64,000 nucleotides of DNA from an uncultured Gemmatimonadales bacterium (GCA_963730185.1 CAVSQW010000014.1:64001-128000); one strand, 5' to 3'; shown: positions 1-64,000, counted from the first letter of the stretch. The notes: a model not told the origin generated them from the sequence alone. A program made the numbers and translations.

Positions 1-2
1 GA

Positions 3-1111
3 CTCATGATCCGGAGCCTGGTCCGGCTGGGACGGGTCGATCCGGGATTCGGCACGGATCATGTCTGGACGGTGCCGCTTTCGCTCCCGCCGGCCCGCTA
101 TCCGAGCGAGCGACAGACGGCCCAGGGGTACGATCGCCTGATCGGACGGGTGCGGTCGATCCCAGGCGTGGTGGCCGTCGGGGGCACCAGCGTGCCGCCC
201 TTCGGCGACCTCAATCTGGTGAACGACGTCACCCCGGAGGAGCGGGCCACCGAGGTCCGTGAGTCGGGCTACCTCCGCGCGGGCTGGCGGATCGTGACGA
301 CGGGATACTTCGAGGCGGCCGGGATCCCCCTGCTTCGGGGGCGCCGGTTCACCGACGCGGATCACGAAGGGCAGCCCGAGGTCGCGGTCATAACCCGGAC
401 GCTGGCCGAGCGGCTCTGGCCGGGCCGGGACCCGATCGGCCGCCGTCTCTACTGGGGGGCACCACCGGGGCGCTTCGGACCGTGGTCGGCGTCGTCGGCG
501 ACATTCGCGACCTCGATCTGGAGGCCGACCCACCGCCGGTTCTCTTCCTCTCGGCCGACCAGGTGGTCTGGTCCGATCTGACCCTGCTGGTGCGGGCGGC
601 TGGCTCCACCGATCTCGCCCAGCCGATCCGGGAGGCCGTCTGGGCGGTCGATCCCAGCCTGCCGGTTCCCGATGTTCGGCGCGTGGCCGACCGGCGATCG
701 GCGGCCCTGGCCGAGCCGCGGTTCGGGACCGCCCTCGTCGCCGGGTTCGCGGCGCTTTCCCTGGTCCTGGCCACCGTGGGGCTCTATGGGGTGCTCGCCT
801 TCGCCGTGGTGCGGCGGAGCCGCGAGATCGGAGTCCGGCTCGCCCTCGGCGCTCGACCGGGCGCCGTGATGGCGATGCTGGTTCGGCGGGGCATGGTCGT
901 GACCGCGATCGGGATGGCCGTCGGCCTCGCGGCCGCGCTGGCGCTCACCCGTTTCCTGGAGGAAGCGCTCTACCAGACGCCCGGGACGGACCCGTTGACC
1001 TACCTCGTCGTGGTCGCCCTCTTCGGCGCGGTCTCGCTCCTCGCCACCTGGCTCCCGGCTCGGCGGGCGATGGCGGTCAATCCGGTGGAGGCACTCCGGA
1101 GCGGGGACTGA
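3..1111 (+). CDS. ABC transporter permease (MacB/FtsX-like, ADOP type), 5'-truncated by window, apparent frameshift at G-run 454-459
   Basis: ORFs 6..581 and 482..1111 join if one G is added at 454-459 (YWGGTTGALRTVVGVVGD). Motifs 'GIPLLRGRRF', 'GLYGVLAFAVVRRSREIGVRLALGA', 'PARRAMAVNPVEALR'. Confidence 0.9.
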
Positions 1112-1172
1112 CCGCCCTGGGGATCGCGACGGATTGCCTTGGCGGTCGGCCCTCCTCCATCTTATCGGTGCC

Positions 1173-1835
1173 ATGACCGAGCGCCGATTTTCCGAGGACG
1201 AGGCCGCCGAGATTTTCGCCCGGGCGGCCGAGGCCGAGCAGCCCGGCCGGTCGCCGACCGCGCCTCGCGAGGGGATGACCCTGGCCCAGCTTCAGGACAT
1301 CGGGCAGGAGGTGGGCATCGCTCCGGATCTGGTGGCCCGGGCTGCCCGTTCGGTGGCTCTGGCGCCTCGGCCTCCGCGGACGTTTCTGGGCCTCCCGATC
1401 GGCGTGGGCCGGACGGTCGACCTGGGCCGCCGCTTCAGCGACGAGGATTGGGAACGGCTGGTGATCGACCTTCGGGAGACGTTCGATGCCCGAGGCACGG
1501 TCCGAACCGACGGATCGCTCCGCCAATGGACCAACGGTAACCTCCAGGCGTTGCTGGAGCCGACCGCTACCGGACACCGGCTCAGGCTGAAAACCACAAA
1601 CGGGGCTGCCGCCGTCTGGATGCGGACGGGTCTCATGATGTCGGGCTTCTCCGCCTTGCTGGCGGGGGTGGCGTTGATCGGCAGCCAAGCCGCCGGACGC
1701 CTGACCGGAGCCGGATTTCTGGCGGTCGTCGGGGTCGGGATGTTCGTAGCCGGCGCCCTCCGTCTCCCGGGTTGGGCCAAGCGGCGGCAGCAGCAGATGG
1801 ACGCGCTGGCCGACCGGCACGCGATAAATCCTTGA
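1173..1835 (+). CDS. hypothetical membrane protein
   Basis: MTERRFSEDEAAEIFARAAE...GMTLAQLQDIGQEVGI N-terminus; two C-terminal hydrophobic helices. Confidence 0.7.
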   Translation: MTERRFSEDEAAEIFARAAEAEQPGRSPTAPREGMTLAQLQDIGQEVGIAPDLVARAARSVALAPRPPRTFLGLPIGVGRTVDLGRRFSDEDWERLVIDLRETFDARGTVRTDGSLRQWTNGNLQALLEPTATGHRLRLKTTNGAAAVWMRTGLMMSGFSALLAGVALIGSQAAGRLTGAGFLAVVGVGMFVAGALRLPGWAKRRQQQMDALADRHAINP

Positions 1836-1877
1836 CCCGCGGTAGGTTGGCGGAGGCGGGTGACCGTCGGCGCCGGG

Positions 1878-2333
1878 TCAGTCACGGCGGTCGCGTTGAT
1901 TCGGGAGCCCCATGATCGTCGCCTGCATGGCCGCGATCGTCCGCTCGCCGCCGGCCGATCGAGCGACCATTTCGGCGGTACACACCGATAACGTCCGGCC
2001 GGCCCGGAGTACCCGGGCGGTGGCGACGAACTCCGTTCCAGCCGCCGGGGCCAGCAGATTGATCTTGTACTCGACCGTGAGGACCGCCATGCCTTCAGGC
2101 ATCATCGAGTAGGCCGCGTACCCGCAGGCGCTGTCGAGGGCCGCGCCCACGACGCCGGCATGGAGGTACCCATGCTGCTGGGTGAGGTCGTCGCGGAAGG
2201 GAAGCCGAATCGAGACCCGGCCCGGCTCGACCGAGAGCAGCGTCGCGCCGATTGTCTCCATGTAACGCTGACGCTCGAATGACGACCGAATCCGACCGGC
2301 GGTGTCAGCGCCCCCAGTGTCGTTACCTGCCAT
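1878..2333 (-). CDS. PaaI-family hotdog thioesterase
   Basis: 'QQHGYLHAGVVGAALDSACG', 'LTVEYKINLLAPA', 'LRAGRTLSV'. Confidence 0.9.
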   Translation of the reverse strand: MAGNDTGGADTAGRIRSSFERQRYMETIGATLLSVEPGRVSIRLPFRDDLTQQHGYLHAGVVGAALDSACGYAAYSMMPEGMAVLTVEYKINLLAPAAGTEFVATARVLRAGRTLSVCTAEMVARSAGGERTIAAMQATIMGLPNQRDRRD

Positions 2334-3357
2334 GGATCGCTCTGGAGTGCTCGCTGCTGGATCCCGACACCAGCTCGTGGATCGCCGCGACGACGAAGGC
2401 TGGATCTTCCAGGTGAATGTTGTGCCCCGATTGGGGAGCAAACCGGACCCGGCCCCGGCTCGACAGCGCGGCGAGGTCGGCCTGCAGCGCCTTCCGCTCC
2501 CGCTCGAGGCTGTCGGCCGGGATGCTCATTCCATCCGGGTAGCCGCCGGTCGTCCGGCCGAGGACGATCAGCGGCAGCGAGTCGAGGGTGGCGCGATTGG
2601 CGAGGCGCTCCTGGTGCATCCGGGCGAGTTCTTCGGGCGACCAGTCAAGCTCGGCTCGAGTGGCCAGTTGCAGGAGCGGCTGTCCTTCGGCCCAGCGCCA
2701 GCTCTCCTTCGCGCCGGCCGGCAATCGGTCGAGCGGTGGCTCGAGCGGCTCCGCCTCGGCCGGCGGTGCGGCGGCGGCCATCGCCTGGGCCGAGTCGATC
2801 AAAGCGACGTCGAGCCCGATCCGCGGCTCGGGAAACGGTCGGCCGGTTGCCCCGTCGCGAATCCGGTGGACATCGCCACCGTAGACGACCCGCTGGTCCT
2901 CGTGGACCGCGTCGACCAGCACCATCCCGGCCACCTCGCCCCGGTAGCGTCGGGCAAATCCCCGCACCACGAGCCCGCCGTATGACTGGCCGACGAGCAG
3001 AAACGGCCCGGCAACCCCCGCCCGGGACAGTGCGGTGTGGAGTTCGAGAGCCAGCTGGTCGAAGGTCCGCGGCCGGGTGCCGGGCTCGCTCCAGGCATAG
3101 CCGCCCCGATCGTAGCTGCAGACCCGGGTGAATCCGGCCACTTCGCCCTGCACCAGCGCCCAGATCGCGGCGACGTCGCCGGTCCCGGCTTCGAGCAGCA
3201 CGGTTGGGCGGCCCCGCCCGCGGCAGTCGAGGTGGAGCCGCTGGCCGCCGAGGTCGATCAGGGCGCCGGACGGGACCGGCGCGCCGCCTCCCCGCCGACA
3301 GCCGAGGGCCAGCAGCGAAACTGTCATCTGAGAAGCCAACCGGACGATTCGATTCAT
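2323..3357 (-). CDS. secreted alpha/beta hydrolase
   Basis: 'RVCSYDRGGYAWS', nucleophile motif GQSYG, 'SGHNIH'; possible lipobox LALGC. Confidence 0.85.
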   Translation of the reverse strand: MNRIVRLASQMTVSLLALGCRRGGGAPVPSGALIDLGGQRLHLDCRGRGRPTVLLEAGTGDVAAIWALVQGEVAGFTRVCSYDRGGYAWSEPGTRPRTFDQLALELHTALSRAGVAGPFLLVGQSYGGLVVRGFARRYRGEVAGMVLVDAVHEDQRVVYGGDVHRIRDGATGRPFPEPRIGLDVALIDSAQAMAAAAPPAEAEPLEPPLDRLPAGAKESWRWAEGQPLLQLATRAELDWSPEELARMHQERLANRATLDSLPLIVLGRTTGGYPDGMSIPADSLERERKALQADLAALSSRGRVRFAPQSGHNIHLEDPAFVVAAIHELVSGSSSEHSRAIHGR

Positions 3358-3606
3358 GCAGGCCCTACGGACCGGCGGGGGCCAGGTTGCGGCGGTGGGC
3401 CCCTGGCCCTGACCCACCTCGTGTCCTAACGTGGCGCCAGGCCGAGTTGCCAATCGTCAGCTGCTCGAGTCGGTGGCACTGCTCTCGACCGCCCTCGATG
3501 GGGGTTTGCGGGAGATCCGGGGCGGGTAGACACAGGAGCCGTGGTCGGGATATTCGCCTGCCGGTCGAGAGTCCGGTCTGCCCGGAGGCGTCCTCACCAG
3601 GATCCG

Positions 3607-6370
3607 ATGAGCCGATTCGGCCGCGTCCTTCGCGCCGCTTCGACCGACGCAGCCGGGGTGGCAACGGCCGGTGACTGGTCGCTGGGGCCGGCCGAGGGAC
3701 GGAACACGGTGGTGGCCACCGTCGCCGGACTCGCCCGCAACACGGTCATGGTGCCGCCGCCGGAGCCGATGGTGGAAGTCGCTACCACCACCGGAACGAG
3801 CACGGCGGTCGCGCCGAAGCGGACGGGCGGCCCGGATCGCCGTTTGACGGCCTCACGGTCGTGGTGCCCGCGTCCGCCGTGACCGGTAGCGCCGACTTCG
3901 CCCTCTCGACCCGGTCGAGCCTCGGCGTGTCGCTGCCCGAACCGACTTCCTCCGCCAGTGCCATCCGCGCGCCCGCTCCGGCCCCGACCGCGGCCCTGGC
4001 AGTCGCCCCGGTTTCGCCCCTGCTCCCGCTGCTGACCCTGCAGGTGACGGGGCCCCAGATGGCGAGCCAGGACGTGGCGATCACCCGTCACCACCCGGCT
4101 GTTCGACTGGCACCTTCACGCCGCCGTCGGCGGGGCGCCCGCGGCGGGCGGCCAGGTCAGCTATACCCTCACCCTGGCGGTGTTTTCGATCGCGCCGGCG
4201 AATGCCCCGTTCAACCAAGTGGCCTCCGTCCCGTACGTCTCGCCCTTCCGGTTCGGGGTGAACACCTTCGAGTTCGCCGACTTCTCGACCGCGATCGCCA
4301 CCCGGAACGACGCCGGAATGGTGATCGCGGCCTACGGCGCCTACTCGATCGTGAGCCAGGGCATCTACGACACCAACAGCCGGGCCCTCGGCGTTCCGGC
4401 GAGCAACTCCCGCAACATCATGCTCACGTCCGGCCTGAGTAAGGACTTCGCGGCGTGGATCGGCCCCCAGGCCGGGGCCCGGATCGCCTCCTACTACGCG
4501 GCCGATCCCGCGGGGTACATGAGCGGGATGGGGAATGCGCTCTACTACTCGCTGGTGGGGCAGCAATACCCGACGCCGCTGCTGCTGACCGACGGCCAGC
4601 ATATCCGGATGGTGCTGGTGACGGAGTGGTCGCCAGGCGGCTCGTATTTCGGAGTCTACGACCCGGCGGTCCTCGGCCCGAATAGGCTCGGGTGGACTAC
4701 GGCCGGGATGACGCCGTACCATGACCCCTACGACCCGACGATCGTCTATACCATTCCCTACACCCATCAGGACATGAGCGCGGCCCTGTGGTACGCCTCC
4801 TATACGGGACTCCAGGAGACTCTTCTGCCGCCGACCCAGCCGGAGCCGTACTCCGCCGTCTGGCCGGTCAGCCACATCCGCTCCTGGGACGTGATCCACT
4901 CCCAGCCGAACCGTTACGTCAGCCCCGATACCATCTTCATGGTGGGCGACACGACCCGGATCTGGTACTCGATGCCGCAGTACCGGTTCGCGCCGCAGAG
5001 CACCCTGCCCATGGGCACGGATGGGCTCCAGGGCGCCGACGTGTACCAGTGGACCGGTACCCGATGGCTGCCTAACGTCAATCTGTGGGGATCCAGCACC
5101 TTCCTCGACGTCGCGACGCAGGGGACCGGCGGCCGCTCGCTGGCGATGAACCTCGGCGTCAGTCTCTGGATGTTCGAGGGAGGCGGCACCTGGAAATCGT
5201 GGCTGGCCTTCCAGCGGATCGACGTGGTCAAGTTCGCCGTTGACGTCGATGCCGCGGTGGTCGGAGCCCAGGCGACGGCGTTCTCGGTGACCCAGCCGGG
5301 CGGGCCGGCCCTGCCGACGGATGCCCGCTACCGGTGGGATTTTGGTGACGGGACCGCGGTGGTCACGGTGGCGGCCCCCGGGACGGTGACCCATACCTTC
5401 CCCGGTGCCGGACCGTACCAGGTGACCCTCGACATTCTCCATGCGTCGGACCCACTCGCGGTCCTGGCCCGGGTGGTCACGACCTATCAGCCGCCAGTCA
5501 CCCGGATCACGCCCCGCGACACCTCCTTCTTCACCGATTCTCTGGCGACCTTCGCCGTCGTCAACGGAGGCACCCATCCGCCGACCGCCGTTTATCACTG
5601 GACGTTCACGGAAGGTGGGGTGACCGATGTCGTCGACCTGGTCGGTGACACCACGGCGGCCTATACCTTTACCCGCCCGGGCACTTACGCCGTCGTGGTC
5701 GAAGTCACCGACGCCTTGGGCGCGCCGCTCGGGCGCGACAGCACCAGTGCCATGGTCGATGATGCTCTCCCGGCCTGGATCTTCACCTCGCTCTACGTCC
5801 AGTTCAACACCCAGTTCACCACGCCGGTTGCCAGATTCGACCAGCAGATCTGCTATCAGTGCTGGAGAACCGACAGCCTCATGTGGGTCCGGATTCAGAG
5901 CGGTGCGAACGAAGCGGGACTGGTCCACCTCCCCGTCGCCACGGCCACCGGTCGGAAGGGGCTTGACTTGCTCGAGGGGACGAAGATCACCCGGGCCCGG
6001 CTCGCGACCAACTGGATCTCGCTCGGCAGGATTGAGCGGAACCCCGCCCGCCGCCGGGATGATCACCAACCACTGGGTGATCGAATCCCACCAGCCGTTC
6101 CGGCTGAGCCAGGCGGACGGGACGCTCAACGAGTTCTACTCGGAGTCCGGCAGCGTGACCGACGGCTCGATCACCGGTACGAGCTGGCAGGTGGCGAACC
6201 CCAACCTCGGCTTCCCGCACAACCTCCGGCAGGCCGACGTCACCTTCACCGGCGACACCGCCACCGGGACGATGACCTACGTCTACCGCCTCGTTCTCAA
6301 CGGACCCGGCAACGTGGAGACCTGGCGCAGCGTGGCGACGATCACCTTCACCGCGCAGCGGGTCCGGTAG
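3607..6370 (+). CDS. large extracellular Ig/PKD-domain protein, split by about three single-base frameshifts (about 3790-3830, 4084-4086, 6042-6045); start uncertain
   Basis: Ig-like 'TDAAGVATAGDWSLGPAEGRNTVVATVAGL'; PKD motifs 'YRWDFGDGT...HTFPGAGPYQVTL' and 'YHWTF...YTFTRPGTYAVVVEVTD'. Stitched from ORFs 3541.., 3861.., 4180.. and 5627..6370. Confidence 0.6.
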
Positions 6371-6505
6371 CTTCGTCCCGGACCTCGGCAGGGGGGCGGT
6401 CCCGCCATCCGGCAACTCGCCCCCGGATTCCGGCCGTTCGCCACAAATCCTTGATCCGCAGTAGGTTGGCGGAAACTCCCCCGGCGGGCGGATCGTCGTC
6501 CCTGC

Positions 6506-8341
6506 ATGCGAATCTCACTCCTGCCGACCGCCTTGACCGCGCTCCTGGCCGGCTGCGGCCCCGGCTCGCCGTCCTCGACATCCCCTGGTCCGACCGCGAT
6601 GTATCGGGGCGATCCGACCCACTCCGGCGTCTACGAGGCCACCCCTGGAGCCGAGCTGATCGGGCTCCAGTGGCGGTTCGAGACCGGCGGCGGGGTCGTC
6701 TCCTCTCCCGCCGTGCTGGGCGACACGGTCTGGATCGGAAGCGGCAGCGGTTGGCTCTATGCGCTCGACCGGCGGACCGGGCGGCCGCGATGGAAGGTGG
6801 ACCTGGGGAGTCCGGTCGCCTCGTCCCCGGCGGTCGGCGGAGGCCGGGTGATCGTCGGCACCAGGGACGGTCGCTTCTTCGCCGTTCGGTCCGGTGACGG
6901 GAGCCGGATCTGGTCGTTCGACACCGGTCCGGATCGGCCCTTCCCTTGGGGGCGGGAGAGCGGCGACCAGTGGATCGCGTCGGCGGTGCTGAGCGGCGAC
7001 CTGGCGGTGATGGGCGCCGGTGACGGTAAAGTCTACGGGGTCGACGCCGCGACGGGCTCCCGCCGGTGGTCGGCCGAGACGGAGGGACGGATCAGGAGCA
7101 CGCCGGCGATCGCCGGCGGGAGGGTCTTCGTCGGATCGGCCGACGGGTGGCTCTATGCCTTCGACCTGGCGACCGGACGCCGGCTCTGGCGGTTCGAGAC
7201 CCTGGGGGCGTCGCTCGAGAGCGGCAACTTCGGCTTCGACCGGCGCACCATCCAGAGCTCGCCGGCGGTGGCCGGCGGCACGGTCTACTTCGGCGCCCGC
7301 GACGGCCTCGTCTACGCCGTCGCGGCCGACTCGGGCGGGCTCCGTTGGAAGTACGATCAGAAGGTGTCGTGGATCAACACCTCACCGGCGGTCGACGGCG
7401 GGGTGCTCTACGACGGGAGCTCCGACGCCCAGTTCGTCCAGGCGCTCGACACCGAGACCGGTCGCGAGCTCTGGCGCACCCCGGCCGGCGTTACCTGGTC
7501 GTCGCCCGCCCTCGCGCGGGGGCTGCTGTTCATCGGCGACGGCGAAGGGCGGCTTCGCGCCCTCGATCGCACCACCGGCGCGATCCGTTGGACCTTCCAG
7601 ACCGAAGGCGGGATCTTCGGCGCGCCGGTGCCCACCGGGGATCTGGTGATCGTCGGGAGCCTGGACGGCGGCGTCTACGCCCTCCGGACCGGCGCCACGC
7701 CGGTGGACCGGGTGGTCTTCGCCGACACGTCGGGCTGGCGGAAGCCGGCGCCGGGGACCCGGGCCCTGATCGTGAGTCTGGTCGCCCGGGGATATCGGCC
7801 GGTGGGTGGGGACTCGCTCGCGGCGTTTCTCGAAGCTCGGGTCGCCGATCGGGCGCCGAGCGTGGTGGTCGTGGCCACCTACGACTTGCCGGCGAACGTG
7901 GTCACGGAGCCGCTCGCCGAGTCGGTTCTCCGGCGCTACCTCGACGCTGGCGGCAAGGTGGTGTGGCCCAATCGCTATCCGCCGCTCCTCATCCCCCGCG
8001 ACCTGGCCACCGGCAAGCTGGCCGGCGGGTTGGAGGCGTTCCACTGGGACCGTCCGGGCCGGTTGCTCGGGATGGACATGGCCGGCGGGATCTTCGATCG
8101 ACGCATGGTGGCCGCCACCGCGGAGGGTGAGCGCTGGGGCGTCTCGGGCCACTGGCTCGACACTTGGGGCATCGCGCCCGCCGAGGTGACCGAGGTCCTC
8201 GGCCGCGACGACTGGGGGCTGGCGGCCACCTGGGTCAAGTCGTTCGGCGGTGCGCCGGGGACGGGGTGGGTCCGCTCGCCGTTGGACGATCCGGCCACCG
8301 CCTATCGGATGGCCGAGTACCGGCCGGAAGGCGAGCGTTAG
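6506..8341 (+). CDS. PQQ-like beta-propeller repeat lipoprotein with extra C-terminal domain
   Basis: Lipobox LLAGC; repeated 'SSPAV..G.V..GS.DG.LYA.D..TG...W' units. Confidence 0.85.
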   Translation: MRISLLPTALTALLAGCGPGSPSSTSPGPTAMYRGDPTHSGVYEATPGAELIGLQWRFETGGGVVSSPAVLGDTVWIGSGSGWLYALDRRTGRPRWKVDLGSPVASSPAVGGGRVIVGTRDGRFFAVRSGDGSRIWSFDTGPDRPFPWGRESGDQWIASAVLSGDLAVMGAGDGKVYGVDAATGSRRWSAETEGRIRSTPAIAGGRVFVGSADGWLYAFDLATGRRLWRFETLGASLESGNFGFDRRTIQSSPAVAGGTVYFGARDGLVYAVAADSGGLRWKYDQKVSWINTSPAVDGGVLYDGSSDAQFVQALDTETGRELWRTPAGVTWSSPALARGLLFIGDGEGRLRALDRTTGAIRWTFQTEGGIFGAPVPTGDLVIVGSLDGGVYALRTGATPVDRVVFADTSGWRKPAPGTRALIVSLVARGYRPVGGDSLAAFLEARVADRAPSVVVVATYDLPANVVTEPLAESVLRRYLDAGGKVVWPNRYPPLLIPRDLATGKLAGGLEAFHWDRPGRLLGMDMAGGIFDRRMVAATAEGERWGVSGHWLDTWGIAPAEVTEVLGRDDWGLAATWVKSFGGAPGTGWVRSPLDDPATAYRMAEYRPEGER

Positions 8342-9177
8342 GCATCCGCCCGCCGTCCGGCGATCGCCCGTTCCAGGAACTGCCGACGGCCCCGGGCCAC
8401 CCGGAGCCGGGTGCCGGTGTCCAGCTCCACGGCCCAGTCGCCATGGCGGGTGGGGACCACCGCGCTGACCCGGGCGATCGCCACGATCGCCGATCGGTGG
8501 ATCCGCACGAACCGCTCGGGGTCGAGCCGGGCCTCGAGGTCGGCGAGCCGCTCCCGAACCCGGTGCACCTCGCCCCGGGTGTGGACCCGGACGTAGTTGT
8601 CGTCGGCCTCGAGGTGATCGATCTCCGCCACCGGCAGGAGCCGCACGGCGTCGCCGATCCGGAGCGGGAGCCGGTCGGGAAGGGATCCGGCCGGGTCTCC
8701 GGCTGGCCGGCGGAGCTCGAGCCACTGCCCGATCAGCACGATGGTGCCGTAGACGATCAGAGCGAACGGGCCGTAGAAGGTCACCCCGTCCAGCAGGTCG
8801 CGCCCCAGCCCCGGCAGTTCCAGCCTGCCGGGGCCGGCGTGTCCCGGAATCCGGATCAGCAGGTTGATCGCCACCACGAAACCCGCGCCGAGGACGAGGT
8901 GCAGGGCCGCGTGGCGCCAGGCTCGCCCACCGCGGAGGGGCCACCGCGCGACTGAGCGGATGATCGCGGGCGTCGCGGCCGCCCAGCACGCCAGGAGAAC
9001 CAGCTTGGCGGCCAGGTCGGGCCAGATCGGGGCGGCCGAATGCCGGAGGCCCCGTAGCACGAACGCTTGGGCGATGACCACCCCGGCGATCCCGGTCCAG
9101 ATCAGCGTGCTGGCCCGGGCCAGTCGTCTCCCGCCCGCCGTCGTCGGGGCGGGGCGGGTGGCGGTCAGGGCGCGCAT
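8338..9177 (-). CDS. membrane-anchored LytTR DNA-binding protein
   Basis: About 4 TM helices, then LytTR motifs 'HLEADDNYVRVH', 'LDPERFVRIHRSAIV', 'LRVARGR'. Confidence 0.85.
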   Translation of the reverse strand: MRALTATRPAPTTAGGRRLARASTLIWTGIAGVVIAQAFVLRGLRHSAAPIWPDLAAKLVLLACWAAATPAIIRSVARWPLRGGRAWRHAALHLVLGAGFVVAINLLIRIPGHAGPGRLELPGLGRDLLDGVTFYGPFALIVYGTIVLIGQWLELRRPAGDPAGSLPDRLPLRIGDAVRLLPVAEIDHLEADDNYVRVHTRGEVHRVRERLADLEARLDPERFVRIHRSAIVAIARVSAVVPTRHGDWAVELDTGTRLRVARGRRQFLERAIAGRRADA

Positions 9178-9323
9178 GGCCGGGGCGCGGGTGGGCGGGG
9201 CTCGATCATCGACCGAACACTATCCGGTGCCGGCGGTCGGGCAAGGCGCCGAGCCGGTGGTCCGGCCCGGCTTTACGATCCGGCTCCGCGACGTGGCCCG
9301 GGGCCGGCCGTCGAAGCTCCGAC

Positions 9324-10886
9324 TCACCGGCGGAGCGAGAAGGTGGGCGAAAACGGTCCGATCGGGGTCCGGACCCACCAGTCGCCGGTCCTGGCCCGCT
9401 CGGCGAGGGTGGTAAACCGGTAGTCGTAGCGGGTCGCCCGGATTGCCCGCGGTGGATGGTCGGGAAAGGGGTTGCCCGCCAGCAGTCCCAGCACCGACGG
9501 CGAGCCCTCGAGCAGGCGCGCCATCAAGGACGGGAACCAGGAGGTGCCCCGGTAGCCCGCCAGGGCCGCGAACCACATCTGCCAGTCGAGCCGGGGCTGA
9601 TAGGGCTCGACGAAGGCCGGCCTCCGGGCCGGGTCGCCGGGCTGGTAGCGGAACGGATAGGGCCTCCAGGTCTCGCCGCCGTCGTCGCTCCCCTCGATCA
9701 CGATCTCCTCGCGGGTGGTGGTCATGACCCGGAAGAGACCGTAGGTGTTCACGCTCCGGAGCGGGTCCACCAGGGCCAGTGGCGCGCTCCGGCCGACGGG
9801 CGGGACGAAGGTCCCGATCAAGGTGAGCGTGCCAAGCCCCAGGAGCCCCAGGCCGAGGCCCGCCGCCCACCAGGTTTGCGGGGCCGGTTCTGGTCCGGGG
9901 CCGGGGGCAAGCCTCGTGGTGAGGCGCCGGGGCAGGATCCTGCGCCAGGCGTCGTCGTCGAGGAGCGTCGCCGCGAGGGCCACGGTGAGCAGGTTGAAGA
10001 ACGCGAAGTTGCCGGTTCCGACTATCAGCGCCTGCAGGAACACGATCCCGACGAAGGCCAGCCGTCGCCCGACCGGGCCGAGCCAGATCAGCAGCGGCGC
10101 CCCGAGCTCGAGCGCGAGGGTTCCCGCCACCGACCAGCGCCTGAGCCACTCCGGCGTGTGGGCGGCGTACCAGGCCGTCCAGGTCGGGAGCGGCTGGGTG
10201 AAGAAGTGGAAGTCGAGCGCCGTCAGATGCCGCCAGGTCGGATCGCCGCTGGTGAGCTTCACCGCCCCGGACTCGAACATTAGCCGAAAGACCAGCCACC
10301 AGACCAACAGCATCGCGAGGGCCGGCGGCTCGGTCTGGCGGAGGCGGGGGCGCACCCTGCCGGGCGCCAGGAGAACAGCCAGCATGCCGGCCTCGAGGAG
10401 CAGGGCATCCCACTGGAACGCCAGGAAGTCCTGGCCGACCACGACCAACGAGAGATAGAGGACCCAGAGGAGCGCGAGGGTCGCGGCCGGCCAGAGGTCG
10501 AGCACCAGGAGGATCGAGAGGACGGCGCCGGCGCCGGTGGCGAGGCGAAGCGCCGTCGCGCCGCTCCCGAGCCAGAATACGGTGGGGAGGTAGTAGTAGG
10601 CCCGGGCCCCCAGCTGTTGGTGGGCGGCGCGCAGGTAGTCGCCGGCGGGGAGGATGCCGTCCGGGCCGATCAGGCCCCGAACCTGAACCGCCAGCGAGAC
10701 GAACGCGACGAGGTAGACCAAGCCGAGCGCCCGGAGGAAGACCCATCGCCCGAGGGCGTATCGGCGGCCCGCGGTCTGGCTCGTGGCCCGGCCCGCGAGC
10801 CGGGCGACCCGGCCCGCGAGCCGGGCGACCCGTCCCGCGAGCCGGGCGACCCGGCCCGGCCAAGGCTCGACTACGGGGAGCGGCAC
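9324..10886 (-). CDS. lipase maturation factor (LMF) family membrane protein; start uncertain
   Basis: 'FLRALGLVYLVAF', 'FQWDALLLEAG', 'FRLMFESGAVKL', 'TQPLP', 'PYQPRLDWQMWFAAL'. Confidence 0.88.
   Translation of the reverse strand: MPLPVVEPWPGRVARLAGRVARLAGRVARLAGRATSQTAGRRYALGRWVFLRALGLVYLVAFVSLAVQVRGLIGPDGILPAGDYLRAAHQQLGARAYYYLPTVFWLGSGATALRLATGAGAVLSILLVLDLWPAATLALLWVLYLSLVVVGQDFLAFQWDALLLEAGMLAVLLAPGRVRPRLRQTEPPALAMLLVWWLVFRLMFESGAVKLTSGDPTWRHLTALDFHFFTQPLPTWTAWYAAHTPEWLRRWSVAGTLALELGAPLLIWLGPVGRRLAFVGIVFLQALIVGTGNFAFFNLLTVALAATLLDDDAWRRILPRRLTTRLAPGPGPEPAPQTWWAAGLGLGLLGLGTLTLIGTFVPPVGRSAPLALVDPLRSVNTYGLFRVMTTTREEIVIEGSDDGGETWRPYPFRYQPGDPARRPAFVEPYQPRLDWQMWFAALAGYRGTSWFPSLMARLLEGSPSVLGLLAGNPFPDHPPRAIRATRYDYRFTTLAERARTGDWWVRTPIGPFSPTFSLRR
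10787..10858. repeat. 21-bp tandem repeat, about 3.4 copies (encodes GRVARLA repeats in the LMF N-terminus)
   Basis: CCCGGCCCGCGAGCCGGGCGA at 10787, 10808 and 10829 (1 mismatch), plus a partial copy. Confidence 0.9.
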
Positions 10887-10902
10887 CAGGCGATGCCTCG
10901 GC

Positions 10903-12207
10903 TCAGGGGTCCAGCACCCGTCCCCGGTGCACCACGAACGCGATCGCCCGGGTGTTCCGGATGTCGGCCGTCGGATCGGCGCGGAGCACCAGGAGATCGG
11001 CCGCCTTGCCGACGGCGATGGTGCCATGGCTCGCCTCGAGACCGGCCGCGCGGGCCCCGTTGGCCGTGGCGGCGAGGAGCGCCTCGGTCGGGGTGAGGCC
11101 GGCGTCGCGCACCAGGAGCTCCATCTCGTCGTGGACGTGTGGAAGTCCGGTCGGTCCGCCCATGTCGTCCGTGCCGGCCACCAGCGCCACCCCGGCCAGG
11201 TACGCCGCCCGGGTCAGGTCGGCCGCGAGGCGGGCTCGCCGCCGATTGGCGACCGAGGAGTCGTGTTGGAGCGAGAGCTGGTAGACCCAGAGTGTCGGAT
11301 CGAGCATCACGTGCCGCGTCGCCATCTCGGCGAAGAGGCGGCGGAGCGCCGGATCGTTGGGCGACACGTCGGCCCCCACCTGGCTCCGGTGTTCGTAGGT
11401 GGGAAGATCGGTGACCGTCTCCCAGGCAAGGTAGAGGGCGTGCGAGAGGACGTCGGCCCCGGCGGCCACCAGCTCCGACGGGCGGGCGGGGAAGAGGGTC
11501 GCATGGGCCCAGACCCGGAGCCCCTGGCGATGGGCCTCGGCGATGATCCGGCCGGCCAGCCGGCCGTCGAGGGCCGCGTACAACTTGACGCCGGTGACGC
11601 CGGCCCCTGTCGCCTCCGCCACCGCCTGGGGCAGGTCGGTCGTGTCGGTCACGGCCCGGGCCCAGGGTGCGGTCCCGATCGGAACGCCCGCGCTGGTCGC
11701 CTGGATTCTGGGATCATTGAAGAAGTAGGGTCCGGCGAAGATCGCGGCATAGTGAATCCACGGGGCCTCGATGTCGCCCATCTGGGCGTCGCGGCTGAGC
11801 GAGGCCAGGACCCGGGCGTCGCCCGCCATGTCGCGGACCCCGGCCACGCCGCCTTTCAGGGCCGCGCCGAGCCGACCCAGCACTTGGTCCCGTCGGTCCG
11901 GACCGCTCGGGTCGGTGGCCAGGTGGACGTGCGCATCGATCAGACCGGGAAGCACCCAGAGGCCGGTGGCATCTCGGCGCTCGGCATTATCGGGAAGGGG
12001 CTGGGCGCCGTCCGGGAACACGGCGGCGATCCGGCCGTCGCGCATCACGATGGTGGTTCCTAACCTGGGTGGCGCGCCGGTGCCGTCGAAGAGGGTGGTG
12101 CCGGTCAGGGCGAGGGCACCGGTCGGCGGCGTCTGGGCCGCCAGCGTCCCCCCGCCGACCACTGTGAGGACGCAGAGGAAGGCCTGCCCCGCCGTCGGCA
12201 GTCGCAT
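10903..12207 (-). CDS. secreted metal-dependent amidohydrolase
   Basis: Signal peptide; 'PGLIDAHVH', 'VAGTD', 'GTIAVGKAADLLVLRADP'. Confidence 0.88.
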   Translation of the reverse strand: MRLPTAGQAFLCVLTVVGGGTLAAQTPPTGALALTGTTLFDGTGAPPRLGTTIVMRDGRIAAVFPDGAQPLPDNAERRDATGLWVLPGLIDAHVHLATDPSGPDRRDQVLGRLGAALKGGVAGVRDMAGDARVLASLSRDAQMGDIEAPWIHYAAIFAGPYFFNDPRIQATSAGVPIGTAPWARAVTDTTDLPQAVAEATGAGVTGVKLYAALDGRLAGRIIAEAHRQGLRVWAHATLFPARPSELVAAGADVLSHALYLAWETVTDLPTYEHRSQVGADVSPNDPALRRLFAEMATRHVMLDPTLWVYQLSLQHDSSVANRRRARLAADLTRAAYLAGVALVAGTDDMGGPTGLPHVHDEMELLVRDAGLTPTEALLAATANGARAAGLEASHGTIAVGKAADLLVLRADPTADIRNTRAIAFVVHRGRVLDP

Positions 12208-12369
12208 GGGCGCTCCGGATCGTGGACGTGGTCCCCGAATGAAAGCGGCCGCGGCGAGCCCGACAACCCCGGCCCGTTCCGGGACCGGCCCGGCGGATTA
12301 GCTTCCACCCGACGGACCCGCCCACCGCCCCGGCTGGGCGCGACCTCCCTCGAGCCCGGGAGCACCCCG

Positions 12370-13026
12370 ATGGCGACCCCTCCCAATCGCGGTCCCGACC
12401 GCCGCACCTTCTTCGCGACCCTGACCGCCGTGGCCGGCGCCCTCTCGCTGCCGCTCGGCTCGGCCGAAGCCCTTCCCCGATCCGACGAGTGGGATCTCCG
12501 CTGGCTCGAACGGCTGACCGGCAAGCACAAGCAAGTGTTCGACATTGGGAAGATGGAGGACGGCGACAACCCGCTCAGGACGGTCCGGAATTACCTGAAC
12601 GCGATGCGGGACGTGCTCCGTCTCCCGGATTCGGACCTCAACGCCGTGGTCGCGATCGCCGGGAGCGGCTTTCCGATCAACGCGGGCCACGAGCTCTGGG
12701 GCGCCTACGGGGTGGGAGAGAAGTGGAAGATCAAGGATCCCGGGACGGGTGAGTGGTCCACCCGCAACGTCTTTCTGGGTGACGGCCCCGACGCCAAGCG
12801 CGACGACAGCGTTACGGCGCTCCAAGCCCGGGGAGCGATCTTCTGGCAGTGCAACAACGCGCTCAACGGGGTCGCCGGATGGCTCGCGCACGACTCCGGA
12901 CACCCGGTTGCTGAGGTCCGGGCCCAGTTGGTGGCGGGCCTCAATCCGGGGGTGATCGTGGTGCCGGCTCACACGATGATGATCGGGATGGTGCAGGAGC
13001 GGGGCTGCACCTACGAGAAGCTCTGA
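12370..13026 (+). CDS. Tat-exported protein, DsrE-like fold likely
   Basis: Twin-arginine 'DRRTFFATL' signal; 'LQARGAIFWQCNNAL' and 'GVIVVPA..M.GMVQERGCTY' resemble DsrE-family termini. Confidence 0.6.
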   Translation: MATPPNRGPDRRTFFATLTAVAGALSLPLGSAEALPRSDEWDLRWLERLTGKHKQVFDIGKMEDGDNPLRTVRNYLNAMRDVLRLPDSDLNAVVAIAGSGFPINAGHELWGAYGVGEKWKIKDPGTGEWSTRNVFLGDGPDAKRDDSVTALQARGAIFWQCNNALNGVAGWLAHDSGHPVAEVRAQLVAGLNPGVIVVPAHTMMIGMVQERGCTYEKL

Positions 13027-13069
13027 TCGCGCCGCGGAACCCCGTCGAATCGGAGCGGGTACGGCTCCC

Positions 13070-14083
13070 ATGCCGATCCTCCTGGCGCTCGTCGCGGGGC
13101 TCCTGAGCACCTCCCCTCGACCGGCGGGAGCGCCGGTGCTGGTGGTCGCCAATCCGGACGAAAGCACCGTCTCGGTCGTCGACGTCCGCGCGGCCAGGAT
13201 CCTCGCGACGCTGCCCACCGGGCAGGCGCCGCGCGAGGTGACGGCGTCACCCGATGGACGGTGGGCGGTGGTGACCGATCAGGGCACGGCGGAGGGCGGG
13301 AGCTCCCTGACCGTCGTCGATCTCATCACCCTCACGGTGGCCCGCCGGATCCGGCTCGACGGCCACCCTCGTCCCTCCGGCATTCGCTTTCTTCCCGACA
13401 ACCAGACCGTGGTGGTGATCTCGGACGCCGACGGCTCGGTTCTGCTGGTCGGCATTCCGTCCGGACGGATCCTCCGGATCGTTACCACCGAGCAGGCGGG
13501 GAGCCGGTGGGTGGTGACGCCCCGAGACGGACGCCGGGCCTACACGGCTACCCCCGGCTCCGGCTCGGTCTCGGTCATCGATCTGGGGGGTCCGGGCGTA
13601 CCCCGCACGCTGGCGGTCGCTCCGGGAATCGAGTCGATCGCGGTGAGCCCCGACGGAGCGGTCGTGTGGGTCGGGAGCAACCAGACCGGGCGGATCTACG
13701 TTATCGATGCGGCCCGATGGACCGTGGTCGACTCGACCGCCGCCACTGGCCGCCCTGGTCGGATCGCCTTTTCACCGGACGGCAGTCGGGTGTTGGTTGC
13801 CGATCCGGCCGCCGACGAGGTCCGGCTCTTCGACGCCGGTCGCCGCGAGCTGCTCGCTCGGATTCCGGTGCCCCCCGGCGAGGTCGGGAACGGGTCTCCC
13901 GCGAGGGGCCCGGCCCGACCGGCGGGACTGGCCTTCGGGCCTTCGGGCCGGACCGCGTGGGTGAGTCTGGCCGGCGTGGCTCAGATCGCGGAGGTGGATC
14001 TCGTGGCCGGCGCCGTGCGGCGCTACCTCCCGGCGCGGGCGGGGGCGGCGGGGCTGGTCTATACTGAGCGCCCGCCTGCATAA
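13070..14083 (+). CDS. YVTN/YncE-type beta-propeller protein
   Basis: Repeats 'TVSVVD', 'SPDGRWAVV', 'SVSVIDL', 'AFSPDGSRVLV'. Confidence 0.85.
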   Translation: MPILLALVAGLLSTSPRPAGAPVLVVANPDESTVSVVDVRAARILATLPTGQAPREVTASPDGRWAVVTDQGTAEGGSSLTVVDLITLTVARRIRLDGHPRPSGIRFLPDNQTVVVISDADGSVLLVGIPSGRILRIVTTEQAGSRWVVTPRDGRRAYTATPGSGSVSVIDLGGPGVPRTLAVAPGIESIAVSPDGAVVWVGSNQTGRIYVIDAARWTVVDSTAATGRPGRIAFSPDGSRVLVADPAADEVRLFDAGRRELLARIPVPPGEVGNGSPARGPARPAGLAFGPSGRTAWVSLAGVAQIAEVDLVAGAVRRYLPARAGAAGLVYTERPPA

Positions 14084-14094
14084 CCCGTTCCTGT

Positions 14095-15176
14095 TCAGCC
14101 CGAAGCGCCCGACTTGGCCGGCTCCGGCTGCTTGAAGAGGTGGAGCGTCTGGGTCGGGTAGGCGAACTCGATTCCCCGGTCGCCGAACTCTCCGAAGAGC
14201 CGCAGGTTGATCGCCTGCTGAATGTCCATGTAGGTGCTGTAGTCCGGGCTCAGCACGTAGTAGACGGTCTCGAAGTCGAGCGAGAAGTCGCCGAACTTCT
14301 GGAAGTGAGACCGATCGAAGCGGACCTTGTCCTGGGCCTCGACCGCTTCACGGATGATGCCCGGGATCTCCGCCAACCGGTCTTTCGGGGTCTCGTAGGT
14401 CACTCCAACCGTGAACGCGATCCGCCGCTCGGCCATCCGGCCGTAGTTCCGGATCCGGCTCCCGAGCAGGTCGCTGTTCGAGAAGACCAGCTGCTCGCCC
14501 GACAGGCTCCGGATCCGGGTGGTCTTGAGGCCGATGGCTTCGATGCTTCCCAGGAACTCGCCACCGACGTTGATGAAGTCACCCAGCACGAACGGCTTGT
14601 CGAGCACGATGGCGAGCGAGGCGAAGAGGTCGCCCAGGATGTTCTGGAGCGCCAAGGCCACGGCTATGCCGCCCACGCCCAACCCGGCGACCAGCGCCGT
14701 GACATCTACGCCCACGTTCTGGAGCGAGAGGAGCAGGACCACCGACCAGATCAGCAGCTGCCCACGAAGCCGAGGGCGGACATCGTGGTGACCGCCGAGG
14801 GGTCCCGGCTCATCGTCTCCTTCCGGTACGCGCCCAGCCAGGCCCGAAGCGTCGCGGCGGCCCAGATTCCCACCTGCACGATCGCCGCGATGATGGCGAA
14901 GGCGTCGACGCCGCCGCGCACCCGAGGCGGCAGGTCCAGCAGATTCGACCCGACCTCGAGCGAGATGGCCAGGAGGAACAGCGCCTTGGTCTTCGACATG
15001 GCGTGGACGATGATGTCGTCCCATGCGGTGTCGGTGCGCTCCGCCAGCTTGCCCAGCCGGCTCGAGACCACCCGCAGGATCACCCGCACCGCGATCCACG
15101 CCGCGACCGCGGCGGCGAGCGCGATCGCCCAGGCGCGCACCTCGTTGCCGAACAACACCCGATCGAGAACCTCCAT
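14095..15176 (-). CDS. MscS-family mechanosensitive channel, apparent frameshift at 14761-14763
   Basis: 'GLGVGGIAVALALQNILGD', 'DKPFVLGDFI', 'IGLKTTRIRSLSGEQLVFSNS', 'GIEFAYPTQ'; ORFs 14751..15215 and 14095..15099 join by adding one G. Confidence 0.88.
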
Positions 15177-15387
15177 CAACGCCTCCGTTCCGTGAGCGTG
15201 AGCTTGCGCAAGCAAGGCCGCGGGTCCGGTGGCGTCAAGTCTCGGTTAGTTGTGCAGGCGCCCGACCGGCGATCGTCTCTCTTCGTGAATCGGGCGAGTC
15301 GTGGTTCCGATACGACCTGCGGGCGGCGGACGGCCGACAACCGACCGACCCCACCCGGGACGAACAACCGAGAAGGGTGAGTCGAGC

Positions 15388-16309
15388 ATGCGATATGTGC
15401 CTCTCAGACTGGCGGCCTTGGCGCTCGCCGCGACGGCGGGACTCTGGGGTTGCTCCGACAGTAGCGGCCCGGGCAGCGGCAACGGGCCGCACCTAACGGT
15501 CCGGCTCACGGACGCCGCCGGTGACGTCCAGATGGCGGTGGTGACGATCTCGGAGGTGTACCTGCAAGGCCCGGATGGGAAGGTCACCCTGAGCTCGACC
15601 CCGATGACGACCGATCTGGTGAGCCTGGCGGACAGCACGACGGTGCTGGTCAACGCCGCCACCGTCGCCGCGGCCGACTACAGCGAGCTCCGGTTCGTGA
15701 TCACGGGTGGATACCTGCAGGTGGATGATGGCAACGGCGGCAGCGAGATCTACGCCTCGTCGGCGGATTACGCCGGCTTGCCCGCCGGCGCGGTCGTCAC
15801 CGGCCAGCTCCAGATGCCGAGTCTCGGGACCTCCGGCCTCAAGGTGGATTTCGCCGACCAGACCGCGCTCGCGATCAGTGCCGACGAGGACCTCCTGGTC
15901 GACTTCGACGTGTCGCAGAGCTTCGGTCACCAGGCGGGCAATTCCGGGATGTGGGTTATGCATCCGGTGGTCAAGGGCGCGACCTTCACCGCGGCCGGAA
16001 CGGTGACCGCCACGCTGGAGCTCGCGGCGGGCGTCACGTTGCCCACGATCGCCGGGACCGCGGTAACCCTGGCCGACTTCCAGGCCGACCTCGACGGCGA
16101 GGTGGAGCCGTTCACCGACGGGGACGGCGACGGGGTGTACGAGGCGCAGTTCCGATTCGTGGTGCCCGGGGAGCTATTCGCTTAGCCTTCAGGGGCCGGC
16201 CGGGCTGACCATCGGCACGACGCCGTCCTTGCCGGTGTCGCTCGACGTGGCGGCGGGCGCCAACGTCACCTCGGCGCTGACGTTGACCTCCGCGCTGGTG
16301 ACCCCCTAG
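15388..16309 (+). CDS. DUF4382-like lipoprotein, apparent frameshift at G-run 16168-16171
   Basis: Lipobox LWGC; 'LTVRLTDA', 'LLVDFDVSQSF', 'WVMHPVV'; removing one G extends the frame to TAG 16307-16309. Confidence 0.7.
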
Positions 16310-16330
16310 CCAGCCGCGACGTCCCCCAAG

Positions 16331-16372
16331 ACGACGGGCTCCTCGATCCCTCGGGATCGGGGAGCCCGTCGT
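16331..16372. terminator. long hairpin between convergent genes
   Basis: ACGACGGGCTCCTCGATCCC-TC-GGGATCGGGGAGCCCGTCGT, 20-bp stem with one G-U pair. Confidence 0.7.
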
Positions 16373-16383
16373 TCGTGGGGGCG

Positions 16384-17091
16384 TCAGTCGATCGGCTCGA
16401 CCCGGGTTCGGAAGCTCCCGTCGCCGACCCGCTCGATCACGACCGCCTTGGCGTCACCCGGAGCGAAGACGATCCCGGTGACCTGGGCGACCACGGTCTT
16501 GGTGCCCCGGCGGGTGTAGGTCACGTCCAGCGAGCCCGGTGGGAAGTACAAGAAGCTGGAGTAGGTCGCAACCTGGGTCTCCAGGACTGCCTTCGGGGTC
16601 AAACTCGCGATGCTGGTCCCGGACGGGGTGACGTAGACGTCCACCAGGGACTGCGCGCTCGCCGACGAATCGGCCACATGCTGAGGTACGTCGGGGGCAC
16701 TGATCAGGCGGAGGTTGGCCTGGTCGGTCCTGGCGAGCCCGGTATCGACGGCGACGGCCAGATCGACGCCGGCGCCCTGCTGGCTCAGCACGAGCATCGT
16801 GTTCGACCCGTCGGCGAGCGTGAGGCTCCGGGTGGCGAGCGCGCTGCTGCCTGCCATCACCCGGACCGTCTGGTCGCCAGCGTCGAGCTGGAGTGCCGCC
16901 GTGACGTTGCCGTACCCGACCCCATGAATCACCTGGCCGCCAACGTCGAGGTCGACCGATCCGACGGTCGTGGCCGCGTTGAAGAGCTGAAGCCGGGCCG
17001 ATCCCGAGGGGGCCGGAAGGTCGGTGGTCGAGCTGCATCCGGCCAGGAGGGCCAGGGTCCAGGCCAGCCGCCGGTAGGGGGTCGATCGCAT
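16384..17091 (-). CDS. DUF4397-like lipoprotein
   Basis: Lipobox LLAGC; two 'LQLFNA...VDL' / 'LRLISA...VDVYV' repeats. Confidence 0.7.
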   Translation of the reverse strand: MRSTPYRRLAWTLALLAGCSSTTDLPAPSGSARLQLFNAATTVGSVDLDVGGQVIHGVGYGNVTAALQLDAGDQTVRVMAGSSALATRSLTLADGSNTMLVLSQQGAGVDLAVAVDTGLARTDQANLRLISAPDVPQHVADSSASAQSLVDVYVTPSGTSIASLTPKAVLETQVATYSSFLYFPPGSLDVTYTRRGTKTVVAQVTGIVFAPGDAKAVVIERVGDGSFRTRVEPID

Positions 17092-17236
17092 TGGGGTTAC
17101 TCCAGGTTCCGCTGGTAGGGTCCGGACTCGTGATGGGTGATCTCTTCAAGAGACCCCGGCCGGGCCCTTCGGGTCACATCGAAGTTGGGGTGCCTCGCTT
17201 GCGCCGGCTCCCCCGGCGGCCCCACTTTGCGCCACC

Positions 17237-17695
17237 ATGACCGGATCCGGCATGCTCGCCTTCTCGATCATCCTCGCGCTGGTGCTCGGCGCCGGGCTCT
17301 CGACCCAGGTCGGGGTGAACGCCTCGCTTCGGAGCGCGCTCGGGCACCCGGTGTACGCCGCCATCGTCAACTTCTCGGTCGGCCTCACCGTGCTCGTCGC
17401 GCTCACCCTGGCGGCTCGCATCGGGCGGCCTCCGGCCGGCGCGATCGCGCGGACCTCGTGGTGGATGTATTTCGGCGGGGTGATCGGCTCGATGTACGTG
17501 TTCGGAGTCATCGTGCTGGCGCCAAGACTCGGGGCGGCCGTGTTGATGAGCCTGGTGGTGACCGGTCAGCTGCTCGCGGCTCTCCTCCTCGATCACTTCG
17601 GCGTCCTCGGCTTCCCGCAGCACACCATCAGCCCGGTCCGGGCGGTCGGCGCCGTGCTGCTGGTGATGGGCGTCGTACTGGTCCGGCGAGGTTGA
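17237..17695 (+). CDS. DMT-family inner membrane exporter (YdcZ/DUF606-like)
   Basis: 'QVGVNASL', 'WWMYFGGVIG', 'PRLGAA', 'GQLLAALLLDHFG'. Confidence 0.85.
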   Translation: MTGSGMLAFSIILALVLGAGLSTQVGVNASLRSALGHPVYAAIVNFSVGLTVLVALTLAARIGRPPAGAIARTSWWMYFGGVIGSMYVFGVIVLAPRLGAAVLMSLVVTGQLLAALLLDHFGVLGFPQHTISPVRAVGAVLLVMGVVLVRRG

Positions 17696-17698
17696 CCC

Positions 17699-18088
17699 AT
17701 GGGCGCCACCCTTCGGCAAGCGCTCCTCGTGGGGGCGGGCGGTTTCCTGGGCTCGGCCTTCCGATTTCTGCTGGGCGGTTTCGTGCACCGGTTCACGCCG
17801 GCCTCCACCTTTCCCTACGGTACCTTGACCGTGAACGTCCTGGGGTGCCTGGCGATCGGATTCCTCGGCGGGATGCTCGAGCTCCGTCAGGCGCTCGGCC
17901 CTGGGGAGCGGCTCTTTCTGGTGGTCGGCGTGCTGGGCGGGTTCACCACCTTTTCCTCATTCGCCTACGAGACGCTCGGCCTGGTCCATGGCGCCGACTT
18001 CGGGCGGGCCCTGGCCAACGTCGGGGCGTCGGTCGTCCTCGGGCTCAGCGCGGCATGGCTGGGGTATGCCGCGGCCCAGGCGCTCTAG
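17699..18088 (+). CDS. crcB: fluoride channel Fluc/CrcB
   Basis: 'GGFLGSAFR', 'FPYGTLTVNVLGC', 'GVLGGFTTFSSF'. Confidence 0.93.
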   Translation: MGATLRQALLVGAGGFLGSAFRFLLGGFVHRFTPASTFPYGTLTVNVLGCLAIGFLGGMLELRQALGPGERLFLVVGVLGGFTTFSSFAYETLGLVHGADFGRALANVGASVVLGLSAAWLGYAAAQAL

Positions 18089-18100
18089 CGGGAGGTTCCC

Positions 18101-18445
18101 ATGACGCTACCTCGGGAAGGCACCCTGCTTCGGATCTTCATCGGCGAGAGCGACCGCCACGAAGGCGCTGCGCTCTACGAGTGGCTGGTGCGCGAGGCTC
18201 GGCGGCGCGGGTTGGCCGGGGCCACCGTGCTCCGTGGGCTCGAGGGGTTCGGCGCCCACAGCCGGCTGCATACGGCCCGGGTGCTCCGACTCTCGACCGA
18301 CCTGCCGATCGTGGTGGAGATCGTCGACACCCGGGAGAAGATCGAGGAGTTTCTCCCGGTGGTCGACGGCGCCATCGGTGAGGGTCTCGCCACCCTGGAG
18401 CGGGTCGAGGTCCGCTTCTACCGGAGCGGGGACAGGGCTGAGTAG
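18101..18445 (+). CDS. DUF190 PII-like protein (usual crcB neighbour)
   Basis: 'LLRIFIGESD', 'GLAGATVLRGLEGFG', 'LSTDLPIVVEIVD'. Confidence 0.9.
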   Translation: MTLPREGTLLRIFIGESDRHEGAALYEWLVREARRRGLAGATVLRGLEGFGAHSRLHTARVLRLSTDLPIVVEIVDTREKIEEFLPVVDGAIGEGLATLERVEVRFYRSGDRAE

Positions 18446-18877
18446 CCAGCTCGCGGGGGCCGAAAACGCGTCGCCCTCGGAGGGCTGCTCAGGTGGGGAG
18501 GTGGGTCTTCCAGGCTTTCCTCCGGCGATTCGCCTCTCGCAGCAGGGCCCGCGCGGTCCGGCGGAGCGCGACCCGCGGCCAGGCCAAATCCGGCCGGGGG
18601 CGCCGAACGGCCGGCGAATCGCGGGGGAGTGACGTGCCTAACCGAAGGTTCCGTCACGGCTTCGACGACGGGTAGCGGGAAAGCCGCCGGGGTTGGGCGA
18701 TCGTTGCACCCCGCCGATTCCGGTTGCCGCCGTCGTTGGCCCCGACCTTGCCGGGCGGCGGGTGAGGAAGCCGAATTTTCGCGGGATCCGGCCAATGGGG
18801 GGTGCGAAATGCCGGATAGGCTTATCTTTGTCTCCTTCGGGGGAAGGTCCATCCAAATGACCAGGGGGAAGAACACA

Positions 18878-19489
18878 ATGAAGCGGTTGGCCAGGCTCAC
18901 GGGCGCCGTCGCGCTGATGGCGGCCACGGCAGTCGCGGTACCGCAGTCGCTCAGCGCGCAAGGCAAGAAGCTCGAGATCAGTGGCTTTGCCGGCTGGTAT
19001 CTGCCCACGAACAAGGATGCCATGCAGCTGGCGCCGTCGAACCAGGACGCGGCCCGGCGAGGCTCGCTCGCCTGGGGTGGCCGGCTGACTGTCTGGACGG
19101 CCAGCCGCCTCGGCTTCGAGTTCACCGGCGGCTTTTCGCCAGCCCGGGTCCGGGTGGGGTCGACGGTCGGCATTTTCCCACACAGCACCAAACTGACCTT
19201 CGGTTCCGCCAAGTTGGCACTCAAGCTGACCCCGGGCGACCCCAAGTTGGGGGTCACCATCAGCGGCGGCCTCGCCGGGCTCCACTACGGGAAGACGGTG
19301 GCCGATCCGACCAAGTCCGAGACCAAGTTCGGCGGGGTCGGTGGGTTGGGGCTTCGCCTTCGGCTGGCCGACGCGCTCCATCTCCGGGGTGACATCGAGG
19401 ACTACTTCTACAGCGGGCAGTTCGGGAACGCCTCCAGCAAGCTGGTCGGTGACCTGATGCTGACGGGCGGTCTCTCGATCGGGTTCTGA
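18878..19489 (+). CDS. outer-membrane beta-barrel protein
   Basis: Signal peptide ending AQ; alternating beta-strands; terminal 'GLSIGF'. Confidence 0.75.
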   Translation: MKRLARLTGAVALMAATAVAVPQSLSAQGKKLEISGFAGWYLPTNKDAMQLAPSNQDAARRGSLAWGGRLTVWTASRLGFEFTGGFSPARVRVGSTVGIFPHSTKLTFGSAKLALKLTPGDPKLGVTISGGLAGLHYGKTVADPTKSETKFGGVGGLGLRLRLADALHLRGDIEDYFYSGQFGNASSKLVGDLMLTGGLSIGF

Positions 19490-19508
19490 TCCCGGGCTGG
19501 ACCTTCGC

Positions 19509-19545
19509 GGCCGGGCTGGAGCGTCCGCTCCCGCCCGGCCGTTTC
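19509..19545 (+). terminator. putative intrinsic terminator
   Basis: GGCCGGGCTGGAGCG-TC-CGCTCCCGCCCGGCC hairpin followed by GTTT, just after the OMP stop. Confidence 0.5.
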
Positions 19546-19556
19546 GCTTGCCTGGC

Positions 19557-19584
19557 TTGATAGGGTAGGGGGGTATGCTATATT
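19557..19584 (+). promoter_or_regulatory. copA sigma70 promoter overlapped by a CsoR-type operator
   Basis: -35 TTGATA (19557), extended -10 TGcTATATT (19576-19584); G-tract operator ATAGGGTAGGGGGGTAT (19560-19576); RBS AGGAGG before copA. Confidence 0.75.
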
Positions 19585-19602
19585 CCAACGCAGGAGGCTC
19601 CC

Positions 19603-21873
19603 ATGCCTGACACAATCACCCGAGAAACCCTGACCTTCCCGGTCGGCGGGATGACCTGCGCGGCCTGCCAGGCCCGGGTCCAGCGCGCCCTCGAGAAGAC
19701 GGCCGGCGTGAGCGGTGCCGCGGTCAATCTTATGCTCCAGAACGCCACGGTCACGTACGACCCGGCCCTCGCCAACCCCGACGGGCTGGTCGAGGTGGTC
19801 CGCGACTCCGGGTACGAAGCGGCGCTGCCCGTCCCGAGCCAGACCATCGCCGAGGAGCAGGACGAGCTCGATCGGAGTCGCGAGGCCGAATACCGCGATT
19901 ACCTCACCCGAGCGCTGGTCACCATCTCGCTGGGCGTCCTGGCGATGGCGGCGATGCCGTTCGCCATGAACCAACGGGTCCGGTACGCGCTGCTGGTGGT
20001 GACCCTCTTCGTGATGGTCTGGGCCGGTCGCGACTTCTACGTCAGGGCCTGGGCGGCGCTCCGGCACCGGACCAGCAACATGAACACCCTGGTGGCGTTG
20101 GGGACCGGCGCGGCGTTCGGGTTCAGCGCCGCGGTCACGCTGGCCCCCGGCTTTTTCGCCGCCAGGGGGATCGAGGCCGAGGTCTACTACGAGGCCGTGA
20201 TCCTAATCCTCGGCCTCCTTCTCCTGGGCCACGCCCTCGAGGCGCGGGCCAAGCGTCAAACCGCGGTGGCCCTTCGGAAACTGATCGATCTGGCGCCCAA
20301 GGTGGCACGGGTTCGGCGGGACGGGCGCGAGCTCGAGCTGCCGATCGATCGAGTCTTGGCGGGCGACGTGGTCCTGGTACGTCCCGGGGAGAGCCTTCCC
20401 GTCGACGGGCAGATCGTCCGCGGGGCGAGTGCGGTCGACGAGTCGATGGTCACCGGCGAGCCCCTCCCGGTGGAGCGGACGGTCGGTGACCGGGTGATCG
20501 GCGGCACGGTCAACCGGACGGGCGCCTTCGAGCTCCGGGCCACGGCGGTCGGCGCCGACAGCGTGCTGGCCCGGATCGTCAAGCTGATGCGCGACGCCCA
20601 AGCCACCCGGGCGCCGATTCAGCGACTGGCCGATCAGATCAGCGCGATCTTCGTCCCGACCGTGATCGGGCTCGCCGTGCTGACCTTCGTGATCTGGTAC
20701 GTCGCGGTGGATACCTCGCCTCTGGTCCGGGCGCTCACGGCCGCGATCTCGGTGCTGATCATCGCCTGTCCCTGCGCGATGGGGCTGGCGGTGCCGACTG
20801 CCATCATGGTGGCCACCGGCCGCGGCGCCGAGTTGGGGGTGTTGATCAAGGGGGGCGAGGCGCTCGAACGAGTGCGCACCCTCCAGGCGATTCTGCTCGA
20901 CAAGACCGGCACGGTGACCGAGGGCAGGCCGGCGGTGACCGAGGTGCTGCCCGCCGCGGGCGTCGAGGCCGATCGGGTGCTTGCTCTGGCCGCCGGGCTC
21001 GAGCGGCTTTCTGAGCATCCGTTGGGCGAGGCGATCGTCCGGGCGGCCGCCGATCGCGGGATCGAGTTGGCGGCGGTGGACGCTTTCCGGTCGCTCACCG
21101 GGTTGGGCGCCACCGGTCTGGTGGGCGAGTCCCTGGTCGTGGTCGGCAACGCCCGGATGCTGGGCGAGTTCTCGCTCGATCCCGCCCCGTTCGCCTCGGT
21201 CGCCGAAGGGCTCACCGGCGAGGGGAAGACCGTGGTGTACGTCGGGGCCGACGGCGAGCTCCTGGGCCTGCTGGCGATCTCCGATCCACCTCGGGCCACC
21301 TCGCGCGCCGCGGTGGCCCGGCTCCGCCGGATGGGGCTCGAGGTCGCGATGGTGACGGGCGACCAGCCGCGGACGGCGGCGGCGGTGGCCCGCGAGGTCG
21401 GCATCGAGACGGTCGTTGCCGGGGTGCTGCCCGAAGGCAAGCTGGCGGAGATCGAGCGCCGGCAGGCCGGGGGCCAGGTCGTGGCGATGGTGGGCGACGG
21501 GATCAACGACGGCCCGGCGCTCGCTCGAGCCGACCTGGGCCTGGCCATGGGGTCCGGCACCGACGTGGCCGTCGAAGCCGGGGACATCACCCTGATGCGG
21601 CCGGACTTGAACGCGGTGGCCGACGCGATCGCCCTCTCCCGGGAAACCGTGCGGATCATGCGCCAGAATCTGTTCTGGGCCTTCATCTACAACGTGGTCG
21701 GCATTCCGATCGCGGCCGGAGTGCTCTATCCCGTGCTGGGCCTGACCTTGAACCCGGTGATTGCCAGCGCGGCCATGGCGATGAGCTCGGTGAGTGTGGT
21801 CACCAACTCGCTCCGACTCCGTCGCTTCGATCCGAGAACGGTGGGCGCGCCCCGCCAGGGGAGAACCTCATGA
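19603..21873 (+). CDS. copA: Cu(I)-exporting P1B ATPase
   Basis: HMA GMTCAAC, TM CPC, DKTGT, SEHP, GDGIND, 'YN' and 'MAMSS' motifs. Confidence 0.95.
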
Positions 21874-22220
21874 CCGGTACCGAAACGCCGATCCCGGCTG
21901 CCTGCGGGTGCGGGGCTGGGACCGATCCCGAGAGTCGAAAGCCGGTGGCCGTCGATCCGACGATCAAGGAGCGAAACCAGAAACGGCTCCGGCGGATCGA
22001 AGGGCAGATCCGCGGGCTCCAGCGGATGGTGGACGAGGATCGCTACTGCCCCGACATCATGATGCAGATTGCGTCCGCCCAGCAGGCACTTCGGTCGGTG
22101 GGGCGAGAGCTGATGCGGAACCACCTCAAGCACTGCGTCGCCACGGCGGTGAAGACGAGCGACGCCAAGGCCGACCAGATTTTCGAGGAGCTGCTGGAGC
22201 TGGTGTACTCGTCGAAATAG
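21870..22220 (+). CDS. csoR: CsoR copper-sensing repressor
   Basis: '[16 protein letters not shown]...YC.DI..QI', 'NHLKHCV'; translationally coupled to copA. Confidence 0.92.
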
Positions 22221-22372
22221 TGATTGGTGACTCGTGAGTAGGGAATTAGGGAATAGGGAGTGAGTAGGGAAAGGGGGTACGGAGACGAGAGCGATCGTCG
22301 ATTGACCACCCCTACTCACTCCCTACTCCCTACTCACTCCCTATCCACCATTCACGACTCACCACTCACTAG
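22220..22372. repeat. heptamer-repeat inverted array (G[T/G]GA[G/C]TN)n ... reverse complement
   Basis: Left arm GTGATTG GTGACTC GTGAGTA GGGAATTA GGGAATA GGGA GTGAGTA; right arm CCCTACTCAC TCCCTACTCCC TACTCAC...GACTCAC CACTCAC. Confidence 0.85.
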
Positions 22373-23109
22373 TCATTTCCCCCCACCAGCAGCCTCACCA
22401 GGTCAGACCCTTTACCGTCGCTGGCCTTGAGGGAGACGCCGCCGTCGTTGGCGTCCAGCTGGAAGAGGGCCTTGCCGTTCTCGTCGCGGATGTCGATCAG
22501 TGCCCGGCCGTCGCCGGCGTGGATGCTCACGGTGCCGCGCTGGTGCTTGCCGTGTCGGACGTCGAGGTCGAAGCTGGCCTGGCCGTCGACCGACTTGCCG
22601 TCGTTCGAGGTCAGATCGGCTTTGAGGCTCCGGACGTCGGAGCGCTCCAGCCGGCGGCGGTCTCGCGACGACACGTAGAGCGGCCGCACCAGGTCTCCCG
22701 GCTGGAACTCGACTTGGCCGATCTGGGTGAGGTTCTCGTCGTCGACGTCCGAGGGCGAGACGCACCGGAACCGGGCGTCGTCCTTGGGACGGGACATCCC
22801 GTCGCCTGCGATGCCGCAGTCCTTCAGATTGCCGGCGGCCGCAGCGTCGTCGAGCGTGACCATCAGATGGACGGCCTCGGTGCCCCACGACCCGTCACTG
22901 TTCACGTTGACCGCCCGGACCTCACCGATGCGCTTGCCGTCCAGCCGGAACCGAAGCACCCCGAGTGGGCCGCGCAGGGCTTCGGCGACCGGAGTTGCGG
23001 CCGCCGTCTTGAGCTCGTGCAAGCCCTTCTTGCCCAAGGTGATGCCGGTCATCCCCACGCCAAATACCGCCAGCGCGCCGGCGCCGATTCCGAGCCAGTA
23101 GCGGTTCAT
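22369..23109 (-). CDS. hypothetical exported protein
   Basis: RBS GGGGAGG; N-terminal TM helix; codon usage like neighbouring genes. Confidence 0.7.
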   Translation of the reverse strand: MNRYWLGIGAGALAVFGVGMTGITLGKKGLHELKTAAATPVAEALRGPLGVLRFRLDGKRIGEVRAVNVNSDGSWGTEAVHLMVTLDDAAAAGNLKDCGIAGDGMSRPKDDARFRCVSPSDVDDENLTQIGQVEFQPGDLVRPLYVSSRDRRRLERSDVRSLKADLTSNDGKSVDGQASFDLDVRHGKHQRGTVSIHAGDGRALIDIRDENGKALFQLDANDGGVSLKASDGKGSDLVRLLVGGND

Positions 23110-23204
23110 CTCGACCTCCCCAAAGATATGGAGCGAGCGACCCACCCCGGTCCGCTCAGCCCGACACTACGAGCCTGAGCGCGTCCAGTTTCAGAGTGAG
23201 ACGG

Positions 23205-23606
23205 CTACTCGTGGCCTTTCGGCCGGAGCGCCAAGTCCATCGCCAGGAAGAGGGTCTTCGACACCGGATAGAAGAGCAGGGGCATCAAGAGGACCAGCCC
23301 CGCGCCCCCGTACATCAGGCCGTCCCAGGGTGGATCGGGCCAGGTGGTGACCACGACGGCCAGGCCGAGGGCCACCACCGCCAGCTCGGCCACCACGATG
23401 TTGAGCATGTAGGCGCCCACGATGTAGCCGCTCTCGCGCCGTTCGAATTCCAGACCACATCGGGGGCAGTGGTCGACCATCCGGAACCATCCCCGGAAGA
23501 GGCCGCCCTGCCCGCAGTTCGGGCAGCGGAGGCGGATCGCCCGCCCGACGAGGCGGGCGGTCCGGGCCACCGATGGCCGGTCGGGAGCGGGTCGGTCAGC
23601 GGCCAC
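23205..23606 (-). CDS. DUF983-like zinc-ribbon membrane protein
   Basis: 'RCPNCGQGGLF...CPRCG', two TM helices, 'FYPVSKTLFLAMD'. Confidence 0.8.
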   Translation of the reverse strand: MAADRPAPDRPSVARTARLVGRAIRLRCPNCGQGGLFRGWFRMVDHCPRCGLEFERRESGYIVGAYMLNIVVAELAVVALGLAVVVTTWPDPPWDGLMYGGAGLVLLMPLLFYPVSKTLFLAMDLALRPKGHE

Positions 23607-24256
23607 GGTTGCCGAGGTAGATAGCCGAGGCCGGCGTGCAGGTGGAGCGCCGCGTTCGGGACGTTGGCGTGGCCGTCGAGGACGGGGACCTTGATGTACG
23701 AGGCCGAGACCCGGGCATCGAGGCTCAGCACGAGCCCGTCGACCAGCGGGAACTCGCGGGTGGCCATGGCGATGATGCTGCCGCCGCTCAGATGGTATCC
23801 GCCGACCCCGTTGTCGTGCCGGTACTCCTTGCCGCGGATGGTGCTGATGGGAAAGGTGACCACCGGTCCGGCGCCGACGCTCCAGGTGAAGTGGTCCCGT
23901 CGAAACGCCCGGCTCAGGCTGAAGATGTTGAAGCCGTTGGTGATCCGGAACGTCCCAACCTCTGACGGCGGGTTGTCGAGATAGATCTTGTGGTGGGTGT
24001 GGTCCACCCGCCACCCGTGGTTGCCCTTCCAGTATCCGATCCGCCAGGCGTAGTACCAGGTCGGCCGGGTGGGCTGGGTGGACCAGTGGGCGGTAAAATG
24101 GAGATCCGGCTGGCCAGCCTGGGTGATGGTGATCGGCAACGGGGCGCTCACCGACGAGCCGAAGAACAGCTGGGCTTCGAGTCGACGTTGAGCGGCGGCT
24201 GGTCGCACGACGAGCGCGCCGAGCCCGATCAGAAGCAGGGAGGGATGTCGGATCAT
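23596..24256 (-). CDS. putative outer-membrane beta-barrel protein; 3' end uncertain (possible +1 error near 23620)
   Basis: Signal peptide ending AAAQ; 'YYAWRIG', 'HHKIYL', 'ITNGFN', 'ALHLHAGLG'. As sequenced, the ORF reads through DUF983 to 23315. Confidence 0.6.
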
Positions 24257-24329
24257 GGCGAGAATGATAGAAGCGGGTGGCTCGTCCCGGCACGTTGCCG
24301 GCCATTTGGCGTCCCGGTATACTCAAAAA

Positions 24330-25211
24330 ATGTCTTCAAAGTTCTGGGGCGCGGTCGGGGCGGTGCTGCTGACGTCTGCGTGCGCGGCGCCTCCGGCCGC
24401 GCCGAAGCCCGATTCCGCCATGGTGGCGACGGCGGCGCCGGCGGCGTTCCGCGTGCCGGACGATGGCGAGATCCCATCGGGTCCGCTCGGCCAGTCGATC
24501 CGGCGGGGTCGCGCGATGTTGGCCGCGACCGGTGACAGTCTTCCGGCCAACGTGGGCAACGATCTCCGCTGTCTCAGCTGCCATCTCGACGCAGGAACCC
24601 GGCCCGGCGCCTCACCTTGGGTCGGGGTCTACAGCCGGTTCCCGCAGTATCGGTCCCGAGGCGCCCGGGTCATCACCATTGAGGACCGGGTGAACGGGTG
24701 TTTCCAGCGGAGCATGAACGGCAAGCCGCTCGCGGTGGGCGGCCGGGACATGACGGACATCGTGGCCTACCTCGCCTTTCTCTCGCGGGGGATTGCCCCT
24801 CCGGGCGAGGTGCCGGGGCAGGGCTTTCGGAAGGTCGGTCCACTCCCGGGCGACTCGGCCCGCGGCCACCTGGTGTTCGTGGGCCAGTGCGTTCGCTGCC
24901 ACGGTGCCGACGGCGCGGGGTTGCCCAACCCGGACCCGAAGGCCGAGCCGGCGCGGTATCCGCCGCTCTGGGGCCCCCGGTCGTTCAACATCGGCGCGGG
25001 CATGGCCCGGCTCCGGACGGCCGCCTCGTTCATCCGCTACAACATGCCGTTCGATCGTCCGGGCACGCTGACGGACCAGGAGGCGTACGACGTCGCCGCA
25101 TACCTGGTCTCGCGGCCGCGGCCGGATTTTCGGGGCAAGGAGAACGACTGGCCTCGCGGTGACGCCCCGCCCGACGCCGCCTATCGGACCAAGGCTCGGA
25201 AGGCGCGGTGA
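24330..25211 (+). CDS. tsdA: TsdA-like diheme cytochrome c (thiosulfate dehydrogenase/tetrathionate reductase family), lipoprotein
   Basis: CLSCH and CVRCH haem sites; 'RVNGCFQRSMNG' with the haem-ligating Cys; 'PPLWG..SFNIGAGM', 'NMP'. Confidence 0.8.
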   Translation: MSSKFWGAVGAVLLTSACAAPPAAPKPDSAMVATAAPAAFRVPDDGEIPSGPLGQSIRRGRAMLAATGDSLPANVGNDLRCLSCHLDAGTRPGASPWVGVYSRFPQYRSRGARVITIEDRVNGCFQRSMNGKPLAVGGRDMTDIVAYLAFLSRGIAPPGEVPGQGFRKVGPLPGDSARGHLVFVGQCVRCHGADGAGLPNPDPKAEPARYPPLWGPRSFNIGAGMARLRTAASFIRYNMPFDRPGTLTDQEAYDVAAYLVSRPRPDFRGKENDWPRGDAPPDAAYRTKARKAR

Positions 25212-25212
25212 G

Positions 25213-25608
25213 TTAGTCGCGGCCCTTCCAGCGCTCGATGGCCCGGCGCTGCTTCTTGGTTGGGCGGCCGGCGCCCTCGTAGAAGATCGGATTCTGCAAC
25301 TTGAGCCGCTCGGCGAGCGCCTGCCGGGCGGCTTTGCTTTCGGGGGTTTCCTGGTAGAGCCGGGCCGCTTCGGCGGCCGAGCCCCGGCGTTCGGCCAGAC
25401 CAGTGACGGTGACCCGGTGGTGGTAGGGACCGAGGCGGAGGGCGACGTGATCGCCGACCCGGATCGGCTTGCTCCGTTTGGCCGCGCCATCGTTGACGTC
25501 CACCCGGCCGCCGTCGACGGCCTCGGCCGCGAGCGTGCGGGTCTTGAAGAACCGCGCCGCCCAGAGCCAGGTGTCCAGGCGGACACGGTCCGGAGGGGGC
25601 CCGCGCAT
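25213..25608 (-). CDS. hslR: ribosome-associated heat shock protein Hsp15 (S4 domain)
   Basis: 'RLDTWLWAARFFKTR', 'GRPTKKQRR'. Confidence 0.9.
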   Translation of the reverse strand: MRGPPPDRVRLDTWLWAARFFKTRTLAAEAVDGGRVDVNDGAAKRSKPIRVGDHVALRLGPYHHRVTVTGLAERRGSAAEAARLYQETPESKAARQALAERLKLQNPIFYEGAGRPTKKQRRAIERWKGRD

Positions 25609-25611
25609 CGG

Positions 25612-26334
25612 TCAGATCCGGCTCCGGGCGGGGGCGTAGCCCAGGGCGCCGTTGAGCCAGCGAACCAGCGGTGCCAGTCGCTCGAAGTCCCGGCGGAGGG
25701 TCGCGACCAGCCGGCGCGACCCGACCTGTGCGTCGGTCAGGGGGGCACCGGCCGTGAACGACTGGAACTTGAGCCAATCGGCCGCCGGGTGGTCGGGCGC
25801 GAAGCCGCGGGGGGGCCGGGTCAAACGGGCGCTCGGGTCGAGTGGGCCGAACCGGCGCCGGAACGCGGGCGTCATCACGATTCGTTCGAGCGCCTTGGGA
25901 TGCTCGGCGATCGCCTCGCGGATCCGGGTCAGGGGGCCTCGGGCCGGCATCCAGATGCCGCCGGCTACGAAGCAGGCGCCGGGCTCGAGGTGGAAGTAGA
26001 AGCCGGCACCGCCGCCGTCGGCATCCTGGCCGACTTTCTTCCCCGCGTCGCGGTGATAGAACCAGCACCCCGCCTGGGTCTTGTAGGGCGACTTGTCGGG
26101 GGAGAACCGGATGTCGCGATTGATGCGAAACATGGAACGGCGAGGGTCTCCGACGATCTCGGGTGTGACGCTCGCGAGCTCCACGTCCATCGCCTCGATC
26201 AGCGCCCGCATGGGGTGGCGGACCTCGCCCTCGTAGATCGGCCGGTTGGCCTCGAACCAGGGCTTCTTGTTGTTCCGGGCCAGGCCCCGGAAGAAGCGAA
26301 ACGCAGCGGGGCGGAACCCCGTGAACTCGGCCAT
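25612..26334 (-). CDS. DUF2461 (TIGR02453-like) protein
   Basis: 'NNKKPWFEANR', 'FRINRDIRFSPDKSPYKT', 'GFYFHLEP'. Confidence 0.88.
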   Translation of the reverse strand: MAEFTGFRPAAFRFFRGLARNNKKPWFEANRPIYEGEVRHPMRALIEAMDVELASVTPEIVGDPRRSMFRINRDIRFSPDKSPYKTQAGCWFYHRDAGKKVGQDADGGGAGFYFHLEPGACFVAGGIWMPARGPLTRIREAIAEHPKALERIVMTPAFRRRFGPLDPSARLTRPPRGFAPDHPAADWLKFQSFTAGAPLTDAQVGSRRLVATLRRDFERLAPLVRWLNGALGYAPARSRI

Positions 26335-26415
26335 CTCGACCCCCGTCGACCGTGGTATGCGACCCGAGAGGGAATTAAGTTGCGGAGACCCTCGTGAGCC
26401 AGACCTAACGCCTCG

Positions 26416-28135
26416 ATGACCGAATCCGCCCCGCCGGAGGTCCACCCCACGCCGCCACCCGGCGCGCCGGGGGGCGTGGGCGGCGGCCTGCCCGACGCGC
26501 GCGTCGGGCTGCCCAGTTTCCAGACGCTGCTCCGCTGGCTCCTGCTCGGGCGGACGGTGCTGGCCGTCACGACGCTGGTGCAGGCGGCGTTGGCCCTCCA
26601 GGCCTCGGAGGAGTTCGCCTTCTTCGCGATCATCACGGTGGTGCTGGCCCTGGCGGTGACTGCCTACGGGGCCTACACCGTGTTCGTCCGCCGGATTCGG
26701 CCGGGCCTGGGCTTCCTCCAGAGCCAGGCGGCGATGGACCTGCTGCTGGTCACTGCGTTGGTTCATTTCGCCGGCGCGCACCAGAGTGGCTGGGCCGCGC
26801 TCTACGTGCTGGTCATCGCGATGTATGCGCTCCTGATGCCGCTCCGTTCGGGGCTGGTCATGGCGCTCTTCGGCGCGACCCTCTTCCTGGCCGACGCCAC
26901 GTTCGCCCAGCCCACCCGCCCGCCGGCGGCCGGGCTCTGGGGCCAGGTGGCGGTCTTCACCATCGTTTTCGTGGTCGTGGCCTTTCTGGGGCAGCGACTC
27001 CGGGCCGCGGCGGCCGAGCAGTCGCAGCTCGAGACCGAGCTGGAGCAGGTCCGGCTCGAAGCGGACGAGATTCTCCGGAACATCCGTTCCGGCGTCATGA
27101 CGGTCGACGGGCGAGGCAACCTGGCCTTCATCAATCCGACGGCCGAGCAGTTGCTGGGCCTCAGCGCCGACCAGCTGGGCGAGCCGATCATGGCCGACCT
27201 GGCGCGGCGGGCCCCCGAGCTGCACGGGGCGGTCCAGGTGGCGGATCCAGCGCCGCCGCCGGCTGGCCCGGGCCGAGGGGCGGGTGATCCGCCCCGACGG
27301 GCGCTCCTTTCCGATCGGCCTGAGCACCACGACCTTCGAGCGGGAAGCGGAGCCGTTGCCGTCGGTCACGGCGATCTTCACCGACATCTCCGACCTCCAG
27401 CATCTCCAGGAGCTGCACCTCCGGGCCGAGCGCCTCGAGGCGGTCGCCGCGCTCTCCGCCTCGCTCGCGCACGAGATCCGGAATCCGTTGGCGTCGATCC
27501 GAAGCGCGGTGGAGCAGCTGACCCGGTCGTCGAGCGCCGACGCCGACGAGCGGCTCCTGGGGGAGCTGGTGCTCCGGGAGAGCGATCGGCTGAGCCGGCT
27601 GCTGGGCGAGTTTCTGGACTTCGCCCGGGTGCGGGCGAACAAGTTCCAGGTGGTGAATGTGCGGGGCATCGTCGACGACGCGGCCCGCCTGGTCCGCGAG
27701 CATCCCGACTGCGCCCCCGGGGTCCGGGTCACCGTGGAGGGGGAGCCGCTCCTGATCCAGGGCGACGAGGACCTGCTCCACCGGGTGGTGTGGAACCTGA
27801 TGCTGAACGCCGCCCAGGCGCTGAAGCCGAAGGGGAACATCCGGGTGGTCGTGGACCAGCCCAACGCGGCCGACTTGCCCCGAGGCGCGGAATTCGACCC
27901 GGCCGTCCGGCTCCGGGTCATCGACGACGGTCCCGGGATCGACCCGGACCTGCGGGAGCGCCTGTTCCAGCCCTTTGTGTCGGGGCGCTCGGGGGGAAGC
28001 GGCTTGGGTCTTGCAATCGTCCAGCGCGCGGTCGAGGCGCATCGAGGGCTGGTGCTCGTCGACTCTGCCCCGGGGCGGGGGACTACATTTACCATTCTGC
28101 TCCACGCGAAGGCTCCGACGGAGGACGCCGCATGA
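26416..28135 (+). CDS. pilS: PilS-like membrane PAS histidine kinase, apparent frameshift near 27244
   Basis: About 6 TM helices, PAS 'NIRSGVMTVD...FINPTAE', H-box 'LAHEIRNPL', 'DDGPGI', 'GSGLGLAIV'; upstream of pilR and the pilins. Confidence 0.8.
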
Positions 28136-29511
28136 CCCAACAACCCTCGATTCTCATCGTCGACGACGAGTCGGGGATTCTGGACACGCTGCGAATTCTG
28201 CTGCGCAAGGAGGGCTTCGAGGTCACCACCGCCCAGGGCGGGAAGGCCGGCCTCGAACAGATCCGCTCGGGCAATCACGACATCGTGCTCACCGACGTCC
28301 GGATGCCGCAGGTCAGCGGGCTCGACATCCTGCAAGCCGCCAAGGACCAGGATTCGATGACCCCGGTGATCCTGATGACGGCTCAGGCCTCGCTGCAGAC
28401 GGCCGTGGCCGCGGTGAACGCCGGCGCCTTCTACTACGTCCAGAAGCCCTTCTCCAACGACGAGCTGCTGGTGATCCTGCGCCGGGCCTGCGAGTACCGG
28501 CAGATCCGGGTCGAGAACCGGCTCCTCAAGCAGGACATCCGGCGCCGAAGCGACCGGCCCACCGTCTCCCGGCCGATCGGCAAGTCGCGCCGGTTCATGG
28601 ACTCGCTCCGGCTGGCGGAGGTGGTGGCCCCGACCGATTCGACGGTCCTGATCCAGGGCGAGAGCGGGACCGGCAAGGAGGTCATTGCCCGGTTCATCCA
28701 CAACTCGTCGACCCGGGCCGATGGGCCCTTCCTCTCCATCAACTGCGGCGCCTTGCCCGAGAACCTCCTCGAGAGCGAGCTCTTCGGCCACGTGAAGGGG
28801 TCCTTTACCGGGGCGGTCCGTGACAAGCAGGGCCTCTTCGCGGCCGCCCGGGGCGGCACCTTCTTCATGGACGAAGTCGGCGAGATGCCGCCCTCGCTCC
28901 AGATCAAGCTCCTCCGCGTCCTTCAGGAGCGCGAGGTGATTCCGGTGGGTGCCACCGAGGCGATCCCGGTGGACGTCCGGATCATCGCCGCTACCAACCG
29001 GGACGTCGAGGAGGAGGTCCGCCGGGGTCATTTCCGGTCGGACCTCTTCTATCGCCTGAACGTGATCGCGCTGGAGCTGCCGCCGCTCCGGGAGCGGCGG
29101 GACGATCTGGTCCTGCTGATCGACGCCTTTCTGGGCGACCTGGCGGCCGAGCGCGAGTCGGCGCCCAAGGCCCTGTCGTCCGAGGCCCTCGACGCGGTGA
29201 TGGTGTACGACTGGCCGGGCAACGTCCGGGAACTCCAGAACGCGCTGGAGCATGCCGTGGTGCTCAGCAAGGCCGACGTGATCGAGCCGGGCGCGCTGCC
29301 CGAGCGGATCACCCGGCGTCGGAAGGAGCCGCTGGTGGCCGAGCGCTCTTCGCCCAACCCGTCGCTGGAGGTGATCGAGCGGGCCTACATCATGTGGGTG
29401 CTCCAGGCCGAGGGCGGCAACAAGACCCGGGCGGCGGAGGTGTTGGGGATCGATCCCTCCACCCTCTATCGGAAGCTGTCCCGCTACGAAGAGCAGGCCG
29501 CGAATGCCTGA
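28132..29511 (+). CDS. pilR: sigma54-dependent response regulator, PilR-like
   Basis: Receiver 'IVDDE...LTDVRMP', Walker A GESGTGKE, 'GSFTGA', 'WPGNVRELQN', Fis HTH. Confidence 0.85.
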   Translation: MTQQPSILIVDDESGILDTLRILLRKEGFEVTTAQGGKAGLEQIRSGNHDIVLTDVRMPQVSGLDILQAAKDQDSMTPVILMTAQASLQTAVAAVNAGAFYYVQKPFSNDELLVILRRACEYRQIRVENRLLKQDIRRRSDRPTVSRPIGKSRRFMDSLRLAEVVAPTDSTVLIQGESGTGKEVIARFIHNSSTRADGPFLSINCGALPENLLESELFGHVKGSFTGAVRDKQGLFAAARGGTFFMDEVGEMPPSLQIKLLRVLQEREVIPVGATEAIPVDVRIIAATNRDVEEEVRRGHFRSDLFYRLNVIALELPPLRERRDDLVLLIDAFLGDLAAERESAPKALSSEALDAVMVYDWPGNVRELQNALEHAVVLSKADVIEPGALPERITRRRKEPLVAERSSPNPSLEVIERAYIMWVLQAEGGNKTRAAEVLGIDPSTLYRKLSRYEEQAANA

Positions 29512-30229
29512 GTCGGTGGTCCCGGGCGACGCGGCCGGCGCCGAGACCCTGGAGATCATGGCCGCGGCGCCCAGGTTCAACGCCTGGATGTACGCGACCG
29601 TGGCACCCTACCTGGGCCGGCGGGTCCTGGAAGTCGGCTCAGGGATCGGCAACATGTCGGCCCACATTCTCGGGGCCGACCCCGAGCAGCTGGTGCTCAC
29701 CGATACCGACGCCTGGTATCGCGACCAGCTCCGCCAACGTTTCGAGGGGCGGGCCGAGGTCCGGGTCGATCATCTGACTCTGCCCGATCCGACGGCCCGC
29801 GCTCGGTTCGCCGACGACCGGATCGACACCATCATCGCCCTCAACGTGGTGGAGCACATCGAGCAGGACGTGGCCGCCCTTCGGACCATGCGCGAGGTGC
29901 TGGTCGACGGCGGACGGATCGTGATCCTGGTCCCGGCGCTCCAGGCCCTCTACGGCGAGATGGACCGCGAGCTGGGCCACTTCCGGCGCTACAGTCGGCG
30001 GAGCTTGACCGACACCTTCGCCCAGGCCGGGTTCCGGGTGGATCGGATGACCTGGTTCAACCGGGCCGGCGTGCCCGGCTGGTGGTTCAACGGCCGGGTC
30101 CGCAAGGTCAAGCGGATCCCGGTCGACCAGCTCCGGACCTTCGACGCCCTGGTGCCGCTTTTTCGGATCGAGCGCTTCCTGCCTCTTCCCTTCGGACAGT
30201 CTCTCATCGCGGTGGGCTCCCCGGCATGA
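29504..30229 (+). CDS. class I SAM-dependent methyltransferase
   Basis: 'VLEVGSGIG', 'NVVEHIEQD', 'GHFRRY'. Confidence 0.88.
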
Positions 30230-30942
30230 TCGATCTGCCCAAGCTGAGCGTCATCGTCCCGGTCTACAACGAGAAGGCCACCCTCCGAGCGGTGATCGAC
30301 CAGCTGCACGCCGTGCCGCTCCCGATGGAGATCATCGCGGTCAACGACCGGTCCACCGACGGCAGCGACGCCATCCTCGACGAGCTCAAGGAGCAGGGCT
30401 TGGTCGACGTCCTGATCCACCAGCCGGTGAACCGCGGGAAGGGGTGCGCCATCCGGACCGGCATCGCCGCCGCCACCGGCGACGTGGTGGTGATTCAGGA
30501 TGCGGACCTGGAATACGACCCCAACGAGTTCGGCCGGTTGGTGAGTCCGATCATGGAGGGCAAGGCCGACGCGGTGTTCGGCTCTCGGTTCCTGGGCGGC
30601 GACCACCGGGTGCTCTATTTCTGGCACTCGATCGGCAACCGGCTGCTCACCCTGGTCTCCAACATGTTCACGAACGTCAACCTCACGGACATGGAGACCT
30701 GCTACAAGATGGTTCGGGCGCCGATCATGAAGTCGTTGATCCTCACCACCGACCGGTTCGGGTTCGAGCCCGAGCTCACCGCCCGCCTGGCCCAGGCCCG
30801 GGCCCGGATCTGGGAAATCCCGATCTCCTACTCCGGCCGGACCTACGAGGAAGGCAAGAAGATCGGCTGGAAGGACGGGGTGGCGGCGTTCTTCCACATC
30901 GTCCGGTTCAACCTGTTCCCGCCGAAGCGCCCCCGGACCTGA
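30226..30942 (+). CDS. GT2 glycosyltransferase, DPM1-like (polyprenyl-phosphate sugar synthase)
   Basis: 'IVPVYNE', 'NRGKG', 'IQDADLEY', 'VFGSRF', 'TDMETCYK', '[12 protein letters not shown]'. Confidence 0.9.
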
Positions 30943-30943
30943 G

Positions 30944-32974
30944 ATGGCCCAGGCGACGGGCGTAGGGTCGATCGGCCGGCGCCTGGCGGTCGGCCTGCTG
31001 GTCGTCGTCGGGCTGCTTCCCCTCGCCAACTGGATTCCGGGCGGTCACGAGAGCCCGACCTACCCGTCCGAGCTGAGCGGCTGGCTCTCAGGGACCGCGA
31101 TCGTCGTGGGGGTGGGTCTGGTGCTCGCCCTCGCGTCGCGTCGATTCCCGACGCTCTGGCGGCCCGGCGTGGCGGGCCGCTTGGTGGCCCGGGCCGATCC
31201 GTCCGACGGACGGGCCCTCCTGGTGGTGGCCCTGGTGGCGCTGGCGGCCTACCTGACGGCGGCCTGGCTCACCTTCGACGCCCGGCCGCTTCTGATCGAC
31301 GAGGTGGTCCAGACCCTCCAGGCCCGGATGTACGCGACCGGGCATCTCTGGCGGCCGGAAGGCGCCGACCCGGCATTCCGGAGCATCATGCACATGGTCG
31401 AGCACGACGGCAAAGTGTTCGGCCATTTTCCGCCGGGTGGCCCGCTTTGGCTCATCCCCGGCGTGGCGCTCGGGGCCAGCTGGCTGATGGTGCCGCTGGC
31501 CGGGGCGCTCGCGGTGGTGGCGTTCGGGCTGGTGCTTCGGCGGGTCGAGCCCAGCCCCGCCATTCGGGGTGGCGCGGTGCTTCTGTTCGGGCTGGCGCCG
31601 TTCTCCGTTTTCATGGCCGGCTCGCACATGAACCACACCACCGTCCTGATGTGGCTCCTCTTCTTCGTCGCGGCCCTGGTCCGCCTGATCGACCAGCCCG
31701 GCCGTCCGGCCCTGGCGATCGGCGCGGGGCTGGCCCTCGGGATGGCGGCGATCACCCGGCCGGCCGAAGCGCTGGCCTTTGGCGCGGCCGGCGGGATCTG
31801 GATCCTGAGCCGGGCGGTTCGCCGGCCCCGGGAGTGGACGGCGGCGATCGTGTTGATGGGTCTGGCCGCCCTGGTGCCCGTGGCGGGCATGATGGTGGTG
31901 AACCTGGAGACCACCGGCGGCCTGCTTCGCTCCGGCTACCAGATGCTCTGGGGCGACAACGTGGGACTCGGATTTCATCCGGCGCCCTGGGGTCCACCGC
32001 ACACCCCCGCCCGGGGGGTCGAGCTGCTGAGCCTCTATCTCTTCCGCCTCAACACCTACCTGTACGAGGCGCCGGTCCCGTCGCTGCTGCCGGCGTTCGG
32101 GGCCCTCCTGCTGGTGCCGACGGTCCGCTCCGGCGATCGGTTCCTGCTGGGTGCCGCCGGTCTGGTCCTGCTCCTCTACTTCGCCTACTGGTTCGACGGC
32201 TTCTTTCTGGGGCCGCGCTTCGTGCACTCCCTGATCCCGGTGGCGGCGCTCTGGACGGCCCGGTTTCCGGGCCTGCTGAAGGAGCGCTTCGGTGGTGGGG
32301 TGGCGCTCCGGACGGTGTGTTACGGGGGAGGGGTGGCGGCGGCGCTCGCGCTCGCGATCTCGATCCCGATTCGGGAGCGCCAGTACGCCAATGGCCTGTA
32401 CCAGATGCGGTGGGATGTGGACCGGGCGCTCGCCGAGGTCGGGGCGAAGAACCCGCTGATCTTCGTGCACGAGAGCTGGGGGGCGCAGGTCCTGGCCCGG
32501 CTCTGGGCTCTGGGGGTGACCCGTCCGGAGAGCGAGCGGCTGTACCGGAACGTCGACCTCTGCATCCTCGATCAGCGGGTCAGCGCTTTGGAGTCGGCGG
32601 GCGTCACCCGGGATCCGTTCCCCGCGCTCGTCCCGGCCATGGCCGACTCCGCTCGCCTGGTGTCGATGGCGCAGGTCCCCGACACGACGGCGCGGGTGCT
32701 GCCCGGCACCCGGTACGGTCCCGAGTGCGTGGACCGGATCCGGGCCGATCTCCGGGGGATCGCCCTCCTGCCGCCGGTGCTGCTCACCCGGCGAAAGGAC
32801 GTGATGGTGGTGCGAGACCTCGGCGCCCGCGATACGGTGATCCTGGACCGCTATCCCGACCGGCCGGTGTACCTGGTCCGGCGGCTTTCGGGGAGCGACC
32901 TGCCCCGGCTCGAGCCGATCAGCCGCGACTCGCTGCTGGCGTTGGGGGCCCCGGGGCCGGCGCCCGGGCGTTAG
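30944..32974 (+). CDS. GT-C (ArnT/PMT-like) multi-TM glycosyltransferase
   Basis: First-loop 'IDE' acidic pair, 'FPPG', more than 10 TM helices, 'GPRF', C-terminal periplasmic domain. Confidence 0.7.
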   Translation: MAQATGVGSIGRRLAVGLLVVVGLLPLANWIPGGHESPTYPSELSGWLSGTAIVVGVGLVLALASRRFPTLWRPGVAGRLVARADPSDGRALLVVALVALAAYLTAAWLTFDARPLLIDEVVQTLQARMYATGHLWRPEGADPAFRSIMHMVEHDGKVFGHFPPGGPLWLIPGVALGASWLMVPLAGALAVVAFGLVLRRVEPSPAIRGGAVLLFGLAPFSVFMAGSHMNHTTVLMWLLFFVAALVRLIDQPGRPALAIGAGLALGMAAITRPAEALAFGAAGGIWILSRAVRRPREWTAAIVLMGLAALVPVAGMMVVNLETTGGLLRSGYQMLWGDNVGLGFHPAPWGPPHTPARGVELLSLYLFRLNTYLYEAPVPSLLPAFGALLLVPTVRSGDRFLLGAAGLVLLLYFAYWFDGFFLGPRFVHSLIPVAALWTARFPGLLKERFGGGVALRTVCYGGGVAAALALAISIPIRERQYANGLYQMRWDVDRALAEVGAKNPLIFVHESWGAQVLARLWALGVTRPESERLYRNVDLCILDQRVSALESAGVTRDPFPALVPAMADSARLVSMAQVPDTTARVLPGTRYGPECVDRIRADLRGIALLPPVLLTRRKDVMVVRDLGARDTVILDRYPDRPVYLVRRLSGSDLPRLEPISRDSLLALGAPGPAPGR

Positions 32975-34595
32975 GCACGGCCCGGGCCGAGTCCCGGAGC
33001 GCCGCCGCCCGGCGGACGCTGCCCTCGAACTCCTCCGCGCCCGCCGCCACCCCCGCCTCGGCGACCCGCAGGGCCTCGTCGTAGCGGCCCAGGGTCAGGA
33101 GGCACTCGAAGAGGCGGCTCCGGGCCAACGTCTCCCGCGGCTCCGCCGCCACTCCCCGCGCGAAGACCCCGACGGCCAGGTCGCACCGGTTCTGCCTCCG
33201 GAGCGCGAACCCCCAGTCCTCGAACACCCGTCGATCGCCCGGATAGAGGTCCCCGGCCTGCCGGTACGCGGCGATCGCGCCCGGGTCGTCCTTCCGGCGG
33301 AGCCGGTCGCGGCCCAGGACGAACCAGGCCCGGTAGCTCCGGGGCTCGTCGACCACCGTCTGGGGCATCAGGCTGCCGTTGTCGCGCCAGACCCCTTGGC
33401 GCGACCAGCTCCGGGCGGCGCCGGCCGCCACCGCCAGGCCCACGGCGAGGAGGGTCGCCACGCCGACCTCGCGCCGGCGGGTTCGCGCCAGGGCCGTGCC
33501 CACCAGCGCCGCCGCCACCAAGGCGATTCCCACGCTGGGGAGGAGCAGGGTCCGCTCGGCGACGAGAATCCCGGTCGGGAAAAGCACGTTGCTCACCGGG
33601 AGGATCCCGATGCCGATCCAGGCCAGCCCGAGAGTCAGCCCGGGGATCGTCCGCCGGGCGGTCCAGCCCAGGCCGGCCAGGCTCGCCAGCAGGATCGCCC
33701 CGACCAAGGCGGCTCCGTTGGGACCGTCCGACCCCCCGTAGGCCGGTGGGCTGTACTGCGCCAGGAGATGACGAGGCCAGACCAGGAGTCGGACCCAGTC
33801 GCGCACCAGCGGGAGCATGACCAGGGTCCGGCCGGCGAGGTCGTGGCCGGCGAGGCCGGCCGCCGGCGGGCCACCGCCCAAGTCGCCGAGCACGAGGTAG
33901 CGCCCGGCCGCGAACGCCACGGCCGCGAGGGTCAGCAGCCCGAGCGTCGGCCCCAGGGCCCGGAGCCTCGCACCCAGCCGCTGTTCGGGGCGGACGACGC
34001 CGACCAGCTCGAGCGCGACCAAGAGCGCCGGCAGCACGATCCCCTGCTCCTTGGACGCCGAGCCGAGGAGGAAGAGCAGCACCAGGAGCCAGCGGGGACC
34101 GGGGCCAATCGGGCCGGCTCGGCGGGCCCGGACATAGACCAGCGTGGCGAGGACGACGAAGAGCGTCATCCAGATCTCGGCCTGGCCGACCACGTTGGCG
34201 GTGGCCTCCACGTGGACCGGGTGGACCGCGAAGAGGGCTGCCCCGGCGAGGGCGGCCGGCTCGGGCACGAGCGCCCGGGCGAGGCAATAGACGGCGAAGG
34301 CGAGGGCCGCGGTGAGCGCCAAGCTCACCAGGTGGAAGATCCACGGAGCGCCCTGGGCGGCGGCCCATTGGAGCGCCAGCCACCAGACCGTCCAGGGGCG
34401 GTAGGCGTCGCCCAGATTCTTCGGGGGCCAGTAGCTCTGCTGGGCGTAGACCCAGGGTGGGGCGAGCTGGTGGACCTGGGCGTTCTCGACGACGATCGGG
34501 ATGTCGTCGAACGCGAAGCCGTTGCCGACCGCGCGCCCCGTGGAGATCGCCACCAGAGCGACCAGCAGCAGGAGGGCGCGGCGGGTGGCGGTCAT
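32919..34595 (-). CDS. TMTC-like GT-C glycosyltransferase with C-terminal TPR
   Basis: 'FAFDDIPIVVEN', 'YRP', 'LFAVHPVHVEATANVVGQAE', 'SKEQG', 'QYS', 'VAERTLLLPSVG', then TPR-like helices. Confidence 0.8.
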   Translation of the reverse strand: MTATRRALLLLVALVAISTGRAVGNGFAFDDIPIVVENAQVHQLAPPWVYAQQSYWPPKNLGDAYRPWTVWWLALQWAAAQGAPWIFHLVSLALTAALAFAVYCLARALVPEPAALAGAALFAVHPVHVEATANVVGQAEIWMTLFVVLATLVYVRARRAGPIGPGPRWLLVLLFLLGSASKEQGIVLPALLVALELVGVVRPEQRLGARLRALGPTLGLLTLAAVAFAAGRYLVLGDLGGGPPAAGLAGHDLAGRTLVMLPLVRDWVRLLVWPRHLLAQYSPPAYGGSDGPNGAALVGAILLASLAGLGWTARRTIPGLTLGLAWIGIGILPVSNVLFPTGILVAERTLLLPSVGIALVAAALVGTALARTRRREVGVATLLAVGLAVAAGAARSWSRQGVWRDNGSLMPQTVVDEPRSYRAWFVLGRDRLRRKDDPGAIAAYRQAGDLYPGDRRVFEDWGFALRRQNRCDLAVGVFARGVAAEPRETLARSRLFECLLTLGRYDEALRVAEAGVAAGAEEFEGSVRRAAALRDSARAVPNARAPAPGPPTPAASRG

Positions 34596-36283
34596 GGGAT
34601 GGTGTCGGTCGGCGCGATCCGGATCTGGACGGTGCCCGGCTCCGCCTGGGCGATCCGGGCGCTGTCGGAGATCACGAAGAGCCGTTGGAACAGCATCAGC
34701 CTGGCCGGACGGCTGGCGTAGCTCATTCCCTCTCGGGCTTCGTCGCGGGCCTGGGCGTACCGGCCGAGATGGAGCAGACAGGCGATCAGGCTGGTCCGGG
34801 CGGGTTCGTGACCCACGTCGAGGAGCAGAGCCTGCTGGTAGTACCCGACCGCCGCGTCGCACTTGTCGTTCAGTCGGAGCTTGTCCGCCAGATCGAGCGC
34901 GGCGCCCCACTGGTTGGGATAGAGGTACATCGCCGCCTTGTATTCACGCTCGGCCCAGCCTTTCGCCCCGACCTTGAAGAGGAGCTGGGCCAGGGCGAGA
35001 TGGGACCGGTAGGAAAGCGGCGCGTCGACCACGGTCTGGCGCCAGTACGTGATCTGGTCCTTCCAGACCAGCTGCCGGCTGGCACTCCGGGTGGTGCCCA
35101 TTGCCAGGACTGCGGCCACCGCACCCCCGGCGGCCAGCCGGGCGGGCCGTTGCCGGGTCCGGAGCCAGCCGATGACCGGCTCGGCCAGCCCGCCGATCGC
35201 CAGCATCATCCCCATGCTGCCCAGGAACAGGGTCCGCTCGGCCAGAACGATCCCGGTCGGGATCAGCACGTTGCTGACCGGGAAGATCCCGATTGCGGTC
35301 CAGAGGAGGCCGAAGGTCACCACCGGACGGCGCTTCCAGCAGGCCACGGTCACCAGGAGGGTCAGGGCGAGCAGGAGGGCGCCCTGGGTCTGGGGAATGC
35401 CCCAGGCCACGGCGGTCTCGATTTCCCGGGGTGAGTAGTCACCCTGGAGGTGGGCCGGCCAGAGGAGAAGCCGGAACCATTGTGGTACCACCCCCAGCAT
35501 GGTCAGCGCCCGGCCCCCCATACTCTGGCCCATGAGCGCCTCGGCCGTGAAGGTGCCGACCGCGTCGCCCTTGAGCGAGAGGGTCCGGATGGCGACGAAG
35601 GTGGTCGCCCCGAGCAGCATCACCAGCAGCAGAGGCCGGATCCGAGCCAGCCGCGTTCCGAGCGGCTCGTCGTCGTGGACGATGGTGATCTCGGCGGCCA
35701 CGATCAGGCCGATGAGCATCAGACCGCTCTCCTTGAAGAGCGTCGCCGCCAGGGAGAGGCCGAACAGCGCGGCGCCGTCCCGGAAGCGGAGGCGGTCCGT
35801 GGTTCGTCGGAGCCGGAGATAGAGGATGACGGTGAGGGCGCCCAGGAGACCCACCATGATCTCCGACTGGTTCACCGCGACGGCCACCGCCTCGACGTGG
35901 ACGGGATGGACCAGGAAAAACGCCGCCGCCAGCCAGGCGGCCAGCGGCGGTAGGAGCAGCAGCGCCAGGCGGTAGAATGCCAGCCCCACTGCGGCATACA
36001 TGAGAATGCTGGCCACCCGGAAGACCCAGGGGTGGCCGCCGCCGACGGACCACTCCAGCGCGTAGGACAGACTGGAGAAGGGACGGTAAAGCGCGGGGGC
36101 GAAGGGCTTGGGCCAGTACGACTGGGTAAAGAAGGTCCAGGGCGCGGCCAGGGAGTGGACCACCGGGTTCCGCTCGATGACCGGCATGTCGTCCTGCGCG
36201 AACCGGTTGCCGAGGTTCGTCACGGTGGACGCCAGGCAGAGCGCCACCAGTGAACCCGATGCCATCCAAGGTCGTGCCTTCAT
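34592..36283 (-). CDS. second TMTC-like GT-C glycosyltransferase with C-terminal TPR
   Basis: 'FAQDDMPVIERN', 'LYRP', 'FFLVHPVHVEAVAVAVNQSE', 'FKESG', 'DYS', 'LAERTLFLGSMG', then TPR-like helices. Confidence 0.8.
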   Translation of the reverse strand: MKARPWMASGSLVALCLASTVTNLGNRFAQDDMPVIERNPVVHSLAAPWTFFTQSYWPKPFAPALYRPFSSLSYALEWSVGGGHPWVFRVASILMYAAVGLAFYRLALLLLPPLAAWLAAAFFLVHPVHVEAVAVAVNQSEIMVGLLGALTVILYLRLRRTTDRLRFRDGAALFGLSLAATLFKESGLMLIGLIVAAEITIVHDDEPLGTRLARIRPLLLVMLLGATTFVAIRTLSLKGDAVGTFTAEALMGQSMGGRALTMLGVVPQWFRLLLWPAHLQGDYSPREIETAVAWGIPQTQGALLLALTLLVTVACWKRRPVVTFGLLWTAIGIFPVSNVLIPTGIVLAERTLFLGSMGMMLAIGGLAEPVIGWLRTRQRPARLAAGGAVAAVLAMGTTRSASRQLVWKDQITYWRQTVVDAPLSYRSHLALAQLLFKVGAKGWAEREYKAAMYLYPNQWGAALDLADKLRLNDKCDAAVGYYQQALLLDVGHEPARTSLIACLLHLGRYAQARDEAREGMSYASRPARLMLFQRLFVISDSARIAQAEPGTVQIRIAPTDTIP

Positions 36284-36468
36284 CGCGGAGCCGTCATCCC
36301 GAGTCAGAGCGCGGCGCACTCCCCTGCACTGCATGTGCCACGTAGTGCAGCACTTACACGCTGGGGGGCCGGGGAGACGCCCGGGGGGCGGGTTCCGGGG
36401 CCCCCGGGTTGCAAAGTCCAAGGAGCCGGAAGGCCCCAGAGCCGCCTCGGGCGCTTTCGTGCCGTTTG

Positions 36469-36493
36469 TAACGCATTAAAGGGTAACGCCTTA
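36469..36493. promoter_or_regulatory. IHF-like 25-bp dyad upstream of the pilin promoter
   Basis: TAACGCATTAAAGGGTAACGCCTTA fits YAA-N4-TTR-N5-YAA-N4-TTR; ends 17 bp before the -24 box. Confidence 0.55.
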
Positions 36494-36510
36494 CGTGAAG
36501 AGGGTACAGG

Positions 36511-36526
36511 TGGCACCAACGTTGCT
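36511..36526 (+). promoter_or_regulatory. sigma54 (-24/-12) promoter of pilA
   Basis: TGGCAC-CAACG-TTGCT, exact consensus, about 80 bp upstream of the pilin ATG. Confidence 0.88.
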
Positions 36527-36607
36527 CACCTACCTTGCCGGACGAGCGATCCCGCTGGTTCAACGAAACAGTTGAGCGATTTGGTTCAACACTACTCGGA
36601 GGCAGGC

Positions 36608-36991
36608 ATGGGCAACCGCAAGGGCTTCACTCTTATCGAGCTGCTGATCGTGGTCGTGATCATCGGCATCTTGGCCGCCATCGCGATCCCGAAGTTCGCG
36701 GCGACCAAAGACAAGGCCAAGTTGGCCTCGGTCAAGACCGATCTTCGGAACATGATGACCGCTCAGGAGGCGTACTTCTCTGACTACGCCACCTACGGCA
36801 CCTTCGGCCAGCTCCAGTCGGCGAGCAACTACTCGCTGTCGTCGGGCAACACCGCGGCGGTCGCGGCGGTCGCCAGCGGCTGGACCGGTACGATCACCAA
36901 CAGCACCATCACGTCGAGCATCAACCAGTGCCAGTCGCAGGTTGGCGCGGGCGCGGCTTCGACGCTCGACGGTGTAATCGTCTGCTCGTGA
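36608..36991 (+). CDS. pilA: type IVa major pilin 1
   Basis: RBS GGAGG; 'KG|FTLIELLIVVVIIGILAAIAIPKF'; C-terminal Cys pair, ends VIVCS. Confidence 0.92.
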   Translation: MGNRKGFTLIELLIVVVIIGILAAIAIPKFAATKDKAKLASVKTDLRNMMTAQEAYFSDYATYGTFGQLQSASNYSLSSGNTAAVAAVASGWTGTITNSTITSSINQCQSQVGAGAASTLDGVIVCS

Positions 36992-37003
36992 GGCACCGCT
37001 GAC

Positions 37004-37047
37004 TCGAGGGGGTGGGTGGCTTGGGTGACGAGTCACCACCCCCTTCG
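37004..37047 (+). terminator. hairpin between the two pilin genes (attenuating or stabilising)
   Basis: GAGGGGGTGG(G)TGGCTT...GAGTCACCACCCCCTTC imperfect stem; no U-tract. Confidence 0.45.
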
Positions 37048-37109
37048 TGTCTCGGCTCCACCGGCCGTCCAGGTGTGACGGCCCTGATCTGAAAAGGGGA
37101 CCTCGACGA

Positions 37110-37499
37110 ATGCGGCGCACGACACGAGCCGGTTTCACCCTGATCGAACTTCTGATCGTCGTGGTGATCATCGGCATTCTGGCCGCGATCGCGATCCCGA
37201 AGTTCGCGGCCACCAAAGACAAGGCCAAGCTGGCCTCGGTGCGGTCCGATCTGCGCAACATCATGACCGCTCAGGAAGCCTACTGGGCCGACTACACCAC
37301 CTTCGCGACGCTGGCCCAGCTCCAGGCGGCCACCAACTTCACGCTGTCGAGCGGAAACGTCGGCGCGATCGCCGCGACGGTGTCGGGCTACACCGCCACC
37401 ATCACCAACAACACCATCACCTCGGCCCTCGATCAGTGCCAGGTGGAAGTGGGCGGCGGCGCGGCGAGCACCATCGACGGCCAGATGGTTTGCTCCTGA
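37110..37499 (+). CDS. type IVa pilin 2 (close paralog of pilin 1)
   Basis: 'AG|FTLIELLIVVVIIGILAAIAIPKFAATKDKAKLASV' identical to pilin 1; ends QMVCS. Confidence 0.9.
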   Translation: MRRTTRAGFTLIELLIVVVIIGILAAIAIPKFAATKDKAKLASVRSDLRNIMTAQEAYWADYTTFATLAQLQAATNFTLSSGNVGAIAATVSGYTATITNNTITSALDQCQVEVGGGAASTIDGQMVCS

Positions 37500-38824
37500 T
37501 GCGGATCCTCGTCCTCGACGCCGATGACGCCCTCCGTCATTCGGTCGCGCCCTATCTGGAGGAAGCCGGCTACGAGGTGATGGCCCGGCGAGATCCGGAG
37601 GCGGCGCTGCTCGAGGCCCAGGCGTGCGGGATCCGGACGGTCCTCTGCGACTTGGCCCTGGCCAACGACGGCGGCCTCGCGTTCCTCCGGCGCTATCGGG
37701 CCGGCGGCGGCAGCGGGATCGTGCTCGTCACGGGTGGCCCAGGCGAAGTGGCCAGCGCGGCGGCGGCCCTCCGCGAGGGAGCCGACGGCTACCTCCGGAA
37801 GCCCGCTCTGCCGGAAGAGATCCTCCTCGCCCTCCGCCAGGCGGACGAGCGGGAGCGAATCCGACACGAGGTGGCGACCCTGCGGGCCACGATCGGCGCC
37901 AAGGGCCTCGAGCCGATGGTGGTCGCCGAAGATTCCCGGATGCGCTCGCTCCTCGAGGTCGCGGCCCGGGCGGCCGCCTCCGACGGGGCGGTGCTGATCA
38001 CCGGCGAGCGGGGCACCGGCAAGGCGCTCCTCGCCCGGGCGATGCACCGCTTCAGCCGGCGTGGCGACGGCGCCTTCGTGGCGATCGACTGCGTCGCCAC
38101 GCCCGACTTCTTCGGCACCGGCGGCGACGGCACGGCCGTGCCGGTGGGCGACCCCCAGAGCATCTGGCGCTCCGCCAACCGGGGCACCCTCCTCCTCGAG
38201 GAGGTGCAGGCCCTCTCGATCGAGAGCCAGAGCTACCTGGTGGGCCGGCTCGGATCCAACGGGAACGGGAAGCCCGTCGTCCAGGTCGTCGACAACGACG
38301 TCCGCCTGATGTCGACCGCCGAGCTCTCGATCGACCGGCTGGTCGACGAAGGGAAGCTCCGGGCCGAGCTGGCCGCGCGTCTGGCCGTCACGGTGCTCGA
38401 CCTCCCGCCGCTCCGTGAGCGGCGCGACGACATTCCCGCGCTGGTGACGCACTTCGTCCAGCAGGTGGCCGCCAAGACCGGCCGCCCGATCAGCATCACC
38501 CCGCAGGCGATGGCGGCCTTGCAGGGCTACTCCTGGCCCAGCAACGTGCGGGAGCTCCGGCAGGTGGTGGAGCGCGCCGCGGTGCTGAGCCCGTCGGGCA
38601 AGCTGGATCGGTCGGATTTTCCGGTGCTGGTCACCGCGGGGAAGGCGGCCACCAACGGCGCCAATGCCGAATTCGCCTTGAAGCCGCAGGTCGAGGCGTT
38701 CGAGCGGGAGATCATTCTCCGCGCCCTCGCCGCCAGCGGCGGCACCCGTCGCGAGGCCGCTCGGCTCCTCCGGATCAGTCTCCGCACCCTCTTCTACAAG
38801 CTCCGCCGCTACGGCCTGGCCTGA
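37499..38824 (+). CDS. degenerate NtrC-family regulator lacking GAFTGA
   Basis: Receiver ('VLDADD', 'LCD'), Walker A GERGTGK, no ESELFG/GAFTGA, Walker B LLEE, 'WPSNVRELR', Fis HTH. Confidence 0.8.
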   Translation: MRILVLDADDALRHSVAPYLEEAGYEVMARRDPEAALLEAQACGIRTVLCDLALANDGGLAFLRRYRAGGGSGIVLVTGGPGEVASAAAALREGADGYLRKPALPEEILLALRQADERERIRHEVATLRATIGAKGLEPMVVAEDSRMRSLLEVAARAAASDGAVLITGERGTGKALLARAMHRFSRRGDGAFVAIDCVATPDFFGTGGDGTAVPVGDPQSIWRSANRGTLLLEEVQALSIESQSYLVGRLGSNGNGKPVVQVVDNDVRLMSTAELSIDRLVDEGKLRAELAARLAVTVLDLPPLRERRDDIPALVTHFVQQVAAKTGRPISITPQAMAALQGYSWPSNVRELRQVVERAAVLSPSGKLDRSDFPVLVTAGKAATNGANAEFALKPQVEAFEREIILRALAASGGTRREAARLLRISLRTLFYKLRRYGLA

Positions 38825-38903
38825 GGCCAGGCCGCGTTTTCGCGGCTTCCCCGGGCGGTGAAATGGTTGGGCCTCCGGCCCACCATCGCTCCATCTTGGC
38901 TCC

Positions 38904-39269
38904 ATGGTCGGGGAACGTCGCGGCTTCGCGCTCTACGAGGTGGTCCTGGGGCTGGTGCTCCTGGGGGCGCTCGGCTCGGCCGCCGTGCGGAGCGCCCTGG
39001 CGCTCGGGGCCAGCGTCACCGAGGGGCGTCAGTGGAGCCGGATGGCGGAGGCCGCCGCGGCGCAACTGGCCGAGCTCGAGCGGGCCTTCCGGGTTGGGGC
39101 GCCCGCTTGCGTGGCGCCGCCGGCCGGGAGCGCCGGCCGGATGGGGGTCCGCCTCGATTGGCGGGTCGCCGATTCGCTCCCACTCGTCCGGGTTACGGTC
39201 GTCGCCCGGTCGCGGGTGGGCGGCCGCTTCCTGGTCGACTCGCTTCGGACCAGCTTCGCATGTCGCTGA
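38904..39269 (+). CDS. minor pilin (PilV-like)
   Basis: 'RRG|FALYEVVLGLVLLG' prepilin motif. Confidence 0.7.
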   Translation: MVGERRGFALYEVVLGLVLLGALGSAAVRSALALGASVTEGRQWSRMAEAAAAQLAELERAFRVGAPACVAPPAGSAGRMGVRLDWRVADSLPLVRVTVVARSRVGGRFLVDSLRTSFACR

Positions 39270-40108
39270 GACCACGGGCCGGCTTCTCGCTGGTGGAGGT
39301 GCTGGTCGCCCTGGTGGTCGGTGGGGTGCTGCTGAGCCTCACCTTCGAGCTGGTGGAGCGGGTTCTCTGGATCCAACGGAGCCGAGGCGAACGAGCCGGG
39401 CTCACGGCGGGCCTCCGGGCCGCCGCGACCCTGGTCGCGCGAGAGCTGGAAGGGCTCGGACGGGACTCGGTCGGCGGTGCCGACCTCTTGGTGGTCGGGC
39501 CGGGACAGGCGCGGTTCCGGGCCCAGCGGGGCCTCTGGCGCGTGTGCCTGGTTCGGCCGGACAGCCTGGTCGTGGACGCCGACAGCGCGCTCCGCTGGAG
39601 CGCTCGGCTGCCGTCCGCCGGGCGTGACAGCCTCTTGCTCTACCTGCCTGGCGACTCCAGCGCCGCCTGGAACGCCTGGCTCCCCTTGCCGGTCCTGGCG
39701 AGCCCGGCTCCCGCCCTCTGTCCCGGCGGCGGGCCCGGGCTCCTCCTCCTGACCGCGCTCGATTCGGCGGCGTTGGCGGGGTACCGGGTGCCGCCGGCCA
39801 CCGTGGCGCGCCAGTTCGAGACGGTGGAGCTCCGGACCTACCGGTCGTCGGGTCAGTGGGTGCTCGGGCTCGAGCTCCGATCCGCCGGGGCCGCGATCCA
39901 GCCGTTCATGGGGCCACTGCGGGCCGGGGGGTTCGACGTGGTCCCGCTTGACTCCGCCGGCGTGGGCACGGTGCCGGGAGCCGCAGTGGGGGCCGGGTTT
40001 CGCCTGGTAGGCGCCTCGGATCGCGGGCTCGCCGTCGGAAGGGGGGCTCGGTCCCTGGCGGCCGCGGACAGCCTGATCGCTCAGATCCCGCTCCGGAACG
40101 CGCCGTGA
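39260..40108 (+). CDS. minor pilin (PilW-like)
   Basis: 'AG|FSLVEVLVALVVGG' prepilin motif; larger globular domain. Confidence 0.75.
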   Translation: MSLRPRAGFSLVEVLVALVVGGVLLSLTFELVERVLWIQRSRGERAGLTAGLRAAATLVARELEGLGRDSVGGADLLVVGPGQARFRAQRGLWRVCLVRPDSLVVDADSALRWSARLPSAGRDSLLLYLPGDSSAAWNAWLPLPVLASPAPALCPGGGPGLLLLTALDSAALAGYRVPPATVARQFETVELRTYRSSGQWVLGLELRSAGAAIQPFMGPLRAGGFDVVPLDSAGVGTVPGAAVGAGFRLVGASDRGLAVGRGARSLAAADSLIAQIPLRNAP

Positions 40109-40536
40109 TCCTCCCGGTGCTCACCGCCCTGGTGCTGGTGCTGGGGATGGTCGCGGCCGCCGTGGACATGGCCGGAGCCGCCCTTCGGCAGGGCCGGGCG
40201 CGCTTTCGGCAGGCAATCGCGGGGGCCGCGGCCGAACGGGGCCTGGCCGAGTCGGAGGTGGGTGGGTGGGGGTCGGCCGGGTTGGCCCTGCCCGTGGGCG
40301 GTCGCCTCGGCCTCCCGCCGGTCACGGACCGGCCGGGAGTCGTGATCATCTGCGACGCCAGGCGGCTCACGGGCGACCTCTGGCTGGTCCGCTCCCGGTC
40401 GGAAGTGCTGGGGGCGGCTGGTCAGATCCTAGCCGCCGAAGAGCGCGGTTTGGTGGTGACACTGGTGCAGGATCCTGCCGATTCTAGCTTTCGGGTCATA
40501 CCCATTCGTCGGCCCTGGAACCGGCGAGCCACGTAG
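40105..40536 (+). CDS. PilX-like minor pilin
   Basis: Hydrophobic N-terminus without E5; 'AAERGL'; third gene of the minor pilin cluster. Confidence 0.5.
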   Translation: MILPVLTALVLVLGMVAAAVDMAGAALRQGRARFRQAIAGAAAERGLAESEVGGWGSAGLALPVGGRLGLPPVTDRPGVVIICDARRLTGDLWLVRSRSEVLGAAGQILAAEERGLVVTLVQDPADSSFRVIPIRRPWNRRAT

Positions 40537-40621
40537 CGGAACGCCACCGGCTCGGAACTTTGCGAGCCCTGGGGCGGTCGTCCGGTCTGGCCAGGGGTGC
40601 AAGAAACGGCCGAAAGTTGTG

Positions 40622-40681
40622 TAAGTCGTTGCGGAGGCGATTCTTATCAAAATGGCTGCTAGCCTTGGCATAGCCGTTGCC
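40622..40681 (+). promoter_or_regulatory. IHF-like dyad (40622-40646) plus sigma54 promoter (40666-40681) upstream of pilM
   Basis: TAAGTCGTTGCGGAGGCGATTCTTA, then TGGCAT-AGCCG-TTGCC; same layout as the pilA promoter. Confidence 0.7.
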
Positions 40682-40760
40682 CGCGGTGCATGGACTTGAG
40701 AGAGTGGCGCTGCTGAAAGGTGCGGACGGCGGAACCGGCAGCGATCGAGCCTCAAAGTTG

Positions 40761-40843
40761 TAAACTGTTGATTGGCAAAGTGTTAACTGCGGTGACTCCG
40801 GTGGAGTCACTTGCTTGACAAAAGGTTGCGCAGCACCTAGCGT
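40761..40843 (+). promoter_or_regulatory. IHF consensus site plus sigma70 promoter upstream of pilM
   Basis: TAAACTGTTGATT is the reverse complement of WATCAANNNNTTR; TTGACA (40815)-17 bp-TAGCGT (40838). Confidence 0.65.
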
Positions 40844-40875
40844 GACCGTCAACCATCTTGGCACCTGGGCGGCGC

Positions 40876-41919
40876 ATGGGACTTTTCAACCGCACCCGCA
40901 CGTCGGTTGGCCTCGACATTGGCAGCGGCCTGATCAAGCTGGCCGTGGTCTCGCACGGGTCGGGCGAGCCCGTGCTGTCCAAGGTGGCGATGGCCACGGT
41001 CGTCGACGACGCCATCGTCGAGGGCGAAGTCATGGACCCGGGGATCGTGGCTGACGCGATCCGGGGCCTGTTCGAGCAGGCGGGCCTCAAGCCCAAGAAC
41101 GTGGTGACCGCCGTGGGCGGTCGCGACGTGATCATCAAGAAGATCCCGATGGATCGGATGAAGGAGTCCGAGGCGCGGGAGCTGATCCGTTGGGAGGCGG
41201 AGCAGCACGTGCCGTTCGACATGGACAACGTGGAGCTGGACTTCCAGATCCTCGATCCGGCGGACGACGGGCTTCAGATGTCGGTGCTGCTGGTGGCGGC
41301 CAAGCGGGAGCTGGTGGAGACCAAGATCGCGTTGCTGACCGACATCGGGATCGATCCCTCGGTCATCGACGTGGACGCCTTCGCGCTCCACAACGCCTTT
41401 GAAGTCAATTACCCCGACGCCATGAAGGGCGTGGTCGGGTTGGTCAACATCGGCCACGAGATCACCAACGTGAATATCCTCGACGAGGGGGTTCCGGTGC
41501 TGACCCGTGACCTGCCGGTGGGGACGCGCCGGTTCCGGGAGGATCTGCAGCGCGAGCGGGGTCTCGCGGCGGACGAGGCGGAGCGGCTGCTCCGGGCCTT
41601 CGAGCCGGACGAGATGCTGGCGCCGTTCCTTCAGAGCCGGGGTGAAGAGCTGGCGGTGGGCATCGAGCGCGCCGCGGCGTTTCTCCAGACGGCCGCCCGG
41701 TCGGCGGCTGGTCTGGCGCGCCTGTACCTGTCGGGCGGCGGGGCTCGGATTCCGGGGCTGGCCAAGGCCCTGGGCGACCGGCTCAAGCTCCCGGTGCAGT
41801 TGGCCAATCCCATCGAGCGGGTGCAGGTCGCCGATGGGGTGTTCGATTCCATGAACGTAGACGAGGTCGCGCCGCTTCTGATGCTGCCGGTCGGCCTCGC
41901 GCTGCGGCAGGCGGCCTGA
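40876..41919 (+). CDS. pilM: type IV pilus assembly protein PilM
   Basis: 'VGLDIGSGLIK', 'EAEQHVPF', 'VLLVAAK', 'LSGGGA'. Confidence 0.93.
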   Translation: MGLFNRTRTSVGLDIGSGLIKLAVVSHGSGEPVLSKVAMATVVDDAIVEGEVMDPGIVADAIRGLFEQAGLKPKNVVTAVGGRDVIIKKIPMDRMKESEARELIRWEAEQHVPFDMDNVELDFQILDPADDGLQMSVLLVAAKRELVETKIALLTDIGIDPSVIDVDAFALHNAFEVNYPDAMKGVVGLVNIGHEITNVNILDEGVPVLTRDLPVGTRRFREDLQRERGLAADEAERLLRAFEPDEMLAPFLQSRGEELAVGIERAAAFLQTAARSAAGLARLYLSGGGARIPGLAKALGDRLKLPVQLANPIERVQVADGVFDSMNVDEVAPLLMLPVGLALRQAA

Positions 41920-41955
41920 CGGCTCACGACTCGCGAGGGAACCCGGACCAAGCCG

Positions 41956-42684
41956 ATGATTACCATCAACCTGAAACCAGGCGCCAAGCGGGCGAAGGGC
42001 GCGTCCCCGATGGGGGCGGGCCTGGACCGCTTGAAGGGCCTCGGTCAGAAGATCAAGGATCCCTACCGGATCGGCGCGCTGATCCTGGGGACCGCCTGGC
42101 TCGGCTACGTGGGCATGAGCCATCTCACCGCCTCGGCCGAGATCAGCGATCTCGAGCCGAAGCTGGAGCAGGCCCGGGCCGAGAATCTCCGGTTCCGCGC
42201 CTTCCTCGGCGAGAAGCGCCGGCTCGAGTCGGTCCGCGACTCGATCCAGGCCCAGATCGCGACCATCCGTCACGTCGACGGTGACCGCTACGTCTGGCCG
42301 CACATTCTCGACGAGGTGGCGCGCTCGGTGCCGCCCTTCACCTGGCTCACCGACGTGGCGGTGGTGAACATCGCCGCGCCGGTCCAGGCCGACACCACCA
42401 AGCCGGTCGAGGCACCGCCGGTTCAGGTGCAGGTCACCGGCCTCACGGTCGACATCCAGGGGTACACCCGGTTGCTCCGGCAGCTCGAAGATTCGCCGTA
42501 TCTCACCCAGGTGACCGCGATCTCGGCGAATACGGTGGTGGAGGGGAATCGGGCGGTGACCAAGTTCGTGCTCCGCGCCACCTTCGAACATCCCAACGCC
42601 GGCCGGCAGGCCGATCGCCCGTCGGCGGCCGGCGCCGAACCGGCCATGGTGCCGGCCTCGGTCGCCCAGGCGCGGGAGGACTAA
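41956..42684 (+). CDS. pilN: PilN
   Basis: 'MITINL' N-terminus, TM helix, coiled coil, 'VPPFTWL', 'LEDSPY'; follows pilM. Confidence 0.85.
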   Translation: MITINLKPGAKRAKGASPMGAGLDRLKGLGQKIKDPYRIGALILGTAWLGYVGMSHLTASAEISDLEPKLEQARAENLRFRAFLGEKRRLESVRDSIQAQIATIRHVDGDRYVWPHILDEVARSVPPFTWLTDVAVVNIAAPVQADTTKPVEAPPVQVQVTGLTVDIQGYTRLLRQLEDSPYLTQVTAISANTVVEGNRAVTKFVLRATFEHPNAGRQADRPSAAGAEPAMVPASVAQARED

Positions 42685-42687
42685 GTC

Positions 42688-43323
42688 ATGGCACTCCTCG
42701 ACAATCCCAAAGCGGCGCCCTTCCTGGGCCTGCTCCTGGCCGGTCTGCTCGGGTACCTCTTCTACACGGGCGACGTGGTCAAATCGATCGGGGTCGACGG
42801 GATCCCGGTCAAGCAGGAGCGGATCGCGGTCCTCCAGGACTCGATCACCGCGCTGGAGGCGCAGACCGACAGCGTGAAGCGCGACCTGGCGCGGGGCACG
42901 ATCGAAGACCTCAAGCGGCGCATCGAGTCGTATCGCGGGACCCTGGCGGTGCTCCGCCAGCTGGTGCCCGAGCAGAACGAAGTGCCGAACCTGCTCGACG
43001 ACATCTCGACCCGGGCCAAGATCCGGGGCGTCAACCTCTCCGAGGTGGTGCCGCAGCCGGTCGCGGGTGGACCGTCGCCGTTCGACACCTATGCGTACCA
43101 GCTCGCTGTCGTGGGCCGGTACGACCAGATCGGTGAGTTCCTGGCCGACATCGCGAGCCTCCGGCGGATCATCGTCCCCTACGACGTGTCCCTGGCGACG
43201 GCGCAGCTGACCCAGGCGAAGGCCCTGGGCGACACCACCGGCGCGATGCTGGAGGCGAAGTTCCAGATCCGGACCTACGTGAAGGGTCAGGCGGCGACGG
43301 AGGGAGGACAGAATGGCAACTAG
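42688..43323 (+). CDS. pilO: PilO
   Basis: 'VPEQNEVPNLLDDI', 'GRYDQIGEFLADIASLRRII'. Confidence 0.88.
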   Translation: MALLDNPKAAPFLGLLLAGLLGYLFYTGDVVKSIGVDGIPVKQERIAVLQDSITALEAQTDSVKRDLARGTIEDLKRRIESYRGTLAVLRQLVPEQNEVPNLLDDISTRAKIRGVNLSEVVPQPVAGGPSPFDTYAYQLAVVGRYDQIGEFLADIASLRRIIVPYDVSLATAQLTQAKALGDTTGAMLEAKFQIRTYVKGQAATEGGQNGN

Positions 43324-43879
43324 GCTTCTGGCCCCGGCGCTCGCGCTCCTCACCCTGACGATCGGGTGCGGGGGCGGCGAGGACGGGGAGGCCAAGCAGG
43401 CGGGGATGGCGCCGGCGAGCGAGGTGGCCGCGGCGCCGGCCGACAGCGCGGCGGCTCCGACCGCCACGCGGGCCCCGGCCACTCACGACTCGGCCGCCCC
43501 GGCGATGGCCCAGCCGGCCGGCGCCGGTGCGACCGAGGCGCAGCCGGAAGAGGACACCTCGCTCGGACGGGAGAGCTTTTCCTACACCGGCGGGGCCCGC
43601 GATCCGTTCCAGTCGCTGCTGCTTTCCTCGCGGGTCGGTCCCGAGCTGCCCGATCTCGCCCTGGTCGCGATCTACTACGACACCCGGAACCCCGGGAACA
43701 GCGTGATCGTGATGCGCGAGAAGATCAGCGCCAAGCGCTACAACCTCCGGCCCGGCGATCGGATCGGCCGGATCCGGGTCAGCTCCGTTCGCCCCAAGGA
43801 TGTCACCTTCACCATCGATGACTTCGGCACGGAGCGGCAAGAGACGCTCTCGCTCCGCAAGCAGGAGGACACTCCATGA
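43313..43879 (+). CDS. pilP: PilP-like lipoprotein
   Basis: Lipobox TIGC; 'FSYTGGARDPF'; 'RPGDRIG'. Confidence 0.75.
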   Translation: MATRLLAPALALLTLTIGCGGGEDGEAKQAGMAPASEVAAAPADSAAAPTATRAPATHDSAAPAMAQPAGAGATEAQPEEDTSLGRESFSYTGGARDPFQSLLLSSRVGPELPDLALVAIYYDTRNPGNSVIVMREKISAKRYNLRPGDRIGRIRVSSVRPKDVTFTIDDFGTERQETLSLRKQEDTP

Positions 43880-45720
43880 CGTTCAGCTCGTGGTCGTTCG
43901 TCGCGACGGCGTTGTTCTCGTTCGCCGCGGCACCGACGCCTTCCGTCCCCGCGCCGACCGACGGTGAAGTCCAGGCCGTGAGCTTGGTCTCCGCGCCCGG
44001 TCGGGCCGATCTGGTGATTCAGGTCGGCGGCGCGGTCACGGTCAAGGACATGACGCTCTCGGATCCCGCCCGGATCGTGCTCGATCTCGACGGCGCCGTC
44101 CTGCCGGCCGACTTCAAGGACACCTACGACGGCGTCAATCGCGCCGGGGTCGTGGGGATGCGGGTCCGCCAGTACACCCAGAGCACCGTCCGGGTGGTCC
44201 TGGTCCTCGACCAGCTCAAGCCCTACACCGTTGACCGGACGCCTGACGGCATCCGGGTCTCGTTTGGCGCCGACCAGGCGTTCGCCGCCTGGACCCTCGG
44301 CTCGTCAGGGACGGCCATCGCCGGCCCGCCGCCGGCCCAGGCGCCGACCACCGAGCCGGTCGTGGTCGAGCCGGCCCAGGTCGCGTCGGTCGCGGTCCAG
44401 GACGGCGCCGCGCCGGCCGCCGAGACCCCGGCGGCGCGGAGCCTCGTGCGGGCGCCGATCCAGCGGCAGGAGCCCCGGATCACCGTCAGCTGGGACAACG
44501 CCAGCATCCAGGAAGTGATCGCCGGCTTCCAGGCCATCAGCGGCCGGTCCATCATCCTCGGCAAGAACATCGATGCCAAGGTCACGGCCGAAATCCGTGA
44601 CAAGCCCTGGCCCGACGCCTTCAAGGCGATCCTCGGCGCCTACGGGCTGTCGGCCCAGGAGGTCGAGGGCGGGATCATTCGGGTCGACGCGCCCGAGACC
44701 CTGGCCGCGATCGACTCGCTCGAGCCCCGGGAGCAGGCGGTGGTGAAGGTCAACTACGCCAGCGCCAGCGACCTGGTCAACACCGTGCAGAGCATTCTGA
44801 GCAAGCGGGGCAAGGTGGTGGCCGACACCAACTCCAACTCGCTGATCGTCTCCGAGTCGCGCTCGCAGATCCCCGGGATCGTGGACTTCGTCCGCGGCCT
44901 CGACATCAAGCCGCCCCAGATCGCGATCCAGGCGAAGATCATCTTCGTCGACCGGACCGACGTGGAGCAGCTGGGCTTCAAGTACGATCTGGGCTCGGGT
45001 GGCCAGTTCTACAACAAGCTCATTCAGCGGCCCGATCCGACCCAGGACAACAAGCCGTACGATCCGGGCGTGAACATCGTGGACCTGGGCGGAGCGTCGA
45101 TCTCGGCGATCGCCAACGCCGACGCCTTCATCCCGTCCACCGCGCTCGACCTGACCTACTCGATCGCGCTCGGCGGCTTCACCCTGACCAGCTTCCTGCA
45201 AGCGCTGGAGCGGGTCGACCTGACCGACGTGCAGTCCGAGCCGGTCATCACCACCAAGGACAACAAGCGGGCCGAGCTCCTGGTGGGCTCGGAAATCCCG
45301 GTCCGAATCGTCGACGCCGGCTCGATCGGTGCGGCCGGCCAGGCGCCCCGTGCGACGGTGCAGTTCAAGCAGGTCGGCATCAAGCTCAACGTGGTGCCCC
45401 ACGTGACGAACAACCGGCAGGTGGTGCTCAACATCGAGACCGAGCGGTCGGCGCTCCAGACGCTATCCGCGGCGGACCTCGGGTACACGATCGACAAGCA
45501 GAGCACCAAGAACGAAATTCTGGTCAGCGACGGCGAGACCGCCGTCATCGGCGGCCTCACCGTGACCACCGTCACTCGTTCCAAGACGGGGATCCCGCTC
45601 CTCTCGAGCCTCCCGATCCTGGGTAGTCTGTTCAGCTTCACGACCAACAGCGAGAACCGGAAGGACCTCATCATTCTCGTCACCCCGCGGATCGTAGACG
45701 ACTCACCCGCGGAGAATTGA
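43876..45720 (+). CDS. pilQ: type IV pilus secretin PilQ (AMIN + secretin)
   Basis: AMIN 'PARIVLDL...VRVVL'; 'GIKLNVVPHV', 'DGETAVIGGL', 'GIPLLSSLPILGSLF', 'LIILVTPRI'. Confidence 0.92.
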   Translation: MTFSSWSFVATALFSFAAAPTPSVPAPTDGEVQAVSLVSAPGRADLVIQVGGAVTVKDMTLSDPARIVLDLDGAVLPADFKDTYDGVNRAGVVGMRVRQYTQSTVRVVLVLDQLKPYTVDRTPDGIRVSFGADQAFAAWTLGSSGTAIAGPPPAQAPTTEPVVVEPAQVASVAVQDGAAPAAETPAARSLVRAPIQRQEPRITVSWDNASIQEVIAGFQAISGRSIILGKNIDAKVTAEIRDKPWPDAFKAILGAYGLSAQEVEGGIIRVDAPETLAAIDSLEPREQAVVKVNYASASDLVNTVQSILSKRGKVVADTNSNSLIVSESRSQIPGIVDFVRGLDIKPPQIAIQAKIIFVDRTDVEQLGFKYDLGSGGQFYNKLIQRPDPTQDNKPYDPGVNIVDLGGASISAIANADAFIPSTALDLTYSIALGGFTLTSFLQALERVDLTDVQSEPVITTKDNKRAELLVGSEIPVRIVDAGSIGAAGQAPRATVQFKQVGIKLNVVPHVTNNRQVVLNIETERSALQTLSAADLGYTIDKQSTKNEILVSDGETAVIGGLTVTTVTRSKTGIPLLSSLPILGSLFSFTTNSENRKDLIILVTPRIVDDSPAEN

Positions 45721-45753
45721 GGTTCGCTCGTCCCAAGCTCGCCTTCCGGTGAG

Positions 45754-45791
45754 CAGCGAAGCCGGCCCGCAAAGCCGGTTTCGTTGTTTTT
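45754..45791 (+). terminator. intrinsic terminator after pilQ
   Basis: CAGCGAAGCCGGC-CCGCAAA-GCCGGTTTCGTTG followed by TTTTT. Confidence 0.7.
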
Positions 45792-45897
45792 GGGGGTTCC
45801 GGGTTGGGGCGGGAGCCGGGGGTCGTGGCGCCCCCACGACGCCCGCTCCTCGCCCATCACCCAAGCCAAGCCCTGCCGCGAGCTTATCTTCCCAAGC

Positions 45898-47121
45898 ATG
45901 CCTCACCTCAAGTTCACGACCGCCGGCGAGTCGCACGGCAAAGGGCTCGTCGCCATCGTCGAGGGCCTCCCCGCCGGCCTTGCGATCTCGGCCGAATGGG
46001 TCGACCGCGAGCTCGGCCGCCGGATGCAGGGCTACGGGCGTGGTGCCCGGATGAAGATCGAGCAGGACCGGATCGAGTGGTTGAGCGGGGTCCGCTCGGG
46101 TGAGACTCTGGGCTCGCCGGTGGCGATGTTGATCCGGAACCGCGACTGGGACAATTGGGCCGACGTCATGGATCCCGAGGGCGGCGGCGAGCTTCGCCGC
46201 CGCCGGGTGACCCGCCCCCGGCCCGGCCACGCCGACCTGGTGGGGGTCCTGAAATACGACCGGCTCGACGCCCGGGACATCCTCGAGCGGGCCAGCGCCC
46301 GGGAAACCGCGGCCCGGGTGGCCGCCGGGGCTTGCGCCAAGCGGCTCCTGGCCGAGCTGGGGGTCGAGATCGGGAGCCACGTGGTCTCGCTCGGCGGGAT
46401 CCGCTCCGAGGTCGCCGGGGCGCTGCCAGGGGCCCTCAACGCCGTCTCCGACGCCTCGCCGGTCCGGGTCTTGAATCGAGAGGCGGAGGCCGCCATCATC
46501 GCCCGGATCGACGGGGCCAAGAAGGCAGGCGACACCCTGGGCGGCGAGGTCGAGGTCGTGGCGACCGGGGTGCCGATCGGGCTCGGCAGCCACGTGAGCT
46601 GGGACCGAAAGCTCGACGGGCGGCTGGCCGGGTTGCTGATGTCGATCCCCGCGGTGAAAGGCGTGGAGATCGGGCTCGGCTTCGAGGCCGCCCGCCGGCC
46701 GGGCTCCGACGTCCACGACCCGATCGATCCCGCCCCCGACGCCCCGGCCGACGACCCCGGGTCGGCCTTCCGCCGCCGGTCCAACCACGCCGGCGGTCTG
46801 GAAGGCGGGATGACCACCGGCGAGCCGCTGGTGGTCCGGGTCGCCATGAAGCCGATCTCGACCCTGATGAAGCCGCTCGGCACCGTGGACCTGACCTCGG
46901 GTGGCGCGGCCGCCGCTCAGAGCGAGCGCTCCGACGTCACCGCGGTGCCGGCCATGGGTGTGATCGCCGAGGCCCTGGTGGCCTTGGTGCTGGCCGACGC
47001 GGTGCTGGAGAAGTTCGGAGGCGATTCCCTGGCCGAGCTCCGCCGGAATCTGGAGGGCTATCGCCGGGCGTTAGGCAGCCGCTGGCGCGATCTGGCCGAC
47101 CCTGCCGAGGCGGCCTCGTGA
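45898..47121 (+). CDS. aroC: chorismate synthase
   Basis: 'TAGESHG', 'PRPGHAD', 'ERASARETA', 'GGLEGGMT', 'MKPISTL', 'ERSD'. Confidence 0.96.
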   Translation: MPHLKFTTAGESHGKGLVAIVEGLPAGLAISAEWVDRELGRRMQGYGRGARMKIEQDRIEWLSGVRSGETLGSPVAMLIRNRDWDNWADVMDPEGGGELRRRRVTRPRPGHADLVGVLKYDRLDARDILERASARETAARVAAGACAKRLLAELGVEIGSHVVSLGGIRSEVAGALPGALNAVSDASPVRVLNREAEAAIIARIDGAKKAGDTLGGEVEVVATGVPIGLGSHVSWDRKLDGRLAGLLMSIPAVKGVEIGLGFEAARRPGSDVHDPIDPAPDAPADDPGSAFRRRSNHAGGLEGGMTTGEPLVVRVAMKPISTLMKPLGTVDLTSGGAAAAQSERSDVTAVPAMGVIAEALVALVLADAVLEKFGGDSLAELRRNLEGYRRALGSRWRDLADPAEAAS

Positions 47122-47630
47122 GGAAGCACTTGGTGTTGGTGGGGCTCTCGGGGGCGGGAAAATCGACGGTGGGCCGACTCCTCGCCGAGCGGCTCGACAC
47201 CCACTTCACCGACATCGACCGGGTGGTCGAGCGGGCCACCGGGCTCGCCATCGCCGAGCTGTTCGCCGAGGACGGCGAGGCCGGCTTCCGCGAGCGGGAG
47301 CGCCAGGCGGTGCGCGACGCGTTCCTGTTGCCGCCCCACGTCGTGGGGCCCGGTGGCGGGTGGGCGGCCGAGCCGGGGAACCTCGACGATGCCTCCGGGC
47401 GGGCCGTGGTGGTGTACCTGGCCCTGGAACCCGCGGTCGCGGCGGCCCGGCTGGCCGGCGAGGCCGGCCGGCCGCTGCTGGCCGGTAACCCGGCGGGCCG
47501 GTTGGCCGCGTTGCTCCAGGAGCGCGAGCCCTGGTACCGCCGGGCCGGACCCGTGGTCGACGCGAGCCGGTCGCCGGACCTGGTGGCCGAGGCGATCGCC
47601 GAGGTGGCGCGGCGGGAGGCGGGTTGGTGA
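47118..47630 (+). CDS. aroK: shikimate kinase
   Basis: GTG start; 'LVGLSGAGKSTVG', 'GEAGFRERE', 'GGG', 'RPLL'. Confidence 0.9.
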   Translation: MRKHLVLVGLSGAGKSTVGRLLAERLDTHFTDIDRVVERATGLAIAELFAEDGEAGFRERERQAVRDAFLLPPHVVGPGGGWAAEPGNLDDASGRAVVVYLALEPAVAAARLAGEAGRPLLAGNPAGRLAALLQEREPWYRRAGPVVDASRSPDLVAEAIAEVARREAGW

Positions 47631-48925
47631 CGGCCGGGTCGGTGCGCGTCGTCGGCGGTGGCCTGGCCGGGTCCGAGGCGGCCTGGCGGCTGGCGGAAGC
47701 CGGGTTCGAGGTCACGCTGTTCGAGATGCGTCCCGAGCAGCGGACGCCCGCCCACCAAACCGGCCGTCTGGCGGAGCTGGTCTGCAGCAACTCGTTCAAG
47801 TCGCGCGAGACGGCCAACGCTCACGGCCTGCTCAAGGCGGAGCTTCGGCTCCTGGGAAGCCTGCTGCTGGAATGCGCCGAGGCCGCCAGCGTGCCGGGTG
47901 GCGCGGCGCTGGCGGTGGATCGGGAGGTGTTCTCCCGGCTGGTGGACGAGAAGGTCCGGGGCCATCCGCGGATCACCGTTCGGTCCGAAGAAGTGACGGC
48001 GTTGGAGCCGGGGTCGATCGTAGCCACTGGACCGCTCACCTCCGACGCCCTGTCCGCCGCGATCGCCGCCGCGCTTGGCACCGACGGCCTGGCCTTCTAC
48101 GACGCGATCGCGCCGATCGTCTCGACGGACAGCCTGGATCAGGACCTGCTGTTCGCGGCGTCGCGGTACGGCAAGGGCGGGGGCGACGACTATCTCAACG
48201 CGCCGCTCACCGCCGAGCAGTACGAGGGGTTGATCGACGCGCTGCTGGCCGGCGACCAGTACGCCGGGCACGACTTCGATCAGGCGCCCTACTTCGAGGG
48301 CTGTCTTCCAGTCGAGGAGATGGCCCGTCGGGGTCGGGAGACGCTCCGGTTCGGACCGATGAAGCCGGTCGGGTTGCCGGACCCCCGGACTGGTCGGGAA
48401 GCCCACGCGGTGGTGCAGCTCCGCCGGGAGGACCGGGCCGCCCAGATGTGGAATCTGGTCGGATTCCAGACCCGGCTCCGGATTCCGGAGCAGCAGCGGG
48501 TGTTCCGGATGATTCCGGGCTTGGCCGGGGCCGAATTCCTTCGCTACGGGAGTATCCACCGGAACGCCTATCTCAAGAGCCCGGCCGTCTTGGGGCCCGG
48601 TCTGGTCTCGGCCGACGGGGTGTTCTTTGCCGGGCAGCTGACCGGGGTGGAAGGCTACACGGAGTCTTTGGGTACTGGGCTGGTCGCCGGGATCAACCTG
48701 GCCCGGGTGCGCTTCGGGCAGCCGGTCAGTGTGCCGCCGCCCACGACGATGCTGGGCGGTCTCTACCGCTATCTCCGCGACGCCGACCCCGAGCACTTCC
48801 AGCCCATGAACGCCAACTTCGGGCTGCTCGATCCGTTCCCCGGTAAGGTCAAGAAGGCCGAGAAGCGGGCCCGACTGGCGGAGCGGGCGCTGGCCGATCT
48901 GGCGGCCTGGCGGGACGGCCTATGA
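47627..48925 (+). CDS. trmFO: tRNA (uracil-5)-methyltransferase TrmFO
   Basis: 'GGGLAGSEAAW', 'AELVCSNS', 'FEGCLP', 'GFQT', 'GQLTGVEGY'. Confidence 0.95.
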   Translation: MTAGSVRVVGGGLAGSEAAWRLAEAGFEVTLFEMRPEQRTPAHQTGRLAELVCSNSFKSRETANAHGLLKAELRLLGSLLLECAEAASVPGGAALAVDREVFSRLVDEKVRGHPRITVRSEEVTALEPGSIVATGPLTSDALSAAIAAALGTDGLAFYDAIAPIVSTDSLDQDLLFAASRYGKGGGDDYLNAPLTAEQYEGLIDALLAGDQYAGHDFDQAPYFEGCLPVEEMARRGRETLRFGPMKPVGLPDPRTGREAHAVVQLRREDRAAQMWNLVGFQTRLRIPEQQRVFRMIPGLAGAEFLRYGSIHRNAYLKSPAVLGPGLVSADGVFFAGQLTGVEGYTESLGTGLVAGINLARVRFGQPVSVPPPTTMLGGLYRYLRDADPEHFQPMNANFGLLDPFPGKVKKAEKRARLAERALADLAAWRDGL

Positions 48926-49839
48926 CGGATGCCCGGGCGCTGGTCGCCGAGTTCCTGGACCATCTCGTGCGGGAGCGGGATCAGTCGCCCAACACGGTGA
49001 TGGCCTATCGTCGCGATCTCGAGACGTTCGCGGGGTTCGCCGGCAGCTACTACGGCGAGGCCTGGCAGGTCGAGGCCGTCGACCGGCTCGGGGTCCGAGG
49101 TTTCCTGGCCGAGCTCGAGCGCCGGGGGCTCTCCCGCCGGTCGGCCGCGCGGGCGCTCTCCGCGCTCCGGGCGTTCTACCGCTACCTCCAGGTGCATCAC
49201 GGGATCGTCAACCCGGCGCCGCGGGCCGCCAAGGTCCCCAAGGTGGAAAAGCGGCTGCCCAGCTATCTTCGGCGCGAGGAGACCGAGCGGCTGTTCGAAG
49301 TGGCCGAGGCCCGCGCGGGCGATGCCGATCCGCTGGCGGTGCGCGACCTCGCGATGCTCGAGCTCTTCTACTCCAGCGGTCTCCGGCTCTCGGAGCTGGC
49401 GGGGGCGTCGCTCCGCGACCTGGACCTCCTGTCCAACCAGATCCGGGTGCGAGGCAAGGGTCGGAAGGAGCGGATCGTGCCGGTGGGCCGGCGGGCGGAG
49501 CAGGCCCTCCGGACCTATCTGGACGACCGCGAGGCGCTGGTCCGCGGTCCAGGTGCCGATCGGACCGCGCTCTTCGTCTCGGTCCGCGGGCGGCGGCTCT
49601 CGGCCCGGTCGGTCCAGCGGCGGATCCGGGGTCTGTATCAGGCGACCGGGCTCGATGGCCAGCGGGTCCACTCGCTCCGGCACACCTTCGCGACCCACCT
49701 GATGGATGCGGGCGCGGATCTCCGGGCGGTGCAGGAGCTCCTGGGCCATGCGTCGCTGGGCACCACGCAGGTGTATACCCATACCAGCGTGGAGCGCCTG
49801 AAAGACGTCTACAAGAAGGCCCATCCCCGCAGTGGCTAG
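48922..49839 (+). CDS. xerC: tyrosine recombinase XerC
   Basis: 'YSSGLRLSE', 'GKGRKER', 'HSLRHTFATH', 'LGH..LGTTQVY'; canonical trmFO-xerC-hslV context. Confidence 0.9.
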   Translation: MTDARALVAEFLDHLVRERDQSPNTVMAYRRDLETFAGFAGSYYGEAWQVEAVDRLGVRGFLAELERRGLSRRSAARALSALRAFYRYLQVHHGIVNPAPRAAKVPKVEKRLPSYLRREETERLFEVAEARAGDADPLAVRDLAMLELFYSSGLRLSELAGASLRDLDLLSNQIRVRGKGRKERIVPVGRRAEQALRTYLDDREALVRGPGADRTALFVSVRGRRLSARSVQRRIRGLYQATGLDGQRVHSLRHTFATHLMDAGADLRAVQELLGHASLGTTQVYTHTSVERLKDVYKKAHPRSG

Positions 49840-49946
49840 GGAGTTGGGAGTAGGGAGATAGGGAGGGAGTCGTGACTGGTGAGTAGGGGGCCTACTCACG
49901 ATTGCCTGCTCCCTCCCCAGTCACCAGTCACCAATCACGAGTCACT
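49839..49946. repeat. heptamer-repeat inverted array (same family as 22220-22372)
   Basis: GGGAGTT GGGAGTA ... GTGACTG GTGAGTAGG-GGG-CCTACTCAC ... CAGTCAC CAGTCAC CAATCAC GAGTCAC. Confidence 0.85.
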
Positions 49947-49957
49947 ACCGGGTCACT

Positions 49958-50494
49958 ATGGTCATGCACGGAACCACGATCATCTGCGTTCGGAAGGCCG
50001 GCAAGATGGCGTTGGGCGGCGACGGCCAGGTCAGCATGGGCGACACCGTCGTCAAGGCCCGCGCCAACAAGGTCCGCTCGCTCAAGGGAGGCCGGGTGAT
50101 GGCCGGTTTCGCGGGGTCGGTGGCCGATGGGATCACCCTCCTGGAACGGTTCGAGGAGAAGCTCGACCGCTATCCGGGCAACCTCCCGCGCGCGGCGGTC
50201 GAGCTGGCCAAGGACTGGCGGAGCGACCGGATCCTCCGCCGGCTCGAGGCCCTGCTCGTGGTGGGCGACGTGGAGCACGCCTTTCTCCTCAGCGGGGCGG
50301 GCGAGTTGATCGAGCCCGACGACGGCATCGTGGCGGTGGGGTCGGGCGGCAACTACGCCCTCGCCGCGGCCCGGGCGCTGCTCCCCAATGAGGCGTTCTC
50401 GGCGCGAGACATCGTCGAGCGCTCGCTCGGGATCGCCGCCGAGATCTGCGTCTTCACCAACGACCACCGGACCATCCTCGAGATGGGAGGGTGA
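49958..50494 (+). CDS. hslV: ATP-dependent protease peptidase subunit
   Basis: 'HGTTI', 'GDGQV', 'GFAG', 'GSGG.YA', 'EICVFTN'. Confidence 0.95.
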
Positions 50495-52295
50495 TTCGCT
50501 GAAAGCCCCGCTGCTCGGCCTGGTCGCCGCGGCGGCGGTCGTGGTGCTCGGCGTGGAGGCGCTGTCCACCGCCGACCTGGTCGGGCAGCCGTCGATGCTC
50601 GGGCTCCTGGCGCTGGCCCTGGCGGCCGGCGGCGCGGTGACTCGGTCGGAATGGACGCCGGCCGCGCCGGCCCGGGCCTGGTCGCCGATGGAGCGGACCC
50701 TGGCCGCCCTCCTGGCCGGGATCGGGGTCGTCACGCTGGCCTTGGCCCTCCGGGCCCCGCCCAACACCTGGGACAGCATGACCTACCATCTCGCCCGGGT
50801 GGCGGAATGGTATGCCCACGGCAACGTTCGCTTCTATCCGACGGGGATCGACCGCCAGCTCTGGCAGCCGACGGCCGGCGAGTACCTGGTGTTGGCGGGT
50901 TACGGGGCTCTCGGGGGCCGCGACTGGCTGGCCAACCTGCCCCAGTGGCTCGCGGCCGCCGGGTCGGTCGCCGCGTGCGCCTGGATCACGGGGCTCCTGG
51001 GCGGCACCCGGCGGACCCGCCTTCTCGCCGCGGTCGTGGCTGCCCTGGTGCCGGCCCTCGTGCTCGAGGCCTCGTCGTCCCAGACCGATCTCCTCGCCAG
51101 CCTCTGGCTCCTGATTGCCACCGGGCTCCTGGTGGAGCGCTACACCGAGCGGGCCGGGAGGCGGAACGCGCTCTGGTTCGGCGCGGCGATCGGCCTGGCG
51201 GTAGCGACCAAGGGCACGGCCCTTCCGTTCGGGCTCCCGCTGGTGCTGGCTTATCTGGGACGCGACCTGGTCCGGCGTGACTGGTCCGGCGGGGCGCTGA
51301 CCCTCGCGGCCGTGGCGGGCGGCATTCTGGCGCTCGCGGGGGCCCAGCTCTTCCGGAACGCCGAGGTCTTCGGCGATCCGCTGGGACCGGCGTCGATCCG
51401 CCCGCTGCTCCGGCCGGCGTCGCTCTCGCCGCGGGTCATCCTGTCGAACGCCGTCACCAACCTGTCGCTTCACTTCGGAACCCCGTGGCCCGGCGTCAAC
51501 GAGGCGCTGACCCGGGCGGTCGCGGCGCTGCACCGCGCCCTCGGCCTGGACCTTCAGGCCCTCTATCCCTACTTCGGCGGGTTCCGGGTTCAGGCGTGGA
51601 GTACGCACGAGGATCTTGCCGGGAGCCCGTTCCACGTGGTTCTGGCCGCGCTGGCGTTGATCGCCATGGCCCGACGATGGCGGAGCCTCGGCGGCGCCGG
51701 ACGGGCCTACCTCGGCGTCGCCGTGAGCGGCGGAGTGCTGTTCGTGCTGGCCGTTCGCTGGCAGCCGTTCAACACTCGGTTGGCGCTCCCGGCCGCGCTG
51801 GCCGCGGCGCCGGCCATCGCGACCTGGCTCGATCGGCGGCGCCGGGGCGTCGTGCCAGTGGTCACGGCGGTCCTCTTGCTCGCGGCCCTGCCGGCCCTCG
51901 TCTGGAACTCGAGCCGGCCGCTCCTTCCGCCGCCGCCCGGCCTCGAAACGACCGCCACCCGGAGCGCGTTGACGGCCCGCCGCAGCGATCAATACTTCGT
52001 CAATCGTCCGGCCCTGACCCGGCCCTATCACGCCCTGATCGACACGCTCGGTCGGGGCGCCTGCCGGGCGGTCGCCCTGCAACTGGGCTACGACTCCTGG
52101 GAGTACCCGCTCTGGGTGCTCGGGCGCCCGGCCGGGCTCCACTTCGATCCGGTGATCGGGGGCCGGCTTCCGCCCGACGATTGCGCCCTGGTGTCGATCG
52201 ACATGCCACCAGATTGGCGGCCGGCGGGTTGGCCGGCCGGCCAGCCGCCGGTCTGGCGGGAGGGGCCGGTCGTGCTCTGGCGGGGCGGGTCGTAG
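50491..52295 (+). CDS. GT-C (ArnT/GT39-like) membrane glycosyltransferase; start uncertain
   Basis: '[12 protein letters not shown]', 'SSQTDL', 'ATKG', many TM helices, 'WEYPLW'; no clean in-frame ATG near the hslV stop. Confidence 0.7.
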
Positions 52296-52337
52296 CGCCT
52301 CGCCCCACCCGGGCAGGCGACCCGCTATTATCCGCCC

Positions 52338-53837
52338 ATGACGTCCTCTCCCGACACGGTGGCGCCTGCCCCGCCCGCCGACCCATCGCCCCCGGCCGAA
52401 CCGCTCCCCTGGCTGGAGGAAATGCCGCCCCGCCAGATCGTGGCGGAGCTGGATCGCTACATCGTGGGGCAGGACGCGGCCAAGAAGGCCATCGCCATCG
52501 CGGTCCGGAACCGCTGGCGCCGGTCCCAGGCGCCCGAGGCGATCCGAGACGAGATCACCCCGTCCAACCTGATCCTGATCGGCCCCACCGGGGTCGGGAA
52601 GACCGAGATCGCCCGCCGGCTGGCCCGGCTGGCCGGCGCCCCCTTCGTGAAGGTAGAGGCCTCCAAGTTCACCGAGGTCGGCTACGTCGGTCGCGACGTG
52701 GAGAGCATGATCCGGGACCTGGTCGACGCCGCCATCAACCTGGTCCGGAACGAGCGCGAGGACGAGGTGTTCGAGCAGGCCGAGCAGAAGGCCGACGAGC
52801 GGCTGCTCGACCTGCTCCTGCCGCCGGCGCCGCCGGCACCCAAGCCGCCGCCCTCGCCCGCCGGGAGCGAGTCCACCAAGCCGGGCCTCTTCGTGGTCTC
52901 GCCGTCGGGCCAGGCCAGCAAGGCCGAGCCGGAGCCCGAGGACGAGCGACGGCAGCGGTCCCGCGACAAGCTCAAGAAGCTCCTCCAGGACGGCAAGCTC
53001 GACGAGCGCGAGGTGGACCTCGAGGTCACGCCGCAGAACTACCCGCCGATGGACTTCATGCCCCAGCCGCCTCAGGGGATGGAAGGCCCCGACGTCAACT
53101 GGACCGAATGGCTCCAGGAGATGATGCCGAAGCGGAAGAAGCGCCGCACGGTGCGGGTGCCCGAGGCGCGGCGGATCCTGGTGGACGAGGAGCTCCGCCG
53201 GATGGTGGACATGGACGACGTGGTGAACGAGGCCTTGGATCGGGTGGAGAACCACGGGATCGTCTTCATCGACGAGATCGACAAGATTGCGGGCGACAAG
53301 CCGCAGACCGGCCCCGATATCTCGCGCGAGGGCGTGCAGCGCGATCTCCTCCCGATCGTCGAAGGCTCGACGGTCCAGACCCGCTACGGCTACGTCCGGA
53401 CCGACCACATCCTCTTCATCGCCGCGGGCGCCTTCCATGTGTCCAAGCCGTCGGACCTGATCCCCGAGCTGCAGGGGCGGTTTCCGATCCGGGTCGAGCT
53501 CACGCCCCTCACCGAAGCCGACTTCGTCCGGATCATGATCGAGCCCGAGAACTCGCTCACCAAGCAGTACCAGGCGCTGGTGTCGGCCGAAGGGGCCGAG
53601 CTGGACTTTCCGGAGGAAGGGGTGAAGGAGCTGGCCCGGATCGCGGCGATGGCCAACGAGCGGATGGAGAACATCGGCGCCCGGCGGCTCCACACCGTGA
53701 TGTCGAGCCTGATGGAGGAGGTGCTCTTCGAGCTGCCCGACTATCCGATCAAGAAGATCGTGATGGACGCCGGGGCGGTCCGGGAGCGGCTGATCAAGGT
53801 CATCAACGACGACGACCTGAGGAAGTACATCCTCTAG
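52338..53837 (+). CDS. hslU: ATP-dependent protease ATPase subunit
   Basis: 'GPTGVGKTEIARRLA', 'TEVGYVG', 'FIDEIDK', 'GRFPIRVEL', 'NIGARRL'. Confidence 0.96.
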   Translation: MTSSPDTVAPAPPADPSPPAEPLPWLEEMPPRQIVAELDRYIVGQDAAKKAIAIAVRNRWRRSQAPEAIRDEITPSNLILIGPTGVGKTEIARRLARLAGAPFVKVEASKFTEVGYVGRDVESMIRDLVDAAINLVRNEREDEVFEQAEQKADERLLDLLLPPAPPAPKPPPSPAGSESTKPGLFVVSPSGQASKAEPEPEDERRQRSRDKLKKLLQDGKLDEREVDLEVTPQNYPPMDFMPQPPQGMEGPDVNWTEWLQEMMPKRKKRRTVRVPEARRILVDEELRRMVDMDDVVNEALDRVENHGIVFIDEIDKIAGDKPQTGPDISREGVQRDLLPIVEGSTVQTRYGYVRTDHILFIAAGAFHVSKPSDLIPELQGRFPIRVELTPLTEADFVRIMIEPENSLTKQYQALVSAEGAELDFPEEGVKELARIAAMANERMENIGARRLHTVMSSLMEEVLFELPDYPIKKIVMDAGAVRERLIKVINDDDLRKYIL

Positions 53838-53870
53838 CCGCGGCCCCGAGGCCGCGCCGGCGCCCGGGAG

Positions 53871-54533
53871 CTATCGGGTTACCGACGTTGGCATCTCCGC
53901 GCTCCCCGACTCGATCACGAACACCACCCGCCGGTTGGACTCGGCGCCCGGCATGTCCCGGGACGCCCCCTTGTTCACCTGGCGGGTCTCGCCCATCCCG
54001 ACCGTCCGGACCGTGATGGCGCTCGACAGGCCGGCCTGTTTGAGGTAGTCGGCCACCTTGTCCGCCCGGTCCAGCGAGAGCTCGCGGTTGTAGGCCGCCG
54101 AGCCGGCCGGGTCGGCGAAGCCCTCGACCGTGACCGTGGAGCCGGCGTAGTGCCGGTTCACGACCTTGGCGAAGAGCTCGAGCTTGGGACGGTCCTGGGT
54201 CCGCACCGTCGCGTCGTCGAACGCGAAGGTCACCGGCATCGCGAACTGGAGCCCGTGCTCCAGCTGGGCGATCGTGGCGCCCACCGAGTCGCGCAGCATG
54301 TTCAGGTCGCGGCGCAGGCTGGCGACCTCCATCTTCACGCTGTCGACGTCGGTCTGGACGTCGTTGACCTTGGTGGTGAGCTCGGTGCGGACCGAGTTGT
54401 CGCCCGCGGTCCATTGGGTCTTGCTGGTATCCTGGGCCGCCTGAATCTGTTTCATGACGTACCCCTTGGTTGCGCACCCCGTGGCCGAGAGGCCGATCAG
54501 AGTGAGTGCCGCCCCCGCCCGCATGATGCCCAT
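53871..54533 (-). CDS. OmpA-family peptidoglycan-binding lipoprotein with coiled coil
   Basis: Lipobox ATGC; 'VEGFAD..GS..YN..LS..RA..V', 'NRRV'. Confidence 0.88.
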   Translation of the reverse strand: MGIMRAGAALTLIGLSATGCATKGYVMKQIQAAQDTSKTQWTAGDNSVRTELTTKVNDVQTDVDSVKMEVASLRRDLNMLRDSVGATIAQLEHGLQFAMPVTFAFDDATVRTQDRPKLELFAKVVNRHYAGSTVTVEGFADPAGSAAYNRELSLDRADKVADYLKQAGLSSAITVRTVGMGETRQVNKGASRDMPGAESNRRVVFVIESGSAEMPTSVTR

Positions 54534-54645
54534 GAGTCGTCTCCTCCCGTTGACGCACTTTCGAACAGTCGCGTTCGCTTGGCCTTCGTACACAGGGAGA
54601 GACGAACGACCGGCAGAATGATGGACGTCCGGCGGGGATGGCGGG

Positions 54646-55056
54646 CTACCGGCGGGTGCGGATCCAGAGGATCAGGGTGGCCAACGAGACCCCGAGCGCC
54701 AGGAAGAGCGCCCGGGGCCAGACGCCGTGCAGCGCGAAGGCCGAGGTGGCGCCGAAGCTCAGCACGATGGCCGAGATCGCGACGGTCTTGGCGCGGACCG
54801 ACATCGCCCGGTGGAGCCGCCAGTCGCGGACCACCGGGCCGAAGACGGGATGGCTCAGGAGGCGATCGTAGAAGTGGGTGGAGGCCCGGGCATAGCAGGC
54901 GGCGGCCAGGATCAGGAACACCGTGGTGGGCATCACCGGGAGAAAGGCGCCGATCACGCCGAGCCCGATGAAGACGTGGCCGGCGACCAGGAGCACGGTC
55001 CGGGTGGCCCGCGAGCTCGCGAGCGCGACGTCCTGGCGCTGGTCGTTGGCAGCCAT
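54646..55056 (-). CDS. YbaN/DUF454 membrane protein
   Basis: 'GVIGAFLPVMPTTVFLILAAACY', 'HPVFGP'. Confidence 0.88.
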   Translation of the reverse strand: MAANDQRQDVALASSRATRTVLLVAGHVFIGLGVIGAFLPVMPTTVFLILAAACYARASTHFYDRLLSHPVFGPVVRDWRLHRAMSVRAKTVAISAIVLSFGATSAFALHGVWPRALFLALGVSLATLILWIRTRR

Positions 55057-55157
55057 CGTGAATCCCCGCCCCCTCGAAACCCGTCGGGTCCGGCAGTATA
55101 ATCGAACCAGATCCCGATTCACACGCCGTCGGATGCCTTCACCCGGAGTCAGGCCCT

Positions 55158-56591
55158 ATGCGCCCTCGAGCCCTCCAGGCCGTTCTCGTGCTGCCCCTCG
55201 CCCTGGGCCTGAGCCCGGCCCTCACCGCCCAGCGGCCGACGCTGAGTCCCCAGGCCCGCCAGTTCGTCTCGGTCGACGATCCGGTGATCGCGATCACCAA
55301 CGTCCGGGTGATCGACGGGACCGGGGCCGCGCCGGTCGAAGGACAGACCGTGGTGCTTCGGGACGGGAAGATCGCGGCCGTGGGGGGCTCGGTCTCGGTC
55401 CCGGCCGGCGCCCGCACCATCGACGGATCCGGCAAGACGCTCCTCCCCGGCCTCTTCGGACTCCACGACCACAGCTACTACACCACCTCGGCCGGCCGGG
55501 TGGTGCAGTCCAGCTTCACCGCGCCGATGATGTACCTGGCCAGCGGGGTCACCACCATCCGGACCACCGGCGCCAACAATCCGTATGCCGAGATCAATCT
55601 CAAGAAGGCGGTCGACCGGGGTGACCTGCCGGGCCCGACGATGTTCATCACCGGCCCCTACATCACCGGGCCGGGCACTGGCGCGGGCAGCGCGATGACC
55701 ACGGTGGAGACCGCGGAGGAGGCCAGGCGGGTGGTGGCCTACTGGGCCGGTGAGGGTGTTTCCTGGCTCAAGTTCTACACCACCATCAACCGAGAGGCGA
55801 TGAAGGCCGCGATCGACGAGGCCCACAAGCACGGGGTCAAGTTCACCGGCCACCTCTGCTCGGTCCCGTATCGCGACGCGGTGGCCTTCGGGATCGACGG
55901 CCTCGAGCATGGGCTCTTCGCCAACTCCGACTACGACAAGACCCGCCAGGCCGATCGCTGCTCGCCCAACCTGTTCCGGAGCTTCACCAACCTCGACGTC
56001 GGGAGCGACGAGGTGAAGGGGACGTTCAAGGACCTGATCGATCATCAGGTCGCCCTGACCTCCACCCTGGTGGTGTACGAGCTGTTCGTCGCCAATCGCC
56101 CGCCGCTCGATCCCCGGGTGCTGGACGCCATGTCGACGGACGCCAAGAACGAGTACCTGACCTCGCGGAGCCGGATCGCCGAGAGCCCGGGCAACGGCAT
56201 CCCGCTCGAGGTCTTCAAGAAGGGGATGGAGTACGAGCTGGCGTTCTTCCGGGCCGGCGGGCTCCTGGCCTCGGGAGTGGATCCCACCGGCAACGGCGGC
56301 GCGCTCTTCGGGCTGGGCGACCAGCGGAACATCGAGCTCCTGGTCGAGGCCGGCTTCACGCCGGTCGAGGCCATCCAGGTGGCGAGCTCGAACGGCGCCA
56401 AGGCGCTGGGCGTGTTCGACCGGGCCGGATCGATCGCGGTGGGCAAGACCGCCGACCTGGTCCTGATCGCCGGTAACCCGGCAGCCGACATCTCCGACGT
56501 CCGGAAGGTCGAGACCGTCTTCAAGGGCGGGGTGGGCTTCGACTCCGCCAAGATGCTGGCCGCGACCCGCGGGTTGGTCGGGGTGAGGTGA
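55158..56591 (+). CDS. secreted amidohydrolase
   Basis: 'PGLFGLHDH', 'SGVTTIRT', 'GSIAVGKTADLVL'. Confidence 0.88.
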   Translation: MRPRALQAVLVLPLALGLSPALTAQRPTLSPQARQFVSVDDPVIAITNVRVIDGTGAAPVEGQTVVLRDGKIAAVGGSVSVPAGARTIDGSGKTLLPGLFGLHDHSYYTTSAGRVVQSSFTAPMMYLASGVTTIRTTGANNPYAEINLKKAVDRGDLPGPTMFITGPYITGPGTGAGSAMTTVETAEEARRVVAYWAGEGVSWLKFYTTINREAMKAAIDEAHKHGVKFTGHLCSVPYRDAVAFGIDGLEHGLFANSDYDKTRQADRCSPNLFRSFTNLDVGSDEVKGTFKDLIDHQVALTSTLVVYELFVANRPPLDPRVLDAMSTDAKNEYLTSRSRIAESPGNGIPLEVFKKGMEYELAFFRAGGLLASGVDPTGNGGALFGLGDQRNIELLVEAGFTPVEAIQVASSNGAKALGVFDRAGSIAVGKTADLVLIAGNPAADISDVRKVETVFKGGVGFDSAKMLAATRGLVGVR

Positions 56592-56640
56592 TGGGAGGGG
56601 TGGGACCTGGGGGGACGGGGCGGGACGGGGAGGGGGGACC
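56586..56640. repeat. G-rich low-complexity tract at the 5' end of the crotonase gene
   Basis: GGGACGGGGCGGGACGGGGAGGGG (56612-56635) matches 57367-57390 at 22/24 positions. Confidence 0.7.
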
Positions 56641-57403
56641 TGACCAGGTCCGGGTTCGGCGGGATGGAGGGATCGTCCGGGTCGCTCTCGATCGGGCGGC
56701 GAAGCGGAATGCCCAGACGCTCGAGATGTGGGAGGCGCTGCGGCGGATCGGGGCGGAGCTGACCCTCGATCCGTCGGTCCGGGTGGTCGTCGTCGGCGGG
56801 GAAGGAGCGGTCTTCTCGGCCGGCATCGATCTCGACCTCCTGGCCGAGCAGGCCTCGGGCACCGGACGCTCCCTGCCGGCGGTGGAGCTGGTCCAGCAGG
56901 CGTTCACCTGGCTCCGGGACGGGCACTTCGTGTCGGTCGCGGCGGTCCAGGGCGCCGCGATCGGCGCGGGGATGCAGCTCGCGCTCGCCTGCGACCTCCG
57001 TATTCTCACCGAGCGGGCGGTGATGGCGCTGCCGGAGATCGAGTTCGGGATCTTTCCCGATCTGGGCGGCTGCGCCTGGCTGCCCGAGCTGGTCGGGACG
57101 TCGCGGGCCAAGGAGCTGATCCTCACCGGGCGCCGGATCGGCGCGGCCGAAGCCCTCCAGCTGGGACTCGCCAACCGAGTGGTGCCCGAGGCCGAGCTCC
57201 GGGGGGCCGTCGACGCCCTCGCCGGCCAGCTGGCAGAGCGGTCGCCGCTCGCCGTCCACGCGGTCAAGCGCGCTGTCGCGGCAGCGGTGATCTCACCGGA
57301 GGCGGCCCTCAGGGTCTCCGCCGAAGCGATCCGCCGGTGCCTGGCCTCGGAGGAGTTTCGCGAGGCGGGACGGGGCGGAACGGGGAGAGGTAGGGCGGGA
57401 TAG
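56588..57403 (+). CDS. enoyl-CoA hydratase/isomerase (crotonase) family
   Basis: 'FSAGIDL', 'GAAIGAGMQLALACD', 'PEIEFG..P..GG', 'AKELILTG'. Confidence 0.9.
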   Translation: MMGGVGPGGTGRDGEGGPDQVRVRRDGGIVRVALDRAAKRNAQTLEMWEALRRIGAELTLDPSVRVVVVGGEGAVFSAGIDLDLLAEQASGTGRSLPAVELVQQAFTWLRDGHFVSVAAVQGAAIGAGMQLALACDLRILTERAVMALPEIEFGIFPDLGGCAWLPELVGTSRAKELILTGRRIGAAEALQLGLANRVVPEAELRGAVDALAGQLAERSPLAVHAVKRAVAAAVISPEAALRVSAEAIRRCLASEEFREAGRGGTGRGRAG

Positions 57404-57488
57404 AGACCCCACGCCGGTGCTCCCATCCCTCCCCATCTCTCCCCATCCCCCCGGTCCCGCCCCCCTTCCGCCCTCCCCCCGGTCCCAC
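57363..57488. repeat. G-rich then C-rich tract with about 10-bp periodicity at the 3' end of the crotonase gene
   Basis: G-rich copy at 57367-57390, then CCCATCCCT CCCCATCTCT CCCCATCCCC ... GGTCCCAC. Confidence 0.7.
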
Positions 57489-57564
57489 TATCCTCTAGTC
57501 TGCCATTTTGACGTGCCGGTGACGCCGGCGTAACCGACGATCCCACAACGTGGTAGCTCAACTC

Positions 57565-58674
57565 ATGACCGACTCCGAGGCCCTGCGCCGTACTCCGCTC
57601 GCCGACCACCACAAGGCCCTCGGCGGGAAGATGGTCCCTTTCGCCGGCTGGGAGATGCCGGTGCAGTACCAGGCCGGCATTCTGGCGGAGCACAAGGCGG
57701 TGCGGAGCGGGGTCGGCGTGTTCGACGTTTCGCACATGGGCGAGTTCGAGATCACCGGCCCCGATCGGAACGCGTTCGCCAACCGGATCACCTGTAACGA
57801 CGTCGGAGCGCTCGCTCCGGGTCAGGTCCAGTACTCGGCCATTTTGACCAAGGAGGGCACCTTCGTCGACGACTGCACGGTCTATCGGTTCGACGACAAG
57901 CTGATGGTGGTGGTCAATGCGGCCAACCGGGCCAAGGCCTGGGCCTACGTGGTGGGGCTCAAGGGGGGTGCCAACGTCCGGCTCCGCGACATCTCGGACG
58001 ACATCGGCCTCCTCGCCGTCCAGGGGCCCAAGACCGAGGCGATGCTCCAGCCGCTGGCGGACCGCTCGCTGCCCGACATCGGCTACTACCACCATACCGC
58101 TGGGCGGATCGGCGGGGTGGACTGCTTCATTTCGCGGACCGGGTACACCGGCGAGGACGGCTTCGAGCTTTACTGCCGCTGGCGAGACACGGTGCCGCTC
58201 TGGGAGGCGGTGATCGGCGCGGGAGCCCAGCCGATCGGGCTCGGGGCTCGCGACTCGCTCCGGCTCGAGATGGGCTACGCCCTCTATGGGCAGGAGATCG
58301 ACGACAACATAACTCCGCTCGAAGCCGGGCTTGGGTGGATTCTCAAGCTCGACAAGGGCGCGCCGTTCCCGGGGCGGGAGGCCCTCCGGGCCCAGAAGCA
58401 GCGGGGCGTGAGCCGGAAGCTGGTTGGGTTCAAGCTCGACGGGCGGGGGATCGCCCGGCCGGGGTACCCGGTCTGGCACGAGGGCAAGCAGGTGGACCAG
58501 GTCCGGAGCGGGGGCCAGAGTCCGTCGCTCGGTTATGCCATCGGGACCACGTTTCTCCCGGCCGGGGCGGCCAAGGTGGGGACCCGGTTCGAGGTGGAGT
58601 GCCGGGGCGAGCGCATTCCGGCCGAGGTGGTCAAGCGTCCGTTCTGGACCGAGGGCAGTGTCCACAAACGTTAG
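57565..58674 (+). CDS. gcvT: glycine cleavage system aminomethyltransferase T
   Basis: 'FAGWEMPVQY', 'FDVSHMGE', 'SRTGYTGEDGFE', 'GLGARDSLRLE'. Confidence 0.96.
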   Translation: MTDSEALRRTPLADHHKALGGKMVPFAGWEMPVQYQAGILAEHKAVRSGVGVFDVSHMGEFEITGPDRNAFANRITCNDVGALAPGQVQYSAILTKEGTFVDDCTVYRFDDKLMVVVNAANRAKAWAYVVGLKGGANVRLRDISDDIGLLAVQGPKTEAMLQPLADRSLPDIGYYHHTAGRIGGVDCFISRTGYTGEDGFELYCRWRDTVPLWEAVIGAGAQPIGLGARDSLRLEMGYALYGQEIDDNITPLEAGLGWILKLDKGAPFPGREALRAQKQRGVSRKLVGFKLDGRGIARPGYPVWHEGKQVDQVRSGGQSPSLGYAIGTTFLPAGAAKVGTRFEVECRGERIPAEVVKRPFWTEGSVHKR

Positions 58675-59149
58675 GCTCGCGATCCTCACCGTGTCCGACG
58701 CCGGCGCGCGGGGGGAGCGCGCGGACACGTCGGGCGACGCGATCGCCGCCTGGGCTCGGGAGCGGGGGTTCGTGGAAACGGCGCGGACGCTGGTGCCCGA
58801 CGAGGTGACGCGGATCGTCTCGACCCTCCTCGGCTGGGCCGACGGCGGGGCGGTCGACGTCGTGATCACCACCGGCGGAACCGGGCTCACCGCCCGGGAC
58901 GTGACCCCCGAAGCGACCCGCGCGGTGCTGGAGCGGGAGGCCCCCGGGATCGCCGAGGCGATCCGGATGGCCGCGTGGCCGCGGTTCCCGAGAGCGGCGC
59001 TCTCCCGGGGGCTGGCCGGTACCCGGGCCCGGACCCTGATCGTGAACCTGCCGGGCAGCCCGGGAGGCGTTCGCGACGGCCTCGCGGTCCTGGCTCCGCT
59101 GGTGGAGCACGCGGTCGAGCTCCTCCGGGGCGACCACCCGGGGCACTGA
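58658..59149 (+). CDS. mog: molybdopterin adenylyltransferase Mog/MoaB
   Basis: 'ILTVSD', 'TTGGTGLTARDVTPEA', 'LSRG', 'NLPGSP'. Confidence 0.88.
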   Translation: MSTNVRLAILTVSDAGARGERADTSGDAIAAWARERGFVETARTLVPDEVTRIVSTLLGWADGGAVDVVITTGGTGLTARDVTPEATRAVLEREAPGIAEAIRMAAWPRFPRAALSRGLAGTRARTLIVNLPGSPGGVRDGLAVLAPLVEHAVELLRGDHPGH

Positions 59150-59152
59150 CCG

Positions 59153-60652
59153 ATGGCCGACATCGTCCTCACCCTCGCCGACCTGGAGACGGCGGTTCCC
59201 CTCAACGCGGCCCTCGAGGCCGCCGGCTATGCCACCGCGCTGGTCTCCGCGGTCGACGACGCCCGGGCCACGGTGCGGCGGGAGCAGCCCGATCTGGTCA
59301 TCCTGAGCGGGGCCGTCTACGAGCCGCCTACTCTCGACCTGGTCGCCTACGCGCGGGACCTGGAGGCCTACACCCTCGCCCTGATCGAGCCGACCGACTC
59401 CGAGCGGGGCGAGCGGATCGCCCGGCTCGGCGCGACCGAGATTCTCACCAAGCCGGTTTCGGTGGAGGACACGGTTGCCACGGCGCGCCGGTTGGTGGAG
59501 AGCCGACGGCTCCAGCAGCGGATCGGGATCATCGGGCAGAGCGGGGCCATCCACGAGGTATTGGTCAAGATCGAGCAGATGGCGCCGGTCTCGACTACGG
59601 TGCTGATCCAGGGAGAGTCGGGCACCGGCAAGGAGTTGGTCGCCAAGGGGCTGCACGACCTCTCCCCCCGGCGGGGCAAGCCGTTCGTCCCGGTCAGCTG
59701 CGCCGCACTCACGGAGACATTGCTCGAGTCGGAGCTCTTCGGACACGAGAAGGGGGCTTTCACGGGCGCGGCCGAGCGACGGCTGGGACGGTTCGAGCTG
59801 GCGGACAAGGGCACCATCTTTCTCGACGAGATCGGCGAGATCCCGGCCAGCACCCAGGTCAAGCTGCTCCGGGTGCTCGAAGCCCGGAACTTCTTCCGGG
59901 TGGGGGGCACCCAATCGATCAAGGTCGACGTCCGAGTCATCGCGGCGACCAACAAGTCGCTCAAGGAGTCGGTGGCGCTGGGGGAGTTTCGCGAGGACCT
60001 CTACTACCGGCTGAGCGTCCTGAACGTCTATCTGCCTCCGCTGCGCGAGCGCCGGGAGGACATCCCGCTCCTGGTCAAGCGGTTCATCAGGGAGTTTTCC
60101 AAGGCTCACGATCGGCAGTTCCGGGGCATCGCCACCGAGGCGATGCATCGTCTGATCGAGGCCCCCTGGCCGGGCAACGTTCGCCAGCTCCGGAATCTGA
60201 TCGAGTCGATGGTGGTGCTGGCTCCGGGCACGGAGATCCGGGCGTCCGATATCCCCGGCGATGTGTTGGAGGGGGCCCACACGTTGCTGCCCGTCCTCGC
60301 CAGTCAGGCGCCTCGGGCGCCGGGTACCCAGGAGCTGGAGTTCATCCTCCGCAACCTCATGGATTTGCGCTTGCAGGTCGAAGAGTTGCGCCGACGGCTC
60401 GATGAGCGGCCTTCCAAGGTCCAAGTCATCGAGATTCCGGAGGCGTCGTTCACACCTTTGCACGAGGTCGTGCCAGACGTTGCACCGCCGGAGGTGCTCT
60501 ATCGGTCTGGCATGACTATGGCTGACGTTGAAAAGGCGACAATCGAGGCCGCGCTGAAGGAGTCAAAGGGGAACCGACGTCAGGCGGCTGCAAAGCTCGG
60601 AATCGGCGAACGAACGCTCTATCGGAAGATCAAGGAATTCGCCCTCGGGTGA
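59153..60652 (+). CDS. sigma54 enhancer-binding protein with atypical (pseudo-)receiver
   Basis: GESGTGKE, intact GAFTGA, FLDEI, WPGNVR, HTH; receiver reads 'PDLVILSG' with no phospho-acceptor Asp. Confidence 0.88.
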   Translation: MADIVLTLADLETAVPLNAALEAAGYATALVSAVDDARATVRREQPDLVILSGAVYEPPTLDLVAYARDLEAYTLALIEPTDSERGERIARLGATEILTKPVSVEDTVATARRLVESRRLQQRIGIIGQSGAIHEVLVKIEQMAPVSTTVLIQGESGTGKELVAKGLHDLSPRRGKPFVPVSCAALTETLLESELFGHEKGAFTGAAERRLGRFELADKGTIFLDEIGEIPASTQVKLLRVLEARNFFRVGGTQSIKVDVRVIAATNKSLKESVALGEFREDLYYRLSVLNVYLPPLRERREDIPLLVKRFIREFSKAHDRQFRGIATEAMHRLIEAPWPGNVRQLRNLIESMVVLAPGTEIRASDIPGDVLEGAHTLLPVLASQAPRAPGTQELEFILRNLMDLRLQVEELRRRLDERPSKVQVIEIPEASFTPLHEVVPDVAPPEVLYRSGMTMADVEKATIEAALKESKGNRRQAAAKLGIGERTLYRKIKEFALG

Positions 60653-60756
60653 AAGCGGAGGTGTAAAAGTTTGAGGCACTTGGCCGCCTTGACTTTGCAA
60701 ATCGCCGCGGCGAACGTTTCGAAGTTCGGTCACGACTCTTATCTGAGGCCGGGGAC

Positions 60757-62442
60757 GTGAACTTCGTCATCGACGGCGAGGCGTGCGTAGCATGCCTGGC
60801 ATGCGCCCGGGTCTGTCCGACGAACGCCATTGCGGTGGCGCCGGACGCGACCTGGGTCCGGGTCCTCGACGAGGCCTGCATTCGATGCGGGCTTTGCGTC
60901 CCGGAGTGCCCGCACGACGCCATTCAGGTGGCCGGCGAGGTGGGGAACGCGGTGGCGATCGCGGCCGAGGGCCTGGGGGCGTTGATCTTGGGCACGGAGT
61001 GCGCGGCGCACTTCTATCCGGCCACTCCGGAGCAGGTGGTGAACGCCTGCTATGCGTCGGGGTTCCGGGTGGTTTCGCGGGGGGTGATTGGGGACGAGCT
61101 GGTGGCGGCGGAGTATCTCCGGCTCTGGCGGACGGAGACCTGGGGCACCATGCTTCGTTCCAGCGACCCGGTGGTGGTGGAGACGATCCGGAGGGAGTAT
61201 CCGGAGCTGATCCCGTACCTGGCCCCGGTGGCGACCCCGGCAGTTGCGGAAGCGCGCTATCTGCGCTCCATTCATCAGGGCGACCTCAAGATCGTGTATG
61301 CCGGGGTGACCCCACCGGTTGGCAGCGAAGACATCAACGCGAGCATCACCTTCGCGGAGCTGGAGGAGCTCTTCCGGGTCCGGGGGGTGAACCTGCATGC
61401 CCAGCCACTGGTGTTCGCGCGGGTGCCGCAGGAGCGCCGGCGCCACTTGAGCGTGGCGGGCGGGCTGCCGATCGAGCTGCTGGAGGAGGCCAAGCACTCG
61501 AGCCGCCGGTTCCAGAAGGTGCGGGGGCTCAAGGCGCTGAAAGCGATCTCCCGGGCGGTAACGGTCGACCGGATCGACCTGGGCTTCGTGGACGTGATGT
61601 CGTTCGAGGGCGCGCTGGACCATCCGCTCTCGGGTCCGCGGGAGGAGCTCTACTGGCGGCGGGCGGTGGTGCAGAGCACCGAGCCGCCCCGGAGCCGGGT
61701 CCCGGTGGTGGAGCCCGGGGTGGTGGCCAGCATCGGGGCGGTGTTCGACATCCGGCCCCGGCGGGCGGTGGCCGACCCGGAGTCGGTGGAGCAGGTGTTG
61801 AGCGCCATCGGGCTGGGCCCGAACGGGCGCCCCTGGGATTGCCGGGCCTGCGGGTACGCCAGCTGTCGGGACTTTGCCGAGGCGGCGGCCTTGGGGCGGG
61901 CCTCGCTCCGGCAGTGCGGGCCCTACCAGGAGCGGCAGGCCGACGAGGCCCAGCGGGCCGCGGCGACCGACCTCTTGACCGGGCTGGCCACCTTTCGGGT
62001 GCTCCGGGAGCGGCTCCGGCACGAGGTGGAGCGGAGCAAGCGGAGCGGAGATCGGTTCACGGTCCTGTTCATGGACCTGGACCGGCTCAAGGAGATCAAC
62101 GACCAGTACGGGCACGAGTCGGGCAACGACGTGCTTCGGGCGGTCGCGCAGGAGGTGCGGGCGGCGGTGCGGGCCTCGGATCTGGCGGCGCGGTACGGCG
62201 GCGACGAGTTCGTGGTGATCCTGACCCGGACCGATCAGGTGGGTGCCGAGCGGGTGGCGGAGGCGGTGCGTCACGGGGTGGAGGCGGTGGGCCGCCGGTT
62301 GGGCTATCCCGAGGGAATCGTGACGGTGAGCGTGGGGATCGCCGAGTACGATCCCGACCGCCCGTCGAGCGGAGACTTGCTGGTGAACGCGGATCGCGCT
62401 CTGTACAAGGCCAAGGCCTCGGGGCGTAACACGGTGGTCTAG
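60757..62442 (+). CDS. Fe-S diguanylate cyclase: 2x[4Fe-4S] + degenerate [FeFe]-hydrogenase-like domain + FeS + GGDEF
   Basis: CVACLACARVCP, CIRCGLCVPECP; 'YPELIPYLAPVATP'; CRACGYASC...C; 'RASDLAARYGGDEF'; 'ADRALYKAK'. Confidence 0.85.
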   Translation: MNFVIDGEACVACLACARVCPTNAIAVAPDATWVRVLDEACIRCGLCVPECPHDAIQVAGEVGNAVAIAAEGLGALILGTECAAHFYPATPEQVVNACYASGFRVVSRGVIGDELVAAEYLRLWRTETWGTMLRSSDPVVVETIRREYPELIPYLAPVATPAVAEARYLRSIHQGDLKIVYAGVTPPVGSEDINASITFAELEELFRVRGVNLHAQPLVFARVPQERRRHLSVAGGLPIELLEEAKHSSRRFQKVRGLKALKAISRAVTVDRIDLGFVDVMSFEGALDHPLSGPREELYWRRAVVQSTEPPRSRVPVVEPGVVASIGAVFDIRPRRAVADPESVEQVLSAIGLGPNGRPWDCRACGYASCRDFAEAAALGRASLRQCGPYQERQADEAQRAAATDLLTGLATFRVLRERLRHEVERSKRSGDRFTVLFMDLDRLKEINDQYGHESGNDVLRAVAQEVRAAVRASDLAARYGGDEFVVILTRTDQVGAERVAEAVRHGVEAVGRRLGYPEGIVTVSVGIAEYDPDRPSSGDLLVNADRALYKAKASGRNTVV

Positions 62443-62467
62443 CGGGTAAGCGAGGGGAGTTGTCACA

Positions 62468-63214
62468 GTGACGGGACCCAATCCGAGGCCACACGAGCCG
62501 GCCGCCCGGCCAAGCGGGCCGGCGGCCGCCCAGGAGACGATGCCGGATCCGTGGGGCGTGCGGCGGGCGGAGAACCTGCTGACCACCCTCGAGGGGATCC
62601 TGTCGGCCCGGGTGGTGACCACTCCCCTGGGGGAGGTCAGCGAGATCCACGTGCTGGCCCAGTCGGGGCTCTCGGCCAAGCAGCTGGTGCGGAACATCGA
62701 GTCGGCCCTGCTGGCGCATCTGGGTCTCAAGGTGGACCATCGGAAGATCAGCATCGCCCAGACGGCCGAGGTCAAGCCGCTGGAGACGCTGGAGCACGTG
62801 GCGGTGCGCGAGCGGGCGATGCAACGGGCGGTCCTGTTCGAGGACCTGGCGGTACACCAGTCCGGCCGGGCGCAGCGGATCACGATCGCGGTGACCCTGT
62901 CGTTCGGTGGGCGGCAGGAGACGGTGGAGCAGGACGTCGCCGACACCCCGCGGGGCCGGGTGGAAGGCGCCGCCCGGGCCACGGTAGGCGCGCTGGAGCG
63001 GTTCGTGGAGCGGAACGCGCTGGCGCTGGAGAGCGTCCAGATCGTCGACGCGATCGACCGGAGTGTGGTGTTCGTGGCGGTGCAGGGGATCGGGGGCCGG
63101 GACGCGGTGCTGTTGACGGGCACGGCGGAGATCCGGCAGAACCCCGAGCGGGCGGCGGTATTTGCGGTGCTGGACGCGACCAATCGCTGGGCGGATGCGC
63201 GGCGACCCGCCTGA
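62468..63214 (+). CDS. conserved hypothetical protein
   Basis: RBS GAGGGGAG; 'EIHVLA...KQLVRNIESAL...VDHRKISIAQ'; C-terminal 'AVLDATNR'. Confidence 0.75.
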   Translation: MTGPNPRPHEPAARPSGPAAAQETMPDPWGVRRAENLLTTLEGILSARVVTTPLGEVSEIHVLAQSGLSAKQLVRNIESALLAHLGLKVDHRKISIAQTAEVKPLETLEHVAVRERAMQRAVLFEDLAVHQSGRAQRITIAVTLSFGGRQETVEQDVADTPRGRVEGAARATVGALERFVERNALALESVQIVDAIDRSVVFVAVQGIGGRDAVLLTGTAEIRQNPERAAVFAVLDATNRWADARRPA

Positions 63215-63220
63215 GCGGTA

Positions 63221-63275
63221 GGGACTTGGGAGTCGGGAGTAGTGACTCGGGAGTGAGTGGTGAGTAGGCAGTAGG
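63221..63275. repeat. heptamer-repeat array, single arm (third copy of the family)
   Basis: GGGACTT GGGAGTC GGGAGTA GTGACTC GGGA GTGAGTG GTGAGTA GGCAGTA. Confidence 0.8.
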
Positions 63276-63441
63276 GGCAGCTTCACGAACGGAACAGAAA
63301 GGAACGGTAGGGAGGGAACCCCGGTCTTCGCGGCAGGAGAGCGGAGCAGAGCGGACAACTGAGCGGAGCGTTTGATGGGCCATAGCGGGGCCCGTCCTTC
63401 TTGGTCGACTAACCAGAAGGACCCGAAGGGGGGTGACGCTC

Positions 63442-63525
63442 ATGATCAGCTGGCTCGCAGCTATCGCCGTCGGCGCTGTGCAGTTCGTGGCTGGACTGTT
63501 CTTTGCTGAGACGATGTCTTGGTGA
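63442..63525 (+). CDS. 27-aa hydrophobic peptide MISWLAAIAVGAVQFVAGLFFAETMSW (absent from the ORF track)
   Basis: Strong RBS GAAGGGGGGTGA about 5 nt upstream; ATG 63442, stop TGA 63523-63525 followed by a second TGA; lies 32 bp before the next gene. Confidence 0.7.
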   Translation: MISWLAAIAVGAVQFVAGLFFAETMSW

Positions 63526-63557
63526 TGATCTAGGGTTCCCTCCCTACCAAGTCTTCA

Positions 63558-64000
63558 ATGGATCGAACTCGATCGCGCGTCAATGCTTTCGTTGTCGGCG
63601 TTGGGAGCCTCGCTCTTGCGTCGATGTTGCTGGCGTGGCGAGTTCGACCGCCCTTCCCGGGCTTTTGGGCGCTGTCAGTCTTCGTTGCAGTTGGCGCCTT
63701 GTTGGAACTGACTAGCACCCAGCAAAAGGCAACAGGCGCCACAGGCAACATCTCCTTCGTCATCGACCTTTCGGCACCTTTGATCTTTGGCGGCTTCTGG
63801 GCTGCACTGATTACAGCGCTACGCGTTCTCGTCAGCAACCTCCTTGGCCGTAAGGCGCCGATTCGGGTCGCGTTCAATCTTGCCCAGACTACGCTTGCGG
63901 TCGTCGTCGCGTCGACCGTCTACCATATACTGGTGCCGCAGATCCCGCCGCGGCTACTGGTCGACTATGCGAGCCTTCCGTTTGATGAGGTATTGCGGCA
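63558..64000 (+). CDS. multi-TM sensor (MASE-type) protein, 3'-truncated by window end (absent from the ORF track)
   Basis: Open frame MDRTRSRVNAFVVGVGSLAL...GNISFVIDLSAPLIFGGFWAALI...RKAPIRVAFNLAQ..., with no stop up to 64000; about 5 hydrophobic segments. Confidence 0.75.
   Translation, partial: MDRTRSRVNAFVVGVGSLALASMLLAWRVRPPFPGFWALSVFVAVGALLELTSTQQKATGATGNISFVIDLSAPLIFGGFWAALITALRVLVSNLLGRKAPIRVAFNLAQTTLAVVVASTVYHILVPQIPPRLLVDYASLPFDEVLR

Follow-up and report, generated by a model that had tools for sequence, protein, structure and literature searches.

The staphylococcal agr and Bacillus ComQXPA cassettes are characterised by a hypervariable block that spans the mature peptide and its receptor membrane sensor. 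In agr, the peptide is accompanied by the AgrB peptidase and a histidine-kinase receptor, and in ComQXPA by the isoprenyl transferase ComQ and the ComP kinase, where the signal ComX features a conserved Trp near its C-terminus, as in the peptides described here. Short hydrophobic open reading frames (ORFs) with a Shine–Dalgarno (SD) sequence sequestered inside a long-range stem are typical of leader-peptide control and of type I toxin mRNAs, and type I toxin–antitoxin systems combine a cationic membrane peptide with an antisense antitoxin RNA. Another group of peptide-receptor pairs, the RNPP systems, forms allele groups (‘pherotypes’) with export, processing and Opp-dependent re-import of the peptide, according to PMC4147580, and the diversification of Rap-Phr pairs is treated in PMC5199041 and PMC11343458.

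MASE9-HD-GYP proteins, such as Thermotoga maritima TM1467 and Streptomyces venezuelae HdgA, are a named family, of which the receptor encoded at our locus is an ordinary member. Ligand binding within the membrane has been proposed for MASE9, with no ligand named in the available portion of the preprint (10.1101/2021.11.05.467447), the main text of which, in that portion, does not contain the word ‘peptide’. The accessible parts of the MASE9-HD-GYP literature describe no ligand, fold, upstream peptide or leader RNA (10.1101/2021.11.05.467447, PMC6205966). Deletion of the Streptomyces MASE9 gene hdgA led to no developmental phenotype, which the authors suggested could reflect missing activating signals (PMC6205966).

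The window analysed here is a stretch of 64,000 nucleotides from an uncultured Gemmatimonadales bacterium, and ends within a gene for such a protein. A 27-codon ORF precedes this gene, and its C-terminal tail changes in step with the MASE9 sensor across related species; the ORF product is therefore likely to be the precursor of a strain-specific peptide signal for this orphan sensor. The features of the locus, in window coordinates unless a contig is given, are:

60757–62442, plus strand: Fe-S/[FeFe]-hydrogenase-large-subunit-like domain fused to a GGDEF diguanylate cyclase, 561 aa (Pfam Fer4, Fe_hyd_lg_C, FeS and GGDEF)
62468–63214, plus strand: conserved hypothetical protein, about 224 aa from the ATG at 62540, with a small alpha/beta N-domain and a LeuA-type allosteric C-domain
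63306–63321, plus strand: 5' arm of helix P0, a perfect 16-bp complement of 63533–63548
63340–63372, plus strand: three AGCGGA repeats in invariant alignment columns, the third entering the 5' strand of P1
63366–63441, plus strand: folded domain P1–P3, in which P1 pairs 63366–63372 with 63435–63441
63374–63396, plus strand: hairpin P2 with an invariant UAGCG loop
63428–63434, plus strand: peptide SD, over which P3 pairs
63442–63525, plus strand: peptide gene, 27 aa (ATG 63442, TGA 63525), a hydrophobic body of 22 aa followed by the tail ETMSW
63533–63548, plus strand: 3' arm of P0, in the spacer after the peptide stop, where a receptor SD would sit
63558–64000 and on to 65039 past the window (G000:C14:127558-129039), plus strand: predicted MASE9-HD-GYP receptor/phosphodiesterase, 493 aa
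G000:C14:129050-132364, outside the window, minus strand: convergent BTAD-AAA-TPR (STAND) regulator, a frequent but non-obligate partner

The peptide gene and its leader RNA

The 27-codon ORF is a conserved gene. Its position, the SD-like motif ahead of it (GGGGGGT), the 32-nt spacer that separates it from the receptor ATG at 63558 and the base composition of 63541–63600 (GC 32/60) are all as given by the first-pass annotation. An in-frame GTG at 63433 would lengthen the product by three residues; ATG 63442 is the start kept behind the SD among relatives. A whole-genome screen returned 599 SD-plus-ATG hits opening ORFs of 20–40 codons, where one ORF may be hit repeatedly; 10 distinct ORFs encoded a hydrophobic body and only the ORF at 63442–63525 additionally had a Trp in the last two residues. 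Codons 24–26 are the hypervariable positions of the peptide, while Trp27 is invariant and the Glu that opens the tail is nearly so. Across the 13 peptides from the genus, 12 of the first 23 residues never vary, the three positions preceding the Trp hold 6, 6 and 4 different residues, and 10 distinct tails are found when counted from the shared Glu onward, among them ETMSW, EKVSW, EVQSW, EAQSW, ETNSW, ETNNW, EGVDWR, EATDWK and EGLNW. Among all 122 family peptides, the tail lacks Trp in three. Peptides from L035, L246, L256, L258, L117 and L092 terminate in Leu, Phe or Ile rather than Trp, and the MASE9 pockets of these loci would offer a natural test of the Trp site. Frameshifts, either from assembly error or from decay, interrupt the peptide or the start of MASE9 in L047, L069, L012/L160, L142, L143, L150, L151 and L315.

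The body had initially been considered to resemble a signal peptide. The family does not bear out a classical Sec/SPase I signal: K or R occurs within the first six residues in 26 of 122 peptides, residues −1 and −3 are both small in just 35 of 122, and the shortest peptides have only 14–16 aa. The residue preceding the Glu position is small in 104 of 122. The median net charge of the peptides is 0 and there is no cationic tail. Tryptophan attenuation was rejected as a function for this ORF, given its one terminal Trp codon, the three Trp-less tails and the covariation described below, which attenuation would leave unaccounted for.

A conserved folded RNA (63306–63548) encloses the peptide ORF, a feature that goes beyond the first-pass annotation. 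Across 29 loci, 80% of cells in its four helices are paired and both partners change in 22 of 38 pairs. The pairing score beats all 500 shuffles and all slid registers, with the proviso that the structure was derived from the same 29 sequences used in the counting, which favours it. Pairing amounts to 96% of cells in P1, 91% in P2 and 85% in P3, changes on both sides affect 13 of 16 P0 pairs (29 loci) and 8 of 9 P2 pairs, and the leader folds with z = −4.8. The stability of P0 exceeds that obtained with shuffled spacers (z below −2) in 99 of 105 loci; exchanging the own spacer for those of other loci costs 9 kcal/mol on average, yet the own spacer is the best in only four loci. The helix is also kept in other classes with wholly different sequence. 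The peptide SD has a mean pairing probability of 0.80 (60 loci). An SD-like motif precedes the receptor ATG in only 10 of 105 loci, and is lacking from our own receptor, so P0 covers a start region without an SD. The first spacing between the AGCGGA repeats is 10 nt (89 of 109 loci) and the second 12–22 nt; the invariance of the AGCG(G/A)A repeats in the alignment hints at a site for a protein.

Searches of this region for known elements gave no Rfam match at E ≤ 1 (63100–63700) and no sigma-70 site in a promoter scan. The terminator-like hairpin at 63374–63396 is P2; it was rejected as a terminator because, in relatives, its run of pyrimidines is base-paired as part of P3. DNA sites for the BTAD regulator are a disfavoured reading of the AGCGGA repeats, given the second spacing of 12–22 nt and the persistence of the repeats where the regulator is undetected. 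Delivery of a ‘split SD’ to the receptor start by P0 was also set aside, with the upstream purine motif present in only 70 of 105 loci. Two contigs of relatives (227 and 217 nt) in one metatranscriptome library, which may contain DNA, span the leader and peptide only, with ends near both P0 arms (window 63315–63541, run X1). Such ends would fit a distinct processed RNA, as far as contigs of a single study can tell.

The receptor, its neighbours and their distribution

Pfam analysis of the gene at 63558 identified MASE9 (PF20972, 30.6 bits against a cut-off of 24.3, residues 48–233) N-terminal to HD-GYP (HD_5, 117 bits), one of the two domain pairs expected by the first-pass annotation. The HD, HHExxDGxGYP and D..RxY motifs are intact in this protein and in 103 of 103 homologues, and these motifs predict that the receptor hydrolyses c-di-GMP or a related dinucleotide. 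The Fe-S/GGDEF cyclase, with a GGDEF motif and an RxxD site, occupies the same position in 20 of 20 long loci and is a probable redox or gas input to the same c-di-GMP pool as the receptor. The hypothetical protein between cyclase and leader has no Pfam hit of its own and no PDB sequence match, and LeuA_dimer is detected in 4 of 65 homologues. Its AF2 model (pLDDT 84.5) matches LeuA in Foldseek (E 2.7e-6), residues 96–224 align with the CimA regulatory domain (VIA Z 10.0), and the N-domain has a generic fold (CDF C-terminal domain, adenylation subdomain, PrgK).

All 20 long loci taken from the best hits share one gene order: Fe-S/GGDEF cyclase, hypothetical protein, leader and peptide, MASE9-HD-GYP and the convergent BTAD-AAA-TPR regulator. 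The regulator is found in all 20 of these family loci; it was not detected in several other-family loci with room for it that retain the peptide and MASE9, nor is it among the genes of two records from other phyla. No peptidase or exporter is encoded among the five conserved locus genes, and the five-gene locus has no EcfAA'T module. Genes for Opp-type binding proteins (SBP_bac_5) are present in the genome, as well as in 11 of 14 control genomes. One clade (L034:2265-2864, also L049, L065 and L079) features an HTH_17-REC response-regulator gene between the hypothetical protein and the leader.

A homologous ORF of 21–35 aa precedes the receptor in all 30 of the best family loci, which were picked by score and include our own. 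For a reverse check, GTDB was scanned with an RNA pattern built from the best family loci, which yielded 120 loci, partly overlapping the first set. Of those with at least 150 nt downstream, 98 of 103 open an ORF of 14–42 codons and 91 of 103 have Trp in the last five residues. MASE9 follows in 63 of the 67 pattern loci with at least 600 nt downstream; the other four are records of other phyla in which the ORF is also absent, and are read as chance matches. A further 25 loci came from other families and classes of Gemmatimonadota, of which two were cut by contig ends; 21 of the 23 scored have Trp within three residues of the peptide end, and the hypothetical protein gene is present in 22 of 23. 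Short Trp-ending ORFs ahead of receptor orthologues, which the first-pass annotation had predicted, are therefore what these searches returned. A MASE9 match at E ≤ 1e-10 is present in 244 of 401 family genomes, many of them incomplete and four of them unpublished; the unpublished four enter this tally only. A search for phage copies gave no MASE9 relative among viral contigs.

Evidence from outside Gemmatimonadota is limited to two plasmid-collection records, since a genome labelled Bacillota gave the same Gemmatimonadota set. The Natranaerobius (Bacillota) record features a homologue of the upstream hypothetical protein (probability 99.8), AGCGRA repeats, a peptide, MASE9 and DUF5317, with the receptor broken into two frames. 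This peptide has 28 aa and the end SFTWGGGG, and its basic N-terminus and the small residues ahead of the tail resemble a cleavable signal. In the Nonomuraea (Actinomycetota) record, a 34-aa ORF with an SWT end (read by eye) lies ahead of a receptor whose MASE9 score of 18.4 bits is below the Pfam cut-off, and the upstream-protein gene is absent from the locus. Two tandem membrane HD-type genes follow this peptide (L314:2303-4950), like Streptomyces hdgA-hdgB. The loci L102 and L058, labelled Bacillota and Dehalococcoidia, have the Gemmatimonadota-type module; L102 falls in the Gemmatimonadota genome set, so these labels are probably wrong or the contigs misbinned.

Predicted fold of MASE9 and its covariation with the peptide tail

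An AF2 model of receptor residues 1–250 (pLDDT 88, 30 rows) was compared with known structures. Foldseek matched MASE9 to ECF S-components (probability 1.0, E 0.01 or worse), and the top 21 rows of a VIA alignment were all ECF S-components (Z 9.7–13.0, rmsd 2.8–4.4, 152–196 aligned residues) ahead of a first unrelated family at Z 6.4, with the caveat that Z under about 13 may reflect a common helical-bundle arrangement. On these models, MASE9 residues 32–216 are predicted to adopt the six-helix ECF S-component fold in inverted orientation. The extra first helix of MASE9 aligns with the extra N-terminal helix of NikM/CbiM, and in NikM the substrate pocket, which lies on the side of the N-terminus, is occupied by a loop of nine residues (PMC3945884). 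MASE9 has eight helices from its basic N-terminus to the cytoplasmic HD-GYP domain, and loops L1, L3 and L5 average 1.7, 2.6 and 2.8 K+R, compared with 0.7, 0.0, 0.9 and 0.8 in the other loops (105 rows). Helix parity and these positive-inside counts place the pocket loops L1, L3 and L5, together with the N-terminus, on the predicted cytoplasmic side. The conserved residues S64, N107, Q110, N163 and D194, plus F67, W183 and Y193, lie in the cytoplasm-side half, and the predicted pocket is lined by S64, F67, N107, Q110, N163, W183 and D194.

To compare alleles, 122 unique loci were reduced to the 105 with a full MASE9 and upstream protein, a frameshifted copy being dropped, and 37 independent close pairs were formed, with no locus in more than one pair and at least 85% identity in the upstream protein (the backbone). 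This showed the covariation of peptide and receptor that the first-pass annotation had anticipated. MASE9 identity falls with the number of tail differences (rho −0.80, and −0.82 when controlled for the backbone), where the comparison correlations are 0.36 for MASE9 with the peptide body and −0.36 for HD-GYP with the tail. Median MASE9 identity is 0.94, 0.80, 0.59, 0.46 and 0.51 at 0, 1, 2, 3 and 4 tail differences, at a backbone identity of 0.92–0.97. For example, two pairs with a 98% identical backbone have MASE9 identities of 42% (tails EGVDWR and EVQSW) and 39% (EAQSW and ETNSW), and a pair with an 84% identical backbone and the tails ETNSW and ETNNW has 71%. In 20-locus trees, MASE9 clades match tail types (support 99–100%) and split well-supported backbone sisters; our own ETMSW locus clusters with EKVSW in the MASE9 tree.

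A correlation with MASE9 identity is also seen for the non-coding spacer (partial rho 0.68). The block is thus inherited as a unit, and linkage accounts for part of the covariation between tail and MASE9. With the spacer controlled, the tail still predicts MASE9 (−0.57, p 0.0003). Within receptor classes (65–85% identity), 30 tail codons are the same, 16 differ synonymously and 14 non-synonymously. Neutral change gives a synonymous to non-synonymous ratio of roughly 1:3, and 16:14 is far from this; the tail codons are constrained inside a receptor class. MASE9 columns were tested by permuting tails inside backbone clusters (96 rows, family-wise threshold), which gave A47, E50, V90, T111, K186 and A187 at a clustering of 0.82, and A47, V90 and T168 at the stricter 0.86. 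Every column above threshold is on the cytoplasmic side, as are 52% of variable columns, and when all variable columns are considered the cytoplasmic side covaries no more than the periplasmic (Mann–Whitney p 0.24 and 0.56). The one-sided position of the tail-covarying columns is suggestive, not proof. Positions of the peptide body covary with V135 and P141 of a periplasmic loop at one of the two clusterings.

The first-pass annotation had further proposed a hypervariable cassette of low GC, and both properties were recovered, in a block that extends beyond its proposal into the C-terminal part of the regulator. GC falls from 0.72 in the upstream gene to 0.57 in the peptide ORF and 0.59 in 63558–64000. 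Fourfold-site GC, a measure unaffected by hydrophobic codons, is 0.94 in the hypothetical protein (73 loci), 0.62 in MASE9 and 0.67 in HD-GYP (76 loci), and 0.59 in the TPR region (66 loci), so the compositional signal is a family-wide trait. In G000, the genome of the window, fourfold-site GC drops from 0.95–0.97 to 0.55–0.77 at the receptor and recovers past the last 400 codons of the regulator. In a rough control with other membrane-protein windows (three or more TM segments, wrong-frame ORFs among them), MASE9 was the lowest of 9 and of 10 windows, with medians of 0.64 and 0.59; a genome-wide distribution of the same statistic was set aside as contaminated by wrong-frame ORFs. Compared with two genomes of the same genus, identity is 81% for the cyclase, 78–79% for the hypothetical protein and 85–86% for HD-GYP, as against 36–38% for MASE9 and 27% for the C-terminal region of the regulator. 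The low GC of the block would be explained if, once diverged, it had escaped GC-biased conversion. The C-terminal region of the regulator is 24–37% identical among long family loci, and its last 400 residues are 31% and 44% identical in two pairs with nearly identical tail and MASE9. As a side observation, this region may be a second, rapidly evolving sensor that responds to something different from the peptide tail.

Proposed mechanism and comparison with known systems

In the mechanism that we propose, the folded leader would hide the peptide SD, and the LeuA-domain protein encoded upstream would probably gate the leader through the AGCGGA repeats. Through P0, production of the receptor, which has no SD, would depend on translation of the peptide or on processing of the RNA. 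The tail would be released after the small residue before Glu, exported, and returned via an oligopeptide permease to the inward pocket, which is the logic of Phr/Rap with a membrane receptor. There, the Trp-ending tail would bind the cytoplasm-facing MASE9 pocket and switch the predicted c-di-GMP phosphodiesterase; activation as the direction of control is a guess. A consequence of export and return would be that cells respond to their own allele group. We infer with good confidence that the tail binds MASE9, and regard its arrival at the pocket as an exported, re-imported Phr-like signal as evenly balanced. A signal between cells is favoured because old alleles cross species lines and because the boundary after the small residue is sharp, while the scarcity of classical signal peptides, the lack of a peptidase or exporter in the locus and the diderm envelope that would have to be crossed count against the export route.

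Tail binding does not demand export, since the intact peptide could remain anchored in the inner membrane of the producing cell, its body beside MASE9 and its uncleaved Trp tail in the cytoplasm-facing pocket; the leader RNA would then set the ratio of peptide to receptor, and this ratio would be the signal. The covariation of tail and MASE9 fits this equally, as do a pocket placed in the cytoplasm by parity and positive-inside counts, peptides that mostly lack an n-region or AxA rule, a locus without a processing gene, the existence of peptides of 14–16 aa, and the covariation of the body with V135 and P141 at one clustering. However, it is not obvious why a private pair would have many old alleles exchanged between species, the low-GC block and the sharp boundary between constant body and variable tail after a small residue are left unexplained, and the Natranaerobius peptide resembles a cleavable signal. 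We therefore consider a resident, uncleaved peptide somewhat unlikely.

Two readings in which the tail does not bind MASE9 fit the data less well. The ORF could be a leader peptide only, whose translation opens P0 and so controls receptor synthesis, with the covariation a result of hitch-hiking in a recombining block. Such control by RNA would account for the strongly supported leader structure, the stability of P0 relative to shuffled spacers, the SD-less receptor and a spacer that covaries with MASE9 as well. It does not account for the constraint on tail amino acids inside receptor classes, a tail that predicts MASE9 even with the spacer controlled, an invariant Trp and near-invariant Glu, covarying MASE9 columns that gather on one face, or the Trp-ending peptide ahead of the Nonomuraea receptor although the upstream regulator gene is absent there, and we judge it improbable. 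The TPR region of the convergent regulator could alternatively be the peptide receptor, in an RRNPP-like manner, with MASE9 merely travelling in the block. The regulator is a constant member of the long family loci, its C-terminal region is hypervariable and low in fourfold-site GC, and an all-pairs partial Mantel test links tail and TPR region (0.27–0.33). Yet TPR identity does not track the tail in close pairs (partial rho −0.28, p 0.19, n 23), and is low (for example 0.31 and 0.44) where tail and MASE9 are nearly identical. The regulator is undetected in several loci with peptide and MASE9, and absent from the genes of the two other-phylum records; we give this reading very little credence.

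Returning to a tail that binds MASE9, we tentatively propose that MASE9 is an S-component of vitamin and metal transporters that was turned inside-out and repurposed as a receptor for Trp-tailed peptides, and that the locus represents a new class of peptide kin-recognition or quorum-sensing system with c-di-GMP as its direct output. Dozens of allele groups would then exist in this diderm phylum of soil bacteria, and Bacillota and Actinomycetota would contain relatives of the system. If so, the orphan MASE9 family would gain a ligand, a fold and an orientation, and the silent Streptomyces MASE9 mutant, for which its authors invoked a missing activating signal, would be explained. Peptide receptors would also acquire a class that acts by turning over a second messenger, not through a kinase or a transcription factor, and this in a Gram-negative phylum that is common in soil but has hardly been studied. 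The claim is testable, as the natural alleles provide many five-residue peptides that can be combined with matching and non-matching receptors. A literature search at title and abstract level, mostly outside subscription papers, found no description of this module; its new parts, undescribed in the searchable literature, are the allele-matched peptide, the predicted inverted S-component fold and the leader.

Each of the known systems is matched in part. The predicted MASE9 fold is that of ECF S-components (FolT, RibU, ThiT, BioY and NikM/CbiM), but the pocket loops and NikM-type N-terminus, which lie outside in S-components, are predicted to be inside in MASE9, which also has an added C-terminal helix leading to HD-GYP, 8–17% identity and a signalling rather than a transport context. 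A short hydrophobic ORF, a sequestered SD and a long-range 5'–3' stem are shared with leader-peptide and type I toxin mRNAs; in contrast to these, the tail co-evolves with a downstream protein, the median net charge of the peptides is 0 and the RNA matches no Rfam family at E ≤ 1. As in agr and ComQXPA, one hypervariable block carries the peptide and its putative receptor membrane sensor between conserved flanks, but Pfam and NCBIfam identify no AgrB or histidine kinase, and no ComQ or ComP kinase, in the five locus genes, there is no ring-forming core with a trailing tail, and the predicted pocket faces inward. Of the two analogies drawn by the first-pass annotation, AgrD/AgrC and Phr/Rap, only the latter fits, because a pocket that faces the cytoplasm is at odds with an AgrC-like receptor. 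The likeness to Phr/Rap and other RNPP/RRNPPA systems, as portrayed in PMC4147580, PMC5199041 and PMC11343458, consists of a short precursor adjoining its receptor, a variable C-terminal 5–6-mer, allele groups and a ligand site reached from the cytoplasm. A short C-terminal peptide that varies in step with its receptor is common to both, whereas the covarying partner here is a polytopic membrane MASE9 protein whose predicted output is enzymatic, in place of a soluble TPR receptor, most peptides lack a Sec-type signal peptide (the Natranaerobius member is signal-like), the host is diderm, the leader is structured, and export and re-import are putative. The locus thus works like a peptide-receptor specificity cassette, but one that stands outside the RRNPP, agr and ComQXPA families.
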